DNA of 63,662 nucleotides, filler included, from Globobulimina sp. (lineage: Eukaryota), in NCBI GenBank assembly GCA_003354225.1. It is 31 parts of 31 records of this genome, joined end to end, with 100 filler letters (N's around TTAATTAATTAA, not from the genome) between each part and the next. Parts side by side here need not be neighbours in the genome. Positions count along the whole stretch, not along the records: positions 55,539 to 57,494 come from PIVH01010229.1; 30 more parts are not named here. One strand, written 5' to 3'. Below the pieces are notes generated by a model. It did not search any database and had not been told where the DNA came from. It saw only the letters and a program-made list of their open reading frames with translations. Position 1 is the first letter of the stretch. The number at the start of each line of letters is the position of its first letter. Below, in pieces: positions 1 to 63,662 of this stretch. The position numbers were made by a program, and so were the translations under genes.

Positions 1-52
1 CAGGATTGGCTGCTGTCTGTTGAGCGTCCTGTTTTTATCATTAATATATATG

Positions 53-762
53 TTACATCCATAAAGATATGAGATATTTGTTATATACTTGCTGTGCGTG
101 GTTATTGTCATTTGATGCAATTTCATTTTCAGAAGCACCACATTTTACAATTTTTTCTTGCAATTTTCCGATCAATATTTGTAAGTTGACAAAATCAGTG
201 CTATCGGACGGGACAACACGTCTCAAATTGTCAAATGTTGCTGACAAAGCGACATTTATCTCATCCATAGTCATTGGAATGTTTGGACTTAGCATTGGTG
301 CTTCAACCTCGACCTGATTGCAATTGGATGATTAATTTTAGCATACTTTCTTTCTCATCATTTGATAGACAAAAAAATAGATACTTCTTGGCTTGGTATA
401 GCTTCATGAGTTGAAGTGGCGGGTTCTGTGGGATGATGCATATGGAGATTAACCTGGAAACCTACGATTCTTCTTGAAATCCTTTCCATTCCTAAGTTAT
501 ACATGAATGTTATTGAAAAATAAAGGATAGTTTTTTATATATATTACGAACCAAATTGTGAATCATAAACATCTTCTTCTTGTATTGGTATCTGGAATTT
601 CAGAAACATTAATAATTAATTATTGCATGTTCTGCGAATAATAATGAATATAAACTAAACTCCACTACTGGTAACACCTGATTTTACAAATGCATAATGC
701 GTGGCATATACCGTTGGACTCCATAGACAGTATGAGAGCAAAGCGACCAATACTAACGTCAT
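53..762 (-). CDS. Probable multi-exon secreted protein of unknown function; exon structure uncertain
   Basis: ATG at 762 opens a signal-peptide-like MTLVLVALLSYCLWSPTVYA; later open stretches are separated by AT-rich GT..AG-like segments; ORF 53-295 would be the last exon. Confidence 0.3.
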
Positions 763-877
763 CCTGCACGGAAAAGACGAAAAAGATGCAAATTGTTAAG
801 TTTTCAAAAGCTAGTCATCAAAACCCCCAAAGGTTGCGCAAGATGGTACGTTCTTTACCACATCAACATGAATTACA

Positions 878-1958
878 ATGTTAATACGAACCATGATATT
901 TCAACAGTTTTCAATAGTTGTATTGGTTGCTTGTGTGGCAGCACTTACATTTTATATGATGGACGCAGATTTCGTGACTTATTTTTATCATTTATATCGC
1001 ACAAAATACAAAAAAGGCTGTTTTAAAGGTGAAACTTTATGGATTGTTGGTGCTTCATCGGGTTTAGGCGAACAATTAGTTTATGAGTCGGCGGCAAATA
1101 ATGCCAAATGTATCATAATATCATCAAGACGCAAAGGTCAGTTACAAAGGGTGGCAAAGACAGCAAATAAGGAATTCAACGGTGATACAAAAATTATAAT
1201 TGCGCCGTTTGATATTTTACACTTTGTGGAAACTAAAAATGGGCGTAAGAAATGTCAAGAATTTATTACTAAACTCATCAAACAGCACAGCATCAATGAT
1301 ATTGATGTGTTAGTAATGAATACGGGAATAACCGCACGAGCACTAGTTATAAATACGGAGTTGAATGTATTTCAGCGATTGATGAATGTGAATGTGTTTG
1401 GTATCACTGTGTTTGTGCAGTCATTTATTGCTGTTTTGCGAGACTTGCATTGGATAAAAGCAAGCAATACAAATAAGCAACGCAGTGTTTATGTAACCTC
1501 ATCCATTGCGGGTTTGGTTGGTAGCCCTGGCCAGGGAGCATATGCTTGTTCTAAGCATGCGATCAATGGATGTATGAAATCATTAAGGTTTGAGACGGTC
1601 AGAGATAATGTAAATATCGGCATTGTTTGTCCTGGACCATTTAGGTTAGATTTTTTTGTATTAATTGTATCTGAAATTCTAAATTCATTCAACAATAAAA
1701 TATGTACTGTATAATTCTTTGTTAGACCATCGGAAAATAGTAATGAAGGATTGGGTGAAACAACTGATGAGACATCGGGTAGATTATTGAAAAAAGACAG
1801 TATGAAGAAAAAAATGACTGCAGAGAGAGCAGCAAAATTATATGTCACGGCAATTGCATGTCGGATTAGTGAGTCGTGGTTGGCACATAATCCTATATTA
1901 TTATTTACGTATATTATGCAATATTTACCATGTTTCACAAGTATTTTAGTAAAATATG
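878..1958 (+). CDS. DHRS7: Short-chain dehydrogenase/reductase, DHRS7-like; 3' truncated; intron 1645-1725
   Basis: N-terminal TM, WIVGASSGLG Rossmann motif, YACSK (YxxxK), VCPGP; splicing gives PGPFRPSEN and the C-terminus MTAERAAKLYVTAIACRISESWLAHNPILLFTYIMQYLP typical of DHRS7. Confidence 0.85.
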
Positions 1959-2058
1959 NNNNNNNNNNNNNNNNNNNNNNNNNNNNNNNNNNNNNNNNNN
2001 NNTTAATTAATTAANNNNNNNNNNNNNNNNNNNNNNNNNNNNNNNNNNNNNNNNNNNN
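1959..2058. other. Artificial contig spacer N44-TTAATTAATTAA-N44 (first of 30, recurring every ~2056-2058 bp, last at 61607-61706)
   Basis: Identical 100-nt block with stops in all six frames; the flanked segments decrease monotonically in length (1958>1957>1956 bp). Confidence 0.99.
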
Positions 2059-2597
2059 TGTTTTCCAGGCCGTGGTGCTACAGATTTTGATCCATAACAT
2101 TTATTTGCTGTATTTATAAAATATTGTGTATTTGGGCATGTTGAAGGTGCTATTTCATGTTTTCTCGAGATCTGAGTTGGATTTATTGATGGATGATACA
2201 CGAACATTAAAAATGATATACATGCACATAATACTAACAACATAACATAACATTTACGCAAACGATAATGAGTTGGACTGCGATAAGATTCTAATATTTT
2301 AAAATTGAATTGTGATAATATAGTATTTTCAGAATTTAATCTATTAATTTGGCGCGGTAATTGTTGTTTTATTGTTTCCACTGTAAGTTCACAGGCTGTG
2401 CAGAGTGGGTAGTTTCTATGAAGACTAGTTCTGTACTGTTCATACAATTGTGTTGGTACATTTTGTTCTGCATCAAAGTCTGATAAATATTGGAAAATAG
2501 TTTGTTGTTTTTGATTGCAGTGTGAACATAACGACATGCTATGAAACGTTTTGAAAATTTTCTGTTTATACTCTTTATTATCTTGTGTAGTGAGCAT
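2059..2597 (-). CDS. Ima1/TMEM201(Samp1)-like inner nuclear membrane protein; 3' truncated; start at 2597 or 2537
   Basis: LCSHCNQKQ...YRTSLHRNYPLCTACELTV (two CxxC with the Ima1 N-terminal spacing) followed by a TM helix. Confidence 0.6.
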
Positions 2598-3788
2598 GTT
2601 CAATCCTTTTAGTTTTAAACATAAACACAAGTCCTCGGCCGAGATTGTGTTGAAGAAGAAGATAGAATGTTTAGTGTTGATTGGCGACAGCATTCTCGAT
2701 AATTTCTATGGATTGCATGATAAAAGCAAAGATGTTGAATATCAGATAATGTTAACATTGAATCAATCAAAAAAAGGAGGCGGCGGCGGAGCAGATTACA
2801 AAGACAATGGTGACGATGTTAAAGAAGACAACTTAGATCGAAATATAATACGAATGTATAATTTATCATTATATGCCATAGATTGCGAAGGTGTATTAAG
2901 TGGGATGGTCGCCAATGAGTTATATATAAAAGCGCGCAAAACGCATAAATTGCGTTGTTATCCCTTAGATAAAGAGAATAAATTGCAACCCGTCAAAATA
3001 TTATCCTCCATGGTGATGAATAAAGAAATTAAAATCTTCCACAAAAATAAAGACAAAAACCATATCAATCCAACCGTCATTCTCTCCGTTGGTTTGTATG
3101 ATTTCCTGAATGCATATTCAAAATATGGAAGAACTGAATTAATCATAGAATCTTTACGAAAAGATCAATTTGCTGAGAAATATGAGAAAATTGTACATCA
3201 AATGGTTGATAATTTAGGCGTAAATCTCATAATTGTTAAGCACTTCATATCATATCCTTGCACGCATTGCATTTATTTTTAATGTCGTATCCTTGCACAA
3301 TATTTACAATGACCCATACTCAGATTGTCCCGTATGAGCCCCACGAATCCTTCACAGAGAAACAATTACATTTCAGCAGAGATGACTTGTTGGCCTGTAT
3401 GGAATTTATAGCCACCAAAATCATGCAAGTTGCAGAAAAGTATAAATGTCCCATCATTGACTTATCGCGCACCTTCAACCCATATGACAGGAACCATTAT
3501 GGCCAGACTTCAATTGAGCCCTCCATGACTTCGGGACAATTGATTGTCGATTTGATCATCAAAGTGTTGTCTATCTGGGACTGGAATGCAGAGAAAAGGA
3601 AATCGAAAATATATTATGGCTTAAAAGCACAAATCATTAATGATGTTGACAATGATAAAACATATCGCGGCTCTTATTTCAATGCCTTGCAATCGCGCGC
3701 CTTGGTATTGGATAAGGCCACGGAGAATACGGATGAGATGGATTTATTGGCTGACTTATTTGCGACGGACCCACCGAAAAAAAAATAA
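2596..3788 (+). CDS. SGNH/GDSL hydrolase-like protein; intron 3235-3323
   Basis: LVLIGDSILDN block I, VILSVGLYD block III-like, PIIDLSRTF...IEPS; a phase-0 GT..AG intron joins ORFs 2551-3282 and 3258-3788. Confidence 0.65.
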
Positions 3789-4116
3789 ATGTAATGTTTT
3801 TTGTTGAACTGAACTACTCTAACTTTTGCTGTATATTTTATTTGCTAGTGTAAAATCAACTTAATTTTAGCATGCTTTCCTTTATTCGTAGGAAGGTTGT
3901 TCGTTTTAATAATGCCATCCATCGCGCTCATACCCGCGTGTCGAGCCAAATGCGCATGCAAACCGTGTGCAAATATGTGAGGAGAAATTATATTCATACG
4001 CGATCATATTATGGTCNNNNNNNNNNNNNNNNNNNNNNNNNNNNNNNNNNNNNNNNNNNNTTAATTAATTAANNNNNNNNNNNNNNNNNNNNNNNNNNNN
4101 NNNNNNNNNNNNNNNN

Positions 4117-4232
4117 GTGGCGCTGCCGCTGCCGTCGACATCAGCGGCCGGCAGACAAGATGGCGCCACTCCTTGCTGAAACATGTAGTCCACGAGGAGG
4201 ATTAGGTCGGAGATATCTGCCGAAGAACCGTT
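4117..4232 (-). other. Bacterial dockerin-type (EF-hand-like) repeat fragment, probably a chimeric join
   Basis: ADISDLILLVDYMFQQGVAPSCLPAADVDGSGS; GC-rich; not part of Vps15. Confidence 0.6.
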
Positions 4233-6074
4233 CGTAAACAAGTCATTTGTTAACGTCGACACAGACATATGTTCATCGACATTATCATTCCCTGTGTTAT
4301 TCTCCATATTATCCAACGTAATCTCCCTATCCTTGTCCCGATAGTCTATGAAATACTTGCCAGTCAGGGCCAAATTGGCCAACTGTCTGGCAATCTCAAT
4401 CCGGATAATTTCCTCCCGCCGGTTATCAACCAGCAACTTAAGTGTTTCTAATATGTAATCTGGGAACAAACGCGTATATTTGCTCGGGACGTGAATGACG
4501 CGGCTCAATATATTGCTCATCACTTCAATGGATTTGGCCACCACAATGCTATGCTCTTCGTGTATTTTCTTCTTATCGTCGTGGATCAACGCGCGAATAT
4601 ACGGCACCAACCGATCTAATCGAATATCGTCGCTCAAATACAAGGCAAAGCCACCGAGAATCTCCAAGGCGACCAACCGATTGCTGGCTTTCCTGCAATT
4701 TCGCAAACAGGAACAGACCACATTGCTCATTAAAATCAACCCATCAAATTCGTCCTCATCGTCGGGGAATATGTGTGGAATGCTGGTATGCTGCACATCG
4801 CCTTCGATGTTGCGCAACATATTCATTTTTTGCTGCTGCTGCTGGCTCTTTATATTGATAACATTTTTCCTTTTTGCCTCCATCTGTCGGCGTAGGTCTT
4901 TTGGAGTCTGTTGTTGCGTGTTTTTGTGCGAAGGAGAGGGCAAATTGCCATTGGTATTATCAGTTTTATTGGTCGGGTGGCTTTGATATGCACTCATATC
5001 TACGATCAAATTGCCATCTTTGTTGATGAAATTGACAGCGTTGCCAGCTGCAGTCATCGTGTTTAGCCGTTCGGTGAGTTCTTGTATGTCTGCGTCATTT
5101 AATAAGCGCGTATCGTTGCCTTTGTAGGCAGCGGACACTACGGAGGCTAATCCAGTGCTGATGCCGGAGGAACGGCGTCGTCTGCGCGATAATGGCGATT
5201 TGGTGCAGGATAAGATTGGTTTAGTGCTAGTTTGCTGTTTTTGCGTTTGTAAAGCTAATCCAATGCCGGATAGTTTGTCCTGTCCTTTGTGTTCATCGTC
5301 ATCGTAATCGGTTAACCGCACAAATTCGTCATTATCTGTGCCAGCTTCATTTTGTCTGTGGTATACATAGAAATATGTTAAATGCAAATAAGTCGTTTTT
5401 CAGAGATATGAATCGCAAAATAGTGCATATTCATAGGTTTATATCACATAAATAATGTTTGTTACAAATAATTTCATCAATAACAATAAATAACAAATTG
5501 AAATCTGATCAGTACAGCTTTTTTATTTATGCTTAACGCCATATTTCAATTAGTTATTTCATGGCAGTTCCCATTGATGAAAAAGCTTTGTATTTTGTCA
5601 ATTATTTCCATCAACAAACACATGAATAGCTGCTATTTGCGGAACTAACGCGTCCTCCAACTGAGTCAGCTCAACAGTTTGCTGCAGTTTCTGTTGTCTC
5701 ATAATAATCTCTAACTGCGGTACTTTGTCGCCAGCCGCACCAATGCCCATTTGCGCATAATTCGGGCTAACCGCTGTTGGCGAAGCCAGCGACATATTGG
5801 ATTTATTGAGCTGGGAACGTTTCGTGTCCTTTCGAAACAACTCAGGTACGCAAGCATTGAAATTGTAGCCTTTGTAATACTTATTGCAGTCCGACGACAC
5901 CATTCGCAAAATGTCCACGTACTTCTTCTGTATGTATTTTATTTTGTGGTCAGCTTCCGAGAACGCCACGTTTAGGAATTTCTTGAATAACTCGTACAAA
6001 TCGTCGAAATAAGCCGGGAATATTTTGCCACGATAAAAGTCCAAATATCTCTGCGGTGCCCACCGTGCTTTGGC
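4233..6074 (-). CDS. VPS15: VPS15/PIK3R4 internal fragment (kinase C-lobe end plus HEAT repeats); intron approx. 5356-5600
   Basis: YLDFYRGKIFPAYF, LALYLSDDIRLDRLVPY-type and LFPDYIL motifs characteristic of Vps15. Confidence 0.8.
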
Positions 6075-6592
6075 NNNNNNNNNNNNNNNNNNNNNNNNNN
6101 NNNNNNNNNNNNNNNNNNTTAATTAATTAANNNNNNNNNNNNNNNNNNNNNNNNNNNNNNNNNNNNNNNNNNNNAGAGTCAGCTAGTTTTCTCACTTTTT
6201 AGAGTCACTTTTTGGCTGGATCTATGACTCAATGTTGATTATAGTTACAGATGGATTGAATTTTGTCATAATGTGTTCTTGTTTTTTATGCATTCAGCGC
6301 AAGGACATTCAAGTACAACACAGATTCTTCGAAGACAGTTATCATTTTTGTGGAATCAATTTCTGCTATTCGTACAGCAGGTGAAGGAGGAACACCTTCA
6401 TCCGTTTCTTGAAGTTGAGCCATTCAATTCTAAGTTCTAACTTTCAGTAAACCTTTTATCTTCAGTTTTAAGTTTAATGGCAAATCTATAAATTCGGAAA
6501 GAGCTTGGCATCACAAAGTGAAGTTGATACGAAGCAAATTGCAGAAAAATTGTAATTTTGTAAATCGAAAACGAAATCAATTTCAATCAAAA

Positions 6593-7759
6593 TCAAACTG
6601 TATAACAATCACGAAGTCTTTTAAACGCTGCTCTTGCTGCAGCACAACCATGAAAACTTGCATCTGCAGACAGTCGGACAGGAGAAGGATTTCCTTCAAA
6701 AAAAATAATTTCTTTCTTTTCATTGATCATAACGTCCCAGCCCACATAACAATGTGTCACATTTGCATCTCGCATTGAACGCAAAGCTTTGTGAGCTTCA
6801 ATCGCTTTTACAACAGCAATTTGCAGTGTTTGAATACAATCTTTTGTGTAACGCAACATTTCATCCAATTTGTACATTCCTTTAGGTTGCATTGTGACTG
6901 GATCTATTATGAACCATTTGTTACCTGAATCATGTGATGTTACTTCAAAACCATAGCAGGCGATAATGCTAACTACAGTGGCGTCCAAATTTTGATCACA
7001 TAATGTTTGAATCATGTACACACATTTCCGATTCTTCCAAAAATTTTCCATTCTCAAAATTAAATACTTTCCTGGCTCTTTCCGTTGTTGTGCAACCATT
7101 CTCTTTTCTAAACCATCCTTAGTCGTGCAACTAAAAACACCTGAGCCGGAACCCAAAGCACCACTGTCAATTTTGAAAATGAGGCTTCCAAATGCGTTAC
7201 CATACAATTCAATGTGACTGTTATCTTCTTTAATAAATGATTCAGCAACAAGTTCAGGAACTTTAACACCATCAATTCTGCATAATAATTGTCTCCAAAA
7301 TGTTTTCGTTTTAAGAATTCCAGCCCATGGATTGTTGTGTTTGTCAAATAAATCATCTTTTGATTGACAATAGAATGCGAATGTTCGGTTGTTGAAGTTC
7401 CAAATGCATCTCATAATGCAATTAGATAACCTGCTTGGTGTATCTGTGCCAGGCATGGCTGTTTCTTTCCTTTGCACTTCATCTTTGACTCCTTTAATAA
7501 TGCAAATGAGTGGAATGAATACAATATAAAGAATACTGCAAATGAAACGCAATGCATGATTCTCAATGTTTATTCCATTATTGTATTTCAACCAAAAATG
7601 GTATACGTAATCCAGAAAATGAAAATGGTATCTTATTGCAGTTGCATAGAAGAACACGATAGGGTACAGAATCAGTTGAAGTGGCCATAAGAAACCTGAA
7701 TAAATACGACGTGCGGCAAGTCGAGTCCAGTTGTTACAGTAACTGATGACTTGAGCCAT
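6593..7759 (-). CDS. Membrane-anchored ATP-grasp protein (sugar-transfer-associated ATP-grasp-like), intronless
   Basis: Two N-terminal hydrophobic segments; IFKIDSGALGSG loop; YVGWDVMI...IFFEGN C-terminal ATP-grasp motifs. Confidence 0.6.
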   Translation of the reverse strand: MAQVISYCNNWTRLAARRIYSGFLWPLQLILYPIVFFYATAIRYHFHFLDYVYHFWLKYNNGINIENHALRFICSILYIVFIPLICIIKGVKDEVQRKETAMPGTDTPSRLSNCIMRCIWNFNNRTFAFYCQSKDDLFDKHNNPWAGILKTKTFWRQLLCRIDGVKVPELVAESFIKEDNSHIELYGNAFGSLIFKIDSGALGSGSGVFSCTTKDGLEKRMVAQQRKEPGKYLILRMENFWKNRKCVYMIQTLCDQNLDATVVSIIACYGFEVTSHDSGNKWFIIDPVTMQPKGMYKLDEMLRYTKDCIQTLQIAVVKAIEAHKALRSMRDANVTHCYVGWDVMINEKKEIIFFEGNPSPVRLSADASFHGCAAARAAFKRLRDCYTV

Positions 7760-7834
7760 TATTATCAGATAATAATGAATTTAGCTTGATGATAGATGTG
7801 ACTTTAGAATTGATAATTTCGGTAATTTTATCTC

Positions 7835-7842
7835 TATTTATA
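7835..7842 (-). promoter_or_regulatory. TATA-box-like TATAAATA
   Basis: CCTATAAATAGAG on the minus strand ~76 nt upstream of the ATG at 7759. Confidence 0.35.
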
Positions 7843-8232
7843 GGTGAATGATGATTATGATATGTCATATTGTAGGGCAAAACAGCTGCCATATACAGTA
7901 ATGTTTAATATATATACACATGAAAATGACTGACTGACTGCCAGTGAGTTTACAGTTTTAACTGAATTGTTTTTTCATAACACTCCGAGTCTGAAAGTCT
8001 GAAAAAGTACAGTCAATCAATAAGTACAATCAATAATACGATATTTGTTACCAATCTTGCGCATCTTCTTCTGCTTGTTGTTGTTGTCTACGACGATAAG
8101 GAGACGTCGCCAACTCTCGACGGGGTGCATCTNNNNNNNNNNNNNNNNNNNNNNNNNNNNNNNNNNNNNNNNNNNNTTAATTAATTAANNNNNNNNNNNN
8201 NNNNNNNNNNNNNNNNNNNNNNNNNNNNNNNN

Positions 8233-9327
8233 GGATTGTTTGAGGTGATGGAGATGGATGAAGAAGAAGCGTTAATGATATTTGCTGAAGATCAACTGGA
8301 TCAAAACGATATCACTTTGGATATTGATTTAACAAACAACAGCAATAAAAGTAACATTCGCCACCATATGTTTCGGAATAAAAATAACCAAAATGTAAAC
8401 AATCAGAATCATAACAAAAAAAACAAAAGATTTAAGTCATCTCGAATTGAAGTAGTTGTTCGTAAACGGCCAATGAACCATCGAGAGTTTGAAAATGGAG
8501 AGTCAGATATTGGTAAAGTATACAGTGAAGATAATAGAATAACAATTTGCGAACCGCGCTTAAAAGTGGACCTAACAAAATATAATCAATATCACGAGTT
8601 CCAGTTTGATCATTGTTTTGATGCAAATGCAACCAACGAACAAATATATGAAACATGCGTGAAACCACTATTTAATACAATATTGAAGGTATCGAATAAC
8701 GATAGATTTGCAGGCAAAGCCACATGTTTTGGATACGGTCAAACCGGCTCTGGGAAAACATACACTTTGTTAGGTTCGCACGACCACAAAACTGGTAAAT
8801 ACAATGAAGGTTTATATGCGATGGCTGTACGTGATTTATTCAAATATCTACCATCAAACAATGAAATTATTGTCAGTTTTTATGAGATATATGGTGGCAA
8901 ATTATTTGATTTATTAGCAGATAGAAAGCAAATATTGTGCCGAGAAGACGGTAAACAAAAAGTGAATATCATCGGATTAAAACGCACCAAATGTGAAAGT
9001 GTAGAATTTCTAATGAATATAATCAGCGCTGGAAATACCATTCGCCAAACTGGCTCAACCGGCGCAAATAATGCCTCTTCCCGATCGCATGCTATTTTGT
9101 CAATGGATATATTGCCGATTGGTGGCCGATTATCCTTTATTGATTTAGCGGGAAGTGAACGTGGAGCAGACACACAAAGCAATAACAAACAGACCAGACT
9201 CGAAGGCGCAGAAATAAACAAATCTTTATTAGCATTAAAGGAATGTATTCGTGCATTAGATATGAATTCCATTCATAAACCATTCCGTGGCAGCAAATTA
9301 ACACAGGTTTTAAAAGAATCATTCATC
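8233..9327 (+). CDS. Kinesin-13 (KIF2/KIF24/MCAK-like) motor; truncated at both ends
   Basis: VRKRP, KVDLTKY, GKATCFGYGQTGSGKT P-loop, SSRSHA, IDLAGSERGAD, PFRGSKLTQVLKESFI; homology ends abruptly after KESFI. Confidence 0.92.
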
Positions 9328-9440
9328 AATGAACTTTGCTTCTGAACATTTCCAGAAAAAGCGTTAACACCTTTATTCATTCTCTTAAGATCCTTTTCGA
9401 ATCCGTTGTTTATTCCGCTACTAAATTCAAGTCCTGGCAT
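9328..9440 (-). CDS. N-terminus of a phage tape measure protein, cut by the chimeric junction
   Basis: ATG 8 nt after the GT stop; MPGLEFSSGINNGFEKDLKRMNKGVNAFSGNVQKQ; position immediately after the tail chaperone genes. Confidence 0.6.
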
Positions 9441-9447
9441 ATTATTT

Positions 9448-9711
9448 TTATCCTAAAGCTGCTGTTATTGCGTTAATTTCGTCCTGTGCGGTCTTAGTTT
9501 TATCCTTCTTTTTATCTTCCTTATTATCGTAATCTACACTCGGAAAGTCAGCTGATTGAATTAAAACTAAAACCCATGGTAATTTCAAAACGTCTAAATA
9601 AGACAACCCTGTTCTTTCCTGATAGCTTCCAATCTTACCTAAGACACTGATTCCTCCCTTAGTAGCGTGTGATCCTTCACTATCATGTACGGGTAATAGC
9701 TCAAAAAAAAA
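9448..9711 (-). CDS. -1 frame extension of the tail chaperone (gpGT-like C-terminal part)
   Basis: The -1 frame after AGT-TTT-TTT-TT is open ~86 codons (FELLPVHDSEGSHATKGGISVLGKIGSYQERTGLSYLDVLKLPWVLVLIQSADFPSVDYD...AALG*) and has no ATG of its own. Confidence 0.7.
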   Translation of the reverse strand, partial: FFFELLPVHDSEGSHATKGGISVLGKIGSYQERTGLSYLDVLKLPWVLVLIQSADFPSVDYDNKEDKKKDKTKTAQDEINAITAALG

Positions 9712-10082
9712 CTAGGGTCACGAAGTTTATAAAGCATTATGTATAAATTTTGCTTTTGTTCCTCACTACACTCTTTTACTTTTCGCCTAACAAAGCTTTT
9801 TAATAAAAACCCTAACGGCCTAGAGTTTATAAGACCAATAGTTATGTATTCTTCTATAAGAGGTATAACCTTAGACATTATTTCATAGTCATTAATAGTG
9901 TCTTTATAAATCTCACCGCCTCCATTAGCCTCTCTTATCTGACTTTGTATTTTAAGCGTCTTGATGATCGTAGTTCCTTTTAAATACTTTACGTAAAAAG
10001 GTATGAATCCAAATATCTTAAATCCGCTCAATAGCTCCTTTTTGTCAGTTGCTATATCAGCTATTTTTTGATTTTTTGTCAT
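9639..10082 (-). CDS. Phage tail assembly chaperone (gpG-like)
   Basis: 147-aa intronless ORF with a T9 slippery run near its end; lies between a tail-tube-like C-terminus and a tape-measure-like start. Confidence 0.7.
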   Translation of the reverse strand: MTKNQKIADIATDKKELLSGFKIFGFIPFYVKYLKGTTIIKTLKIQSQIREANGGGEIYKDTINDYEIMSKVIPLIEEYITIGLINSRPLGFLLKSFVRRKVKECSEEQKQNLYIMLYKLRDPSFFLSYYPYMIVKDHTLLREESVS

Positions 10083-10104
10083 TTCATTGGGTTTGTTTAA
10101 TGCT

Positions 10105-10138
10105 AAAAAGGTGCAACTATCCTAAATAATTGCACCTT
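10105..10138 (-). terminator. Rho-independent terminator-like hairpin after the putative tail tube gene
   Basis: AAGGTGCAA/TTGCACCTT stem followed by a T-run on the minus strand; the upstream ORF ends KQIWTVTVTVAI* at 10152. Confidence 0.6.
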
Positions 10139-10290
10139 ATTTATTTTAAAATTAAATCGCTACCGTTACAGTAACAGTCCAAATTTGTTTNNNNNNNNNN
10201 NNNNNNNNNNNNNNNNNNNNNNNNNNNNNNNNNNTTAATTAATTAANNNNNNNNNNNNNNNNNNNNNNNNNNNNNNNNNNNNNNNNNNNN

Positions 10291-12025
10291 CCCTTGGTCT
10301 TTAACCGTTATGAGCTTGGAAAAGATGTAAAATTCTCACATGACGGAGATACTGTGAGCTATAAATATGAATATCAATACATATTAAACGAAGAATTAAC
10401 AAACATGTCCTTATGGAATGTATCATCGTGGTCTGATTACCAATCACATGAATCAAATGACAGCAATAACATATTGCCCTATCCACCGATATATATTCTT
10501 AATCCATTTATGTTGGCAGCATTTGCGCAGTGCAGAATGTCCAATGACGGGGCAGGTGGTGGTCTCATGTGCAATGCCATTGGTTGGGCAGATAGAGACC
10601 AATATTATTTCTCAAATGCAACAGTACAGAATATATTGCAGACCGGAATAGTTTCTCAGACCACTTTACTGTGTAACTTGAACCCATTATGCAACCGAAC
10701 ACAAAAATATATCGTTGATACTGATGTATATGTATCGGAGTATACAGGCACTGGTCACATGCATGACATGAGACAATTAATTACTTTTTATGGGAAAAAT
10801 CAAACCTATGCCGGGGGAATGCATAATATCGATAATGAATTCTATGGTTATTGGGATGAAAATGAATACTTTCAAGGTACGCGTGAACCAAAACAATGGC
10901 CGTTTGATACAATTAGTTCTAAGCATGCGTTGTCAGCATGGATGATGGACAAATTTCGTTCAGTGCAATTGACATATAATGGTACTGTTAATATTCATGA
11001 TTTACAAGTCGATAAATTCATTGTTGACCCAAAAGGTATTAAAGTATATTGCAGGTAATATTTATCTCAATATGCAATAATTAAATATATATTAATACAT
11101 AGAATATTTATCAGCAGCAAATAACTCCAATAACTCCAAATATTATCAAAATGGTGGCATTCACAATGGCTTATTAAATCTAACCAGCACGAATGGAGCG
11201 GATATTTTGCAGTACAGCTCCAAGCCATATTTCCTCGATGCACCATATTATGTCAACGAAATCAGCAATAAAATGGGTTTACGACAACCAAACAGATCCA
11301 GCGATGATACGTATTTTGCAATTGACAGCAAATTAGGAACAGTGTTTGCAACACGCGTAGCATATCAGGTGTCATTTGGTATTTTCCCGTGCATTGACGG
11401 CTGTGGCCTGGATATAAGGAATCCATTCAAACATCTCCCAGAGACCATCGTGCCGCAATTTTATGTGGTATTGAAGGGAGGGGCGCCAGATGCGGCTATT
11501 GAACAATACAAACAAGTATTAGCATTGCTAGATACTACGCAGCAATTTAGTGTGTTCGCGGGACCGGCCGTTGCGTTGTGCTGTTTTGTGATTGCGTTGT
11601 ATTTAACGGGGAGGAGGTACTGTCATTGGAAACGAAAACATAACAATACATTTTATATGAATGACAATTTTGAACATGAATATGGTGCTCTTGATGAGAA
11701 GAATAAGGAGGAGTCTTTTAATAGCAATGCTAATGATGGCTGCAATGCGGCTGATGATGGATCGGAGGAATCATTATCGAATGGATATGCTGCGAGAGAT
11801 ACACCAATGGAACATATTGATAATTCTATGGATAGAACAATAAGGGACTGCGATACATTAAAATTTATTAAACAACATAGTGTGGAGAGTATAGGAGATA
11901 TTTATGATAAAAATGATTGGCAAGACACACAGAATAGTGATGCTGATAAAACTGCCAGTTCTGGCTCAAAATTGTTGACAAAAATGTCATCATTTTTATC
12001 CTATTCTTCGAATGCATCAAAGTAA
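10291..12025 (+). CDS. CD36/scavenger receptor class B (LIMP-2-like); 5' truncated; intron 11036-11102
   Basis: YTG, FQGT, RSVQLTY, NGLLNLT, SKPYFLDA, IDSKLG motifs and a C-terminal TM with an acidic tail; the intron restores frame. Confidence 0.8.
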
Positions 12026-12414
12026 AAGGAAACATATTAATTACTTACACCATATTATCCAACATGTATATTCAATGAATAATTAAATATATTCTAATTA
12101 TTAATTTTATGCCTAGATTATTTAACATACTTGCATTGTGCGTACGTACGTATCCTTGCACTCTGATGCATTGGCTCGTTTTTTTACACTTGGATTTAAA
12201 AACAATATATCATGTAAAAATGTTACGAAGAACATATGTAAATAAATANNNNNNNNNNNNNNNNNNNNNNNNNNNNNNNNNNNNNNNNNNNNTTAATTAA
12301 TTAANNNNNNNNNNNNNNNNNNNNNNNNNNNNNNNNNNNNNNNNNNNNAAAAAAACAATGAAAAAGGCAAACAAACATCACATTAAACTACAAACAAATG
12401 AAATAAATCATAAT

Positions 12415-14304
12415 TCAGTCCACATACAAAGCATCAGATTTATCTTCATCATCAATAAAATGTAAACTATTTTTTGGAGAATTTAAACCTAAACCACACG
12501 AATTGGACCTCCTTCTTCTTAAAGGTTTTGGTTTCATTTTATTATTTTCATCCAAACGAAATGGTGTCTCAACAGTACATAAAACATTTTCATTGTTATC
12601 AGTAATATTATTTGGTAGCGTAATTGGTTCAGAATGTCTATGGGTTTTTAATTGTAAATAATTTATTTTTTCCTTTTCTTTTGATGTTTTTAATGAATTA
12701 AATGTCGTCAAATCAGTGGATGAATTGAATATATTTTGTTGTATATTAATAATATGTCGTATATGGTCATCCTCATTGCCATCTTTCTCCTCTTCTTCAT
12801 CTTCTTCATCTTCATCACCCTCCAAATCATGAACATTGTCATTATTCATATTATTCACAAATGCATTGAATGAACTAAACGACTGATCCAATGATGGACT
12901 TTTTATATGTTTCTGCAGTTTCTGACGTTTTTGCCGTTTGTAGCGTTTTTTGCGAATATAACTATTAATTATATTATTTGCTTTAATTCGTTTTAACTCC
13001 GTTTCAATTATTTTACCAACTTTTAATGTCTCAATGGATGGTTGTTTAATTTGATCAGTTTTAATCAATGCATTTATTTTACCAATATCTGCAATATTTT
13101 TATTAATTTTATGTTCAACATTTGCTTGTAACCATAACTCATATTTACTTAATTTAGCATCTAACATTGACTCTATTTCAGTTCGTTTTATTTCATTCTC
13201 TTTCCTCTCTTTAATTTTATGTATCTCGTTATTTATATCATTTATCTCTTTGTTTATATCAATTAATTCTTTCAAACTCTTCGATTGTTCCTCTTTTATC
13301 ATTTCATTAAAAGATAATTGTTTATCTGTCAATATTTGAAAATCATTTTTTGTTATAAACTTATTTTGTATGGATTGAGTTAATAAATCCAAATTAATTG
13401 AAATTATTCCATTTGATATGATGTTGGTATCGGCTGTTTTTATATCCGTATCGGTATTTGTGTCCATATTTGTATTCTCTGTTTGTGTAGAAACGCTGTG
13501 GTTAGTTTCCGTCTCCGTTTTTATTTCCGTCTCCGTTTTTGTTTCTGTTTCTGTTTCTATTGCTTGTACAGGTTGTTTAGTTTGTATTTCTTCCTTCTTC
13601 TCTTCATCACCTTCCTCCGGCTCTTCCTCTTCCTCTTCCTCTTCATTTATAATTGAATCACTATCGAGATCTAAATCGAATTCATCTCTTTGTGGCAATA
13701 AACGAATAATATCACAAATATCTTCATCATCATCATCCTCCTCATCATCTTCATTGACAACCTCATCATCAGATGTTGTATCACTTGAAGTCGAATCTAA
13801 ATCATCATCATTGAAATATTTTTTTTTTATTTCTTCAAAATGCGCATCTCGTTGTGATTTAAGCACAATATCTGTATCATCGTCATCCACATTATCATTA
13901 TCATCATCATCTATATCTATATCAGTAATATCCTCAATTATGCCATCGTCCATATCCAAATTATTGCTATTATTATTGCCATTTGTTGTTTTTGTGAATT
14001 GTTTGTATTGTTTACTATGAAATATAATATTTTTAAATTTATTAATTTGATTTTGATTTAATAATTTCAATTTATATTGAACATAGTCCAATAATTCAGT
14101 GATTGTAAAGCTATCATTATATAAAATATCTATAGCACAATTATTATCCAATAATAATTTACAAATAGTTGGTTTATTTGCAAATATTGATAAATGTAAT
14201 GGATAGATTTTATCAGAAAATGATTTTAAATCTAAATCAGCACCAAATTCAATTAGTTCTTTTGAGACTAAATAATGTCCATTTAATACACTCCAATGTA
14301 AGGA
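12415..14304 (-). CDS. Ankyrin-repeat protein with long acidic/low-complexity and coiled-coil tail; 5' truncated
   Basis: The frame is open upstream of the ORF call: SLHWSVLNGHYLVSKELIEFGADLD...YPLHLSIFANKPTICKLLLDNNCAID are two ankyrin repeats; D/E tracts and ETKTET repeats follow. Confidence 0.75.
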   Translation of the reverse strand, partial: SLHWSVLNGHYLVSKELIEFGADLDLKSFSDKIYPLHLSIFANKPTICKLLLDNNCAIDILYNDSFTITELLDYVQYKLKLLNQNQINKFKNIIFHSKQYKQFTKTTNGNNNSNNLDMDDGIIEDITDIDIDDDDNDNVDDDDTDIVLKSQRDAHFEEIKKKYFNDDDLDSTSSDTTSDDEVVNEDDEEDDDDEDICDIIRLLPQRDEFDLDLDSDSIINEEEEEEEEPEEGDEEKKEEIQTKQPVQAIETETETKTETEIKTETETNHSVSTQTENTNMDTNTDTDIKTADTNIISNGIISINLDLLTQSIQNKFITKNDFQILTDKQLSFNEMIKEEQSKSLKELIDINKEINDINNEIHKIKERKENEIKRTEIESMLDAKLSKYELWLQANVEHKINKNIADIGKINALIKTDQIKQPSIETLKVGKIIETELKRIKANNIINSYIRKKRYKRQKRQKLQKHIKSPSLDQSFSSFNAFVNNMNNDNVHDLEGDEDEEDEEEEKDGNEDDHIRHIINIQQNIFNSSTDLTTFNSLKTSKEKEKINYLQLKTHRHSEPITLPNNITDNNENVLCTVETPFRLDENNKMKPKPLRRRRSNSCGLGLNSPKNSLHFIDDEDKSDALYVD

Positions 14305-14408
14305 TGNNNNNNNNNNNNNNNNNNNNNNNNNNNNNNNNNNNNNNNNNNNNTTAATTAATTAANNNNNNNNNNNNNNNNNNNNNNNNNNNNNNNNNNNNNN
14401 NNNNNNGT

Positions 14409-15730
14409 TTCTGGAAGATAAGATACAATAAACGCAAGGATGAATATGTTTTATATGAAAGATTTCCTGAATTACATCATCAGGATGAAGATGAATGGAA
14501 TACGTATGCATTAAATAAAATCAGTTTAGAAATTGTTGCGAATCCTGAAATGAGAGGTTTACAATGTTTCGCGCCGAGCGCGGATTTTCCGATTGGTTCT
14601 CCATCAGATCCTCAATGTTGGGAAAGTCCGTACTCGGAGAACCAATTAGTAGCTCATCAATTTTTCGAGGGCAATGGAGCTGGCTGTTGGGTATTTGCAA
14701 CGCAATTAGGGGTTGTTGTACGTGGTGGCTATAACTATGGCTTTCGGGAGGAATGGGATGGCGGATTGCTAATGTTTCGATGGGATGATCAAATTCTACA
14801 CGACGACTATGCTACGGCCAATGCGCAATATCATTGTCTCCGTGGATCAATGTTTGTTGTCAGGACCGGTCAAAATGAAGCTATATTTTCATTTCAATGT
14901 GAAGATAGGTACGTGTTGTCGATGACTATTATATTCTAATTTTGCAATCGCATTTCTTTGTGTCAAATTGTTTTACATTTTGCAGAGTGACTGGTGATCA
15001 ATATTTGGCAAATCGGCAGTCAGATGAGTCAGATCGATGCAGTGAAAGGACATGTCCAATTTGGTCAAATGATATGAGCAAACTTATATCTTTCGATCCT
15101 ACAGCTTTTCCTACCTCAAATCCAACATATATGCTCCCAACCAGCGATCCAGTAATTAATCCCACATCAAATCCAACCTATGAGCTTCCAACCAGTGATC
15201 CAAGCGTTAATCCAACATCTATGCCAAGTAGGAATCCAACAACATTGCCAAGTCTAGAACCAACGGCAAATCCAACATCTATCCCTAGTATCAATCCAAC
15301 ATCATTCCCGAGTGTAGAACCAACAGTAAATCCAACAGCATTGCCAACTCTAGAACCAACAGTAACTCCTACATCAATTCCGAGTATCAATCCAACAGCA
15401 TTGCCAAGTCTAGAACCGACAGTATATCCAACCTCATGGCCAACTCTAGAACCCATCGCGACATTAACTCCTACATTAACTCCCTCAGAGCCAACTCTTG
15501 AACCAACTCTTGAGCGAACGCTTGAACCAACCTTAAATGCTTATGAATTGGTAGAATCAATATTAGCGGGATGTGTTGGTGACGAGCTTGACATATATTT
15601 ATCCTCATTCAAAGAAGAACATGTGGATGATTCCATATTGCCATTGGTATCGGACTCTGATTGGAGTGAACTTGTTCAGGAATTGGGATTCAGAATTTGT
15701 ATACAAAACGCAGTGAATGATATGTTTTAA
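14409..15730 (+). CDS. Protein with PT-repeat (mucin-like) stalk and C-terminal SAM domain; 5' truncated; intron 14909-14985
   Basis: (PTxxPSxx)n repeats; YLSSFKEEHVDDSILPLVSDSDWSELVQELGFRICI SAM-like; the intron joins the frames. Confidence 0.7.
15097..15532 (+). repeat. Coding PT tetrapeptide (12-nt period) repeats
   Basis: Repeated AATCCAACA/GAACCAAC units. Confidence 0.85.
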
Positions 15731-16464
15731 CTGACATTATAATAATAGACATCTTACATGTCAGATCTTTAATATGTTAAATAATTTTATTAATATCTCT
15801 ACATATATATTACGTTTGTATTCATATAACTTTAACAATTGAGAGATAACATATGCTGCTTTGTTATAACTGTCCGCTATACTCCAGCGTACAATTAAAG
15901 TCCGAATTTGTGTATATAGTTTTATTTGTACATCAGTAGACGTGCGTGTGCAGTGAATTTCAAACAAGTTTCAAATTCCACTAATAAAAACATCATTTGT
16001 TTCTTTCTCTCGCGGGATGTTCAAGCAGTCGGTGAGCATGGAGCCAGACTTAGATCCTGGCTCTTCAAAACTTTAAGAAATCAATTGTTTACGGGTCAAC
16101 CTATGAATATGAAAATGTATAATTACTATATGTTTATGTTACACAATAATAAGAGACGAATAACCAACAGAAACCAAAAACATAATAACAAGTATAAGAA
16201 TTACAAAGATTTATGTCAGTTAATAATGGAAAACAAGGAAAGAAAAGAAGAAAAACAAAAGACTATCACGAATATAATACTATTTATAAACAAAAACTAT
16301 TTTTACTCCATATATGCATCATCATCATCATCATCAAATTGTCTGGTACGCACAGGCCCTAATTNNNNNNNNNNNNNNNNNNNNNNNNNNNNNNNNNNNN
16401 NNNNNNNNTTAATTAATTAANNNNNNNNNNNNNNNNNNNNNNNNNNNNNNNNNNNNNNNNNNNN

Positions 16465-17038
16465 ATTACAGACCGCATGATAATGGACAATCAATTGAGA
16501 CTTGCGGACATTGACTGAAATGTTTATCAATTAATTTTCTTCTGCATTTGAATGAATTGCATTTGTCACATATAATAACTACAAATGAACATTCTTTGCC
16601 ATGTTCTTCATATCCTTGAATTTGTCCAGTCCAATCACAATGTTCTGATTCTTTTGTATCCATAATATTGCTGCCTTCTGTTTCTTGACTTTCTTGAGAT
16701 GGTTTAATTTTAATATCTGCGCATGCATTTTGTGAGACACTTAAACATTTGGTTTTTAATTTATTTATCAATTTTTGTACAACTTTTGCTGCAGTTACCG
16801 TACCCATATTTTCTGCACATTTTGCGCATAAAATATCAGCTTCTTCGTTAATCATACATGCTTTGGGAATACCTTGACATCTTTATTAATGATATGGAGT
16901 TGTAATGAAGATGAAGATGAAGAGCACATAACATAACTTTACACATAAAAATGCCATTGCAGATGCAGGATTCAATATGAGTGAGATAGGCCAGACATAA
17001 TCATTTTCATTTTGGGGCTCATTCAATGCTTGTGCCAT
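16465..17038 (-). CDS. TRAF-type RING/zinc-finger protein; 3' truncated; intron 16881-16937
   Basis: Splice gives FLCVKCQGIPKAC...LCAKC; CDWTGQI..H..EC and H..QCP..CPLSC TRAF zinc fingers. Confidence 0.75.
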
Positions 17039-18220
17039 GGTCAAAGTATGACTGTATAAAAACTTTGCAAATAAACATGCTTAAAATGAAAATGTTATAA
17101 GGTGTTTTGGATATAGCGGATTTGTAATAATTCAAGTTATTCGACCATATCTCTTTGCTAAACCAATACAACTTTTCATTTTTGTTACATTGACAAAATA
17201 ATTGATAATATTTATCTCCGTAAGAATAAAATAATAATAAACAGAATGAATTCAATATGGCATCGACGCTGTTATAAATATCGGGAAATATGAGTGTCAC
17301 CGCATTCCTCTTCATTGCATAAAAACGAACATTAAACATAACTGTTACTATAATCATGGAAACATTAATCAGTAAAACTAACAATGAATATCTCGTAATG
17401 ATATCTAATAAGACATATACAGAATTATCAAAGCTTGAATAATTATCTGTAGCTCTTCCCGTCGCAGTTCGCATGAATTCAAAATGTATGTTATCGTCTT
17501 CAGTCTCTAGTAGACTCTCTACACTTTTCTGTTTTTGCGCAGATTGTCCTTGTGTTTGTCTCATTTTGTTTCATTTCAAATTTATAACTTCTGATTGTTT
17601 GTCGATCCATTTGCTTATCAAAAAAATGAATAAAATTCTCCATATCCATCAAATCCAATACGTTGAATACTAATCCATATGGCAATATCACCGTAATTAA
17701 TATATTCATCGTATAATAAAATGTTATGGGAATTCTTAAAATGTACACAAACAAACAATATGCGCGGAAAAAGAAAATAAATCTGACGATCAGCGTATTT
17801 CTCTGACCGTACGTACCTTAATCCAGGAACAGTATGAAACGTATAATATAATCTAGCGTTGCATGTTAATAACACAAAAATGTTAGAGATGAGAATACAA
17901 ACAAGGCGCATAATATGAAATGGATATCCTTGAAAATCACTGTCATCCATATTTCGTAAATCATCATTATAATCGACATAAAGCAAAATACAATAAACAA
18001 ATACAAATATATTAACAAATGCAAATGAAATGACTGCAATTATTGTATAATTTTTGAATCTGTGTTGATATTTATCCATTCTTATAACATTTTTTGGTTC
18101 TGGTTCATTTTCAGTTTTTGATTTGCTTACATGATAAACAATATATATTGAAAGACAACCGCCCAAAATTGCTAATAATCCGCTGATAATCACTGAGGTC
18201 AACACTATACAAGGAGCCAT
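17019..18220 (-). CDS. Multi-pass (7TM GPCR-like) membrane protein; spliced and/or frameshifted
   Basis: Hydrophobic helices spread over three ORFs (18220-17618, 17754-17500, 17564-17019); RLYYTF and ITRYSLLV motifs; frame break near 17570. Confidence 0.55.
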
Positions 18221-18276
18221 CTCTCGTTGCGTAGATAAAAATAATCTTGGGCAGTTTTGAAAAACAACAAGTCAAA

Positions 18277-18422
18277 ATGTCCGAATATTGGACAGATTTT
18301 GGTGCAGTAACAGCAACACTTTTAGCGTTGATTAGTGCATTTATTCTGTCATTAATTTTGTTCAAAGTATACTCAAGCTCCCGATCAATGAAATCATCGA
18401 ATCGGTTAAACGGTTTGATATA
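18277..18422 (+). CDS. N-terminus of a membrane protein
   Basis: MSEYWTDFGAVTATLLALISAFILSLILFKVY; runs off the contig. Confidence 0.45.
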
Positions 18423-18772
18423 NNNNNNNNNNNNNNNNNNNNNNNNNNNNNNNNNNNNNNNNNNNNTTAATTAATTAANNNNNNNNNNNNNNNNNNNNNN
18501 NNNNNNNNNNNNNNNNNNNNNNTGATTGTGTCGGAACATGAAGTTTCTATGGACAAACACAATAAATTACTATATACTACGAACTCGTTTGATCGCTGCA
18601 CGGGAAACTACTTAAACGATGAGTTTTAATATTTATAATTTATTAGTTTTGTTTTTGCAATTTTTGGGATGGGCAAGTTTCTTTTTGGGAAAAACCTAAG
18701 TTAGTCAAAGCTAGTATCAGTAAAAAATAAAAGATACTGTGTCATCAGTGTCAACAACCGTTGTAGTGAAGA

Positions 18773-19543
18773 ATGACATCCTACGACAATTCAGTAATTT
18801 TATACTCATATTGGCGTTCATCATGTTCATGGCGAGTTCGTATTGCATTGAATTTAAAAAATATTCAATATAAATATGTGACCGTAAATTTAAAATCTGG
18901 AGCACAATTTGATAACAAATATACAAAACAGAATGGAATGCAACAAGTGCCAACATTATTAATTGATGGACAAGTATTAACTCAGTCTGTCGCAATTATT
19001 GAATATTTAGACGAATCGCGAAAATATAGCGGCCATCGTTTATTACCAGATTCAGTCAAATCGCGTGCTTTGGTTCGTATGATGACAGAAATAATTAATT
19101 CTGGAATACAACCAGGTATTTTTTATAATTGTACTAATAACGCATTGAAATTATCATAGCTTTTGTATAAAGTCCAAAATTTATCTGTAATGAAGCGTAT
19201 TGTTGGAATTCGGGCCTCCTATGAACAGTTTGATGCTGCCCAGAAAGTGAAATATATGTTTAAATGGGGCAAAGACACCATTCAGTCTGGATTTATTGCT
19301 TTAGAAAAATTATTAGCAAAACAAAATGGTGGAAAAGGTTTTAAATATTGTATCGATGACAATAATGTTACAATGGCTGATATTGTATTAGTACCACAAG
19401 TTTATAATGCAATTAGATTTGGTGTGGATATGAATCAATTTCCAAATATTCAACGAATAAACGCCAGTTGTATCAAATTAGATGCGTTTAAAAATGCACA
19501 TCCTTCGCAAATGATTGATGCTATCCCTCCAAGCAAATTATAA
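18773..19543 (+). CDS. GSTZ1: Glutathione S-transferase zeta / maleylacetoacetate isomerase; intron 19116-19172
   Basis: [62 protein letters not shown]. Confidence 0.95.
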
Positions 19544-19715
19544 AAAAAAAATATAACATAACTTTTAATTTTATTGTAAATCAATTCAAAAAGCATCGTT
19601 CTTCAAAAAGACATTTTAATCTTTTGCGTGCAAGGATATTGTCTAAAAATCTTATGCAAAAACACTGTCATCCAGTCCAGTCATACCGCAGTAATCAAGT
19701 AAGCTCAGACAGAGA

Positions 19716-20244
19716 ATGAGGAAAATTCAACACAAGGCGATATTGCTTTGTTTTATAGCCTTATTATCATTATTTAAAATAAATGAATCGCGATATGTTT
19801 TAACTTGTACAAATCCGTATGAATGTGACTCAAACGACCTAAGTGCCCCAGCTAATGAGGATGTACATTTATTTTGCGAATCTGATCATTCCTGTCAATA
19901 TGCTACAATTGATGGTTCAGTTTAGTAAATAGACAAAATGCCATATATAAAAAGTGTAGATATATTGTAATATTTAGTTGGCCTCATCGTTGACTATATT
20001 TTGTGATGCAGAATATTCATGCATGGGAGCAGCAATTCATTGCCCTGAATTTGGCAGATGTTACATATATTGCCATGCACAATTTTCATGTGCTTATGCT
20101 ACGGTTCATGGCCCTAAGAACGAACGATATATTATGGAATGTCATGGAGCTTATGGCTGTGCGTCAAGAGCATCATTATCATTTAATTATAAATTCAGTT
20201 TATTTGTGGCTTTATTCTCTATGGTTTACATATTGTTTCATTAA
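19716..20244 (+). CDS. Small secreted Cys-rich repeat protein, possibly GPI-anchored; intron approx. 19920-19977
   Basis: Signal peptide, repeated C-x4-5-SC-x2-A-x-I units, hydrophobic C-terminus. Confidence 0.65.
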
Positions 20245-20581
20245 AACGCATAGTACAATTGAAAAAATTCAAAATTAAATTCAAAATTAGAATAATTTAT
20301 AGTAAAATTTGAAATTATCAAAAACAATGATGAATAAATCAGTATAAACTCATAGATTTCTTTTTTGTTTTTTTTTTGCTGCTGTATTGTTGGAATGTTG
20401 TATAATTTTGATGCTCAAACACCTTATCAATGATAAATATTCAAATTGAGCGTGTTTTTCAAAATATAAATGTTTACTCGNNNNNNNNNNNNNNNNNNNN
20501 NNNNNNNNNNNNNNNNNNNNNNNNTTAATTAATTAANNNNNNNNNNNNNNNNNNNNNNNNNNNNNNNNNNNNNNNNNNNNC

Positions 20582-22537
20582 AGGAACAAAAGGATGTGGA
20601 GCTCCAACAACACAATTATAATTTTCAGATTTTTCCATGATTTCCTCAGCAGTGATGTCTGCAAAGTAAGGATTTTTTTTCATAACCTGGTTGCTCAGCA
20701 AAATATGGAAATAACCCAATTTGTCCGAATAGTTTCTGCATGGATATATATGGACACTTCAACCAATGATAATTGTATGGCATCCAATATATTTTATGAC
20801 AATGCGTTATTTATTCAAAGCGGATCCATTCTATCATGTAAATATCCAAACATTCCTCCCATTATTCACAATCACGATGAAAATATATGTTTCACCACCT
20901 TTGGTACGCCCAATCGTCAATATTCTGAGCCGACTTTATTTATTAATATCCATTCAAATGCCACAGCCATTGCATTAAACACATCGTCGGATTTGATTTT
21001 AGATTATGTCCAATTTATAAATTTTGAGCAAGTACCTATACAAATTACGGGCATAAACAATAGTTTATCCATATTTGATGGCTTACTTATTCGCAATAAC
21101 ACGTCCGTGGACATGTACACATTGCAAGTACCATATTATTGTTCCAGTAAATGCTATGAAATTGTACACAATAATCCGCATCAAATACGACAATTGCGAC
21201 TGGTTTGTGATGTCAATACAAATATCAATGTACAAAATGAAAGTATTAATGACTATATTGACATTGCAGAGTTATCCAAAGATGACACATTGACATCAGT
21301 GTCCTCATGGTTACCACACCATATTCATCTAAGTTCTGATGGATTATATCCAGGGTTATATCCAGGAGGTGTCATACATATAAATTATACCATATTAGAC
21401 CGAGAAGACAACATAGTTTCAGCGTATAATGACTTCTTTCCACAGTTACAAATTGCAATATATTCAGATGCATTATATATTGATCACCGATTATACATCA
21501 CTACAAATGGAAATATCTCCATCTGTGATATGTGCGTCGATGGCTTGCAAGTCACACATATCACCATGGCAGATATCGGCAATACATATGAGATACAAAC
21601 GGATGTATTGGACGATTTATTATTGGTCAACAATGTAAACATAACCATTGTGCACTGCCCACCGCATTATATCGTGTCAAACAAATCGAAATGTATTGAC
21701 CCCTTATTATTGGCACGCAAACCCATTGACATCGAGCTCGGAGTATGGATCGTAGTGATATCTGTGGCCTGTGGCTTAACCATAGCCATTATCATATATT
21801 TTATGTGCAAAGATAACGAAATGAAAAAGAATTTAAATAAACAGAACGATTTGACGCAATATATGCGCCATCCACTGGTGGTGTTGATTGGTATTGGTAT
21901 CTATGAAAATTACCTAAACGGAGCGGATAAGAATGGCGATTTCATTGATGGTTATTTCCCTGATTTAGGCATTGAGGTAGATTTAGAAAACCTATCGCGT
22001 TTATTTCGGTATTTAAATTATAAAATAATTGGCCATGAGACGAAATTGCAATGGACGTATGATGAGATTCTGCGATTTATTCAAGAGTCTGCTAAGGAAG
22101 CATGCGAGTATAAATATGATGGTTTGATTGTTATCATATCCTCGAATGCTGTGAATGATAACATTGTGACTACAGATATGAAAACAATGTCTTTTGAGAG
22201 TATTCATAGATTATATTCGCGGCCATATCCCGAATTGCGCAGTAAACCGAGGTTATTTATATATGATTGTTGTATTATTAATAAACAACGTGTACAGGGA
22301 ACAAATGAGAGACTGGAGATAAATAATGATGTTCTACACTGTGAGGATGAGGATGAATCATTGCCCGATATCGATGCTAATTTGATACAAATTCATACAG
22401 AAAGTGTATCTGTGCAAAGCAAAATGAATCAGATTGATGGCTCGTATCTATTGCATGAGTTTGGTAAACGGATAATATCAAATATGGAACGGCATGAAAA
22501 TGAAAAGTGTCTGGGACAAATATTTGATGATATTAAT
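20582..22537 (+). CDS. Single-pass membrane protein with cytoplasmic caspase-like (peptidase C14) domain; truncated
   Basis: TM LGVWIVVISVACGLTIAIIIYFMC, then PLVVLIGIGIY, DLENLSRLF, YDGLIVIISSNA, KPRLFIYDCC, GSYLLHEF. Confidence 0.75.
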
Positions 22538-22637
22538 NNNNNNNNNNNNNNNNNNNNNNNNNNNNNNNNNNNNNNNNNNNNTTAATTAATTAANNNNNNN
22601 NNNNNNNNNNNNNNNNNNNNNNNNNNNNNNNNNNNNN

Positions 22638-23303
22638 GTTTTGGCCATAACAGCTTGTTCAAAGAGTAATAATTTTGGTAAAGGGAACGAAATATATTTA
22701 ACAGTAAAAGATACTGATAATATTCGAATAAATACATCATTGATTGATTTATTTGGCAATGTGAAAGATATTAAGATTTCGAGTATTTATGTTGGTCGTT
22801 ATCAAGCACGCAATGATGATAAAAATAATATAAACAATACTAAAGAAGGTAGTGTTGGCATTGAAGTTGATTCGTTTATACATTGTGATGCATCCGTGTT
22901 CGCGACATTAGGTAAACCATTTGAACAGATGGTCATCGAAGGAAGATGGGATATTTCGTGCGAGTTAGAAACAAACATTCCGTTACAACAATTAAAATGC
23001 GTTATTTGGTATGCATGTACAGGTGAATTGCATTTAAACGCACATATTATTTTACATTATGTGTTAGCTGATTATTTACAAAATGATGATTTAAAAGATA
23101 AGACGTTGCGAGCCTGTATTGCGGATTTGAAGGCTGAAAACATTATTAGCTACGTAAGTTTGTATGACAAATATAAAATATCGAAATGGAACGGTTTGGA
23201 GTTATTAGCAGCGTGGATTCGAAAAAAGAAAAGAACGAAAGAGATCTCTGATAGTTTATATGCCGCAATTTCTAAATATTCTTATGTTGAAAATTGTGTT
23301 TGA
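22638..23303 (+). CDS. C-terminal part of a BTB/POZ-like protein
   Basis: HASVFA-type segment, FEQM, VIWYACTGEL, YVLADYLQNDDLKDKT resemble the BTB core. Confidence 0.5.
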   Translation, partial: VLAITACSKSNNFGKGNEIYLTVKDTDNIRINTSLIDLFGNVKDIKISSIYVGRYQARNDDKNNINNTKEGSVGIEVDSFIHCDASVFATLGKPFEQMVIEGRWDISCELETNIPLQQLKCVIWYACTGELHLNAHIILHYVLADYLQNDDLKDKTLRACIADLKAENIISYVSLYDKYKISKWNGLELLAAWIRKKKRTKEISDSLYAAISKYSYVENCV

Positions 23304-23450
23304 CATACTTGCTTGTTCATGTTTATATTTTTTTGTCTCTGCTGTTATTTTAACTTACCAAAATTTATTGTGAATTGTGTCGGTGAAATGATCATGATAT
23401 CTCTGGTTTTTTTTTCTCCAAAAACCAACCCCTTAATATTTTCCAACACA

Positions 23451-24550
23451 ATGTCAATTACGAATCATAGCGACTACTGGCCAAACACCAACATAATTAG
23501 CGACAAAAAACAAAAAATATTGGATGGTTACCTCCACAAAAGAGGCAAATTCAACACTGGATACCAAGAACGATGGTTCGTGCTGCATTCAAATAATTCT
23601 TTATCATATTATCAAAACTCGTCCTCCGCACAATCAACTCCTTTGGGCGAAATAAGTTTATATTCTGTCACAGACATAAAAGAAGAGCAAGACAATGTAT
23701 TCCATCTAATCACAAGCAAACGAACATTTATATTACGATGTGATGTCAAATCTGATTACAACAAATGGCTCCAAAAAATAAAACACAGAGTGACACCAAA
23801 TTTACTTTGCCAGAATTGGCTCTACAAAAAAGGCGAAAAAAATAGATTATGGAAGTCTCGCTATTTTCTATTATGTGAATACGAAATGAAATATGAAATT
23901 CGATATTACGATGATGAACATTGTAAAAAATACAAAGGCAAAATAAATTGTATTGATATTGACGACATAGCACTGTTATCACCAAAAGAATCCAAAAAGA
24001 AATATAGCAAAGAAAATGTATTGGAAATAATCACAGGCAGTCGAACTTATGTCATCGCTGCAAAAGCTAAGCCATCCATTGATTCGTGGCACAAAATACT
24101 GTCGAAAATATTGTTTGGAGATGATTTTGATGACAACCCATTTGATATTAATGTGTGTGTGTTTCTTTATTATCTGTTTCAAATATTTAATTGAAAACGT
24201 TTCTGTATATACAGTTGACTGAAGCGGAATTAGTGAAAATCCGACAAACTGCAATCAAAGAATCGCCGATAAATGAATGGGACACACAGACTGTGTTAGT
24301 TTGGCTGGACACATTGAGTCTTGATGCAACAGTAAACACAGATTTGAAGACTATAATACGTGTACAAAATATAAATGGATACAGTTTGCATGAGATTAGA
24401 AATAAAAAGCAAATGAAAGATTTATTGCAAGCTACTCATGCATACAAACATTATGCTGTGCTTGGTGCATTGTCCGTGCCTCTTGCAGACTACTTGCTTT
24501 ATTGTGAGTGGATGCCTGGAGATCGAAGGGAAGCCATGCAGTGCAGATGA
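23451..24550 (+). CDS. Tandem PH-domain protein with SAM domain; intron 24153-24214; 3' end possibly chimeric
   Basis: DGYLHKRG...ERWFVL...W and NWLYKKG...WKSRYF...W PH domains; INEWDTQTVLVWL...INGYSL SAM. Confidence 0.8.
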
Positions 24551-24694
24551 GGGTGAGGTGGGTTGGGTATGATGGCGAGAGAAGGCAGATTCAANNNNNN
24601 NNNNNNNNNNNNNNNNNNNNNNNNNNNNNNNNNNNNNNTTAATTAATTAANNNNNNNNNNNNNNNNNNNNNNNNNNNNNNNNNNNNNNNNNNNN

Positions 24695-26620
24695 GGGCAA
24701 GTGATCCGAAACCGAGGTTTTTTAGATGTGGCTACGTGGTACAAAGTGGACGAGTTTGAGTTTCCAAAAGATATAAACAAAGGCGATTATGTGCCGATAA
24801 AACGCATAAATTTGGTCGAGTCGAAGACGGAGCCGCCTCCTTTTTTAACTGAGTCCGAATTAATTGCAAAAATGGAAAAGCACGGCATTGGAACGGATGC
24901 GTCCATACCGCAACATATTGCAAATATTTGTGAGCGGGAATATGCGTCAACTGACCAGAGTACGCGATGTATGAGACCGACACAATTAGGTATGTTTAAC
25001 ATGGCGACATGGTGTTTACTCAAAAAAAAGTTTTTTTACTTGGAAATGTTGACATGTTTTTTGTTGTTTTAGGTTTATTATTAGGCCATGGATACTACAA
25101 AATCGACCCACAATTAGTGTTACCAGAGTTGCGCGCCTATATGGAACGCAATATGACCGCTGTTGCAAAGGGGAAATTGGCGAAAAGCAGTGTGATCAAA
25201 TCTGTATTGGATATATTTTCAGCCAAATTCGATTATTTTGTGCGCAAATTTGAGAAAATGGATACAATGTTCGATCATTTATATAACAATCCAGCCAATT
25301 TACACGGCGGTAAAGTTCTGTGTAAATGTGGCATTTGCAACCGGTCAATGAAGTTGTTTAAGGCCAGAGGGCCGCCAAAGTTATACTGTGCAAAATGTAA
25401 ACAGCAATACGTACTGCCAATAGGTATGACTATGTGCTGCCTTTTCGTGTGTGATTACTGTGATATATATATCCGATGTCCATGTCATGTCAGGCGATAT
25501 CAAAAAAGTGGAAAAGGACTGCCCATTAAGTAAATTTCAAGTGGTTAAATTCTCGAAAGATAACAAAGCGGATTATTCACTAAAAATAACTTACCCGATA
25601 TCGCCATTTGAATTTATGTTTCCGCCGTCCAACGTATACGACCCCGAGAGGCCCAAATTGGGTAAAAAGAAGCGGAAAGGAAGGAAACGGGACAATGATG
25701 GCCGTGGCGGTGGCAACGAGCCGGAAGAATATAAGTATGCCACGGCCGACGGTGAGCTGATTGATGTGGAGGAAATCAATCCGAGTAAACTTAAAAAAGA
25801 GATGGGATGCAATCGGTGCTGGTATGACAAGTGCGATTTCAGTGCGCATACAAATATGGTCAAACCGTGTCCGCGGTGCAACGCTCAGGTAATTTGCTGT
25901 GATTTTCTATAGTTTGTGGCAGAAAAGACGTTTTCTAATGTTTTTTTACAGGGAACGACAAAGTTTTATTTCATATTGGACCCAACGTCGGGACCCCAAA
26001 AATGGAGGATATGCTGTAACAATCCGCGATGTTACAACATGGTGCAAATATCGACGCATGCTCCGACATTTGAAGTGAATGGACGCGGCAATACGTGCGA
26101 GAAATGTGCAGCGAAACTGATTCATATTGAATTCCATAAGGACAATGTACCGGAAATGTTAGTCAAAGATAAGAAAAAGCCCGTCAATGTGGAGTGGAAT
26201 GGATGCGTGTTTTGTGATGATATGTTCAATAAATATGATATGATTGATGAGATCCATGCGGTGTATGGCCAACGTGGTGGATATAGAGGGAGAGGGGGTA
26301 GAGGAGGCAGAGGAGGCAGAGGAGGCAGAGGTGATTACGGAGGCAGAGGGGATTACGGCGGAAGAGGTGATTACCGAGGGAGAGGCAGTGATAATTACAG
26401 AGGAGGTGGGAGAGGTAATGGCCATTATGATAACTACAGAGGTGGGGGAGGTAGAGGGGATAGATCGAGAGGTAGACGACGTGGTGGAGGGAGAGGGAGA
26501 GGCAGAGGGAGGGGGAGAGGTAGAGGGAGAGGTAGAGGAAGGGGCAGAGGAAGAGGAAGAGGTAGGAGCAGAGGACGTAGTCGTAGAGGTAGAGGAGGTT
26601 ATGGTGGTGGCAGATATTGA
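24695..26620 (+). CDS. TOP3B: DNA/RNA topoisomerase III beta, C-terminal half; introns 24990-25072, 25424-25493, 25889-25951
   Basis: LTESELIAKMEKHGIGTDASIP, GYYKIDPQLVLP, KFDYFV, CxxC zinc ribbons and a terminal RGG box. Confidence 0.93.
26275..26615 (+). repeat. Coding RG/RGG low-complexity repeat
   Basis: Purine-rich AGAGGN repeats encoding the RGG box. Confidence 0.9.
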
Positions 26621-26930
26621 ATGAAATGTTTTGAAACATATGCATGACATTNNNNNNNNNNNNNNNNNNNNNNNNNNNNNNNNNNNNNNNNNNNNTTAAT
26701 TAATTAANNNNNNNNNNNNNNNNNNNNNNNNNNNNNNNNNNNNNNNNNNNNTAACAGACAGATCGATATTTAACAATTGCATCATGTACAAAAAATCGCA
26801 GCAAAGTGCAACGACAAAGAAAGAAAAAAAAGCACACACAAAAAAATTATAATATAAAAAGAGAGAAAGAAAAAAGTAAATTAAAGTAAATACAAATTAG
26901 TGGCTATAAATATTATAAATACGAAAATTA

Positions 26931-28234
26931 TCATCTCCTGTAATACGGAAACGATTTACGTTTCATTTGTGTTGGCTGATTAAATTTCTTTACAATTCGT
27001 TTTCGATATTTTTTAAAATACGTTGTGAACCAGGAATGTTTTAAAATTTTCATTCCATTCAATCGTTTTCTTTCATGTACGGTCAATAAACCATTTATCA
27101 TTGAAAATGAATTAATATTAAAATATTTCAACATCTTATTTGCAGATAAATATTGTTTTAATTCGTGATTATGTAATGACCAATATCCACTTTTAAAGTG
27201 GTACATTTCCAACGGAGAATATAAACATTTCCCAACTGTCATAACTTGGAAAGCTATCATTCCCAGAGACCAATTATCTGCTTTTCGAGCATCGAATGGG
27301 TCGCCATTAAATACCTTCGGTGCAAAATATCCTTCGTTTTGTATGGATAAACCTTGTTTTTCGCATAAAAACAAATCCTTATCAGTTTGGCTGGATTTAT
27401 TCTCTGAAAACACTTCAGAAACTCCAAAATCAATCAATTTTATTCCTATTTTAGGATCAATCGTCAATTTTCCTTGTTTGGTTTCGATAAAATTCGGATT
27501 AATTAACATGATATTTTCCATACAAATATCTAAGTGGCAACCTATACATTATACAAATTGAAATATATTAATCGCAGCGTACACAGAGAAGACATACAGT
27601 TCATAGAGGTGTGCATCCATTGTATTGTAACAAATAGCTGCCATAGCACATATTTCATCATTTTTTGGTACTGGTTTGTGGATAGTTTGCCATTTTTAAT
27701 ATGTTTGCGGGCGCTGCAAACAAATTGTTTTAAATTTGTCTCAGATTCAATATATTCCATTACTAAATAATAATCGCTATCTGACTCAAAAAAGTCAATA
27801 TATTTTGCAATGTAGCCACCGATTGGCGTATTATCCACAGTCAAACATTTTAATATCATCGATTCTTTGATTATATTTTCTGAAACACAAAAATTAGTTT
27901 GGTCTTCAATTGCGATTTGCTGATTAAATAAGGCTTTATTTGTTTTCTTGATCGCAACATAACTCTGCTTATTTTTCGCATGTTTATTATTAATTTTTGC
28001 TTTGTATAATTCACCTTGCAATGTATCGCATAGTTTTCTTATTTTTGTGTATCCGTTATTATGAAATACAAGACTCTCGTTCATTTGTATTGAATTGTCA
28101 ACAGATCTGGGCGTCGTAGTGGGCGATTCTGATGAATTATATCCAGAATCATATTCAAGTAATAACAATTCGATGGATATGTCAGATGCTGTGGTTTTTG
28201 ATTGTATGAGAGATTGTCTTGACACTGGCATCAT
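26931..28234 (-). CDS. Ser/Thr protein kinase (CAMK-like, HLD-type); intron 27542-27597
   Basis: DTLQG loop, VAIKK, LVMEY, spliced CCHLDICMENIM, LIDFG, DNWSLG. Confidence 0.85.
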
Positions 28235-28808
28235 TGTCGGAGTATTTAGTAAAGGAAAATTATTTGAATTGTTTTTAATCTAAAATTAATAATCCAGTAT
28301 GACATCGTTGTTTGAGTGTTGTTTGACACCACATAGAACAGAGAAGTTATTTATTGGATATAGTAAACAATTCATGCATTTATGATTAATATTGAATATA
28401 CCAATGGTTGTTCCTTATCAGTACATAACAAACATGGTGATATTTCGACCAAATTAATGAGCGCACACGACCAAATTTTAGACATGGTATTTAGAATTCG
28501 AATTTTTTGTCAATACACAGGAACGAAGCATACTGCTTTGTTTCGGACAGTATCAGATAAACAATCTTGTCAATCAATCACAACATTTGAAGAATTAAAC
28601 ATAACAACAAATTCGTTTGCAGGCCGTCACCAGTTCATTATCATGAACATCATTGGTCCAAATGGCCATATTTATGGACGGAGTCTCTGAATCAAACAGC
28701 CGTTTTATNNNNNNNNNNNNNNNNNNNNNNNNNNNNNNNNNNNNNNNNNNNNTTAATTAATTAANNNNNNNNNNNNNNNNNNNNNNNNNNNNNNNNNNNN
28801 NNNNNNNN

Positions 28809-29189
28809 ATTCTTGGCACCCGATATCAAACAGAATATATACCATATTTTGTGATTTGTATGATGAATTTAACCAAATTTGGACCGAGTGATAGCTGTCG
28901 AATGAGATATTTAGGGACGACCGTTTCAATGGGCTTTGGACAATATTGGTGGGTTTATGTCATTTTGTTTGTAAGTGAAATGTTAAGTGATTTGGTTGCC
29001 GATTGGTTTAAAAAGGTTGGACGCAAAAAAGGATGGCTTGGCGATGAAGAAAATGGTGACCCAGCGCGGGAAGCTACGTATCTTAAGCTCAAGCCATGGA
29101 TGATGGTCTGCGTTTTTATTGGATTCTTTGTCATCTCATTACTTGCATATGAGATTGACTATGATGCGAAAACGAAAACAATTGTTTAA
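28809..29189 (+). CDS. C-terminal fragment of a membrane protein
   Basis: Open frame from the contig start with two hydrophobic helices. Confidence 0.45.
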   Translation: MLGTRYQTEYIPYFVICMMNLTKFGPSDSCRMRYLGTTVSMGFGQYWWVYVILFVSEMLSDLVADWFKKVGRKKGWLGDEENGDPAREATYLKLKPWMMVCVFIGFFVISLLAYEIDYDAKTKTIV

Positions 29190-29406
29190 ATTATGAATGT
29201 TGTTGGTTTGTTTGTTTGTGTTGGACATCTGCTCACTTCCGAAATATTAACAAGTATCAAGTGCTAAACTAAAAAAAAGAATTTAGAAATTAAATAAGGT
29301 AAATTGTTGGCAAACAATCAAGAATTAAAAAAAAAGTCAACATAATCAAGAAGCAGTCGTTTCGGAAACGCACAACAAGAACATATTCATATTATAAATG
29401 CGATTG

Positions 29407-30765
29407 TTATTCATCAGTGTCAATAGATCCGCAATGAGTGATAGCATATAATAATTTTTGATGCATTATATCAGGATCAGTATACCGTGGAAGGTCTAAT
29501 TGAAAAAAACAAGTGTGAGATACTGGTAAATAATCATTCGGATTGCTTTGGTGATGGTCTATTAACAATATACTCATTTTCTTATCAAAATCACTTTTAT
29601 GCAACGGCAATCTGGATCTGCCCCATACAAATTGCAACAATTTCGATCTTTGCATATTGTTCATTTTATGTTTGACAACGTCCCAAAATAATTGTATGGT
29701 GCGGTCACTTATTGAGCAGTTACTGTACGTTGTCATTTGTTTAAACAGTTTAATATCAATTGTTGATTGCCCACAGATTAATTCTTCCACTTTGTTCCAC
29801 GACAAAATATTCAAAATATTTATCGGAATCACAGTGCCTAAGCCTCGTCGGATTGCATTGCACGCAAAGTCATATTCATGAATGCGGAAATTTATAAATG
29901 CAGTTTTGTAATGCTTGACATTTTTATGTGTAATCGGTATCAATTCGCCATTTGGTATTAATGGATAAGTATTGCCGTCACTCGATTTGCCCTGAAACTT
30001 TGATCTTGTTCGCACCATTAAACTGTTAAATATTTGAATTTGCGCAATGATTTCATTGATTTCCGCATTATCCTCATTAATTTCTGCATTGTCCATGTCA
30101 TAATTATGTATTTCATTGGAATACGTCTCTAATATTTTAATGAATGGATCTAAATGTTGGAAGATAGAAAATGCGGATTTATCAATCGATACAATATCAT
30201 TTGTATTGATATTATGATTGCATATTTTCTTCCAGATTAACGGCGCAACATTGAGTGGCAATAATTCCTTCGTTCGCATAGCTAAACCCATCAATTTGCC
30301 TAAAAAAATGTACATTTTCTCATCTTGATAGAAACACTTATTTGGTGACGGTACGTATTTATCTCTGTTTAAGCCATGGTCATTTGAGCCATTTGGACAT
30401 AGCATAAATAGGTTTAATTGTTTATTATTTTGTATTTCATTCATCATCCACTCAATCGATTCCCTGTAGGGACCCCCGGCATCGGTTGCATGTTCATTGG
30501 CAAATTGGCATTTCCATGCTTTGCTGTATGGTTCCAACCGAAATGTATCGGGCTTGAACGAATGCAATTGATTCATACATTCGGTGAACATCAAATAATC
30601 CGGTTCTTCGCCTGATTTACAGCGGAATCTATCCACTTGGAATGACGGCTCATTTGCCTGTCCATCTTGCGATTGTTCCAAAGCTGTTTGTAATATATGA
30701 CACGCCACGCGGTTGCCCAAAATCAAGTGTTTATTCAAACATAATATTGATGTCGATTTGATATT
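29407..30765 (-). CDS. HECT E3 ubiquitin ligase C-terminus; 5' truncated
   Basis: DAGGPYRESI, FLGKLMGLAMR, FVWGRSRLP, LPVSHTCFFQLDLPRY (catalytic Cys), AITHCGSID. Confidence 0.93.
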   Translation of the reverse strand, partial: NIKSTSILCLNKHLILGNRVACHILQTALEQSQDGQANEPSFQVDRFRCKSGEEPDYLMFTECMNQLHSFKPDTFRLEPYSKAWKCQFANEHATDAGGPYRESIEWMMNEIQNNKQLNLFMLCPNGSNDHGLNRDKYVPSPNKCFYQDEKMYIFLGKLMGLAMRTKELLPLNVAPLIWKKICNHNINTNDIVSIDKSAFSIFQHLDPFIKILETYSNEIHNYDMDNAEINEDNAEINEIIAQIQIFNSLMVRTRSKFQGKSSDGNTYPLIPNGELIPITHKNVKHYKTAFINFRIHEYDFACNAIRRGLGTVIPINILNILSWNKVEELICGQSTIDIKLFKQMTTYSNCSISDRTIQLFWDVVKHKMNNMQRSKLLQFVWGRSRLPLHKSDFDKKMSILLIDHHQSNPNDYLPVSHTCFFQLDLPRYTDPDIMHQKLLYAITHCGSIDTDE

Positions 30766-30865
30766 NNNNNNNNNNNNNNNNNNNNNNNNNNNNNNNNNNN
30801 NNNNNNNNNTTAATTAATTAANNNNNNNNNNNNNNNNNNNNNNNNNNNNNNNNNNNNNNNNNNNN

Positions 30866-32546
30866 GTATTTAGCGGAACAGCTTCGTCACCATTTGTATT
30901 TTTGGTTGAAACTTTATATAAATAAATTGCGAACATTGTGAATAAAATTAACAACACCAAAGCAGCTATAACTGAAAATGTAATGATTTTATGCTGTGTC
31001 CAAAATATTTCCGATGCATCATTATCTCGAATAAATATATCATTTAAATTGATATTATGTCTTAATACATATAAGCCAGTATTTATATTTTGTGACATTA
31101 TAATATCAGAGTATGACTGTTCATTTCTTTTCATTTTAAAATATGGATAAACAGACCAAGAACCTCTATGATTTGGATTATTACGATTATGATCGGAAAC
31201 GGTATAATTAACATTATCACTCCATATATAATTATCAAAATATGCAATTTCAAGTAAGTCTCCAGTGGCAATATTATCAATGTTTAATATTCTGATTCCA
31301 GTTTCATAATTACTTTGAAATACAAATCCTTTGTATCCAATTCCATTGTGATTGTTTTTGCCATTATCAATAATGTATTCATTATGATCGATTACAGTCA
31401 AATTACTGTCATAGATACTAAATAATATCGGATTTGTTAAATTTGTAACATCCCATATTAATGTTCTTTGTGTTAAGTTAAATTCAACTTCGTCGACTTC
31501 ATCATTCATTAATAAATACGCATGATCTCCAGTCACCAATTCGGATAATAAAATCATTTCTGTTTTATTTGAAACATCAACAATTGTTAAAGCTTGTGTG
31601 CGTGGTGTAAATGCAAAACAAATCTCATTTCCTAACAATTATTCATCATTGTAAGGCAAATAAACGTTGCAGTCGGTGTGCATTTGTATACATTGTGCAG
31701 TAAAACAAAGAGCATCAATATTCAATGCATATTCATGTTATTCAGATCAGCCAAATAAAAAAATGTATTGAATATCAATGCGCTTTGTTTTGTTTTTTGT
31801 TTATACATTGATGAATGTGCTGAAATACCTCGATATCTTTGATCTGGACCATGATAATTCACACTCTGTACATCATGAACGTACGATATATTATGATTAT
31901 TATCATGATGAGCAAAACAAGCAGCTTGTAATGGATGGTAAGGATCAGTAATATCAACAATATACAATCCACCAATTCCACTTTCTTCAGTTATAAATGA
32001 ATTATGTGATCCTCCATAACTTGCATTATATATTTGATTAAAGTCAACTTCTGATTGATGTTTATATGCAATATCGATATCAATGATATTTGAAATATTC
32101 AACATTTGTAATCCATGATCACCATAATTTGAAGTCGTATCTGCAACAACAAATGCAAAGTCGCCATATACTTTTAAATCCCGCCAATTTATATGTCTAA
32201 TTGGTTGAGTATTGGATTCAATAAATGCTAAAACATTTGGATCGATATCAGCTTGACAAGTCAACGCAAAATAAGCAATTGCATTGTCATTAGAATCGTA
32301 TTGTGTATAGCCCCATATATCATTACCAGATGCATTAATTAAAGGAATAAATGACAATAAATGATCAGTCATCATCATCTGATGTAACACACCCATATTT
32401 TGAGAATTACTGAATGTTAATCCATACCTTTCACACATTATTTCTTGACATTGTTGGTTGTTTGCAATATTATCACATGACCATGGCAATAAAAAACTCA
32501 ATGATCCAATTACAAACAATAGAGTTGAGATAGCAAATAAAAGCAT
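30866..32546 (-). CDS. Choice-of-anchor B / LVIVD beta-propeller protein with signal peptide and C-terminal TM; intron 31632-31828
   Basis: NDIWGYT, WRDLKVY, YVHDVQ..Y.GPD.RYRG|NEICF, NDEVDE, IDHN, SNYETGIRI, GSWSVYPYF. Confidence 0.75.
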
Positions 32547-32922
32547 TGTGGCTGGGTGTGGTTAGACTGAATAGATTTACTGAAAAAAAAACCAACAAAA
32601 ATTATATAGTCAATAATGTGTTAGACTTAGAAATTGGTAAACATTACACCCTTAAAATCGATTGAATAAACGATATCAAATTAGGGCTTTCCGATAAGTA
32701 CTGATTTTTTTTTCAGTTCAAAAACGCTTTTCAACAGGTCTTAAATAACTTTTATATCTATACGCCAACAAAACATATTAATTTTGTTGTTGGTGATTTG
32801 CCGTCGGATATTGGCGGTATGGNNNNNNNNNNNNNNNNNNNNNNNNNNNNNNNNNNNNNNNNNNNNTTAATTAATTAANNNNNNNNNNNNNNNNNNNNNN
32901 NNNNNNNNNNNNNNNNNNNNNN

Positions 32923-34878
32923 ATTTATAAACTTTTTATTATCACACGATTTCAAAATATCCCAATACCAATCACTATATTCCAATAAATTGAGTTCAAT
33001 TTCTTGTTTTGCTTCGTGTTCTAATAAATCACGTCGCAAATCTATTTCATTAAAATCTTCCGCTCCGTATTTCAATGTATCCAAATCTTGTCCAATTTTA
33101 TTCATTGAGTTTTTCGATAACACATTATATTCATTTATTTCTTGTTTATTTGTTTTGGGCAATAAATTTGTAATTAATAATCCATAATTTTCTGTTACTT
33201 CACCTGATAATCGCGACAAACCGGAATTAAATTGTTCACAACATTCCAATGTTAATAACGGTATACATTTTTGACTCCATTTTTTATACGACGAATTGCA
33301 CTGTGTTTTGACAAAAATAATGACATTTAATCTGTGATAAATCAGAAAAATACTTAACATTTAATCGCGGACATATATCATCTTCAATCACATTCAATAT
33401 TTTACCTCGAATCGATATCTCCTTTGACTGTGTTTGTTGTACTTCTGTCAAATCAAAAGTATTATACATTTTTGTTGCCATATCATCATAGTGTGCTGTA
33501 TTATACATCAATGCTTGCAATTTAATAAATAGATCATCATCAAGTACCAAATCAACCTCAGCCATTCTACACATATAAGCAGCAATTTGTGGCTTATATG
33601 CATCACAGACATCACCATTCATTGTGATATGCATATTTCCATTATGCTCTAAATGATCAGTTACATTTTTATTTGTTGCTGCCAAGAAATTATCGTACTT
33701 TGATATCGTGGCAAATACACTTTTAATAGCTGCGATTTTTTCTTTTTTTGCGATTTTCCGTACTTTATTTGGTCCAATTTTGATAGTTTGTACATTTAAT
33801 AATTGTGTCGCAGATTTTGCAACATTTAATTTAGCGCAGCCACAATCAATATGTAAGTTACATAATGCATGGTTTAATAATGCAGGAATTCCAGGTCGCT
33901 TAAATGGAATACCAAATAATTTCATTTTTTTATCCAATTGCACATAATGCCAATCATCGATCTCGTCTGGATGCAGTTCTTTTGATTTTTTAATATCTTC
34001 GTCCATTAAAGCCCAAATATATAATACATATTCTATAATAAATTTGCGAATATATTTGCGCGGTGTTTTACCCATTTTTTCTAATGCGGAACGTGTATAT
34101 TCAGGGGTTTGTAAGAATGTTCTTGCTGATATTTGATCTGTAAACAGTATACGATCTCCGTCAAATGATTTATACGGATTTTTAATCATATCACCACAGC
34201 CTGTTTCCACATAAATTGATTCAAACTGCCATTTTGATCTAACTTGGAGGCCTTTTAATAAAGCACTTAGATCCAAACGCCATAAAATATGCAATTTTAA
34301 TTGCCAATAAACACTTTGCTTCAAATACGATGCCACCAAAATATTAATCATAAACTCTTTTGCATAATTCATTGTCCATTCTTTGGTGAATTCTTGATAT
34401 GTTGAACCACCATCTGATGCATTACCAATATTCGCCCATGAAACGGATGGAAAACACCTTAAAAAAATCAAAATTTGTAACTCATTTATACGGAAATTCG
34501 CAAATAAATATTTAACTGTGATGCGCCTGCATTTAAACTGTCGCCACCGCTCCCAATACATTGTGTAAATTCTTTATTTTGAATATATTTAAGATGTCCA
34601 GGCGAATCGTATGACAATAATGGATGCACAGTTGCATTAAATTGGATATATATGCGATTATTTTCACGTCTAATTGTTGTGTTTGGTGGCTGTGCATCAC
34701 TGTTTGCATTAATATACAATGTTTTTTCCTTATATAAACCTGCTAATTTATCATTAAATCGTTCAAAATCAATTGTATGCGGTATACGTAATGCATGATA
34801 AAATCCGGGATGTGTTATGTATGTAAAAAATTGATTTCTAAAAAATTGTTTTAAATCTTTGTATAATATGATATAAAA
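32923..34878 (-). mobile_element. Degenerate DDE transposase-like gene (RAG1/Transib/Chapaev-like), with introns and/or frame breaks
   Basis: Ordered motifs RLDLSAL, LCNLH, MNGD, KCHYF, LSRLSGEVTENYG parallel RAG1 YDEKLV, DALHCD, MNGNF, YFHK, SEGNESGN; no TIRs visible. Confidence 0.4.
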
Positions 34879-34978
34879 NNNNNNNNNNNNNNNNNNNNNN
34901 NNNNNNNNNNNNNNNNNNNNNNTTAATTAATTAANNNNNNNNNNNNNNNNNNNNNNNNNNNNNNNNNNNNNNNNNNNN

Positions 34979-36934
34979 TTGGATCCAATAATGACAATCC
35001 CTTACCAATGTTATCCCGCAAATCCAACCATGCTGAGAACGACACGCCAGTCTCCATGATATCGCATGGCAGCACTGTACGTTCTCGACGATCCAGACGA
35101 AAATCCAGAACCTTAACCGACAAATCCATGAAAAATATAAACGAAAAAAAGCAAAAAGCAAAAACAAACACACAGAATGCACCAAACACTCAAAACACCC
35201 AAAATATAGAAAATAAACAGCAGATTGTATTAAATAAAACTACTAAAAATAGTGTGAGCGACGCGCCAGTGACCCCCGTGACGCCTGAACCATTACAAGG
35301 TATAAAGCAGCGCAGTACTCATACCTCAGAAGCTACCATGGAACTATCGATCCATTTGGATCGATTGGAGCCGGCAGGAATGGATCCAAATGTCGTGAAT
35401 AAGAACTCGCAGACGGATCGCATGTTGGATGAGTTGCAAAATACGCAAGGAATGTCGAGGAAGACGGTGGTGAGCGGCACCGCCAAACATGTAATATTAC
35501 ACGACCATGGCCAGCAACCCGTAAACATTGATCCGCAAATGGGTCAAATGCAAATGCAACGGGGCCACAGCAGCCAGAGTTTAAATAATAGCAACAGTGA
35601 CTATCGCAATTCGCAGCTATCGCAAGGCTCCATGTATTTGGATAACAATTACAACCCGCAATATGTGGAACAAATGAATCCAGCTACGCTCAGTAATCCG
35701 GACTTAATGCGTGGCCTCACACAGTCGAGTATTGGCACCATGGGGACTATGGGCAGTATGGGGACGCCTACACCGACGGATTACAACTCCAATTCCAACA
35801 TACCACAATTGCAACAAAACCCATCCTCTGCTTCAGGTGTGTCGATTATCCTCGTTATAAAAAATATAACTCGATCAGATCTGGAAACGCATTTTAAAAT
35901 GATTTTGTATATATTTGTAATGTAATAAACAAAGGGTTTCCCCAATATCAGCCGCAAAACGTGGCAGACCCATATACGGTGCAAATGAATGGGCAGTATT
36001 ATACCACCGCAGGTGGACCGCCCCCGGGCTATGGGTATAATCCAGGTGTGATCCAAGAGGCGCATCCACAGCAACATTATTATTCAGCCGAAGCCGCCAA
36101 TAACAACAACAATCACCATGCTCCGCACCCACATCCGCATCCACATCCACATAACATAGAAATGAATATGATGATACCGGCAAATGCTTATGCAGCAAAG
36201 GGATATAATGGATACAGCAACGGGGTGCAAGCAGCCTCGCCAGGGATAGAGAGCAATAATAGTTATGATCGATATAGCCAATTCTTGAAGAAATTAATAG
36301 TGGCACCGCAGCAATTTCCCGCGCAACAGCCACAAATGCAAACGGTACAAAGCAATATCAATGATCCACGTTTAATGAACGGCAATGGCGATGAGATGGG
36401 CGATGGTGATGATAATGGCGTTGATGTGAATGGACACCACAACGATGCAGATGATGAGGAGGAAGAGGAGGAAGACGAAGGACAGCAAAATAGGTCGACT
36501 TTTATCGATGATATGGACGATGATGGCATTATTCGTGGCACGCCCATTGAGAATATAACACCGATCGATCGCACGCCCATTGATAATATGACGCCGTTAG
36601 ACGACGAATCGAATGATAGCAGGAACGAAGATATTATGGAACAGCGAAAATCGAGCAAATCATCGCGCGAATATTATACCGGCAGTGCTTCATCAAAGCG
36701 ATCCAAAAAACCAAAAAATAATCGACATCACAATGACAAGAATTATGGCTTACATGCGAGTGGAATTCGTATGGCCACAAATCAACAATATACAGATCAA
36801 TATGCTGCGTATTCTGGCGATTCCGGAGCAGATAAATATGGAAGTATTGGACGACTATGAAGTATACAACAATGCCGTCACGCAAACCGAGGAAGAATCG
36901 CCTGAACCGAAAGAGAGACGGCGTCATGGCCACG
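34979..36934 (+). CDS. Low-complexity, probably disordered Q/N/G/H/D-rich protein; multi-exon, truncated
   Basis: Long open frames 35008-35925 and 35961-36860 with coding-like GC separated by an AT-rich intron-like stretch. Confidence 0.55.
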
Positions 36935-37067
36935 NNNNNNNNNNNNNNNNNNNNNNNNNNNNNNNNNNNNNNNNNNNNTTAATTAATTAANNNNNNNNNN
37001 NNNNNNNNNNNNNNNNNNNNNNNNNNNNNNNNNNTAATACTGAATAGCAAATAGCAAATATTACATA

Positions 37068-38738
37068 CCAATAAATAAATATTCATCCTCTCCTTTAAAA
37101 TTTGAGATCCAATTACAGCAAAATATGCGCAACATATCCGCATTAGTATGCCAATTATTATTCAACTGCATTATCATTCCTTTATCGTCAGCAAAGCGCA
37201 CAGCAACTTCTATTTGCATCGACGTACTGGTCGGAGAATTCAGCCGTATATTAAATGCGGGCATTGCCATTGTTATCGACATACCGCAATAAAATGGACC
37301 ATTCACGCGATCCACATACTCATTCTCTTCGTTTTTATCGCCTTGTCCGCGCCGCCCGAAATATTCGACAGTTTCTCGCAGCAAACGTGCAAAATTTGCA
37401 AATTGACTGTTTCGGGCTTTCATTTTTTCAATGGGTTCGAATGGATCATTTTTTCGAAAGGTTGCCGAGAATTTGGTGCATAATTCAGTCCAATCACAGT
37501 AAAATGAGACACATAAAACATGCTCAAATTTCATATTCGCCTGCAATTACAAATTGGTTATAGAAGTTGGGAATACTTAAATAGAAAACATACGTTTGAT
37601 CCTACGTTAAAATGTAGTCTTTCTTCAGCAAATTTAGCTGATTTCATATGCCGTACCTTTTGGGTATTCACCAATTGATTTGCTTTAAACGCAGTCAATG
37701 CATATTCACCCATTGATAAATTATATACATTATTATGTAAAACCTCCTCTTTTATGTCATTATACTTCGCAGCCACATATAATTCATGTTTTTTATATCC
37801 ATGCTGGTCATTAATATTCCCATATTGCACTTTTTCATCGTCCATCTCGAGCGCAGTATTATTGTCCATTACGTGTTCATAATAAGACCAATAATAAAAT
37901 GTATATCCAATCGAAAATGTTTGCTGTTCCCCTATTTATTATTTAATACATTTATAGATATTATTAATTGACATAGGTACATACGTTTAGTACTAGATAG
38001 AAAATTAAAAATTATCTCATATCCATCTTGCTTTTGCTGTACAAATTGTTTGATATTGCCTGAATCACCAAATGTGATATCACTCTCAATCGCATCAGTA
38101 TCGTATTGTTCATCTTGTATCATATTCATTGGTGTGTTATTATCATGCAATCGCTCATGAAGTGCATCCATAAATGTTTTTTTTTGTATTTGGTTATTTA
38201 TATTTTTTAAATTAAATTTGTTGTTGCTGTTATTAAACCGTTTAATATTTTCACCAAAAATATGATTTATTGCCCGTTTTTTGCTGTTTATTGTATTACG
38301 GATATTTGAAAATGATTCAGCGTCATCTCCAACGCATTCAATATCATTTTGGGCGACTCTCATTCCAATATCCCAGCAATGATACAAAAAACAATGCAAT
38401 CCATCAAATACAGTCATGTAAAATGCAATTTCTTTCGCTTTGCTTGAGGTGTTTGTCAAAATATTGTGTCTCTTAAATAATAAACAATTTTGTATATTAC
38501 ATGTATTTATATTTAGCTTATATTTATTTATAAGTGTGTCTAAATCTGATGAGTTATTATATTTGGTTGTTAACACATTCACGTCATCCAATAACACAAA
38601 TTGTTTGTTATAATGTTCACAAAACGTGATTAATTTGTCTTGGTCTGCTTCTTTTTCAATATTTAATTTTTCATAATATTTAATAGCATCAATTACACGA
38701 TCAACACTATTATTAATTGTTGCCTTCATTTGAGCCAT
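37068..38738 (-). CDS. Mono-ADP-ribosyltransferase-like protein (lineage-expanded family); introns 37932-37984 and 37541-37593; 3' truncated
   Basis: FSIGYTFYYW, LRETVEYFG, FYCGMS, NSPTSTS, VAVRFA, GMIMQL, SNFKGEDEYLF (aromatic-x-G / STS / ExE order). Confidence 0.6.
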
Positions 38739-39090
38739 TTTGAGGGTGTATGTGACTTATTTATTTGGTCACATTGAATAAGACCGCTGCACGGCTGTAC
38801 CTAACTAAAAAACAGTTTGATAAAAACTTCAACAAACCCATGTCCATAGCAACCTAAATCCTTGTTTTATCAGAAATTAATACTATGCATCTGTACATGC
38901 AAAAAACAATACTGCTGTCAATACTAATTAATTCCCTCCCTGCAAACGCAGAGACTATTGATACCGCATCCAGCGGTCAATTCAAAAATANNNNNNNNNN
39001 NNNNNNNNNNNNNNNNNNNNNNNNNNNNNNNNNNTTAATTAATTAANNNNNNNNNNNNNNNNNNNNNNNNNNNNNNNNNNNNNNNNNNNN

Positions 39091-39706
39091 AAGAAAATAA
39101 ATGCTTTATGTCTCTATTGGCCTTATTTTCAAAGTGTATCAACGTTGTGTTGATTATATCTGCATCATATTTGTAAGCTGCTGCTCCCAGCAATTCCATG
39201 TTGTCAATCAATGTAAGCAATTTATTTGGATCTTGCAGGTCAGAGTCCCATTCATTGTAATACGAATTTAATAATTTGGAATTAAATTTGCAGGCAAGGC
39301 TGGTTTTATTGTAAATATATGCATCCAAACAATATGTGATAAAGACATAGAATCTATAAACAGTTGAATCACCAAACAATAATACAGTTTTATTTGATAA
39401 TGCATTCGTTAATAGTGATGATGAAAAATGTCGGAATGTGTAATTATTGACAATTATATCCTCATTCCACGTGGCGTAATCATGTAAAGCTAATTGTAAT
39501 GGTAATTTATATAATGTGTTTTGAATTGAATGGATATCCATTGCAAGTTTTAATCGATGCAATGACGAATTTGCTGCAATGACTGTTTTAGAAAGTATTT
39601 TGTCATCAGATATCAGAGTTGATATCAAAAGAAGCAACACTCCACTAAATATTGTATAGAGCAGTGCTACACAGAATCTTTGGTTTGCAAAATCAGCCAT
39701 GGCCAT
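39091..39706 (-). CDS. Type II membrane SGNH/PC-esterase-like (GDS motif) protein; 3' truncated
   Basis: N-terminal TM; LSNKTVLLFGDSTVYRFY. Confidence 0.55.
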
Positions 39707-39798
39707 CTTTTGAAAGCTAAACAAATATCTTAACCAGTTTCAGGCAAAACAACTTTTTTTTATTGAAATACAGAAATGAAAGCAGACTGAAAGCACGT

Positions 39799-40716
39799 TC
39801 AGTTTGTCAACAGATACTCAAATAAGGATTGACTAGTGTCACTTCGATGTTTATTAAAATGATTCAACAGCTTCCATAAATCAGCTACAAGATATTTCTT
39901 TTGTTTTGCGCAACGATTAATAACAGTTTGTAATAACTGTCCTTTGCGATAGGTTTTGTAATCAATATCTCGTGAGTTAGAAAGTAAAGATGCAATCCAT
40001 TGCAACATTGATTTTAATTCCCAATTACCTGCAAATGCACCACAGCCCCAATGTGAAGTTGAAATAACATACTTTTCATTGTTAATATCAAACGAAAACC
40101 CAATATATGCCTTATTTATTTCTCTTAACATTAATTCCTGTTCAAATTGATTAATTTTTTCGAAATTACCGCTAAAACAAACCAATGCGTCAATGGCAAC
40201 AATAGTATGACACACAATGCTCTCTTTCTCTTCATTCTTTACTTTCTCATCCATATAATCATATTTTATATGTAATTTATCACCAAATCCGGTATGATTA
40301 TCAATATTGAATTTTCTGCAGTTTTCAATAACAATGCATTCGTTTTTACTCATTTTCTCACAAAATAATCCGCAAACTACGCATTCTGTATATTGACAAA
40401 ATAATATTTCTTCCTGATGATTACCACCGGATAGCACGCCGCCGCCAATGAATGAGTTAGCAAAATCAACCAACAATGCTTTCCTTTCTGTATTGAACAT
40501 ATGCATAGATTTGTTATCTAAACTAAATTTATTGGACAACAACGGGATAGCACATTGCTTTAAAACCTTATCATTAATCCTTTCTTTATCACTTAACACG
40601 CGTCGATGAAATGTAATCTTTCTCATTGGATTGCAATCATTGCACACTAAAAAATAATTTAATATCATATATAGTTTGGTTTCAACCGACACCATGGTAC
40701 ATAGAAATTTGATCAT
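39799..40716 (-). CDS. PARG: Poly(ADP-ribose) glycohydrolase catalytic domain; 5' end missing
   Basis: VDFANSFIGGGVLSGGNHQEEILF (GGG-x-QEE), VAIDAL, REINKAYIGF, HWGCGAFAG, LQWIAS. Confidence 0.92.
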   Translation of the reverse strand: MIKFLCTMVSVETKLYMILNYFLVCNDCNPMRKITFHRRVLSDKERINDKVLKQCAIPLLSNKFSLDNKSMHMFNTERKALLVDFANSFIGGGVLSGGNHQEEILFCQYTECVVCGLFCEKMSKNECIVIENCRKFNIDNHTGFGDKLHIKYDYMDEKVKNEEKESIVCHTIVAIDALVCFSGNFEKINQFEQELMLREINKAYIGFSFDINNEKYVISTSHWGCGAFAGNWELKSMLQWIASLLSNSRDIDYKTYRKGQLLQTVINRCAKQKKYLVADLWKLLNHFNKHRSDTSQSLFEYLLTN

Positions 40717-40823
40717 ATTTATATATGATCATATTCGCACATATGACTACATATATCTGTACATAGAAATTTTGATCCAACACCACAAAAAATCATGTTG
40801 CATATGCGAGCGACTCGTCCGCG

Positions 40824-41015
40824 TTAGCCTAAGGGAATGTGTTTTTACACGCAAGTTATGTCCGAGTTATTGTAAGGAGGTTTTGGTCGAGCCAGTCGCC
40901 TGAGTTATTGTAAGGAGGTTTGGTCGAGCTAGTCGCCCGAGTTATTGTAAGGGGAATGTGTGTTTACACGCAAGTTATGTCTGACTTAGCCTAAGGGAAA
41001 GTGCGTTTTTTACAC
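40824..41015. repeat. Composite short tandem repeat (two interleaved ~38-bp unit types)
   Basis: GAGTTATTGTAAGGAGGTTTTGGTCGAGC.AGTCGCC at 40864, 40902 and partially at 40939; (TTAGCCTAA)GGGAATGTG.TTTTACACGCAAGTTATGTC at 40824, 40952 and partially at 40986. Confidence 0.85.
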
Positions 41016-42244
41016 CGATGCAATATTTCTGAAGGTGCTCAGTACGNNNNNNNNNNNNNNNNNNNNNNNNNNNNNNNNNNNNNNNNNNNNTTAATTAATT
41101 AANNNNNNNNNNNNNNNNNNNNNNNNNNNNNNNNNNNNNNNNNNNNCTTCTGAATGTTGCAAATGGTCATTATTTGCTTTTTCTTGTTTAGATTCACTTT
41201 GTCCCATGAAAAAGTTGGAAAGTGGAGTTAGTGAAAAAAAACTTAAATGATGCTAAATAACATGGCAAATTCTAGAGCAATGACGTCGATCTTGTCAATT
41301 CAATATTTGTGCCACAAAAACAAGAATTCAATCCATTTTAGCAGATGTACGTTCTGCATATCGTTTTAAAAAGCAACCAAATGATGATTTAACTGTTGTT
41401 AAAATGTTTGCAAAACCGCGTGGAATGAATGCATCAGCAGTTTATCAAGATTTTTTGGGAAATAATGTGGTTTGGTATGGTTCAAATGTTATCTCTGAGA
41501 CTATCAATGATATGCATTGCCCAAAAAGCCATTATGACATATCAAATAAATACATTTGACAATCTAAAGGAAAACGATATTGTTGCGATTTCAAATCCGG
41601 ACAATCCGGATTTATGTTATTGTGTTTTATTAAATCAAATTATTCACATTTTTATGGATCAGATGCAATGATGGATAGAAAAAAGCGAATGTACGTCATA
41701 TAAAGTAATGTGGATAGTAAAAGATAAACCAATGTTTGATATTCATCCAGAACTAAAACAACAGTTTTGTCAGTCAGCAGTTCAAACAATGAAAAACCAA
41801 CAGACAAAAGATGCTGTCATTGGAAAGGTAAAATCCGCCATACATTTGCATTCATTATGTAATTATATAATTCATGGCGAATGGAACGGAAATACGAAAA
41901 ATTAATGCATTTTCATGTTTTTTATTAGGATTTATCATAACATGCTTTTTTTATCATGACATTTTTTTCTTATCGTTCCACACAATAATTTATCATAATT
42001 TTATCATATTCTCTATAAGTTTTTATACAGAACAGCTTTGGGTTTGCAAATACAGCGCAGAGTTATAACAAATTTATAATCGAATAATATACACATCAGA
42101 TGGTGCGGAAAGGGCGGGTGCACCCATTTACTTCGTCGATTGTCTAACCAGCGGGGTGTGGTAAAATGGAGATAAACAGTTACGGTTTGAACTATGAAGT
42201 TTAAATATTTGAGCAGAAAAAGGTTGTTTATACAAATTATACCA

Positions 42245-42997
42245 TCAAAAAATTTTTTTGTGATTATTAATAACATCACGGAGTTTTTGGAGTTCAGCAG
42301 ATGTATTCGTAATTAATTGTAATTTTGATAATTCTATGCGAGTAATCTCAGTTTTCAATTTACCGATTTCAGAATTATTAATCTCATTTATTTTACTTAT
42401 TATATTTTGCTGTGATTTAATTTTCTTTTTTAATATCATAACTTGATGTTTTATAGTTTGTTTTGGTGCGTTGTTAATAACATACTCAACATCACATTCA
42501 CAGTTATAACCAGAGCCATCATCATCGTCAGATTCAGTGGACACAGAAACATTATTTGGATCATATATTTGTGGCGCAGTTTGCTTCAAAATATCAATTT
42601 CCAGCACCAATTTTTGGATATGATGTTCATTGACCAACTGTAAATTATTAATTAATTGTTGTTTCTTCCAATTTAATAATTTATAACCATTTATTTGATT
42701 CATTTTACAGATATCACTGTATTGTTCTAAATGAATCATTTGTAGCCAATCGTAAACATCGTCGATGTCCCATTCCAATGGATTATACGTTGTGGTGGGT
42801 TCCAATGAAGATTGGATTAATATTTCTTGCGCTTCCTCCTCCTTTTCCTGTTTATATAGTGAATATTTTAATTCCGTAATGACCTGTTCATTCTCCCCAA
42901 TATGTTTTGCATTTATTTGCGCGGTCTCTCGTAATGTTTGTATAGCATCTTTTAACTGCAATTTTAATTTTGCTATTTCCATTTTTGCGGATTTCAA
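42245..42997 (-). CDS. SAM-domain coiled-coil protein, C-terminal part
   Basis: PLEWDIDDVYDWLQMIHLEQYSDIC...INGYKLL SAM flanked by heptad-rich segments. Confidence 0.75.
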   Translation of the reverse strand: MKSAKMEIAKLKLQLKDAIQTLRETAQINAKHIGENEQVITELKYSLYKQEKEEEAQEILIQSSLEPTTTYNPLEWDIDDVYDWLQMIHLEQYSDICKMNQINGYKLLNWKKQQLINNLQLVNEHHIQKLVLEIDILKQTAPQIYDPNNVSVSTESDDDDGSGYNCECDVEYVINNAPKQTIKHQVMILKKKIKSQQNIISKINEINNSEIGKLKTEITRIELSKLQLITNTSAELQKLRDVINNHKKIF

Positions 42998-43310
42998 CGG
43001 AGAATATGAAAACTCAAAAAAAGATGATTCTGTTAATGTACATTTATGTTTATATTCGTGTTCATATTCATATGTATTACTATCCTCATTATAATGTTGT
43101 TTNNNNNNNNNNNNNNNNNNNNNNNNNNNNNNNNNNNNNNNNNNNNTTAATTAATTAANNNNNNNNNNNNNNNNNNNNNNNNNNNNNNNNNNNNNNNNNN
43201 NNGTACTAGACACAATCATTAACCCATCCAACCCCCAATCAATAATGTATATACAGTAACTCTTTACAGGAATCTCGCAAACGATCATCAAGTACAAACG
43301 ACATGTCCAG

Positions 43311-44117
43311 TTGAAATATATAGCAGTAAACGCTGTCGAAGACTATACGGCTATAATTAACTGTTTAATGCAGTGCGGTGTACAGAATGTTAAAGATGTC
43401 GAATTCGGAGATTGGGACAGGGATCATTATATGGATACATTGGTTCAGTCCGTTTACTCCATGTTATACAATTGTGATAACTTGAAAACATTATGGATTA
43501 ACGTTAATAACATTTCTAATGTGTGGAAGTTGCTTTGGCCAGCTATCAGCGACTGCCAGTTCATTGCATCCATCAATATAGACAGTAATCCAGCCAACCG
43601 TACACAACTCAGTCAACACAAAGCTCTGGAACTGGCTGAACGAATTTCTTGTTGGTTTACAAAATTAACAAATTTCAACTTGTACTCTGTTGTGATGCCG
43701 CCGGATCCAATGGAATTCCTGAATACCATTACTAAAGATATCCGAAAACAAATAGACATTATTTCAATCTATCTCGAAGCTGAATTGATTAACCACAAGT
43801 ATTGCTTTACGAATGTCTATAATTTGTTCCCTAATCTGAAGAAATTATACCTAGCTTGTATTGGTAGTTTTCCCACTACAACGTGTCTTGATGCAATTGG
43901 CAATATATTTGTTAGTTACCAAAGTGATGTAGCTGAACAAGTGTACACATTTTGGATATCATTTCCGGTAGAAGATAAGGCTGATTTAATTGTCCAATTA
44001 GGTGATAAAGTGTGGGAAGATGGTGGAATGGCTACACTTCACTGTCAAGGAGGTACTTGGACATGCACGAAAAGCAACGTCGAAATAACACTGAAGCCGT
44101 TTACTTTGGATGACTGA
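43311..44117 (+). CDS. Unknown protein with LRR-like spacing; 5' end uncertain
   Basis: 268-codon ORF with CDNLKTLWI and FPNLKKLYL LRR-like strands. Confidence 0.5.
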   Translation: MKYIAVNAVEDYTAIINCLMQCGVQNVKDVEFGDWDRDHYMDTLVQSVYSMLYNCDNLKTLWINVNNISNVWKLLWPAISDCQFIASINIDSNPANRTQLSQHKALELAERISCWFTKLTNFNLYSVVMPPDPMEFLNTITKDIRKQIDIISIYLEAELINHKYCFTNVYNLFPNLKKLYLACIGSFPTTTCLDAIGNIFVSYQSDVAEQVYTFWISFPVEDKADLIVQLGDKVWEDGGMATLHCQGGTWTCTKSNVEITLKPFTLDD

Positions 44118-44806
44118 CGTTATAGTATGGTGATGTTTATCTTCTCCTTTCGAAAATAGTGTATAGGACATGAAATGCATTCTACATTGTGTCATACAGT
44201 ATGTTAAACTCATATTATAGAGTAAAAAATTGACCGTACACGTACGTACGTTTGGCTTGATAAAGTAAATAATTCTCCTGTTTCATTGACATTTTCATTA
44301 TTTTTAACTTTTTACATTTATATCAGAATTACTGTTGTATGTATGTTTATGCTGTGTAGACTGGCAATTCGAAAACGATTGTGCAATACCAGTGCATGCA
44401 TTGCAATTCGTGTCCAAAGTCTGGGGACAATTAGCGACATGGTCTGTCTAATTTCCAAATTTATGAATTAAACGTGGAAAGATTGGTTCGAAATTAAGGA
44501 TATGTTCATAGTTTCTATATGTTTTTACAATGCAACATTATTCATCATCTCACTTGGAGTGAAGTTTGTCACATTTGGAATGGAATTGCAAGTTGCACGC
44601 GTTTTGTGACGATATTTCGATCAAAAAGGTTGTTTGTGTACCATTTTACCATTGTCAACTGTGGAGTTAACAGTCATAACAAGTTTTCCATTCTAATGAT
44701 AACACGAAGTGACATTAGTTATCTCAATTAAATATGACTTGAGTTTTTTTTGAAATTTACAGCTCACGAGCCGAACTCCCAAACTTTTTGCATATAACAG
44801 TTGACA

Positions 44807-45145
44807 GTCACAATTCATTAGTCACAGCTCGTGTCGTGACAAAGTGTGACAGTCACAATTCACTAGTCACAGTTCGTGACAGTCGCAGTAATAGTAGTGT
44901 GTGAGAGTTACATCCCTTCAGTGACCGTTTATAGTCACAATCAGTCAGTAATAATAACAGTGGTGACTGACAGTCACAGTCACAATTCATTAGTCACAGC
45001 TCGTGACAAAGTGTAACAGTCACAATTCACTAGTCACAGTTCATGACAGTCGCAGTAATAGTAGTGCGTGACAGTTACATCCCTTCAGTGACCGTTTATA
45101 GTCACAATCAGTCAGTAATAATAACAGTGGTGACTGACAGTCACA
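44807..45145. repeat. Tandem ~170-bp satellite (2 copies) built from GTCAC/GTGAC sub-repeats
   Basis: Copy 1 44807-44978 (172 bp) and copy 2 44979-45145 (167 bp) are nearly identical. Confidence 0.9.
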
Positions 45146-45260
45146 TGTTATGTCAAATNNNNNNNNNNNNNNNNNNNNNNNNNNNNNNNNNNNNNNNNNN
45201 NNTTAATTAATTAANNNNNNNNNNNNNNNNNNNNNNNNNNNNNNNNNNNNNNNNNNNNAA

Positions 45261-45408
45261 CACTTCTTTTGTGATTGGCAAGGTTTTAGGGTTAGCTAGA
45301 GTGGTTTTCAACTTTTAATACTAGGATTCGAAAGATAGGTCAACTTCGAATACTAGGTTGAAAACCACTCTAGCCAACCCAAAAACCTTGCCAATCACAA
45401 AAGAAGTG
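45261..45408. mobile_element. MITE-like foldback element with 52-bp inverted repeats
   Basis: 45261-45312 is the reverse complement of 45357-45408 with 2 mismatches; 44-bp spacer; no TSD visible (contig edge). Confidence 0.7.
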
Positions 45409-45590
45409 CCCAGAAGTTTAAGCCTAAAAAGTCAACTAAGAAATCAATTAAAGATTTAACCCATACACAAGAAAGGAACAACAAAGGAACACTAAATAAA
45501 TTGATTTCTTAGCATCAGAACTTTCAACGGAAATTTCATTGCTGCACGGTGCCGTTTTGTCACATAGTTTATGCAAATGCAAATGCAACA

Positions 45591-46886
45591 CTATGTATAA
45601 CGTACATCCGTAGCGTGATAATTAGGTACGTTACCCAGACATGATTGGTTCAACAGTCTACGTTGTTGGAAATATGTGTCAGTCGCAGATAAAACACTGT
45701 CATCAGATTCTTTCTCATTACTTATCCCTTTATTACCATTGCCATTGTTATTTCCATTCAAAACATTCAACGATGACTCATTGTTATAATGAATTTCATT
45801 GTTATTTCCTGCTTTATTCCATACACAATCACAAGTTTCACAACAAAAATCACAATAACATGCCCGATAATTAATGCATATCTTATAACAAAAAATAAAC
45901 ATAAACTTCCTGTTACGCCCCAACATCATAAAAGTAGTGATCGAATTTGTAATATAATCACAATACGGAATATAAAAATACGTGGTCGGATCGAGCGGCC
46001 ATACAATTAATACGGATAAACAAGTAAACAATGACAGAATCGATAGGGTGACATTGTACCATAACGCTTTCTTTAATTCCATCGTCTGTATATAACGCGT
46101 ATTACTATGAATCCGTGGATAATATAAGAAATTATATCGATTATTATTGGTGTGGCTCACACTCGAACTGCTCACATTGCGTCTGGCGGACAGCGAGGAC
46201 CTCGCAAACGAGTCAAATATAGACAACCGAGTGTCTCTTTCAATGGCAGTATAATTTTGCTCCAATTTAAGTATTTTCTGATTTGAAATAATTAATCTGA
46301 ACAATGGCGACACAAATAAATATCCAAAGAATATACTTACGATAATTTCTAAAATAGCCGCAATGTTAATGATAAAATGAGCAGTTAACGGCGTGAAGAT
46401 TTCGCACCAATTTGTTGAGATTATAGAGGGGATTTCGTTGTTTGTGTCAATGCATTTTGATGTATTGCCTTCTTTAAAATAAAATAGTAAAATCAGTGAA
46501 ACATAGGTCAGGGCAAAGGCTAACGGAAATATTTTGGTGAAATAATAGTTTGGTAGACATGGCTTAAATGATTGAGCTAATCTTGCTCGTTGTAAGTAAA
46601 ATAAATATACAAATAAACGAGTTGTTGTGTATAATAATTGGGAGGTTAATGGAGCCCACGAACATGTGAAACAATTTGGCAATGCGGTTTCGAGCAGGAT
46701 TCCAATTAATGATTGTAATGTGTTGCATAAAAAACAGATAATAACACATGCGATTACAAATATAGTGTCGATGCTCGAGGAGTATTTTTTCCAATAACAG
46801 ACAACTGCGAAAATTTGTATAATTAACACCGATAAACAAATAAGCAGTGATATAGGTGGTAATAACATGTGTAGCCATGACACCAT
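45591..46886 (-). CDS. 7TM GPCR-like membrane protein, intronless
   Basis: Seven hydrophobic segments, YLFYLQR in TM3, long third intracellular loop, Cys-rich C-tail. Confidence 0.7.
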   Translation of the reverse strand: MVSWLHMLLPPISLLICLSVLIIQIFAVVCYWKKYSSSIDTIFVIACVIICFLCNTLQSLIGILLETALPNCFTCSWAPLTSQLLYTTTRLFVYLFYLQRARLAQSFKPCLPNYYFTKIFPLAFALTYVSLILLFYFKEGNTSKCIDTNNEIPSIISTNWCEIFTPLTAHFIINIAAILEIIVSIFFGYLFVSPLFRLIISNQKILKLEQNYTAIERDTRLSIFDSFARSSLSARRNVSSSSVSHTNNNRYNFLYYPRIHSNTRYIQTMELKKALWYNVTLSILSLFTCLSVLIVWPLDPTTYFYIPYCDYITNSITTFMMLGRNRKFMFIFCYKICINYRACYCDFCCETCDCVWNKAGNNNEIHYNNESSLNVLNGNNNGNGNKGISNEKESDDSVLSATDTYFQQRRLLNQSCLGNVPNYHATDVRYT

Positions 46887-46962
46887 TGTTCAGAGTGACT
46901 GCTTTAGTTCTTGAAAAAACATTATTCACAGTTACCGAGAGCATATCATATCATATCATTGA

Positions 46963-47214
46963 ATGGCAGCTCAAGCAAAAACATTAATGGAAAGAGAATT
47001 ATTATTATTATTAAAAGTCGATAATAAACGATGCAATATGACATTATTTAATGATGCAAATAAAATGTCAGTCTGTTTATGTGCAAGTTGCGGTTTTGTA
47101 TGTTGTGATGCAGTCGAATTAGTTTGTGATCATAAAGAAGATGAAGATATATTTTTATATTGTAAACAATGTTTAATTCATTTAATTCAACAGAATGAGA
47201 ATAAATGTATTATT
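46963..47214 (+). CDS. N-terminus of a RING/TRAF-type protein
   Basis: LCASCGFVCCDAVELVCDH...LYCKQCL...NKCII. Confidence 0.7.
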
Positions 47215-47573
47215 NNNNNNNNNNNNNNNNNNNNNNNNNNNNNNNNNNNNNNNNNNNNTTAATTAATTAANNNNNNNNNNNNNNNNNNNNNNNNNNNNNN
47301 NNNNNNNNNNNNNNCAGTGTGTTTGTTCAAGAGTTATACAGTAAAAAGACATGAAATCAACTATAATATTTCAATTCTTTTTTTTTGATGTTTTTTTTAT
47401 TTTTGTTTTTATATTTAATATTTTTTGTTGTGATTATTTTTCTGATGCATTTGTTGAGCAGGTCCTGATATACAGCAGAATATACGTAGTATGATACAAC
47501 TGTGATCTACTAGTCATGCATGATAGAGATGTAAAATCTTAACCGAAGTTTAGAGTTGCGAACACTACAAACA

Positions 47574-48684
47574 ATGACGATTTTTGTTGATCCGAATGCC
47601 GCCGATAAATATACATGCGCCATATGTTTAGATGTATTTCGACAACCGGTCCAAGTATGCTATATATAATCAATCAATATAATTGTAACGATTTTAATAA
47701 TAATGTAAACATCAACAGATTGGATGCGATGACCACATATTTTGTTCAGAGTGTATAAAATCTTTATCACATCGGTCACAATCAATTACCTGTCCTGTAT
47801 GCAGAGTAAAATGCAAATCAAAAAGTATTCGTAGAGTTAAGTGGATTGAGAGACAAATGAATAACTTGGCAGTAAAATGTCCAAATCACAAAATAACATC
47901 GGAAAAATCAAAATATCTTAAAAATATACAACCGGAAAATGAAAACACAACAAACACAAATTCCGACGATAATGGATCACGACGTAGTGCCAGATTGAAA
48001 GAGAAAAAGGAGCACCAAAATAACATTTGTGGGCAAAAAAGAAAACGATCCCATGATGAAAACACAAGAAACGTTAAGAGAATGAAATTAAATGAGACCG
48101 AGTTATGTGACTGGACCGGTTGTTATGGAGAATTAGGGCGTCATCTTAGTTCATGCGACTTACAATTAATTAAATGTCCATTTTGTAATGAAGCAATGTT
48201 ACGAAAAGCACGGAAACAGCATTTTAATCAATGTTTATCTTGTCCGGTGCAATGTGGTCAATGTAAGTTGCGTTGCATTTTAAGAAAAAATATGAAATCA
48301 CATATTTTGAATCAATGTAGAATGACAAAGATTGTTTGTAAACAGAATTGCGGAGCGGAAATATTAAGATGTAATGAAAGATCACATTTAAAGAAATATT
48401 GTTCAGAAACTTTGATTGAATGTGCATCATTTCGTAGATTTGGATGTTTAGATAGATTTAAAAGGAGCGATGAGAGAAAACATATTGAAAATGCAGCTGT
48501 TACACATAATCATTTAGTAAAATTATCGCAAAAAATTGATGGATTAGACAAAGAAAATGAAAAATTAAATTCAAGGATAACTGTGTTGGAACAGAAAGAA
48601 CGTGTGTCTCAAGCGACATTAACTGCGATAGTGAAAATAGTGTGTAAACAAAGAAGTAATAACAATAACAATCGCAAAAACTAA
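47574..48684 (+). CDS. RING plus TRAF zinc-finger plus coiled-coil protein; intron 47655-47718
   Basis: CAICLDVFRQPVQ|IGCDDHIFCSECI...CPVCR; VKCPN, CDWTG, repeated H-x3-C TRAF fingers. Confidence 0.88.
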
Positions 48685-48791
48685 TGTACAGTTGGGATGT
48701 TGGTAAATTAAGTAATTAAAATTGAACCATAGGTCTAGTACACGACAAAACCGTTCTAAATCGTTTCTCACCGATATGTACGCTCTTATTA

Positions 48792-48922
48792 GGGGTTGTT
48801 CTTATATTGCGCAATATAAATTGGACCTAGGACCTAGGCCATCCTTAATTGCAATATCATGGACATTCATGGTACCTAGGTCCTAGGTCTCAATTTATAT
48901 TGCGCAATATAAGAACAGCCCC
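48792..48922. mobile_element. PIF/Harbinger (Tourist-like) MITE, 131 bp, TTA target-site duplication
   Basis: TTA|GGGGTTGTTCTTATATTGCGCAATATAAATTG...CAATTTATATTGCGCAATATAAGAACAGCCCC|TTA; ~47-bp TIRs. Confidence 0.85.
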
Positions 48923-49555
48923 TTACCAATCATAAAAGCTCAGTTTTCATCACACACCAATTTCCACTTAAAACAGTAAGCAGTTTTTGCTTTTCCTCTA
49001 CAAACATTCAATATATTACCAGAATGGTATCCTAATTCATGATGCACAGCACATGCTCTGTCCCATATTTTTAAAACTGATCCATTAACCAACGAAATTT
49101 GCTCTACTTAATGTCAATTGACTTGTTCAACCGAGATGTTTCATTTCCATGATTTTCTGCTTGATTAGCAACCCATCTCAAATTAGAAGGAAGATTATTC
49201 TCAACATTTGTGTCAATATCTTGAACATTAGACTATGGCCAACTAAGTTTTTTTTGAGACCGTTACATTTNNNNNNNNNNNNNNNNNNNNNNNNNNNNNN
49301 NNNNNNNNNNNNNNTTAATTAATTAANNNNNNNNNNNNNNNNNNNNNNNNNNNNNNNNNNNNNNNNNNNNTGATAAATAATTATTATTTACATGAATTTG
49401 TAATAAACTTGCCATTCAAAATTCAGGGATTTACTTTATGTTAATTTGGTTTAATTTGACTTTAATTCGGAATTTAAGTATTAAAGGCAATAAAAAGTGT
49501 TAAAGGTTTTTTGTTGTTGATCTACTAAGTACTCAACTGGACGAATTCACGTGTG

Positions 49556-51052
49556 ATGAACTCATATTTACTATGTAAATCGTTCAACATTCCATTTAAA
49601 GGAATCTTTTTAAGTGGCAATATATTGGCATTGATATCGATTTTTATGTTAATGTTTATAATATCAACAACCGATTATAATGTTAAATTTAATATTATTA
49701 ATAATCATATTATAGAAGATCATAATTATAACATTAACAATAATTCGTCACAATCAACAGTGAAATTTTATATTTATCAAAGTTATTCTCAAGTAATCAA
49801 GGACTACTTTAAGAGTTGTAATGCCTCCTCGAAATATGGCGTACAACACAAAAATAGATATAGTCATTTAGGTGAAGCATATTTTAGTTTGAATCAATTA
49901 AAAAAACATAAATGGTATAATCCAAATTTAAATATCAATGATGCGGACATTATAATACTGCCAATTTATTTTACTATGGGAAGTTATGGTAAATGCAGCA
50001 ATGAAACAAATACATTCAGCACATTTGCAGCCAATTTCTTTGAAGAATTGTTGAATTTTTCCAATACTCAGAAAGCAAAACAAAAATATTTTGTGATGGC
50101 ACAAACTTTTGCGCTCTGCCGGCCGCGGCATTTACCGGGAATCAAGTCGTTCAAAAATAGCAGATATGTTACTTTGATTTTTGGTCATTTTGAAGATAAA
50201 GGCAAATGCGTTTGGTCTGCAAATAATATCCAAACAAATACCATTGTGGTGCCATATACATTGCCGCCGACAATGACATACAATCAATATAAAATATACG
50301 ACGATGCAAAAGATAGCATAGAAAACTTTCATCAAAGAAAATATTCTTTGTTTTTTATGGGCAGTGCCTGTGCGGAGATTTATAAAGGAATTTATTATGA
50401 TCGGAGATTAGCGGTTAAATACATGCGTATTTTAAATCAATTAAATGGTAATACTTCAAACAGTGATACTCACTTTGCAGTTGTTACAGATTATGCACTT
50501 AATAAAGGATATATTTCACTCGATTTATGCGATGCATCTCTCTCAATGTTACCATGCGGTTTAACTTGGACAAATTCTAAATTATTAAATTCAAACAATA
50601 GATTATATGCTTACGGTCTGAGACACAGTAAATTCAATTTAATGATACACGGCGATACTCCAACAAGCGGCAAATTTTATGATTCCATCGCTTTTAATTT
50701 AATCAACATATTTATAGGTGTCACCAAAGAGAACTTGTTTCAATATTTGCCGTTTTCCAATATTATTCCGTATGAAAACTTTGCATTTTTTATATCAATC
50801 GAACAGTTCAGAAATGAAGAAATTGGCATTGCGTTAATAAAAAATATCATTTATAATACATCGACACAGCAAATAAATGATATGATTGGCAATATGACCT
50901 TTTACAAAAAACACCTTCTATGGAACCATAAAGACTCTGTGGTCGTCGATAATATTATGGTTCAGGCAAAAAATATGCCATTATATAATTCACCGTATTT
51001 TGGTGTTGAAAGAAAATTGAATATAACGTGTCTAATGAAAAATAATTGTTAA
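49556..51052 (+). CDS. Exostosin-family (GT47) glycosyltransferase, type II membrane, intronless
   Basis: KFYIY, DADIIILP, VVPY, RKYSLFFMG, SKFNLMIHGDTPTSGKFYDSI, LPFSNIIPY. Confidence 0.85.
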   Translation: MNSYLLCKSFNIPFKGIFLSGNILALISIFMLMFIISTTDYNVKFNIINNHIIEDHNYNINNNSSQSTVKFYIYQSYSQVIKDYFKSCNASSKYGVQHKNRYSHLGEAYFSLNQLKKHKWYNPNLNINDADIIILPIYFTMGSYGKCSNETNTFSTFAANFFEELLNFSNTQKAKQKYFVMAQTFALCRPRHLPGIKSFKNSRYVTLIFGHFEDKGKCVWSANNIQTNTIVVPYTLPPTMTYNQYKIYDDAKDSIENFHQRKYSLFFMGSACAEIYKGIYYDRRLAVKYMRILNQLNGNTSNSDTHFAVVTDYALNKGYISLDLCDASLSMLPCGLTWTNSKLLNSNNRLYAYGLRHSKFNLMIHGDTPTSGKFYDSIAFNLINIFIGVTKENLFQYLPFSNIIPYENFAFFISIEQFRNEEIGIALIKNIIYNTSTQQINDMIGNMTFYKKHLLWNHKDSVVVDNIMVQAKNMPLYNSPYFGVERKLNITCLMKNNC

Positions 51053-51538
51053 ACGTTCTTTAAATTAATTGTTTGCTATAATTGTGTGTTTGTTATAGAT
51101 GCTCTCAAATATTTTTATATTATATTTTACATTTTTTACTTTTATTTTTTTCAATCCTTTCTCTATGCTCCATAATATTTTCAAACTTGAGCAGAAGATC
51201 TGTTTATTTAAGGTATTGTATTACGGTTATTTACATATAAAATCTCCGTCTGTTTGTATGCATAAAACGAAAAGTTTTGATTCTGTGCAGCTAAAATATT
51301 AATAAATAGTGGCTGCATTACCGTCTNNNNNNNNNNNNNNNNNNNNNNNNNNNNNNNNNNNNNNNNNNNNTTAATTAATTAANNNNNNNNNNNNNNNNNN
51401 NNNNNNNNNNNNNNNNNNNNNNNNNNCACATGTCGTGATCACGTTATCCGTTATCACCGTTGCGTTATCAGTGCAAAGTGTTATCGAAAACGTAGCCACG
51501 CACAAGTGTCAAAATGGTGTTCTAACCACCTATCAACA

Positions 51539-52699
51539 CTACGCTTGCACAAATTTATCATATTCATACTCATCACTCCAAGCCACAAAATCTGCCTTTC
51601 TGTGTTTTTCCCAAATCTGTTTATCCCATTTATTTTTAAATTTTGCAAATATAAATTGACTCAAGGCAATGACATATATTATCCCCGACACAATCCAATG
51701 CCAAACAAAATCCGTGTCATTATGAATATTAATAGCAATGCCAATCATCATTGTGGCAAATACTGAATAAGACAGAGTAACAAACAAATCAATTGATGAC
51801 GGAAATGCTGCTCTTGGCATTTCAGGAACTAATTCACTTCGACCAGCAGCAATGGTCAATAATAATGTGGCAATAAATGACATTTGATCTATTCCAGTCT
51901 CCATAACGTACGATACAAATGCCAGTCCAACAATTAGTACCAATGGGAATATATTATAAAGCACATAATGCATTGATTTACGCCTCACTCTCAATTGAAT
52001 GGTAAGGAATCTTGATTCATCAGCTCTATTCACTCTGTTTTCAACCCACGGAGGGAATAGCTCCCATTCTTTCTTTGCAGGCTCTAAAATTGTCATTATT
52101 ATCGGCACATTGTGTCCCCAGTCATTGATTGCTTCGTCAATCCCTTTTCCTGTCAACCATTTTGGTGCTTTGTCTACAAACTTATAGCCATTATATGTAA
52201 GACCAATATACATATTTAATATTTGACTATCAAACGGGAAATCATTTAATTCCAATCCTTGGCCAAAATAGCCTTCAAATGATAGTTCCATATACCAGAT
52301 TTTCTCTGTTTTTTTAAATAAGTTAACGGCAAGAAATGATATTGTTTCTGTAGAATTTACAAAGAACCAAGCCGGCTCGTAAAGATATCCAAAAGGAGTT
52401 ACATCTTCGATTAATTTTTCAATCTTTTCTGCTTTTTCACTGTGACCTGTCTCTGATAAATGTGGCAATAAATCAATAAATGGACATCCATAATGGAGAT
52501 TTGGTTTGTTATATTTGGTCAAATATTGTTCCAATTCGCGCATTGTTTCAACATCATCAACTTTCCAATATACATTCAAAAATGCTTTGCTTTTGAATTG
52601 TTCATGAGTCCAATCTATGTCTTTTAACCATAACAATATAGTACACCATATTTCTAATGGCCTAGACTCGTTTTGCTCGCTCTTCTCCTCTGTTGACAT
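51539..52699 (-). CDS. Cys-less pentameric ligand-gated ion channel subunit
   Basis: LELNDFPFDSQ Pro-loop, LRVRRKSMHYVLYNIFP pre-M1, four TM helices including SFIATLLLTIAA (M2). Confidence 0.8.
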   Translation of the reverse strand: MSTEEKSEQNESRPLEIWCTILLWLKDIDWTHEQFKSKAFLNVYWKVDDVETMRELEQYLTKYNKPNLHYGCPFIDLLPHLSETGHSEKAEKIEKLIEDVTPFGYLYEPAWFFVNSTETISFLAVNLFKKTEKIWYMELSFEGYFGQGLELNDFPFDSQILNMYIGLTYNGYKFVDKAPKWLTGKGIDEAINDWGHNVPIIMTILEPAKKEWELFPPWVENRVNRADESRFLTIQLRVRRKSMHYVLYNIFPLVLIVGLAFVSYVMETGIDQMSFIATLLLTIAAGRSELVPEMPRAAFPSSIDLFVTLSYSVFATMMIGIAINIHNDTDFVWHWIVSGIIYVIALSQFIFAKFKNKWDKQIWEKHRKADFVAWSDEYEYDKFVQA

Positions 52700-52769
52700 G
52701 ACAACGTTGCTGAAAAATGTTAAGCTATTTCGTGAAACTCCGAACGAAAACAAGATTGAATATGTTTAA

Positions 52770-53382
52770 TTAATCAAGCACAAACTCATTTAATTTGATT
52801 ACTTTCGCTAAATTGCCATTCAACACATCCAAAACCTGTCGGTGATGCTTCTCATCCCAATCAGCACAGCAATCCCCAATAACATATGTTTCATATCCAC
52901 GGGCAAAGGCACTTAACACTGAATGTAATATACACATTTTAGTGACCAACCCACAAAAATATAATCGTTTTATCTTATTTGATTGTAAATATGCATTCAA
53001 TTCTGTGTTTAAAAATGCATCAAATGTCCTTTTAATAATTAATTTTTCATCATCTAAAACCTTACAAAATGTCTCAGCAGTGCCCTTTGCAGGTTTTGCA
53101 GGCTCATTTGGGTTCATTTTGTCCCACCACGGCATCCATAATGATTCAGCATTGTCAATTTGTCGAGTATGGATTATTTGTAATTTATTCTCTTTTGATA
53201 ATTTGCGTGCATTTAATAACAATAATTGTATTTGTTGAGGAAATTTGGGAAATGCATTGCTTACACCTTTATCATTTGTATAGTATTCCTTTTGCACATC
53301 CACTAATATCAAAGCAGAGTTACATTTATTGTCAGTGTCTTCTTGTTTATTCTCATCTTGTTTCGCTTCAACCGCAGCTGCA
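52770..53382 (-). CDS. Isochorismatase-family cysteine hydrolase; 5' truncated
   Basis: SALILVDVQ, KRTFDAF, GLVTKMC (D-K-C triad), VIGDCC. Confidence 0.88.
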
Positions 53383-55538
53383 NNNNNNNNNNNNNNNNNN
53401 NNNNNNNNNNNNNNNNNNNNNNNNNNTTAATTAATTAANNNNNNNNNNNNNNNNNNNNNNNNNNNNNNNNNNNNNNNNNNNNGGCTAGGTTATTTTGCGC
53501 TCCTTGGTTATTCGAAAGAAAACTGTCGGTCGTAGTATCAAAAATATAAAAATTATTATAAAATGTCATCAATTGAAGTTGTTATTGTTATTTTGACAAT
53601 TTTGTATTTTCTTCAACAACTTAGTAAAAGATTGCGAAAAAGATTCTGCAAACCAAATTCAACTACCGAAAAATCGTGGTGGTGGGTCGAAACAATTTTA
53701 ATGGTTATTATTGCCGTAGTTGGATTGATCAAATTAGTAATGGTGAGCGCAAAACTATTTTTAGTAAAGTATCGTAGAAAATTCTTCGACCGTTTAGTTA
53801 TCGTAAAAACGGCCAGAATGATGTTCTTTGTACGGACTCGATTGGTACTTGGGGCCTGTTTGGCGTAAAAAGGGCATAAATATTTATGATCAGGTTTTTT
53901 GTAAAATATGCAAAGAAATACCCTAAGGCGTAACTCGTCTATTCCTAGATATAGCCACGTGGTCGGTTTAGTACGGTTTTGGTCAGGCGGATAGTATGGA
54001 TTTGGTATAGTCTGCCGACATAGTCATAAAAACGTCTTCAAGGTACATAATAGTTGTACGGTTGAGCTATTCTAGCGAGGACAACACAATATATTACATA
54101 TAGTATAATACGCACCATGCTGCATTTGCTGTGGTGATGTATATTGGGTAAATTTTAGGAAATGGGACAATAGAAGAGCAAAGAGAAAGGAATAGGAGAA
54201 GAGAAAAAGATCAGCATATAGATATTAGATTGTAGTAGTTTCGTTAGTATAAATAAATATTAAATGAAACTTGGGATCGATAGGAGATTTTAGACATTAC
54301 GTTTTAAATACACATACACATTTCACTAAATAATATGGTTGGGGATATAGTATAAGGGAGTGTTTAATCGTTTATCTATATTAGGATATTTAGTGCACAT
54401 TTCGGTTGCACGTACATCGTATCGTTTTACGTACAAACAGCACTAGGTATATAGACACATAGTAGGTTTAAAACACACATAAAATACGCATTCAATGGTA
54501 TCTGGATATGGATGCTGAATTATTCTATCAATGTGCAACCATATGGTCGTCAATATCCTTGCTGCTGTGTGTATGGATAATGCCTAACGGATTTAACACT
54601 TTTTGGTGAGTTAAAATTAACCTTTTTAGTAGTATTTTGGTTAGAATGAATATTTTGCCCTAAAATTTTTTCTAAACTTTCTTTCTAAATATTTTCGAAA
54701 ACGTACATTACGTACGAATTATGGGTGAAGTATTTATTTCGGGTTTTTAATGTATTAATAGTGTCACCATTCAATTTTGCCAGGTGTGACCTTGTACGTA
54801 GTACTAGAGTATACACGCGCCGAACATAAATGCGTGTCTCTTAGGGCGCTGAGAACGATCAATCTAGTTCTGAGCCGTTTGTTTACATTTTTGTACCATA
54901 TTGGCTTGCGTCCAAAATTTGGATGGGAAGGGATTATGTAATGATGACATCATTAAAATAATGCTATATTACTACCGTACTATCGTAGTAATAATAAGTA
55001 CTACATATTAGACTGGTTACTGTGAATATGGTAACATAGTTGATACTATGGGTAAACTAACATCACTAATGCACATGCACTCACAAAAAACGTACGGTTT
55101 ACGAAAAAGGACCATGGATATAATATAATAGGATATTGGGCTTGAGCTGATAAAAGCGGTTGCTGCTGTTTCTACTATTTTCAGCTGCAATATGGTCATA
55201 ATGAGGCAATACGACCGCAATGCAATGTCAAGTGCCATCTGTCCCTCGTGTCGATTGACCATGTGATGTGATTCCTTCCGTGCAAGATCAGGAATGGTTC
55301 AAATCTATCAAATTCCTTTCGGACCGGATGTGAGGCGCAGTTCTTGGCGATGAAGCCTGATGGAACCACTCAAACCTGGCCAAGCACTCAAGGTCATCAA
55401 AAGGGGAACATGGAGGCATATGATGTTATTACATCATCNNNNNNNNNNNNNNNNNNNNNNNNNNNNNNNNNNNNNNNNNNNNTTAATTAATTAANNNNNN
55501 NNNNNNNNNNNNNNNNNNNNNNNNNNNNNNNNNNNNNN

Positions 55539-56131
55539 CGGCAGAGATAATGTGTTTATTATTTGAATCTGATAAATCGATGCCATTATATATTGAGGAT
55601 ACATTTAATATGTTTAGATTTAGTAAAAAAACATTAAATATAAATTTGCATTCACTTTCAAAATATCCCTCAGTTTTACAAGATTTGATTGTGGAGTCAT
55701 CATATTCTGTGGGTAAGGATAGAGATAATGTGTCATATAAAGAGATTATTGGTGGCACAAATTTATTGAAGAGTAGTTTGATAAATTTATTTCCAAATTT
55801 GGATCATATTGTTATTCAATGTACAGGTAGTGGTGGATATCGTTCATTTCAATTTTCATTATGTGGTTTATTGGATATTTTAAGTGAAACAAGAAAAAGA
55901 AATAAAATAAAATGTTCATTATATGGCGTATGGAAGGATTGTGATGAAGGGAGTGATAGTGATGAAGTGAGTGCAGAAGGGAGTGGAGATAGACGAAGTT
56001 GGTTATATTTTGTATATTCATCAATCTCCTCATCATTAAATATTAAATATCTGAAAATTAAAATATCAATGCAACAAACAAGTGATAGTAAAGGTCGTAG
56101 AAAAGATTTATTAATTTTTGACTGTGTGTGA
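55539..56131 (+). CDS. C-terminal domain of an ART-like family member; 5' truncated
   Basis: YIEDTFNMF..KKTLNINL and LINLFPNL match YLQNIFNHF..QTVISID and LIRLFPKV in the gene at 61707-63662. Confidence 0.5.
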
Positions 56132-56331
56132 TTGTTATTTATGTGTATTAATGGTGTCTGGTCGCTATTTTTTTGTTAAGCGAAATGTTACCTACTTAAT
56201 GTCAACCAGTTCGTTAATTGAGATTTGATATCGGGCTTTATATTATTTATAAGACTCCCCTCGATCATACTGTACAAGAAACGGTAAAATATATAAATTA
56301 TTTTATTATTATTATTATTTATATGCTCAAA

Positions 56332-57492
56332 CTACAACGAGACGTCGTTTAATTGCTGAATCAATGAGAATATTTTCTCTTTGTTGGGATCTTTGTGTTG
56401 TTCTTTTTTGATGGCTTTCATTTGCAGAACAAAGTCGATCATAAAGCGTGAATTTGTATAATTTGTGTGGCCATTTCCATTTTGTCGGATCAAATGAATT
56501 TTTTCGTGATGTAACTGCAACTCAACAATGTGAGCGCCATACAAATGTTTTGACGGATTTCTTTTTTTAATTTTGTATTTTGCACAAATCAAATTCCAAA
56601 ACTTGTGCCAATCCGCAATCTCATTCAAATCATCCAAAGCAATCCCCTTCGATTGCATATCGCGTACAATTTGCGTCCGTTTCCGCTCATATTCGAATTT
56701 CCCGTTTAAACTCCAAGCATTCCAATCCGCGCTGTCATCGAAGATCTGCCGCCATTTATTCTTATTCAACCAGTCCGGATTCAGAAATCTAAGATTTATC
56801 AACAAATCGCGATAACCAAAGATCCCATGATACTGCGGATCGAAGCGATTCTTAAATCGCACAATTTCGAGAATGCGCTGCTCGCCGTACTCGCCAGTTT
56901 GCCATTGGTGTAATTTGAACAAAGCGTCGCGGATCGCCTTCATGTCCGGCAACAGCACGCCTGCTCTGGCCACATCTTTGAGAAAATCGTATTGCAAAAC
57001 CCAGCCATCCTCCACTCCATCGCCGCCACTCTGAGCCGCAGCCACCAGTACCTCCTCGCTGCCAATTCTTTGGATCATTCGCGTGCACATTTTCTCCACG
57101 CAGCGAGGCGCTTTCTTGACGCCCGGATCGTCCTCGTTTATGCCGTGCACCGCCTCCGCCAATCTGCGCGATAATTGCTGCACCGCCACATGTGCATTCT
57201 GGGCAAAACGCCGCAATTCCAGCAAATCTGAATGAATTTGACGGTCACTTTTAATCATTACATAACCGGTACCATCATTGTCATCGTCATGGTCGGCTTT
57301 CTTCTCTTTCTCTTCCTGGCAATCCTCGCTTTTGTCAATTAAATATTGCATTTCGTCCAATTTCTCCACCACTCCGTAGATCGCATCATTGCCGGAATAG
57401 TACGCCAACTCCATCGGTTTGCCAATGATTTGCTTGTTGTACTCCTGCAAATACTGCAACTTGTCGCTGATCAACGAGGCGATGATGGGCTT
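56332..57492 (-). CDS. RelA/SpoT-type nucleotidyltransferase (alarmone synthetase-like) domain protein; 5' truncated
   Basis: GVKKAPRCVEK, LKDVAR, RFKNRF, GYRDLLIN, IVELQL, GHTNY in the canonical synthetase motif order. Confidence 0.75.
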   Translation of the reverse strand, partial: KPIIASLISDKLQYLQEYNKQIIGKPMELAYYSGNDAIYGVVEKLDEMQYLIDKSEDCQEEKEKKADHDDDNDGTGYVMIKSDRQIHSDLLELRRFAQNAHVAVQQLSRRLAEAVHGINEDDPGVKKAPRCVEKMCTRMIQRIGSEEVLVAAAQSGGDGVEDGWVLQYDFLKDVARAGVLLPDMKAIRDALFKLHQWQTGEYGEQRILEIVRFKNRFDPQYHGIFGYRDLLINLRFLNPDWLNKNKWRQIFDDSADWNAWSLNGKFEYERKRTQIVRDMQSKGIALDDLNEIADWHKFWNLICAKYKIKKRNPSKHLYGAHIVELQLHHEKIHLIRQNGNGHTNYTNSRFMIDFVLQMKAIKKEQHKDPNKEKIFSLIQQLNDVSL

Positions 57493-57968
57493 ACNNNNNN
57501 NNNNNNNNNNNNNNNNNNNNNNNNNNNNNNNNNNNNNNTTAATTAATTAANNNNNNNNNNNNNNNNNNNNNNNNNNNNNNNNNNNNNNNNNNNNATGAAT
57601 AAAGAATTGCATGCATTGAGGAAACAATCACTTAAACCAAATAAAATGGAACAAATGGAACCACAGAGTTTATTTCGATATAAGTCATGTAACAAATGGG
57701 ATGTTGAAGATGTAGAGACAGAGAAACATGCGATGCGAGAACAAATTATACATTTAATACAGAGTAACAGCAACAAAAAATCTTCCATTGCCCAAACAAG
57801 TGCACGTGCAACAAAATAATAACACAAGTTGTTGCTTGAACCAACTTGGATGATATTTAAGTATCAATCAATGTTATTAGTTGTATTGTTTTGGCAAGTG
57901 TTTCACTGATAATTTTATTTGATGAAGATAGTTAACTCAGAGCTCAGCAAAGTATTTATATTTTGAAC

Positions 57969-59550
57969 ATGCACGTAGTAGATTTAGATTACGTCGACAT
58001 CATAGTGATATGCCAACTATGCATAGGATACTTCATTTTCGTACCAACATTGATATATTACTGTTATCAATTTAACAAAATCGATGCTAACTCCTATATG
58101 CTCAAACATCGTAATAAACGGCTAGTGAATTACATGAATATATTATCGATACTATCCCTCAGCATAGAAATACCATTTGAAGCAGTCATCAATGTATCAA
58201 ATATAGTGAACAAAGCAACATATCATTGGAAAACATATGCAACAACACATGTTTTCATGTGCGGCTTATTCGTTTTATTCGCCATTAAATCGTGGTTATT
58301 ATATTATAATTTTGAATACCATGTATCGCTAAGCAAATTAGTATGGAAGAAAAGAATAAATCCACGCTATCGGTCCTGGTACATACTGAACAAAAATAAA
58401 TATGGTGACTTAACACATTGCCTACGCATTCTTATAATACCTTTCATTATCTACCACTTAATTGAAATGTGCATGCAATTTGTATTTAAAACCTGTTTTT
58501 TTGTGTATACGGCAGTGATTGTATCATTATTTGCAGTCATTCCGTCATTTATTTTGTACCGACGTCTAAAACATAGAAACGGTGCGTTTACGTTTCACCT
58601 CAAGAAATTTATGGACATATTTTATCAACAAATCACAATCTATATATTAATCATAATTGTTTTCCTCAAATTTATTGCACAGATAATCATTAAATTGGTT
58701 GCAAATATTCCAACTGATGTGGTGCTGCGAGTGGACAGATTGTTAAATGTAATCATTTTATCCGTAGTTATATTTTTAATATCTGTCATTTCCAGCGGCT
58801 ATCCCGTCAAAGTCAAAGTAGCTGACAGTACATCGCAAGAATGCAATTTACAACGATATGCCTCTACCGTTAAGGCACAGTTTGGCGTTAAACCAATGCT
58901 AAAATGTATTGCGGACACGAAAGGCTTTGATGCTTTCATGAAACATTTAGTTTAGCCGTCTGTTTAGAGCTTAACATATATATTTATATTTTATTGACGT
59001 TTAGGTTGAAGAGTTTGCAATGGAAAGCATGCTTTTTTTGTGTGAATATATTCAAATTAAACACGAATTGCAGAAAAAATACCAAGGCTTAATTAAAATT
59101 AAAAAAACGCAATTTTATGGGCATAATGCATGTGATCATGATGCAAATGATGAATATGTTGTGATTGATTTTAATGTGATCAATGTGGATAAGTCAACGT
59201 TTGCGGGAGGCATAGAATCGCCGCCTTCCATTATTAAACAAATATTAACGTCGAGAATGGACAATGATATATTTGGCCGAAGCGAGACAACCTCCGTCAG
59301 GCGCGGACGTGGAGTGTATTCATATTTATATACATCCAATGGAGATCTCTGGCATATTATAAGATTGCCGGCTCGCTTACCTAAGGCAGAATTATTAAAT
59401 ACAAATCACGACTTCACTCATCGGCTATATGCATTGTATAGAAAATATATTGAAATAGACAGCATTCATGAGATCAATATACCGAATGCCCAAAGACAGG
59501 CAATTGCAAAAATATTTGATAATATGGAGATGGAAAAAGAAATGGAGGGA
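57969..59550 (+). CDS. 7TM-RGS fusion protein; intron 58950-59004; 3' truncated
   Basis: Multiple TM helices, then GFDAFMKHL|VEEFAMESMLFL and LYRKYI...HEINI RGS motifs. Confidence 0.82.
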
Positions 59551-60022
59551 NNNNNNNNNNNNNNNNNNNNNNNNNNNNNNNNNNNNNNNNNNNNTTAATT
59601 AATTAANNNNNNNNNNNNNNNNNNNNNNNNNNNNNNNNNNNNNNNNNNNNTATACAGGAGGCCATAGAAACTGATTCCAGTATTCTTGCAACTAAAACCG
59701 TTTATACATATCACATATCACATAACATAAAAAACATTTATTATAGTATGAGAATCATAGTATGCATATATGTATATTTATATAATATAAGTGTCTATTG
59801 ATTTGAAAAAAATTCCAGAAATTTATGATAGTTATAAAGAAGCCTGCAGTGTATTAATTTTTATTTCTCGTATTTTTATTTCTCGTGTAAAATTAATACA
59901 CTTTGCACTCTGACATTCTTATAGATAATTACATCCAACATCATGTTTATGGGATATATAGATATATAAATAATTAAATTAATATATCTATATATGTATA
60001 TAATATTATATAGCTAGCTACG

Positions 60023-60223
60023 CATCGCAACAAACATCCAGGGTCGAGGGGATCTAATATTGTTATTTACAAATAAATATTTTCTAAATTGACATTACTT
60101 CCACAAACTTGCACCGATTTGCTTTTTTTTTTTTACTTACAAAACTAATATATCATAATTTCAGATCGTGAATTTTTTCAATGGAGAAATGTTTAGATCC
60201 CCTCCTGGATGTTTGTTGCGATG
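60023..60223. mobile_element. MITE-like element with ~31-35-bp terminal inverted repeats
   Basis: CATCGCAACAAACATCCAGG(GTCG)AGGGGATCTAA ... TTAGATCCCCTCCTGGATGTTTGTTGCGATG with an AT-rich interior. Confidence 0.7.
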
Positions 60224-60239
60224 ATGTTAGAACTAGCAT

Positions 60240-61292
60240 TTATACAATTTGTGGCGTGAGGGTTTTGATTGTTTGCTTATAAATTATGATCGACTTAACT
60301 GGTACTCCGACATAATATGTATAATTTCGACTATAATCCAAATCATTTACAATATATATATTATTAACGACAGCATACTCACTCAAATCATAAACCACAT
60401 CAATATCCGTCTCGTTAATATGGAATTCTTTAACAAATGGGGACTGTGGATCTGGAGGAACTTTAACCGAATCATTTGGAATAACAGCAGATGGATTATA
60501 AATACTGCAATCATCCCCCATCCATTGATGATAACAGAAGCAATGAAGTGCATTCTGCGAAAAATCAAAGCCACACAAACCATTCCCAGCACATATTTCA
60601 TTATCATACTCTGCACACTGCACAGGACAGCCATAAATTGACGGCAATTCCACTGTAAATTCACATTCTGAATATTCATACAATGGATAATAATCAGGAA
60701 TAACATACACATTCGCACATAAAAATCTTATATTAAATTTTCTGTTGCCTTGGCAGCCAACATGATCACCGTTCAAATATGTAACTTGTACACCTAATGA
60801 TGGATTGCCATCATTGTATAATGACCAGACAGGAGGACCTCCAAATTCATTGGATAAGCGGTAACAACGAAACGGAACACCTGTAGATTTATTAAACCAT
60901 ACTTGGTAAACCCATGCTGGGTCTTCAATTGGTGTTAATTGGGTAGCTGCTGTGCAATTACTTTCGTCTGGACAATATCCATAAATGTTATCTGTTGCTT
61001 GTGTCATGTTGTCGCATATTGGATGCATTATACGTACTGGTGCTCCAATATTAAAGTAATATTCGTAATGGTTAGTATTCGCAACTTCATTGTTACTATT
61101 TCGACTGTCTTCGAGTCGATAGTATAACATCCAGCCACCGCCTATATTAATACGGAGAGGACATAAATCAAATGTTGTATTAATTGAGTCGAATGTGACT
61201 ATACAGTCATCGGTTACACTGGATGGAGTTAATAATGATTGTGAATGTATCAGTAATAACGATATTAAAAATACAACAGCATTTATGTACAT
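60240..61292 (-). CDS. Mannose-6-phosphate-receptor-homology (MRH/ATG27-like) plus EGF protein; first exon or truncated
   Basis: Signal peptide; FDLCPL, YYFNI, GVQVTYLNGD..C...RKFNIRFLC, CEF...YGCP; EGF CAGNGLC...CFC..WMGDDC; start of a second MRH (YDLS). Confidence 0.75.
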   Translation of the reverse strand: MYINAVVFLISLLLIHSQSLLTPSSVTDDCIVTFDSINTTFDLCPLRINIGGGWMLYYRLEDSRNSNNEVANTNHYEYYFNIGAPVRIMHPICDNMTQATDNIYGYCPDESNCTAATQLTPIEDPAWVYQVWFNKSTGVPFRCYRLSNEFGGPPVWSLYNDGNPSLGVQVTYLNGDHVGCQGNRKFNIRFLCANVYVIPDYYPLYEYSECEFTVELPSIYGCPVQCAEYDNEICAGNGLCGFDFSQNALHCFCYHQWMGDDCSIYNPSAVIPNDSVKVPPDPQSPFVKEFHINETDIDVVYDLSEYAVVNNIYIVNDLDYSRNYTYYVGVPVKSIIIYKQTIKTLTPQIV

Positions 61293-61333
61293 GATTTGTA
61301 TGTTTTCTACAGTTTACAAAGAATATATTTACC

Positions 61334-61606
61334 ATGGCAGCTTCACCTAAAACACCACCGATGACTGGGCGTCGTCACAGCCTTACACATAGTGTGGCAT
61401 CTATGCGAGATTGGAATGAGAGGCAATTAACAATGGAAGATATTGAAGAGTTTATGGATTTGGATGCAACAAATGATCATATAATCCATCGCAAATTACA
61501 AACACGTTTAGAAACCTACAATGGACCCAATCCATTTGTTACTGTATTACCATTTACATGGTACGAAAAATTAAAAATGTTTTTATTTACCGTTTCCGGC
61601 ATCTTA
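61334..61606 (+). CDS. N-terminus of a probable lysophospholipid acyltransferase (LPCAT-like)
   Basis: NPFV...WYEKLKMFLF resembles the LPCAT/LPEAT pre-TM motif; runs off the contig. Confidence 0.4.
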
Positions 61607-61706
61607 NNNNNNNNNNNNNNNNNNNNNNNNNNNNNNNNNNNNNNNNNNNNTTAATTAATTAANNNNNNNNNNNNNNNNNNNNNNNNNNNNNNNNNNNNNN
61701 NNNNNN

Positions 61707-63662
61707 GCAGTGATTGTTACCGCATGATCAAAATCCAATAAATGTACAAAATGTAAGTTCTTTCTTTTTCCACGAAATATTACTTTCACATTAACCTTAA
61801 ATGTTTTCTCTCCCTTTTGTCTCAATATAAATGGTGATTTTTTGAATGAATATTCTGAATTTTTAAATATTTTGGTATCCAAATAGTAAACAACTTGTTT
61901 GATTGTCTTTGGTTTCACCAATTTCTGTTTGGATGTCGACAGAAACATTGTCCAAACATGCATATCTTTTAATTTCTTCTTTTTCCTATTCTTTCTCGTT
62001 TGAATGTTTCTATTCTTTGCATACTTTCGCTTATTACTGTTACTTTTCGTAGGTTTCGGAGTTTCGATATGATGCAAGTTCCCAACAAAGATATTTTCAT
62101 AAAAAGGAATTTTTTGTTTGGCAAATAATGTAAATTGCACACTTTTTTTATCAAAATGCAGTTTACATCTTGTATTTGAAAAATATTTTTTTCTGATTTG
62201 ACGAATAACGTCTTTTGATACATATTTATATCTCGAATTTAAGAGTCCGCTCAGAGTCACGGTCTCTAATTCTGTGCTGTGTGGTTTCTGTTTATTTTTA
62301 TTTATGTCATTCAAAAATGCGGCAATATGTTTGCAGCAATATTCAAACTGTTCCGTTTGAAGCGGCTTTCCACCAAACCCCAATCTTAAAAATTTAACTT
62401 TTGGAAATAAGCGAATTAAGATTGGGATATTCAAACAATATACAAATTGTTCATAAACTGCATGCTGTTTAATCAAGAAATATTTGGCTAATTCGTGTTT
62501 CTTATCTTTGTGTGTCAATAAAGCAGCAAATCGCAGACAATCGATGGATATCACAGTCTGTAATTCGCAGAAATGGTTGAATATATTTTGCAGGTAATTT
62601 GACGGAATGTCTTTTGTTGTCCAATGTTTTTTTTTTAATTTTTTATCATTTTTTTGTTGTTGAATTTCTTTTTTATATATTTCCGTTTCAATAAAATTCT
62701 TAATCATTGACAATAAATGATTGTAATATTTGGCTTCATTCAGTTTTGCATATCTTTTGCCGCCTTGTCTCACAATAAATGTAGGTGGATCTGTCAAGAT
62801 ATCCAATACCTTTATGGCACGGATAAATCTCTTATAATCAAAATTGCCATGAAATATGGATCTTATCTCCAACTCATTGTGCTGTCCATAAAACAGTCTC
62901 TCTTCTTCCTGCGGATAATCACTAAACCTGTAATATGCAAATTGTGCTCAGTTCATCTTTAATACAAAATAAATTGAGCTAATTTTAATTTTGGTGATCA
63001 ATCAACTCCATTAGCTCAACAGTGGCAGTCATCGATCACCACAACGACATGGGGTCAAGTTGTGCCTTCAGTGTTGATACAATGTTTGGGAATTAACAAT
63101 TAAAAGAAGTATTATTTCCATTAATACAACTTGCTTTCATCAAAAATAAAAAAACATCGCACAACAACTGAGGCTAAATTCTATATTTATGGGACGACAT
63201 AAAAGCATACCAAGACACATCGATAAATTTTGTTTTGGTTTTTCGTCCTCGACCGGATAATTTCAAAATAATTCCACCGCCGGATGCAAAGGACGAAGCA
63301 ATCGATAATGAAATTGTAGTCGAAGTCGGACAATTGAAATATGCGGTAAATTCACCAAATAACAGTTGAATGCTAATACCATGGTACAATGATAACTTCT
63401 CATTCATCAAATCACCAAAACAATAAATAAAAACCATCAGTGTTTTGCCCCAATGATAGTAATCTCTGTAATGTTTAATCCGAATATCGTCATCGGTCTC
63501 ATTCTGCTGCCAATTATATCGCCGCGTACTGCCACTAAATCTTCTTTGTAAGTCTGTGAAATTTGTATACAACAAACAACTCACAATTGTGGCTACATTC
63601 AATGCATCGCCGATATGTATATTCATATTTTTGTCATTATTTCTTGCCGTCAATGCTTTGCC
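61707..63662 (-). CDS. ART-like domain plus family C-terminal domain plus YEATS-like domain; intron 62928-63210; truncated
   Basis: LYHG, NCPTSTT, GIILKL, spliced DVSW|FSDYPQEEERLF; C-terminal HVWTMF...IKQVVYYL...SPFIL...F.VNVKVIF...HLL. Confidence 0.65.

Follow-up and report, generated by a model that had tools for sequence, protein, structure and literature searches.

The window, i.e., the whole stretch of DNA analyzed here (63,662 nucleotides from Globobulimina sp.), consists of 31 short contigs of 1956-1958 bp each, joined by linkers of the form N44-TTAATTAATTAA-N44. A gene resembling those of RelA/SpoT homologues (RSHs) is located on the contig at 55539-57494 (1956 bp). Its open frame is on the minus strand and runs from the contig end at 57494 to a TAG stop, encoding 386 residues (P0001). 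The 5' end of the gene is missing, cut by the contig end. No introns are found within 56332-57494, and one tblastn segment of the frame covers residues 44-427 of P0002. P0002 is the closest homologue (428 amino acids, 55% identity to P0001). It has 43 extra N-terminal residues, and no hydrophobic leader is seen by eye at its N-terminus. The features of the contig and the motifs of the protein are as follows.

56332-57494, minus strand: RSH-like coding sequence, 5'-truncated, with the TAG stop at 56332-56334
57229-57492, minus strand: helical N-terminal extension (P0001 residues 1-88), family-specific and incomplete; model helices at residues 2-23, 41-54, and 56-65
56785-57228, minus strand: RSH-type synthetase core, part 1 (residues 89-236), with GVKKAPRCVEK, KDVAR (D173), KNRF, and GYRD (Y227)
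57091-57123, minus strand: GVKKAPRCVEK, residues 124-134
56965-56979, minus strand: KDVAR, residues 172-176
56842-56853, minus strand: KNRF, residues 214-217
56806-56817, minus strand: GYRD, residues 226-229
56548-56784, minus strand: Trp-rich insert (about residues 237-315, 79 amino acids) between the GYRD and ELQ strands
56335-56547, minus strand: RSH-type synthetase core, part 2 (residues 316-386), with ELQ (E324, Q326), an HH pair, GHTNY (H342, Y345), RF..DF, and C-terminal helices
56515-56526, minus strand: VELQ, residues 323-326
56458-56472, minus strand: GHTNY, residues 341-345
56132-56331, no strand: AT-rich 200-bp spacer between the convergent 3' ends, with an (ATA)n run at about 56292-56329
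55550-56131, plus strand: convergent ORF, given as context only, functional link not shown

All motifs read from this frame in a preliminary description of the locus (GVKKAPRCVEK, KDVAR, KNRF, GYRD, VELQ, and H..Y) are there, in that order and close to where they had been placed. The order is not due to chance, since P0002 matches P0001 with an E of 2.6e-133 and 21 proteins are found at E <= 0.001 (14 of them at E <= 1e-10) in a search of representative proteins. The N-terminal extension includes a PII..L.SD...Y stretch common to P0002, P0005, P0010, P0012, P0024, and P0027.

The convergent gene is also found, as the plus-strand ORF at 55550-56131. It corresponds to the last 186 or so residues of a protein family about 498 amino acids long (P0034), for which there is no match in Pfam or among PDB sequences. 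By eye, P0034 has an R...STS...E-x-E-like pattern, which would fit the label "ART-type" given to this gene earlier. The neighbor family is very high-copy: its depth is hundreds to thousands, compared with about 5 for the RSH-like gene in run X1, and many loose ends are found at 56134-56146. Because of this high copy number the adjacency of the two genes is probably incidental and lends little weight to a functional linkage.

Assembly and eukaryotic origin

The AT-rich 3' end mentioned in the preliminary description is seen as a difference in local GC content, which is 0.46-0.55 in the gene (across 56650-57250) and about 0.30 in the flanks. Such a shift, on a contig of merely 1956 bp, would fit a bacterial contaminant or a chimera, in which a GC-richer bacterial fragment (56600-57494) is joined to an AT-rich 3' end from the host. 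However, contigs from other runs cross 56600 unbroken. Record 15 of X3 spans 56265-56783, record 4 of X1 spans 56163-56704, and record 24 of X6 spans 56330-57494 in one piece. Past the contig end, sequence continues in run contigs for a further 1047 nt (X6) and 1475 nt (X3). Since contigs from independent runs span the GC shift, the RSH-like gene is no bacterial chimera. The gene is covered by contigs from three studies, and in one covering contig at 92% identity the differences are substitutions and frame-keeping indels only. The GC3 of the gene (0.55) is similar to that of the unquestionably eukaryotic VPS15-like gene of the window (0.53), and kinesin, HECT, VPS15-like, and YEATS proteins are among those encoded elsewhere in the window. 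Against a contaminant it also counts that P0002 is collinear over 99% of P0001, that the homologues with an organism name are all foraminiferal, transcriptome-derived entries among them, and that a pattern search combined with tblastn yields no relative from 185,579 prokaryote species genomes. For practical purposes, the contaminant or chimera reading is refuted.

Among the records listed, none bridges 56146-56163. To the left of 56265, the X3 sequence departs from that of the window. For these two reasons, the adjacency of the gene and its neighbor is unconfirmed outside the window's own assembly.

Synthetase fold

The central claim of the preliminary description, a RelA/SpoT-type synthetase core with a large insertion on a eukaryotic contig, is borne out by fold comparison, by a controlled profile-profile alignment, and by weak sequence-profile matches. 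The AlphaFold2 model of P0001 (pLDDT 77, pTM 0.74) has its best structural matches among small alarmone synthetases (SASs). When compared with PDB by Foldseek, the top matches listed are all SASs, CapRel, or Tas1, with probabilities of 0.9-0.99 and E of only about 1e-2. By VIA-align, ranks 1-14 are all SASs, Tas1, or CapRel (Z 8.1-11.0). The best match is RelQ (5ded_E, Z 11.0, rmsd 2.4 over 143 residues); Tas1 (6ox6) has Z 10.3, RelP 9.8, and CapRel 9.4-9.5, while long RSHs are at Z 6.4-7.5. Because rows within 1 Z unit are ties, relatives that make nucleotides and those that modify tRNA are inseparable by these scores. The structural alignments of P0001 start at model residue 88-89.

A paralogue with no insert, P0004 (model pLDDT 69.9), matches 6fgx_A with a Foldseek E of 1.2e-7 (SAS2/SAS1 matches are at about 1e-7). 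Its model has 59 Foldseek matches at E <= 0.001, and among the matches listed all are RSHs. In a viral library it matches RelA/SpoT-like domains of phage polyvalent proteins, a Tas1-like protein, and a relA/spot nucleotidyltransferase of Fadolivirus.

Several other nucleotidyltransferases share the ancient core of RSHs, and the structural list includes GLD-2, Pol mu, TdT, Cid1, poly(A) polymerase, and MiD51. It is nevertheless very improbable that P0001 is such an enzyme (a terminal nucleotidyltransferase, a poly(A)/poly(U) polymerase, or a cGAS/OAS/MiD51-like protein) rather than an RSH. These proteins have Z of 3.6-5.5 (GLD-2, Pol mu, TdT, and Cid1 at most 5.5), compared with 9.3-11.0 for SASs. 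The top Foldseek matches of both P0001 and P0004 are exclusively RSHs, the sequence-profile and profile-profile matches are to RSHs only, and the order of motifs, including GY and E-x-Q, is that of RSHs. The fold superposes better on solved RSH synthetases than on other nucleotidyltransferases. As modeled, P0001 carries the RSH synthetase fold together with the RSH order of motifs.

Profile and sequence searches

When 12 domains of the family are aligned with six bacterial RSHs by hhalign, the probability is 87.5%, with an E of 3.6e-6 and a score of 46.9. None of 30 column-shuffled controls scores above 19.4, which is the maximum among them, and a reversed control reaches 13.0. In the extended alignment, ELQLHH stands opposite EIQIRT. 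A family profile (A1) searched against PDB sequences has a single match at E <= 10, which is RelP/YwaC (6fgk_A, E 0.0068). No RSH is found among PDB sequences by profile A3, which includes the long N-termini, or by A4, which has the short members only.

In Pfam, P0001 has no RelA_SpoT match even at E <= 10, and its only match is a chance-level one to H-NS (E 0.27). None of 19 family members reaches the gathering score of RelA_SpoT (PF04607, 27 bits), which is a practical detection criterion, neither structural nor catalytic. Sub-threshold matches are found in two of the 19, P0004 and P0007 (18.4-18.5 bits, E about 0.003). Scans of 13 family members with PADLOC and NCBIfam give no RSH match, and PADLOC gives no toxSAS. 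HD, TGS, and ACT domains have no match in P0001 or in any homologue scanned, and P0001 ends 60 residues past the core. A phmmer match of P0001 to GroEL in PDB (E about 0.5) is taken as chance. For P0004, 14 of 30 protein-language-model neighbors are in clusters with PF04607. The language-model neighbors of the family are in unnamed clusters, commonest in diatoms, and serve as leads only.

Active-site residues

In RSHs, the basic motif R-x-K-x-x-x-S-x-x-x-K binds the phosphates of ATP. In bacterial RSHs, the Asp of D-x-x-G-x-R coordinates Mg2+, and E-x-Q is catalytic. D173 in KDVAR of P0001 aligns with the Asp of HDIAGVR or YDIAGLR, and this Asp hardly varies within the family. G226 and Y227 pair with GY of GYRS; neither of the two varies in the family, and the same holds for KN of KNRF. 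Further downstream, E324, Q326, H328, R336, G341, H342, N344, Y345, R349, F350, D353, and F354 are invariant across 19 sequences. By alignment, D173 corresponds to the Mg-binding Asp, Y227 to the acceptor-stacking Tyr, and E324/Q326 to the catalytic E-x-Q, and all of them are conserved. The equivalent Asp (D90) and acceptor-stacking Tyr (Y128) are described as essential in FaRel2 and highly conserved among SASs in the available text on that enzyme (bioRxiv 10.1101/2021.04.30.441581).

Other canonical residues are changed. In the basic motif, G-V-K-K-x-x-R-x-x-E-K aligns with R-V-K-S-F-E-S-I-V-N-K, with the two Lys retained, Gly in place of the first Arg (of R-x-K), and Arg in place of Ser. After the Asp, the family reads D-x-x-R-x-G and not D-x-x-G-x-R, i.e., Gly and Arg are swapped. 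K-D-Y-I has become K-N-R-F, E-I-Q-I-R-T has become E-L-Q-L-H-H, and the His of GY.S.H is absent. With several motif residues changed, the specificity for donor or acceptor, or the activity itself, could differ from that of every RSH studied, or the activity could be lost.

Trp-rich insert

The large insertion between GYRD and ELQ is real, and its length is placed here at about 79 amino acids (residues 237-315) instead of the earlier estimate of about 85. It holds six of the eight Trp of P0001 and has a net charge of +5. The insert is predicted to be helical with low to moderate confidence (AlphaFold2 pLDDT blocks 45-76), and it is kept in P0002 and P0003. The spacing from GYRD to ELQ, obtained by regular expression on 24 rows (mis-hits in P0008 and P0025 excluded), is 94 residues in P0001 and 99 in P0002. 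It is 16-37 in 17 relatives with no insert, and 162-163 in three relatives with a discoidin insert. In one paralogous subfamily, a discoidin (F5/8 type C) domain occupies the equivalent insertion site. A few Trp/Phe of the Trp-rich insert line up with the discoidin insert of P0009 and P0013 in a MAFFT alignment. It is not claimed that the insert is a degraded discoidin domain, because F5_F8_type_C has no match in P0001 at E <= 10 and the model is helical.

Homologues and domain architecture

All relatives with an organism name are foraminiferal: Reticulomyxa, Bolivina, Nonionella, and Elphidium. Those of Reticulomyxa filosa are ETO36721, ETO27900, and ETO17352. Those of the other three genera are EukProt entries, one of them with an MMETSP transcriptome label. 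Members of the family are currently labeled "hypothetical protein". The homologues fall into five well-supported subfamilies.

Some paralogues are fused to repeats. P0008 has TPR and WD40, with the synthetase domain C-terminal to the repeats, while P0009 and P0013 have WD40 and F5/8 type C by Pfam. In 12 proteins scanned with Pfam, long paralogues included, only TPR, WD40-type propellers, F5/8 type C, and a weak Sad1_UNC are found, and none of the 12 has NACHT or NB-ARC (the N-terminus of P0001 is missing). As the long paralogues have no NACHT/NB-ARC, an analogy with immune receptors rests on the repeats alone.

No relative of P0001 is found in metagenome contigs, and none by alignment A5 in prokaryote, metagenome, and viral contigs. 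These DNA-locus searches rely on matching a handful of exact peptide patterns, and their negative outcome therefore says little about absence. No literature was found that joins RelA/SpoT with Reticulomyxa or Rhizaria, or ppGpp with foraminifera, and none on a eukaryotic alarmone synthetase with WD40.

Proposed function

We read P0001 as the last 386 residues of a protein of foraminiferal type that is built around a very divergent RSH synthetase of SAS-like shape, and which would be an active, regulated effector. We give this reading a probability of about 0.62. Judging from the conserved residues, the core would be an active ATP-dependent pyrophosphokinase, transferring the beta,gamma-pyrophosphate of ATP to the 3'-OH of an acceptor. 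A purine nucleotide, giving a (p)ppGpp- or (p)ppApp-like product, is a somewhat likelier acceptor than an RNA 3' end. The Trp-rich insert would sit in the hairpin between the GY and E-x-Q strands, beside the predicted acceptor site. In that position its most likely role is to gate or specify the acceptor, or to take up a regulatory signal. As the domain is C-terminal to TPR/WD40 in several paralogues and at least five old subfamilies exist, the family probably provides regulated effectors or signal generators for the response to stress or to non-self.

One alternative places the acceptor at the 3' end of RNA. The protein would then be a toxin-like pyrophosphokinase of the tRNA CCA end, and a trigger sensed by the insert or the repeats would shut down translation, resulting in abortive-infection-like immunity or programmed cell death. 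The Tyr and Asp needed for tRNA modification by FaRel2, as its available text describes them, are conserved, and the positively charged insert, the many old paralogues, and the fusions to WD40, TPR, and discoidin modules are consistent with such a role. CapRel is among the top structural matches, tied with housekeeping SASs, but FaRel2 itself is a poor match (Z 5.0-5.5). In the available text of the respective papers, CapRel combines sensor and effector in one protein and is switched on by a phage capsid protein (PMC9712102), and RelA_SpoT domains serve as effectors of fungal NLRs (PMC4986451). Against this, the long forms among the 12 proteins scanned have no NACHT/NB-ARC, and the sequence holds nothing that discriminates an RNA from a nucleotide acceptor. 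The toxin-like alternative is possible but has a much lower probability than the preferred reading. Such a protein would be a eukaryotic analogue of the toxic SASs CapRel, FaRel2, and PhRel2.

It is less likely still that the RSH fold is catalytically dead or repurposed, e.g., as a nucleotide-binding or scaffolding module with no pyrophosphokinase activity. The replacement of Arg by Gly in motif 1, the Gly/Arg swap after the Asp, the change of IRT to LHH, the sub-threshold Pfam matches, and the large insertion within the catalytic hairpin would all fit such a loss. However, the basic residues K126, K127, R130, and K134 remain at the phosphate-binding motif, and in subfamilies whose identity is otherwise only 28-57%, the Asp, the Tyr of GY, and E-x-Q show little or no variation. 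Such conservation of indispensable residues amid low identity looks like that of an active site under selection. Far behind come a different nucleotidyltransferase-fold enzyme and, last, bacterial contamination, for the reasons given above.

A bolder extension of the preferred reading is offered tentatively, and we consider it rather unlikely in its full form. Foraminifera may have evolved an expanded set of sensor-coupled RSH pyrophosphokinases, in which a trigger (virus, symbiont, or stress) would cause a flood of a (p)ppApp- or (p)ppGpp-like nucleotide or pyrophosphorylation of tRNA 3' ends, with no NACHT/NB-ARC involved. The bacterial-type core would be wired in two ways: behind WD40/TPR repeats, and by ligand-binding modules placed in the catalytic hairpin. 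One subfamily would have discoidin in this role, and that of P0001 the Trp-rich helical module. Such a system would parallel, in a eukaryote, CapRel-type abortive infection and the RelA_SpoT effectors of fungal NLRs.

Comparison with known systems

RSH enzymes are central to bacterial stress signaling and are also used as toxins. In eukaryotes they are known mainly from plastids, as MESH1 hydrolases, as a small number of short synthetases that are unplaced, and as effector domains of fungal NLRs that have yet to be studied. Foraminifera are ecologically dominant protists of marine and freshwater environments.

The best structural matches of P0001 are RelQ/SAS1 and RelP/SAS2 of Firmicutes (5ded, 5dec, 6ex0, 6ewz, 6fgk, and 6fgx; Z 9.7-11.0). 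They have in common the order of motifs, the Mg-binding Asp, the Tyr of GY, and E-x-Q, and both are synthetase-only with no HD hydrolase. The identity, however, is 11-16%, too low for Pfam, and P0001 has DxxRxG, KNRF, and ELQLHH. The foraminiferal protein also adds a helical N-terminal extension of about 130 amino acids and the 79-amino-acid insert in the GY/ExQ hairpin, and it is found in a eukaryotic host. The second-best match is Tas1 of Pseudomonas aeruginosa (rmsd 3.3 over 157 residues, 15% identity), a (p)ppApp synthetase that is a toxin-type effector of type VI secretion and likewise a synthetase-only RSH. The foraminiferal gene has no secretion-system context, and Tas1 has no insert.

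Another group is that of the tRNA-pyrophosphorylating toxic SASs CapRel, FaRel2, and PhRel2 (7ztb, 9erv, and 8pu4), whose essential Asp and Tyr are conserved here. The sensor-plus-effector logic of CapRel resembles that of foraminiferal proteins with N-terminal repeats. Unlike these SASs, the foraminiferal proteins have no recognizable antitoxin or pseudo-zinc-finger domain, their domain is C-terminal to eukaryotic WD40/TPR repeats, and the match to FaRel2 is weak.

The RelA_SpoT effectors of fungal NLRs are likewise RSH-type domains of a non-plastid eukaryotic kind that occur with WD40 or TPR, as described in the available text of Dyrka et al. 2014 (PMC4986451). There the domain is N-terminal, detectable by PF04607, and followed by NACHT/NB-ARC, whereas the foraminiferal domain is C-terminal, escapes Pfam, and has no NACHT/NB-ARC in any of the 12 proteins scanned. 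Divergent unplaced SASs (divRel) of Dictyostelium, Aspergillus, Gibberella, and diatoms are reported as synthetase-only and thought to be bacterial in origin (Atkinson et al. 2011, PMC3153485). The foraminiferal family resembles them as one more case of synthetase-only RSHs scattered among eukaryotes. It differs in that no sequence-level link is found and that the insert and the repeat fusions are absent from the available description of divRel, a survey text in which Rhizaria are not mentioned. According to the same text (PMC3153485), plant RSH1-4 and CRSH are long and plastid-targeted with HD, TGS, or EF-hand, and metazoan MESH1 is hydrolase-only. These belong to the same superfamily, but the foraminiferal protein has no match to HD or TGS.

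Compared with these systems, the family adds a whole eukaryotic lineage, Foraminifera, to the distribution of RSHs, a lineage whose members escape Pfam. It also offers a new structural arrangement, in which accessory domains are predicted to be inserted in the hairpin beside the acceptor site. The hairpin inserts and repeat fusions make regulation and substrate choice of RSHs directly testable. Should the enzymes prove active, a free-living eukaryote would be using alarmone-like nucleotides or tRNA pyrophosphorylation outside plastids.

An RSH-like gene at a contig end

The window consists of 31 contigs of 1956-1958 bp (63,662 bases in all), ordered by length and joined by linkers N44-TTAATTAATTAA-N44, so any gene neighbourhood seen across a linker is artificial. 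Contigs other than the one discussed here code for kinesin, HECT, VPS15-like, YEATS, exostosin and caspase-domain proteins in long frames that lack introns, with a GC content of ~33%, implying that the source is an AT-rich eukaryote. The caspase frame (20582-22537, plus strand; 652 residues) fills its whole contig, with ~460 residues lacking a Pfam match ahead of the Peptidase_C14 domain (E 5.6e-8).

The contig at 55539-57494 carries an open frame for a RelA/SpoT homologue (RSH)-like protein, P0001. The motifs by which it was originally recognized were all found, in the order described and at most ~20 bases from where they had been placed:

56332-57494, minus strand: RSH-like open frame P0001, from the contig end at 57494 to the TAG stop at 56332-56334, 386 residues
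57091-57123, minus strand: GVKKAPRCVEK motif of P0001
56965-56979, minus strand: KDVAR motif of P0001
56842-56853, minus strand: KNRF motif of P0001
56806-56817, minus strand: GYRD motif of P0001
56515-56526, minus strand: VELQ motif of P0001
56458-56472, minus strand: GHTNY motif of P0001

The closest homologue, P0002 (428 aa; E 2.6e-133; 55% identity across 99% of P0001), extends 43 residues further at the N-terminus; the gene is therefore incomplete in the window. Upstream of 57494, contigs from two sequencing runs continue for 1475 nt (X3) and 1047 nt (X6), indicating that this gene, or a neighbouring one, reaches well past the window. The complete protein may be longer than P0002.

The convergent gene reported earlier on the same contig is present as a plus-strand ORF (55550-56131), the only other feature there; an Rfam scan of the contig found no family. 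The ORF corresponds to the C-terminal ~186 residues of a 498-aa protein, P0034 (55% identity), whose family has no match in Pfam or among PDB sequences. On inspection by eye, P0034 shows in its upstream half an Arg...STS...E-x-E-like pattern, which we take to be reminiscent of ADP-ribosyltransferases. Summed contig depth at 55539-56146 is hundreds to thousands in all four runs, versus ~5-200 for the RSH-like gene, and many differing contig continuations begin at 56134-56146. This part of the contig therefore belongs to a very high-copy family or repeat. The adjacency of the two genes, which X3 contigs did not confirm, is probably incidental.

Composition and origin of the gene

GC content is 0.46-0.55 across 56650-57250 and drops to ~0.30 at the 3' end, much as first described, and the GC-richer part had been considered a possible bacterial chimera. 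Contigs from three studies cover the gene, and contigs of other runs cross 56600 without a break. In X1, five records tile 56163-57468 at a depth of ~4-7, four of them free of differences and one with three. X3 belongs to a different study and has a different organism code; its record 15 corresponds to 56265-56783 and its record 16 to 56754-57494 before running on past the contig end. In X6, a single 2259-nt contig of ~92% identity spans 56330-57494 and stops 56 nt past the stop codon; its indels (3 nt at 57021, 3 nt at 57265 and three single bases in 57269-57273) keep the frame throughout. Several samples therefore have the AT-rich 3' end and the GC-richer body together as one gene, and a chimera at the GC shift is, for practical purposes, ruled out by the X3 and X6 contigs that cross it. 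Coding constraint appears to act on the gene's evolution.

The gene's GC3 of 0.55 exceeds that of every other frame measured in the window, although the VPS15-like gene all but equals it (0.53); the other 16 frames have 0.17-0.48. Three contigs (4117-6074, 24695-26651 and 34979-36934) have a GC content of 0.43-0.45, versus 0.28-0.37 in the rest, and the VPS15-like gene sits on one of them. On the other two, the ORFs at 34981-35925, 35898-36860 and 25913-26620 gave no Pfam match among those scanned. The source genome seems compositionally heterogeneous.

Assignment to the RSH superfamily

Direct searches with P0001 did not recover RSHs: a Pfam scan gave no RelA_SpoT (PF04607) match even at E <= 10, and phmmer against PDB sequences returned GroEL alone, at chance level. 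A search of a representative library of 1.84 billion proteins gave 21 with E <= 0.001, of which 14 had E <= 1e-10. None of the 19 aligned family members reaches the PF04607 threshold; two short members, P0004 and P0007, have sub-threshold matches (18.4-18.5 bits, cut-off 27) covering 105 of the 113 model positions. The 19-sequence family profile had a single match among PDB sequences at E <= 10, the RelP/YwaC small alarmone synthetase (SAS) 6fgk_A (E 0.0068), in which GvKKxxRxxEK is aligned with RVKSFESIVNK, lKDlaRaG with HDIAGVR, and KNRF...GYRD with KDYI...GYRS. Profile A3, in which long N-termini dilute the signal, and profile A4, built from short members only, found no RSH among PDB sequences, which shows the weakness of the family's sequence signal. 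An hhalign comparison of 12 family domains with the synthetase regions of six bacterial RSHs (RelA and SpoT from E. coli, and four Firmicute SASs from 'phage'-collection records) gave a probability of 87.5% (E 3.6e-6, score 46.9); the highest score among 30 column shuffles was 19.4, and reversing the alignment gave 13.0. When insert-free members were aligned under a permissive setting, the match covered the whole domain and placed ELQLHH opposite EIQIRT. Sequence profiles link the family, taken as a whole, to RSHs, although direct family searches of P0001 fail. As a lead rather than a test, 14 of 30 language-model neighbours of P0004 are in clusters with PF04607.

The AlphaFold2 model of P0001, built from the 19-sequence alignment, has a mean pLDDT of 77 and a pTM of 0.74 (core strands and helices above 85-90). 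Foldseek E-values against PDB were weak (~1e-2), yet every top match listed was an RSH: smu.1046c, RelQ/SAS1, RelP/SAS2, an exported Streptomyces SAS, 2be3, CapRel and Tas1, with long RSHs after these. With VIA-align, P0001 matched RelQ (5ded_E) at Z 11.0 (rmsd 2.4 over 143 residues), Tas1 at 10.3, RelP at 9.8, CapRel at 9.4-9.5, long RSHs at 6.4-7.5 and FaRel2 at 5.0-5.5. Ranks 1-14 are all SAS-type, and the drop to unrelated nucleotidyltransferases (GLD-2, Pol mu, TdT, Cid1, poly(A) polymerase and MiD51, Z <= 5.5) is ~4 Z units. The insert-free P0004 (model pLDDT 69.9) matched SAS2 at E 1.2e-7 and had 59 Foldseek matches at E <= 0.001, all RSHs among the matches listed. Among viral models it matched RelA/SpoT-like domains of phage polyvalent proteins, a Tas1-like protein and a giant-virus relA/spot nucleotidyltransferase. 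Taking profiles and predicted structures together, we regard the RSH fold assignment as secure; the RelA/SpoT-type synthetase core proposed in the preliminary description is upheld by the SAS-best fold matches, the hhalign score against shuffles and the 6fgk_A match.

Active site

Columns E324, Q326, H328, R336, G341, H342, N344, Y345, R349, F350, D353 and F354 do not vary among 19 sequences that share 28-57% identity with P0001. Subsets that cover the domain's first half show no variation, or almost none, in the Gly-Tyr of GYRD, the K-N of KNRF, the Arg preceding KNRF, and the Asp and Arg of KD..R. In bacterial SASs, the aligned Asp is described as coordinating Mg2+ and the aligned Tyr as stacking on the acceptor base; D90 and Y128 of FaRel2 are essential and described as highly conserved in SASs (bioRxiv 10.1101/2021.04.30.441581, in part). 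Four changes are family-wide: Gly replaces the first Arg of R-x-K, the Gly and Arg after Asp are exchanged (D-x-x-R-x-G), K-N-R-F stands in place of K-D-Y-I, and L-H-H in place of I-R-T after E-x-Q. From these residues, we take the catalytic centre to be conserved but re-tooled, and probably active.

A domain-insertion site in the catalytic hairpin

The hairpin joining the GY strand and the E-x-Q strand of RSHs adjoins the acceptor site and differs between on and off states. A large insert between GYRD and ELQ had been noted in P0001; it is present at this hairpin, with a length of ~79 aa (about residues 237-315) rather than ~85. The GYRD-to-ELQ gap, counted by regular expression over 24 rows (P0008 and P0025 excluded for an upstream GYKD mis-hit), is 94 residues in P0001, 99 in P0002, 16-37 in 17 insert-free relatives and 162-163 in three relatives whose insert is a discoidin domain. 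The P0001 insert holds six of the protein's eight Trp, has a net charge of +5 and is predicted to be helical at low to moderate confidence (pLDDT 45-76). Its Trp-rich sequence is kept in P0002 and a fragment, P0003, including W..IF.D, AW, FEYE.KR and W..FW.

A complete F5/8 type C (discoidin) domain (Pfam E 1e-15 to 1e-17; residues 812-918 of P0009) occupies the same hairpin in a separate, strongly supported subfamily from Nonionella, Elphidium and a metagenome. That two subfamilies carry an accessory domain in one and the same hairpin speaks for a role of this site in controlling or directing the reaction on its acceptor side. In the long relatives P0009 and P0013, which lie outside the window, the discoidin insert is at ~800-940 and ~1000-1140, inside the RSH-like domain; both also have WD40 propellers and more discoidin-like or Sad1_UNC-like regions upstream.

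Distribution and architecture of the family

All organism names on the homologues are foraminiferal:

Reticulomyxa filosa: ETO36721, ETO27900 and ETO17352, labelled 'hypothetical protein'
Bolivina argentea: family members among EukProt entries
Nonionella stella: two paralogues among EukProt entries
Elphidium margaritaceum: a EukProt entry with an MMETSP transcriptome label

The remaining homologues are unnamed metagenome or metatranscriptome proteins, and a profile-seeded search gave 12 proteins, all more of the same kind. Pattern searches of prokaryote species genomes, JGI metagenome contigs and IMG/VR found no relative, which is weak negative evidence. A maximum-likelihood tree of 19 domain sequences has five subfamilies (support 99-100 each) in unresolved deep order, and P0001 pairs with P0002. 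All members share a helical extension of ~130 residues ahead of the core. In long members the RSH-like domain is C-terminal, following TPR and WD40-type propellers in P0008 and WD40 and discoidin-like regions in P0009 and P0013. Neither NACHT nor NB-ARC was found in 12 proteins scanned with Pfam.

Proposed function and comparison with known systems

P0001 would be a SAS-type ATP-dependent pyrophosphokinase, and the inserted module would control the acceptor side of its reaction. We put the probability that it is an active enzyme at roughly 0.85. If so, there is an even chance that the acceptor is a nucleotide and the product alarmone-like; an RNA 3' end is a distinctly less probable acceptor, and the remaining probability falls to an acceptor of some other kind. 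Structural scores cannot tell these options apart, since RelQ, Tas1, RelP and CapRel are tied within ~1.5 Z units.

Eukaryotic RSHs, according to Atkinson et al. 2011 (PMC3153485, in part), are plant plastid RSHs, MESH1 and 'divRel' SASs scattered among Dictyostelium, Aspergillus, Gibberella and diatoms; the survey makes no mention of Rhizaria. A full-text literature search returned nothing tying RSH, ppGpp or alarmone synthetases to Reticulomyxa, foraminifera, Rhizaria or WD40 fusions, and supplementary tables of RSH surveys could list such sequences as unplaced. The P0001 family has a synthetase domain of the RSH superfamily that belongs to none of the named subfamilies and stays under the Pfam threshold. 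It also has the re-tooled motif set, the domain-insertion site in the catalytic hairpin and the eukaryotic repeat fusions. Given these fusions and the paralogue expansion, we lean towards a regulated effector or alarm role over a housekeeping one. CapRel, described as a fused sensor-toxSAS (PMC9712102, in part), offers one analogy for such a role in the foraminiferal family, and the RelA_SpoT effectors of fungal NLRs (PMC4986451, in part) offer a second.
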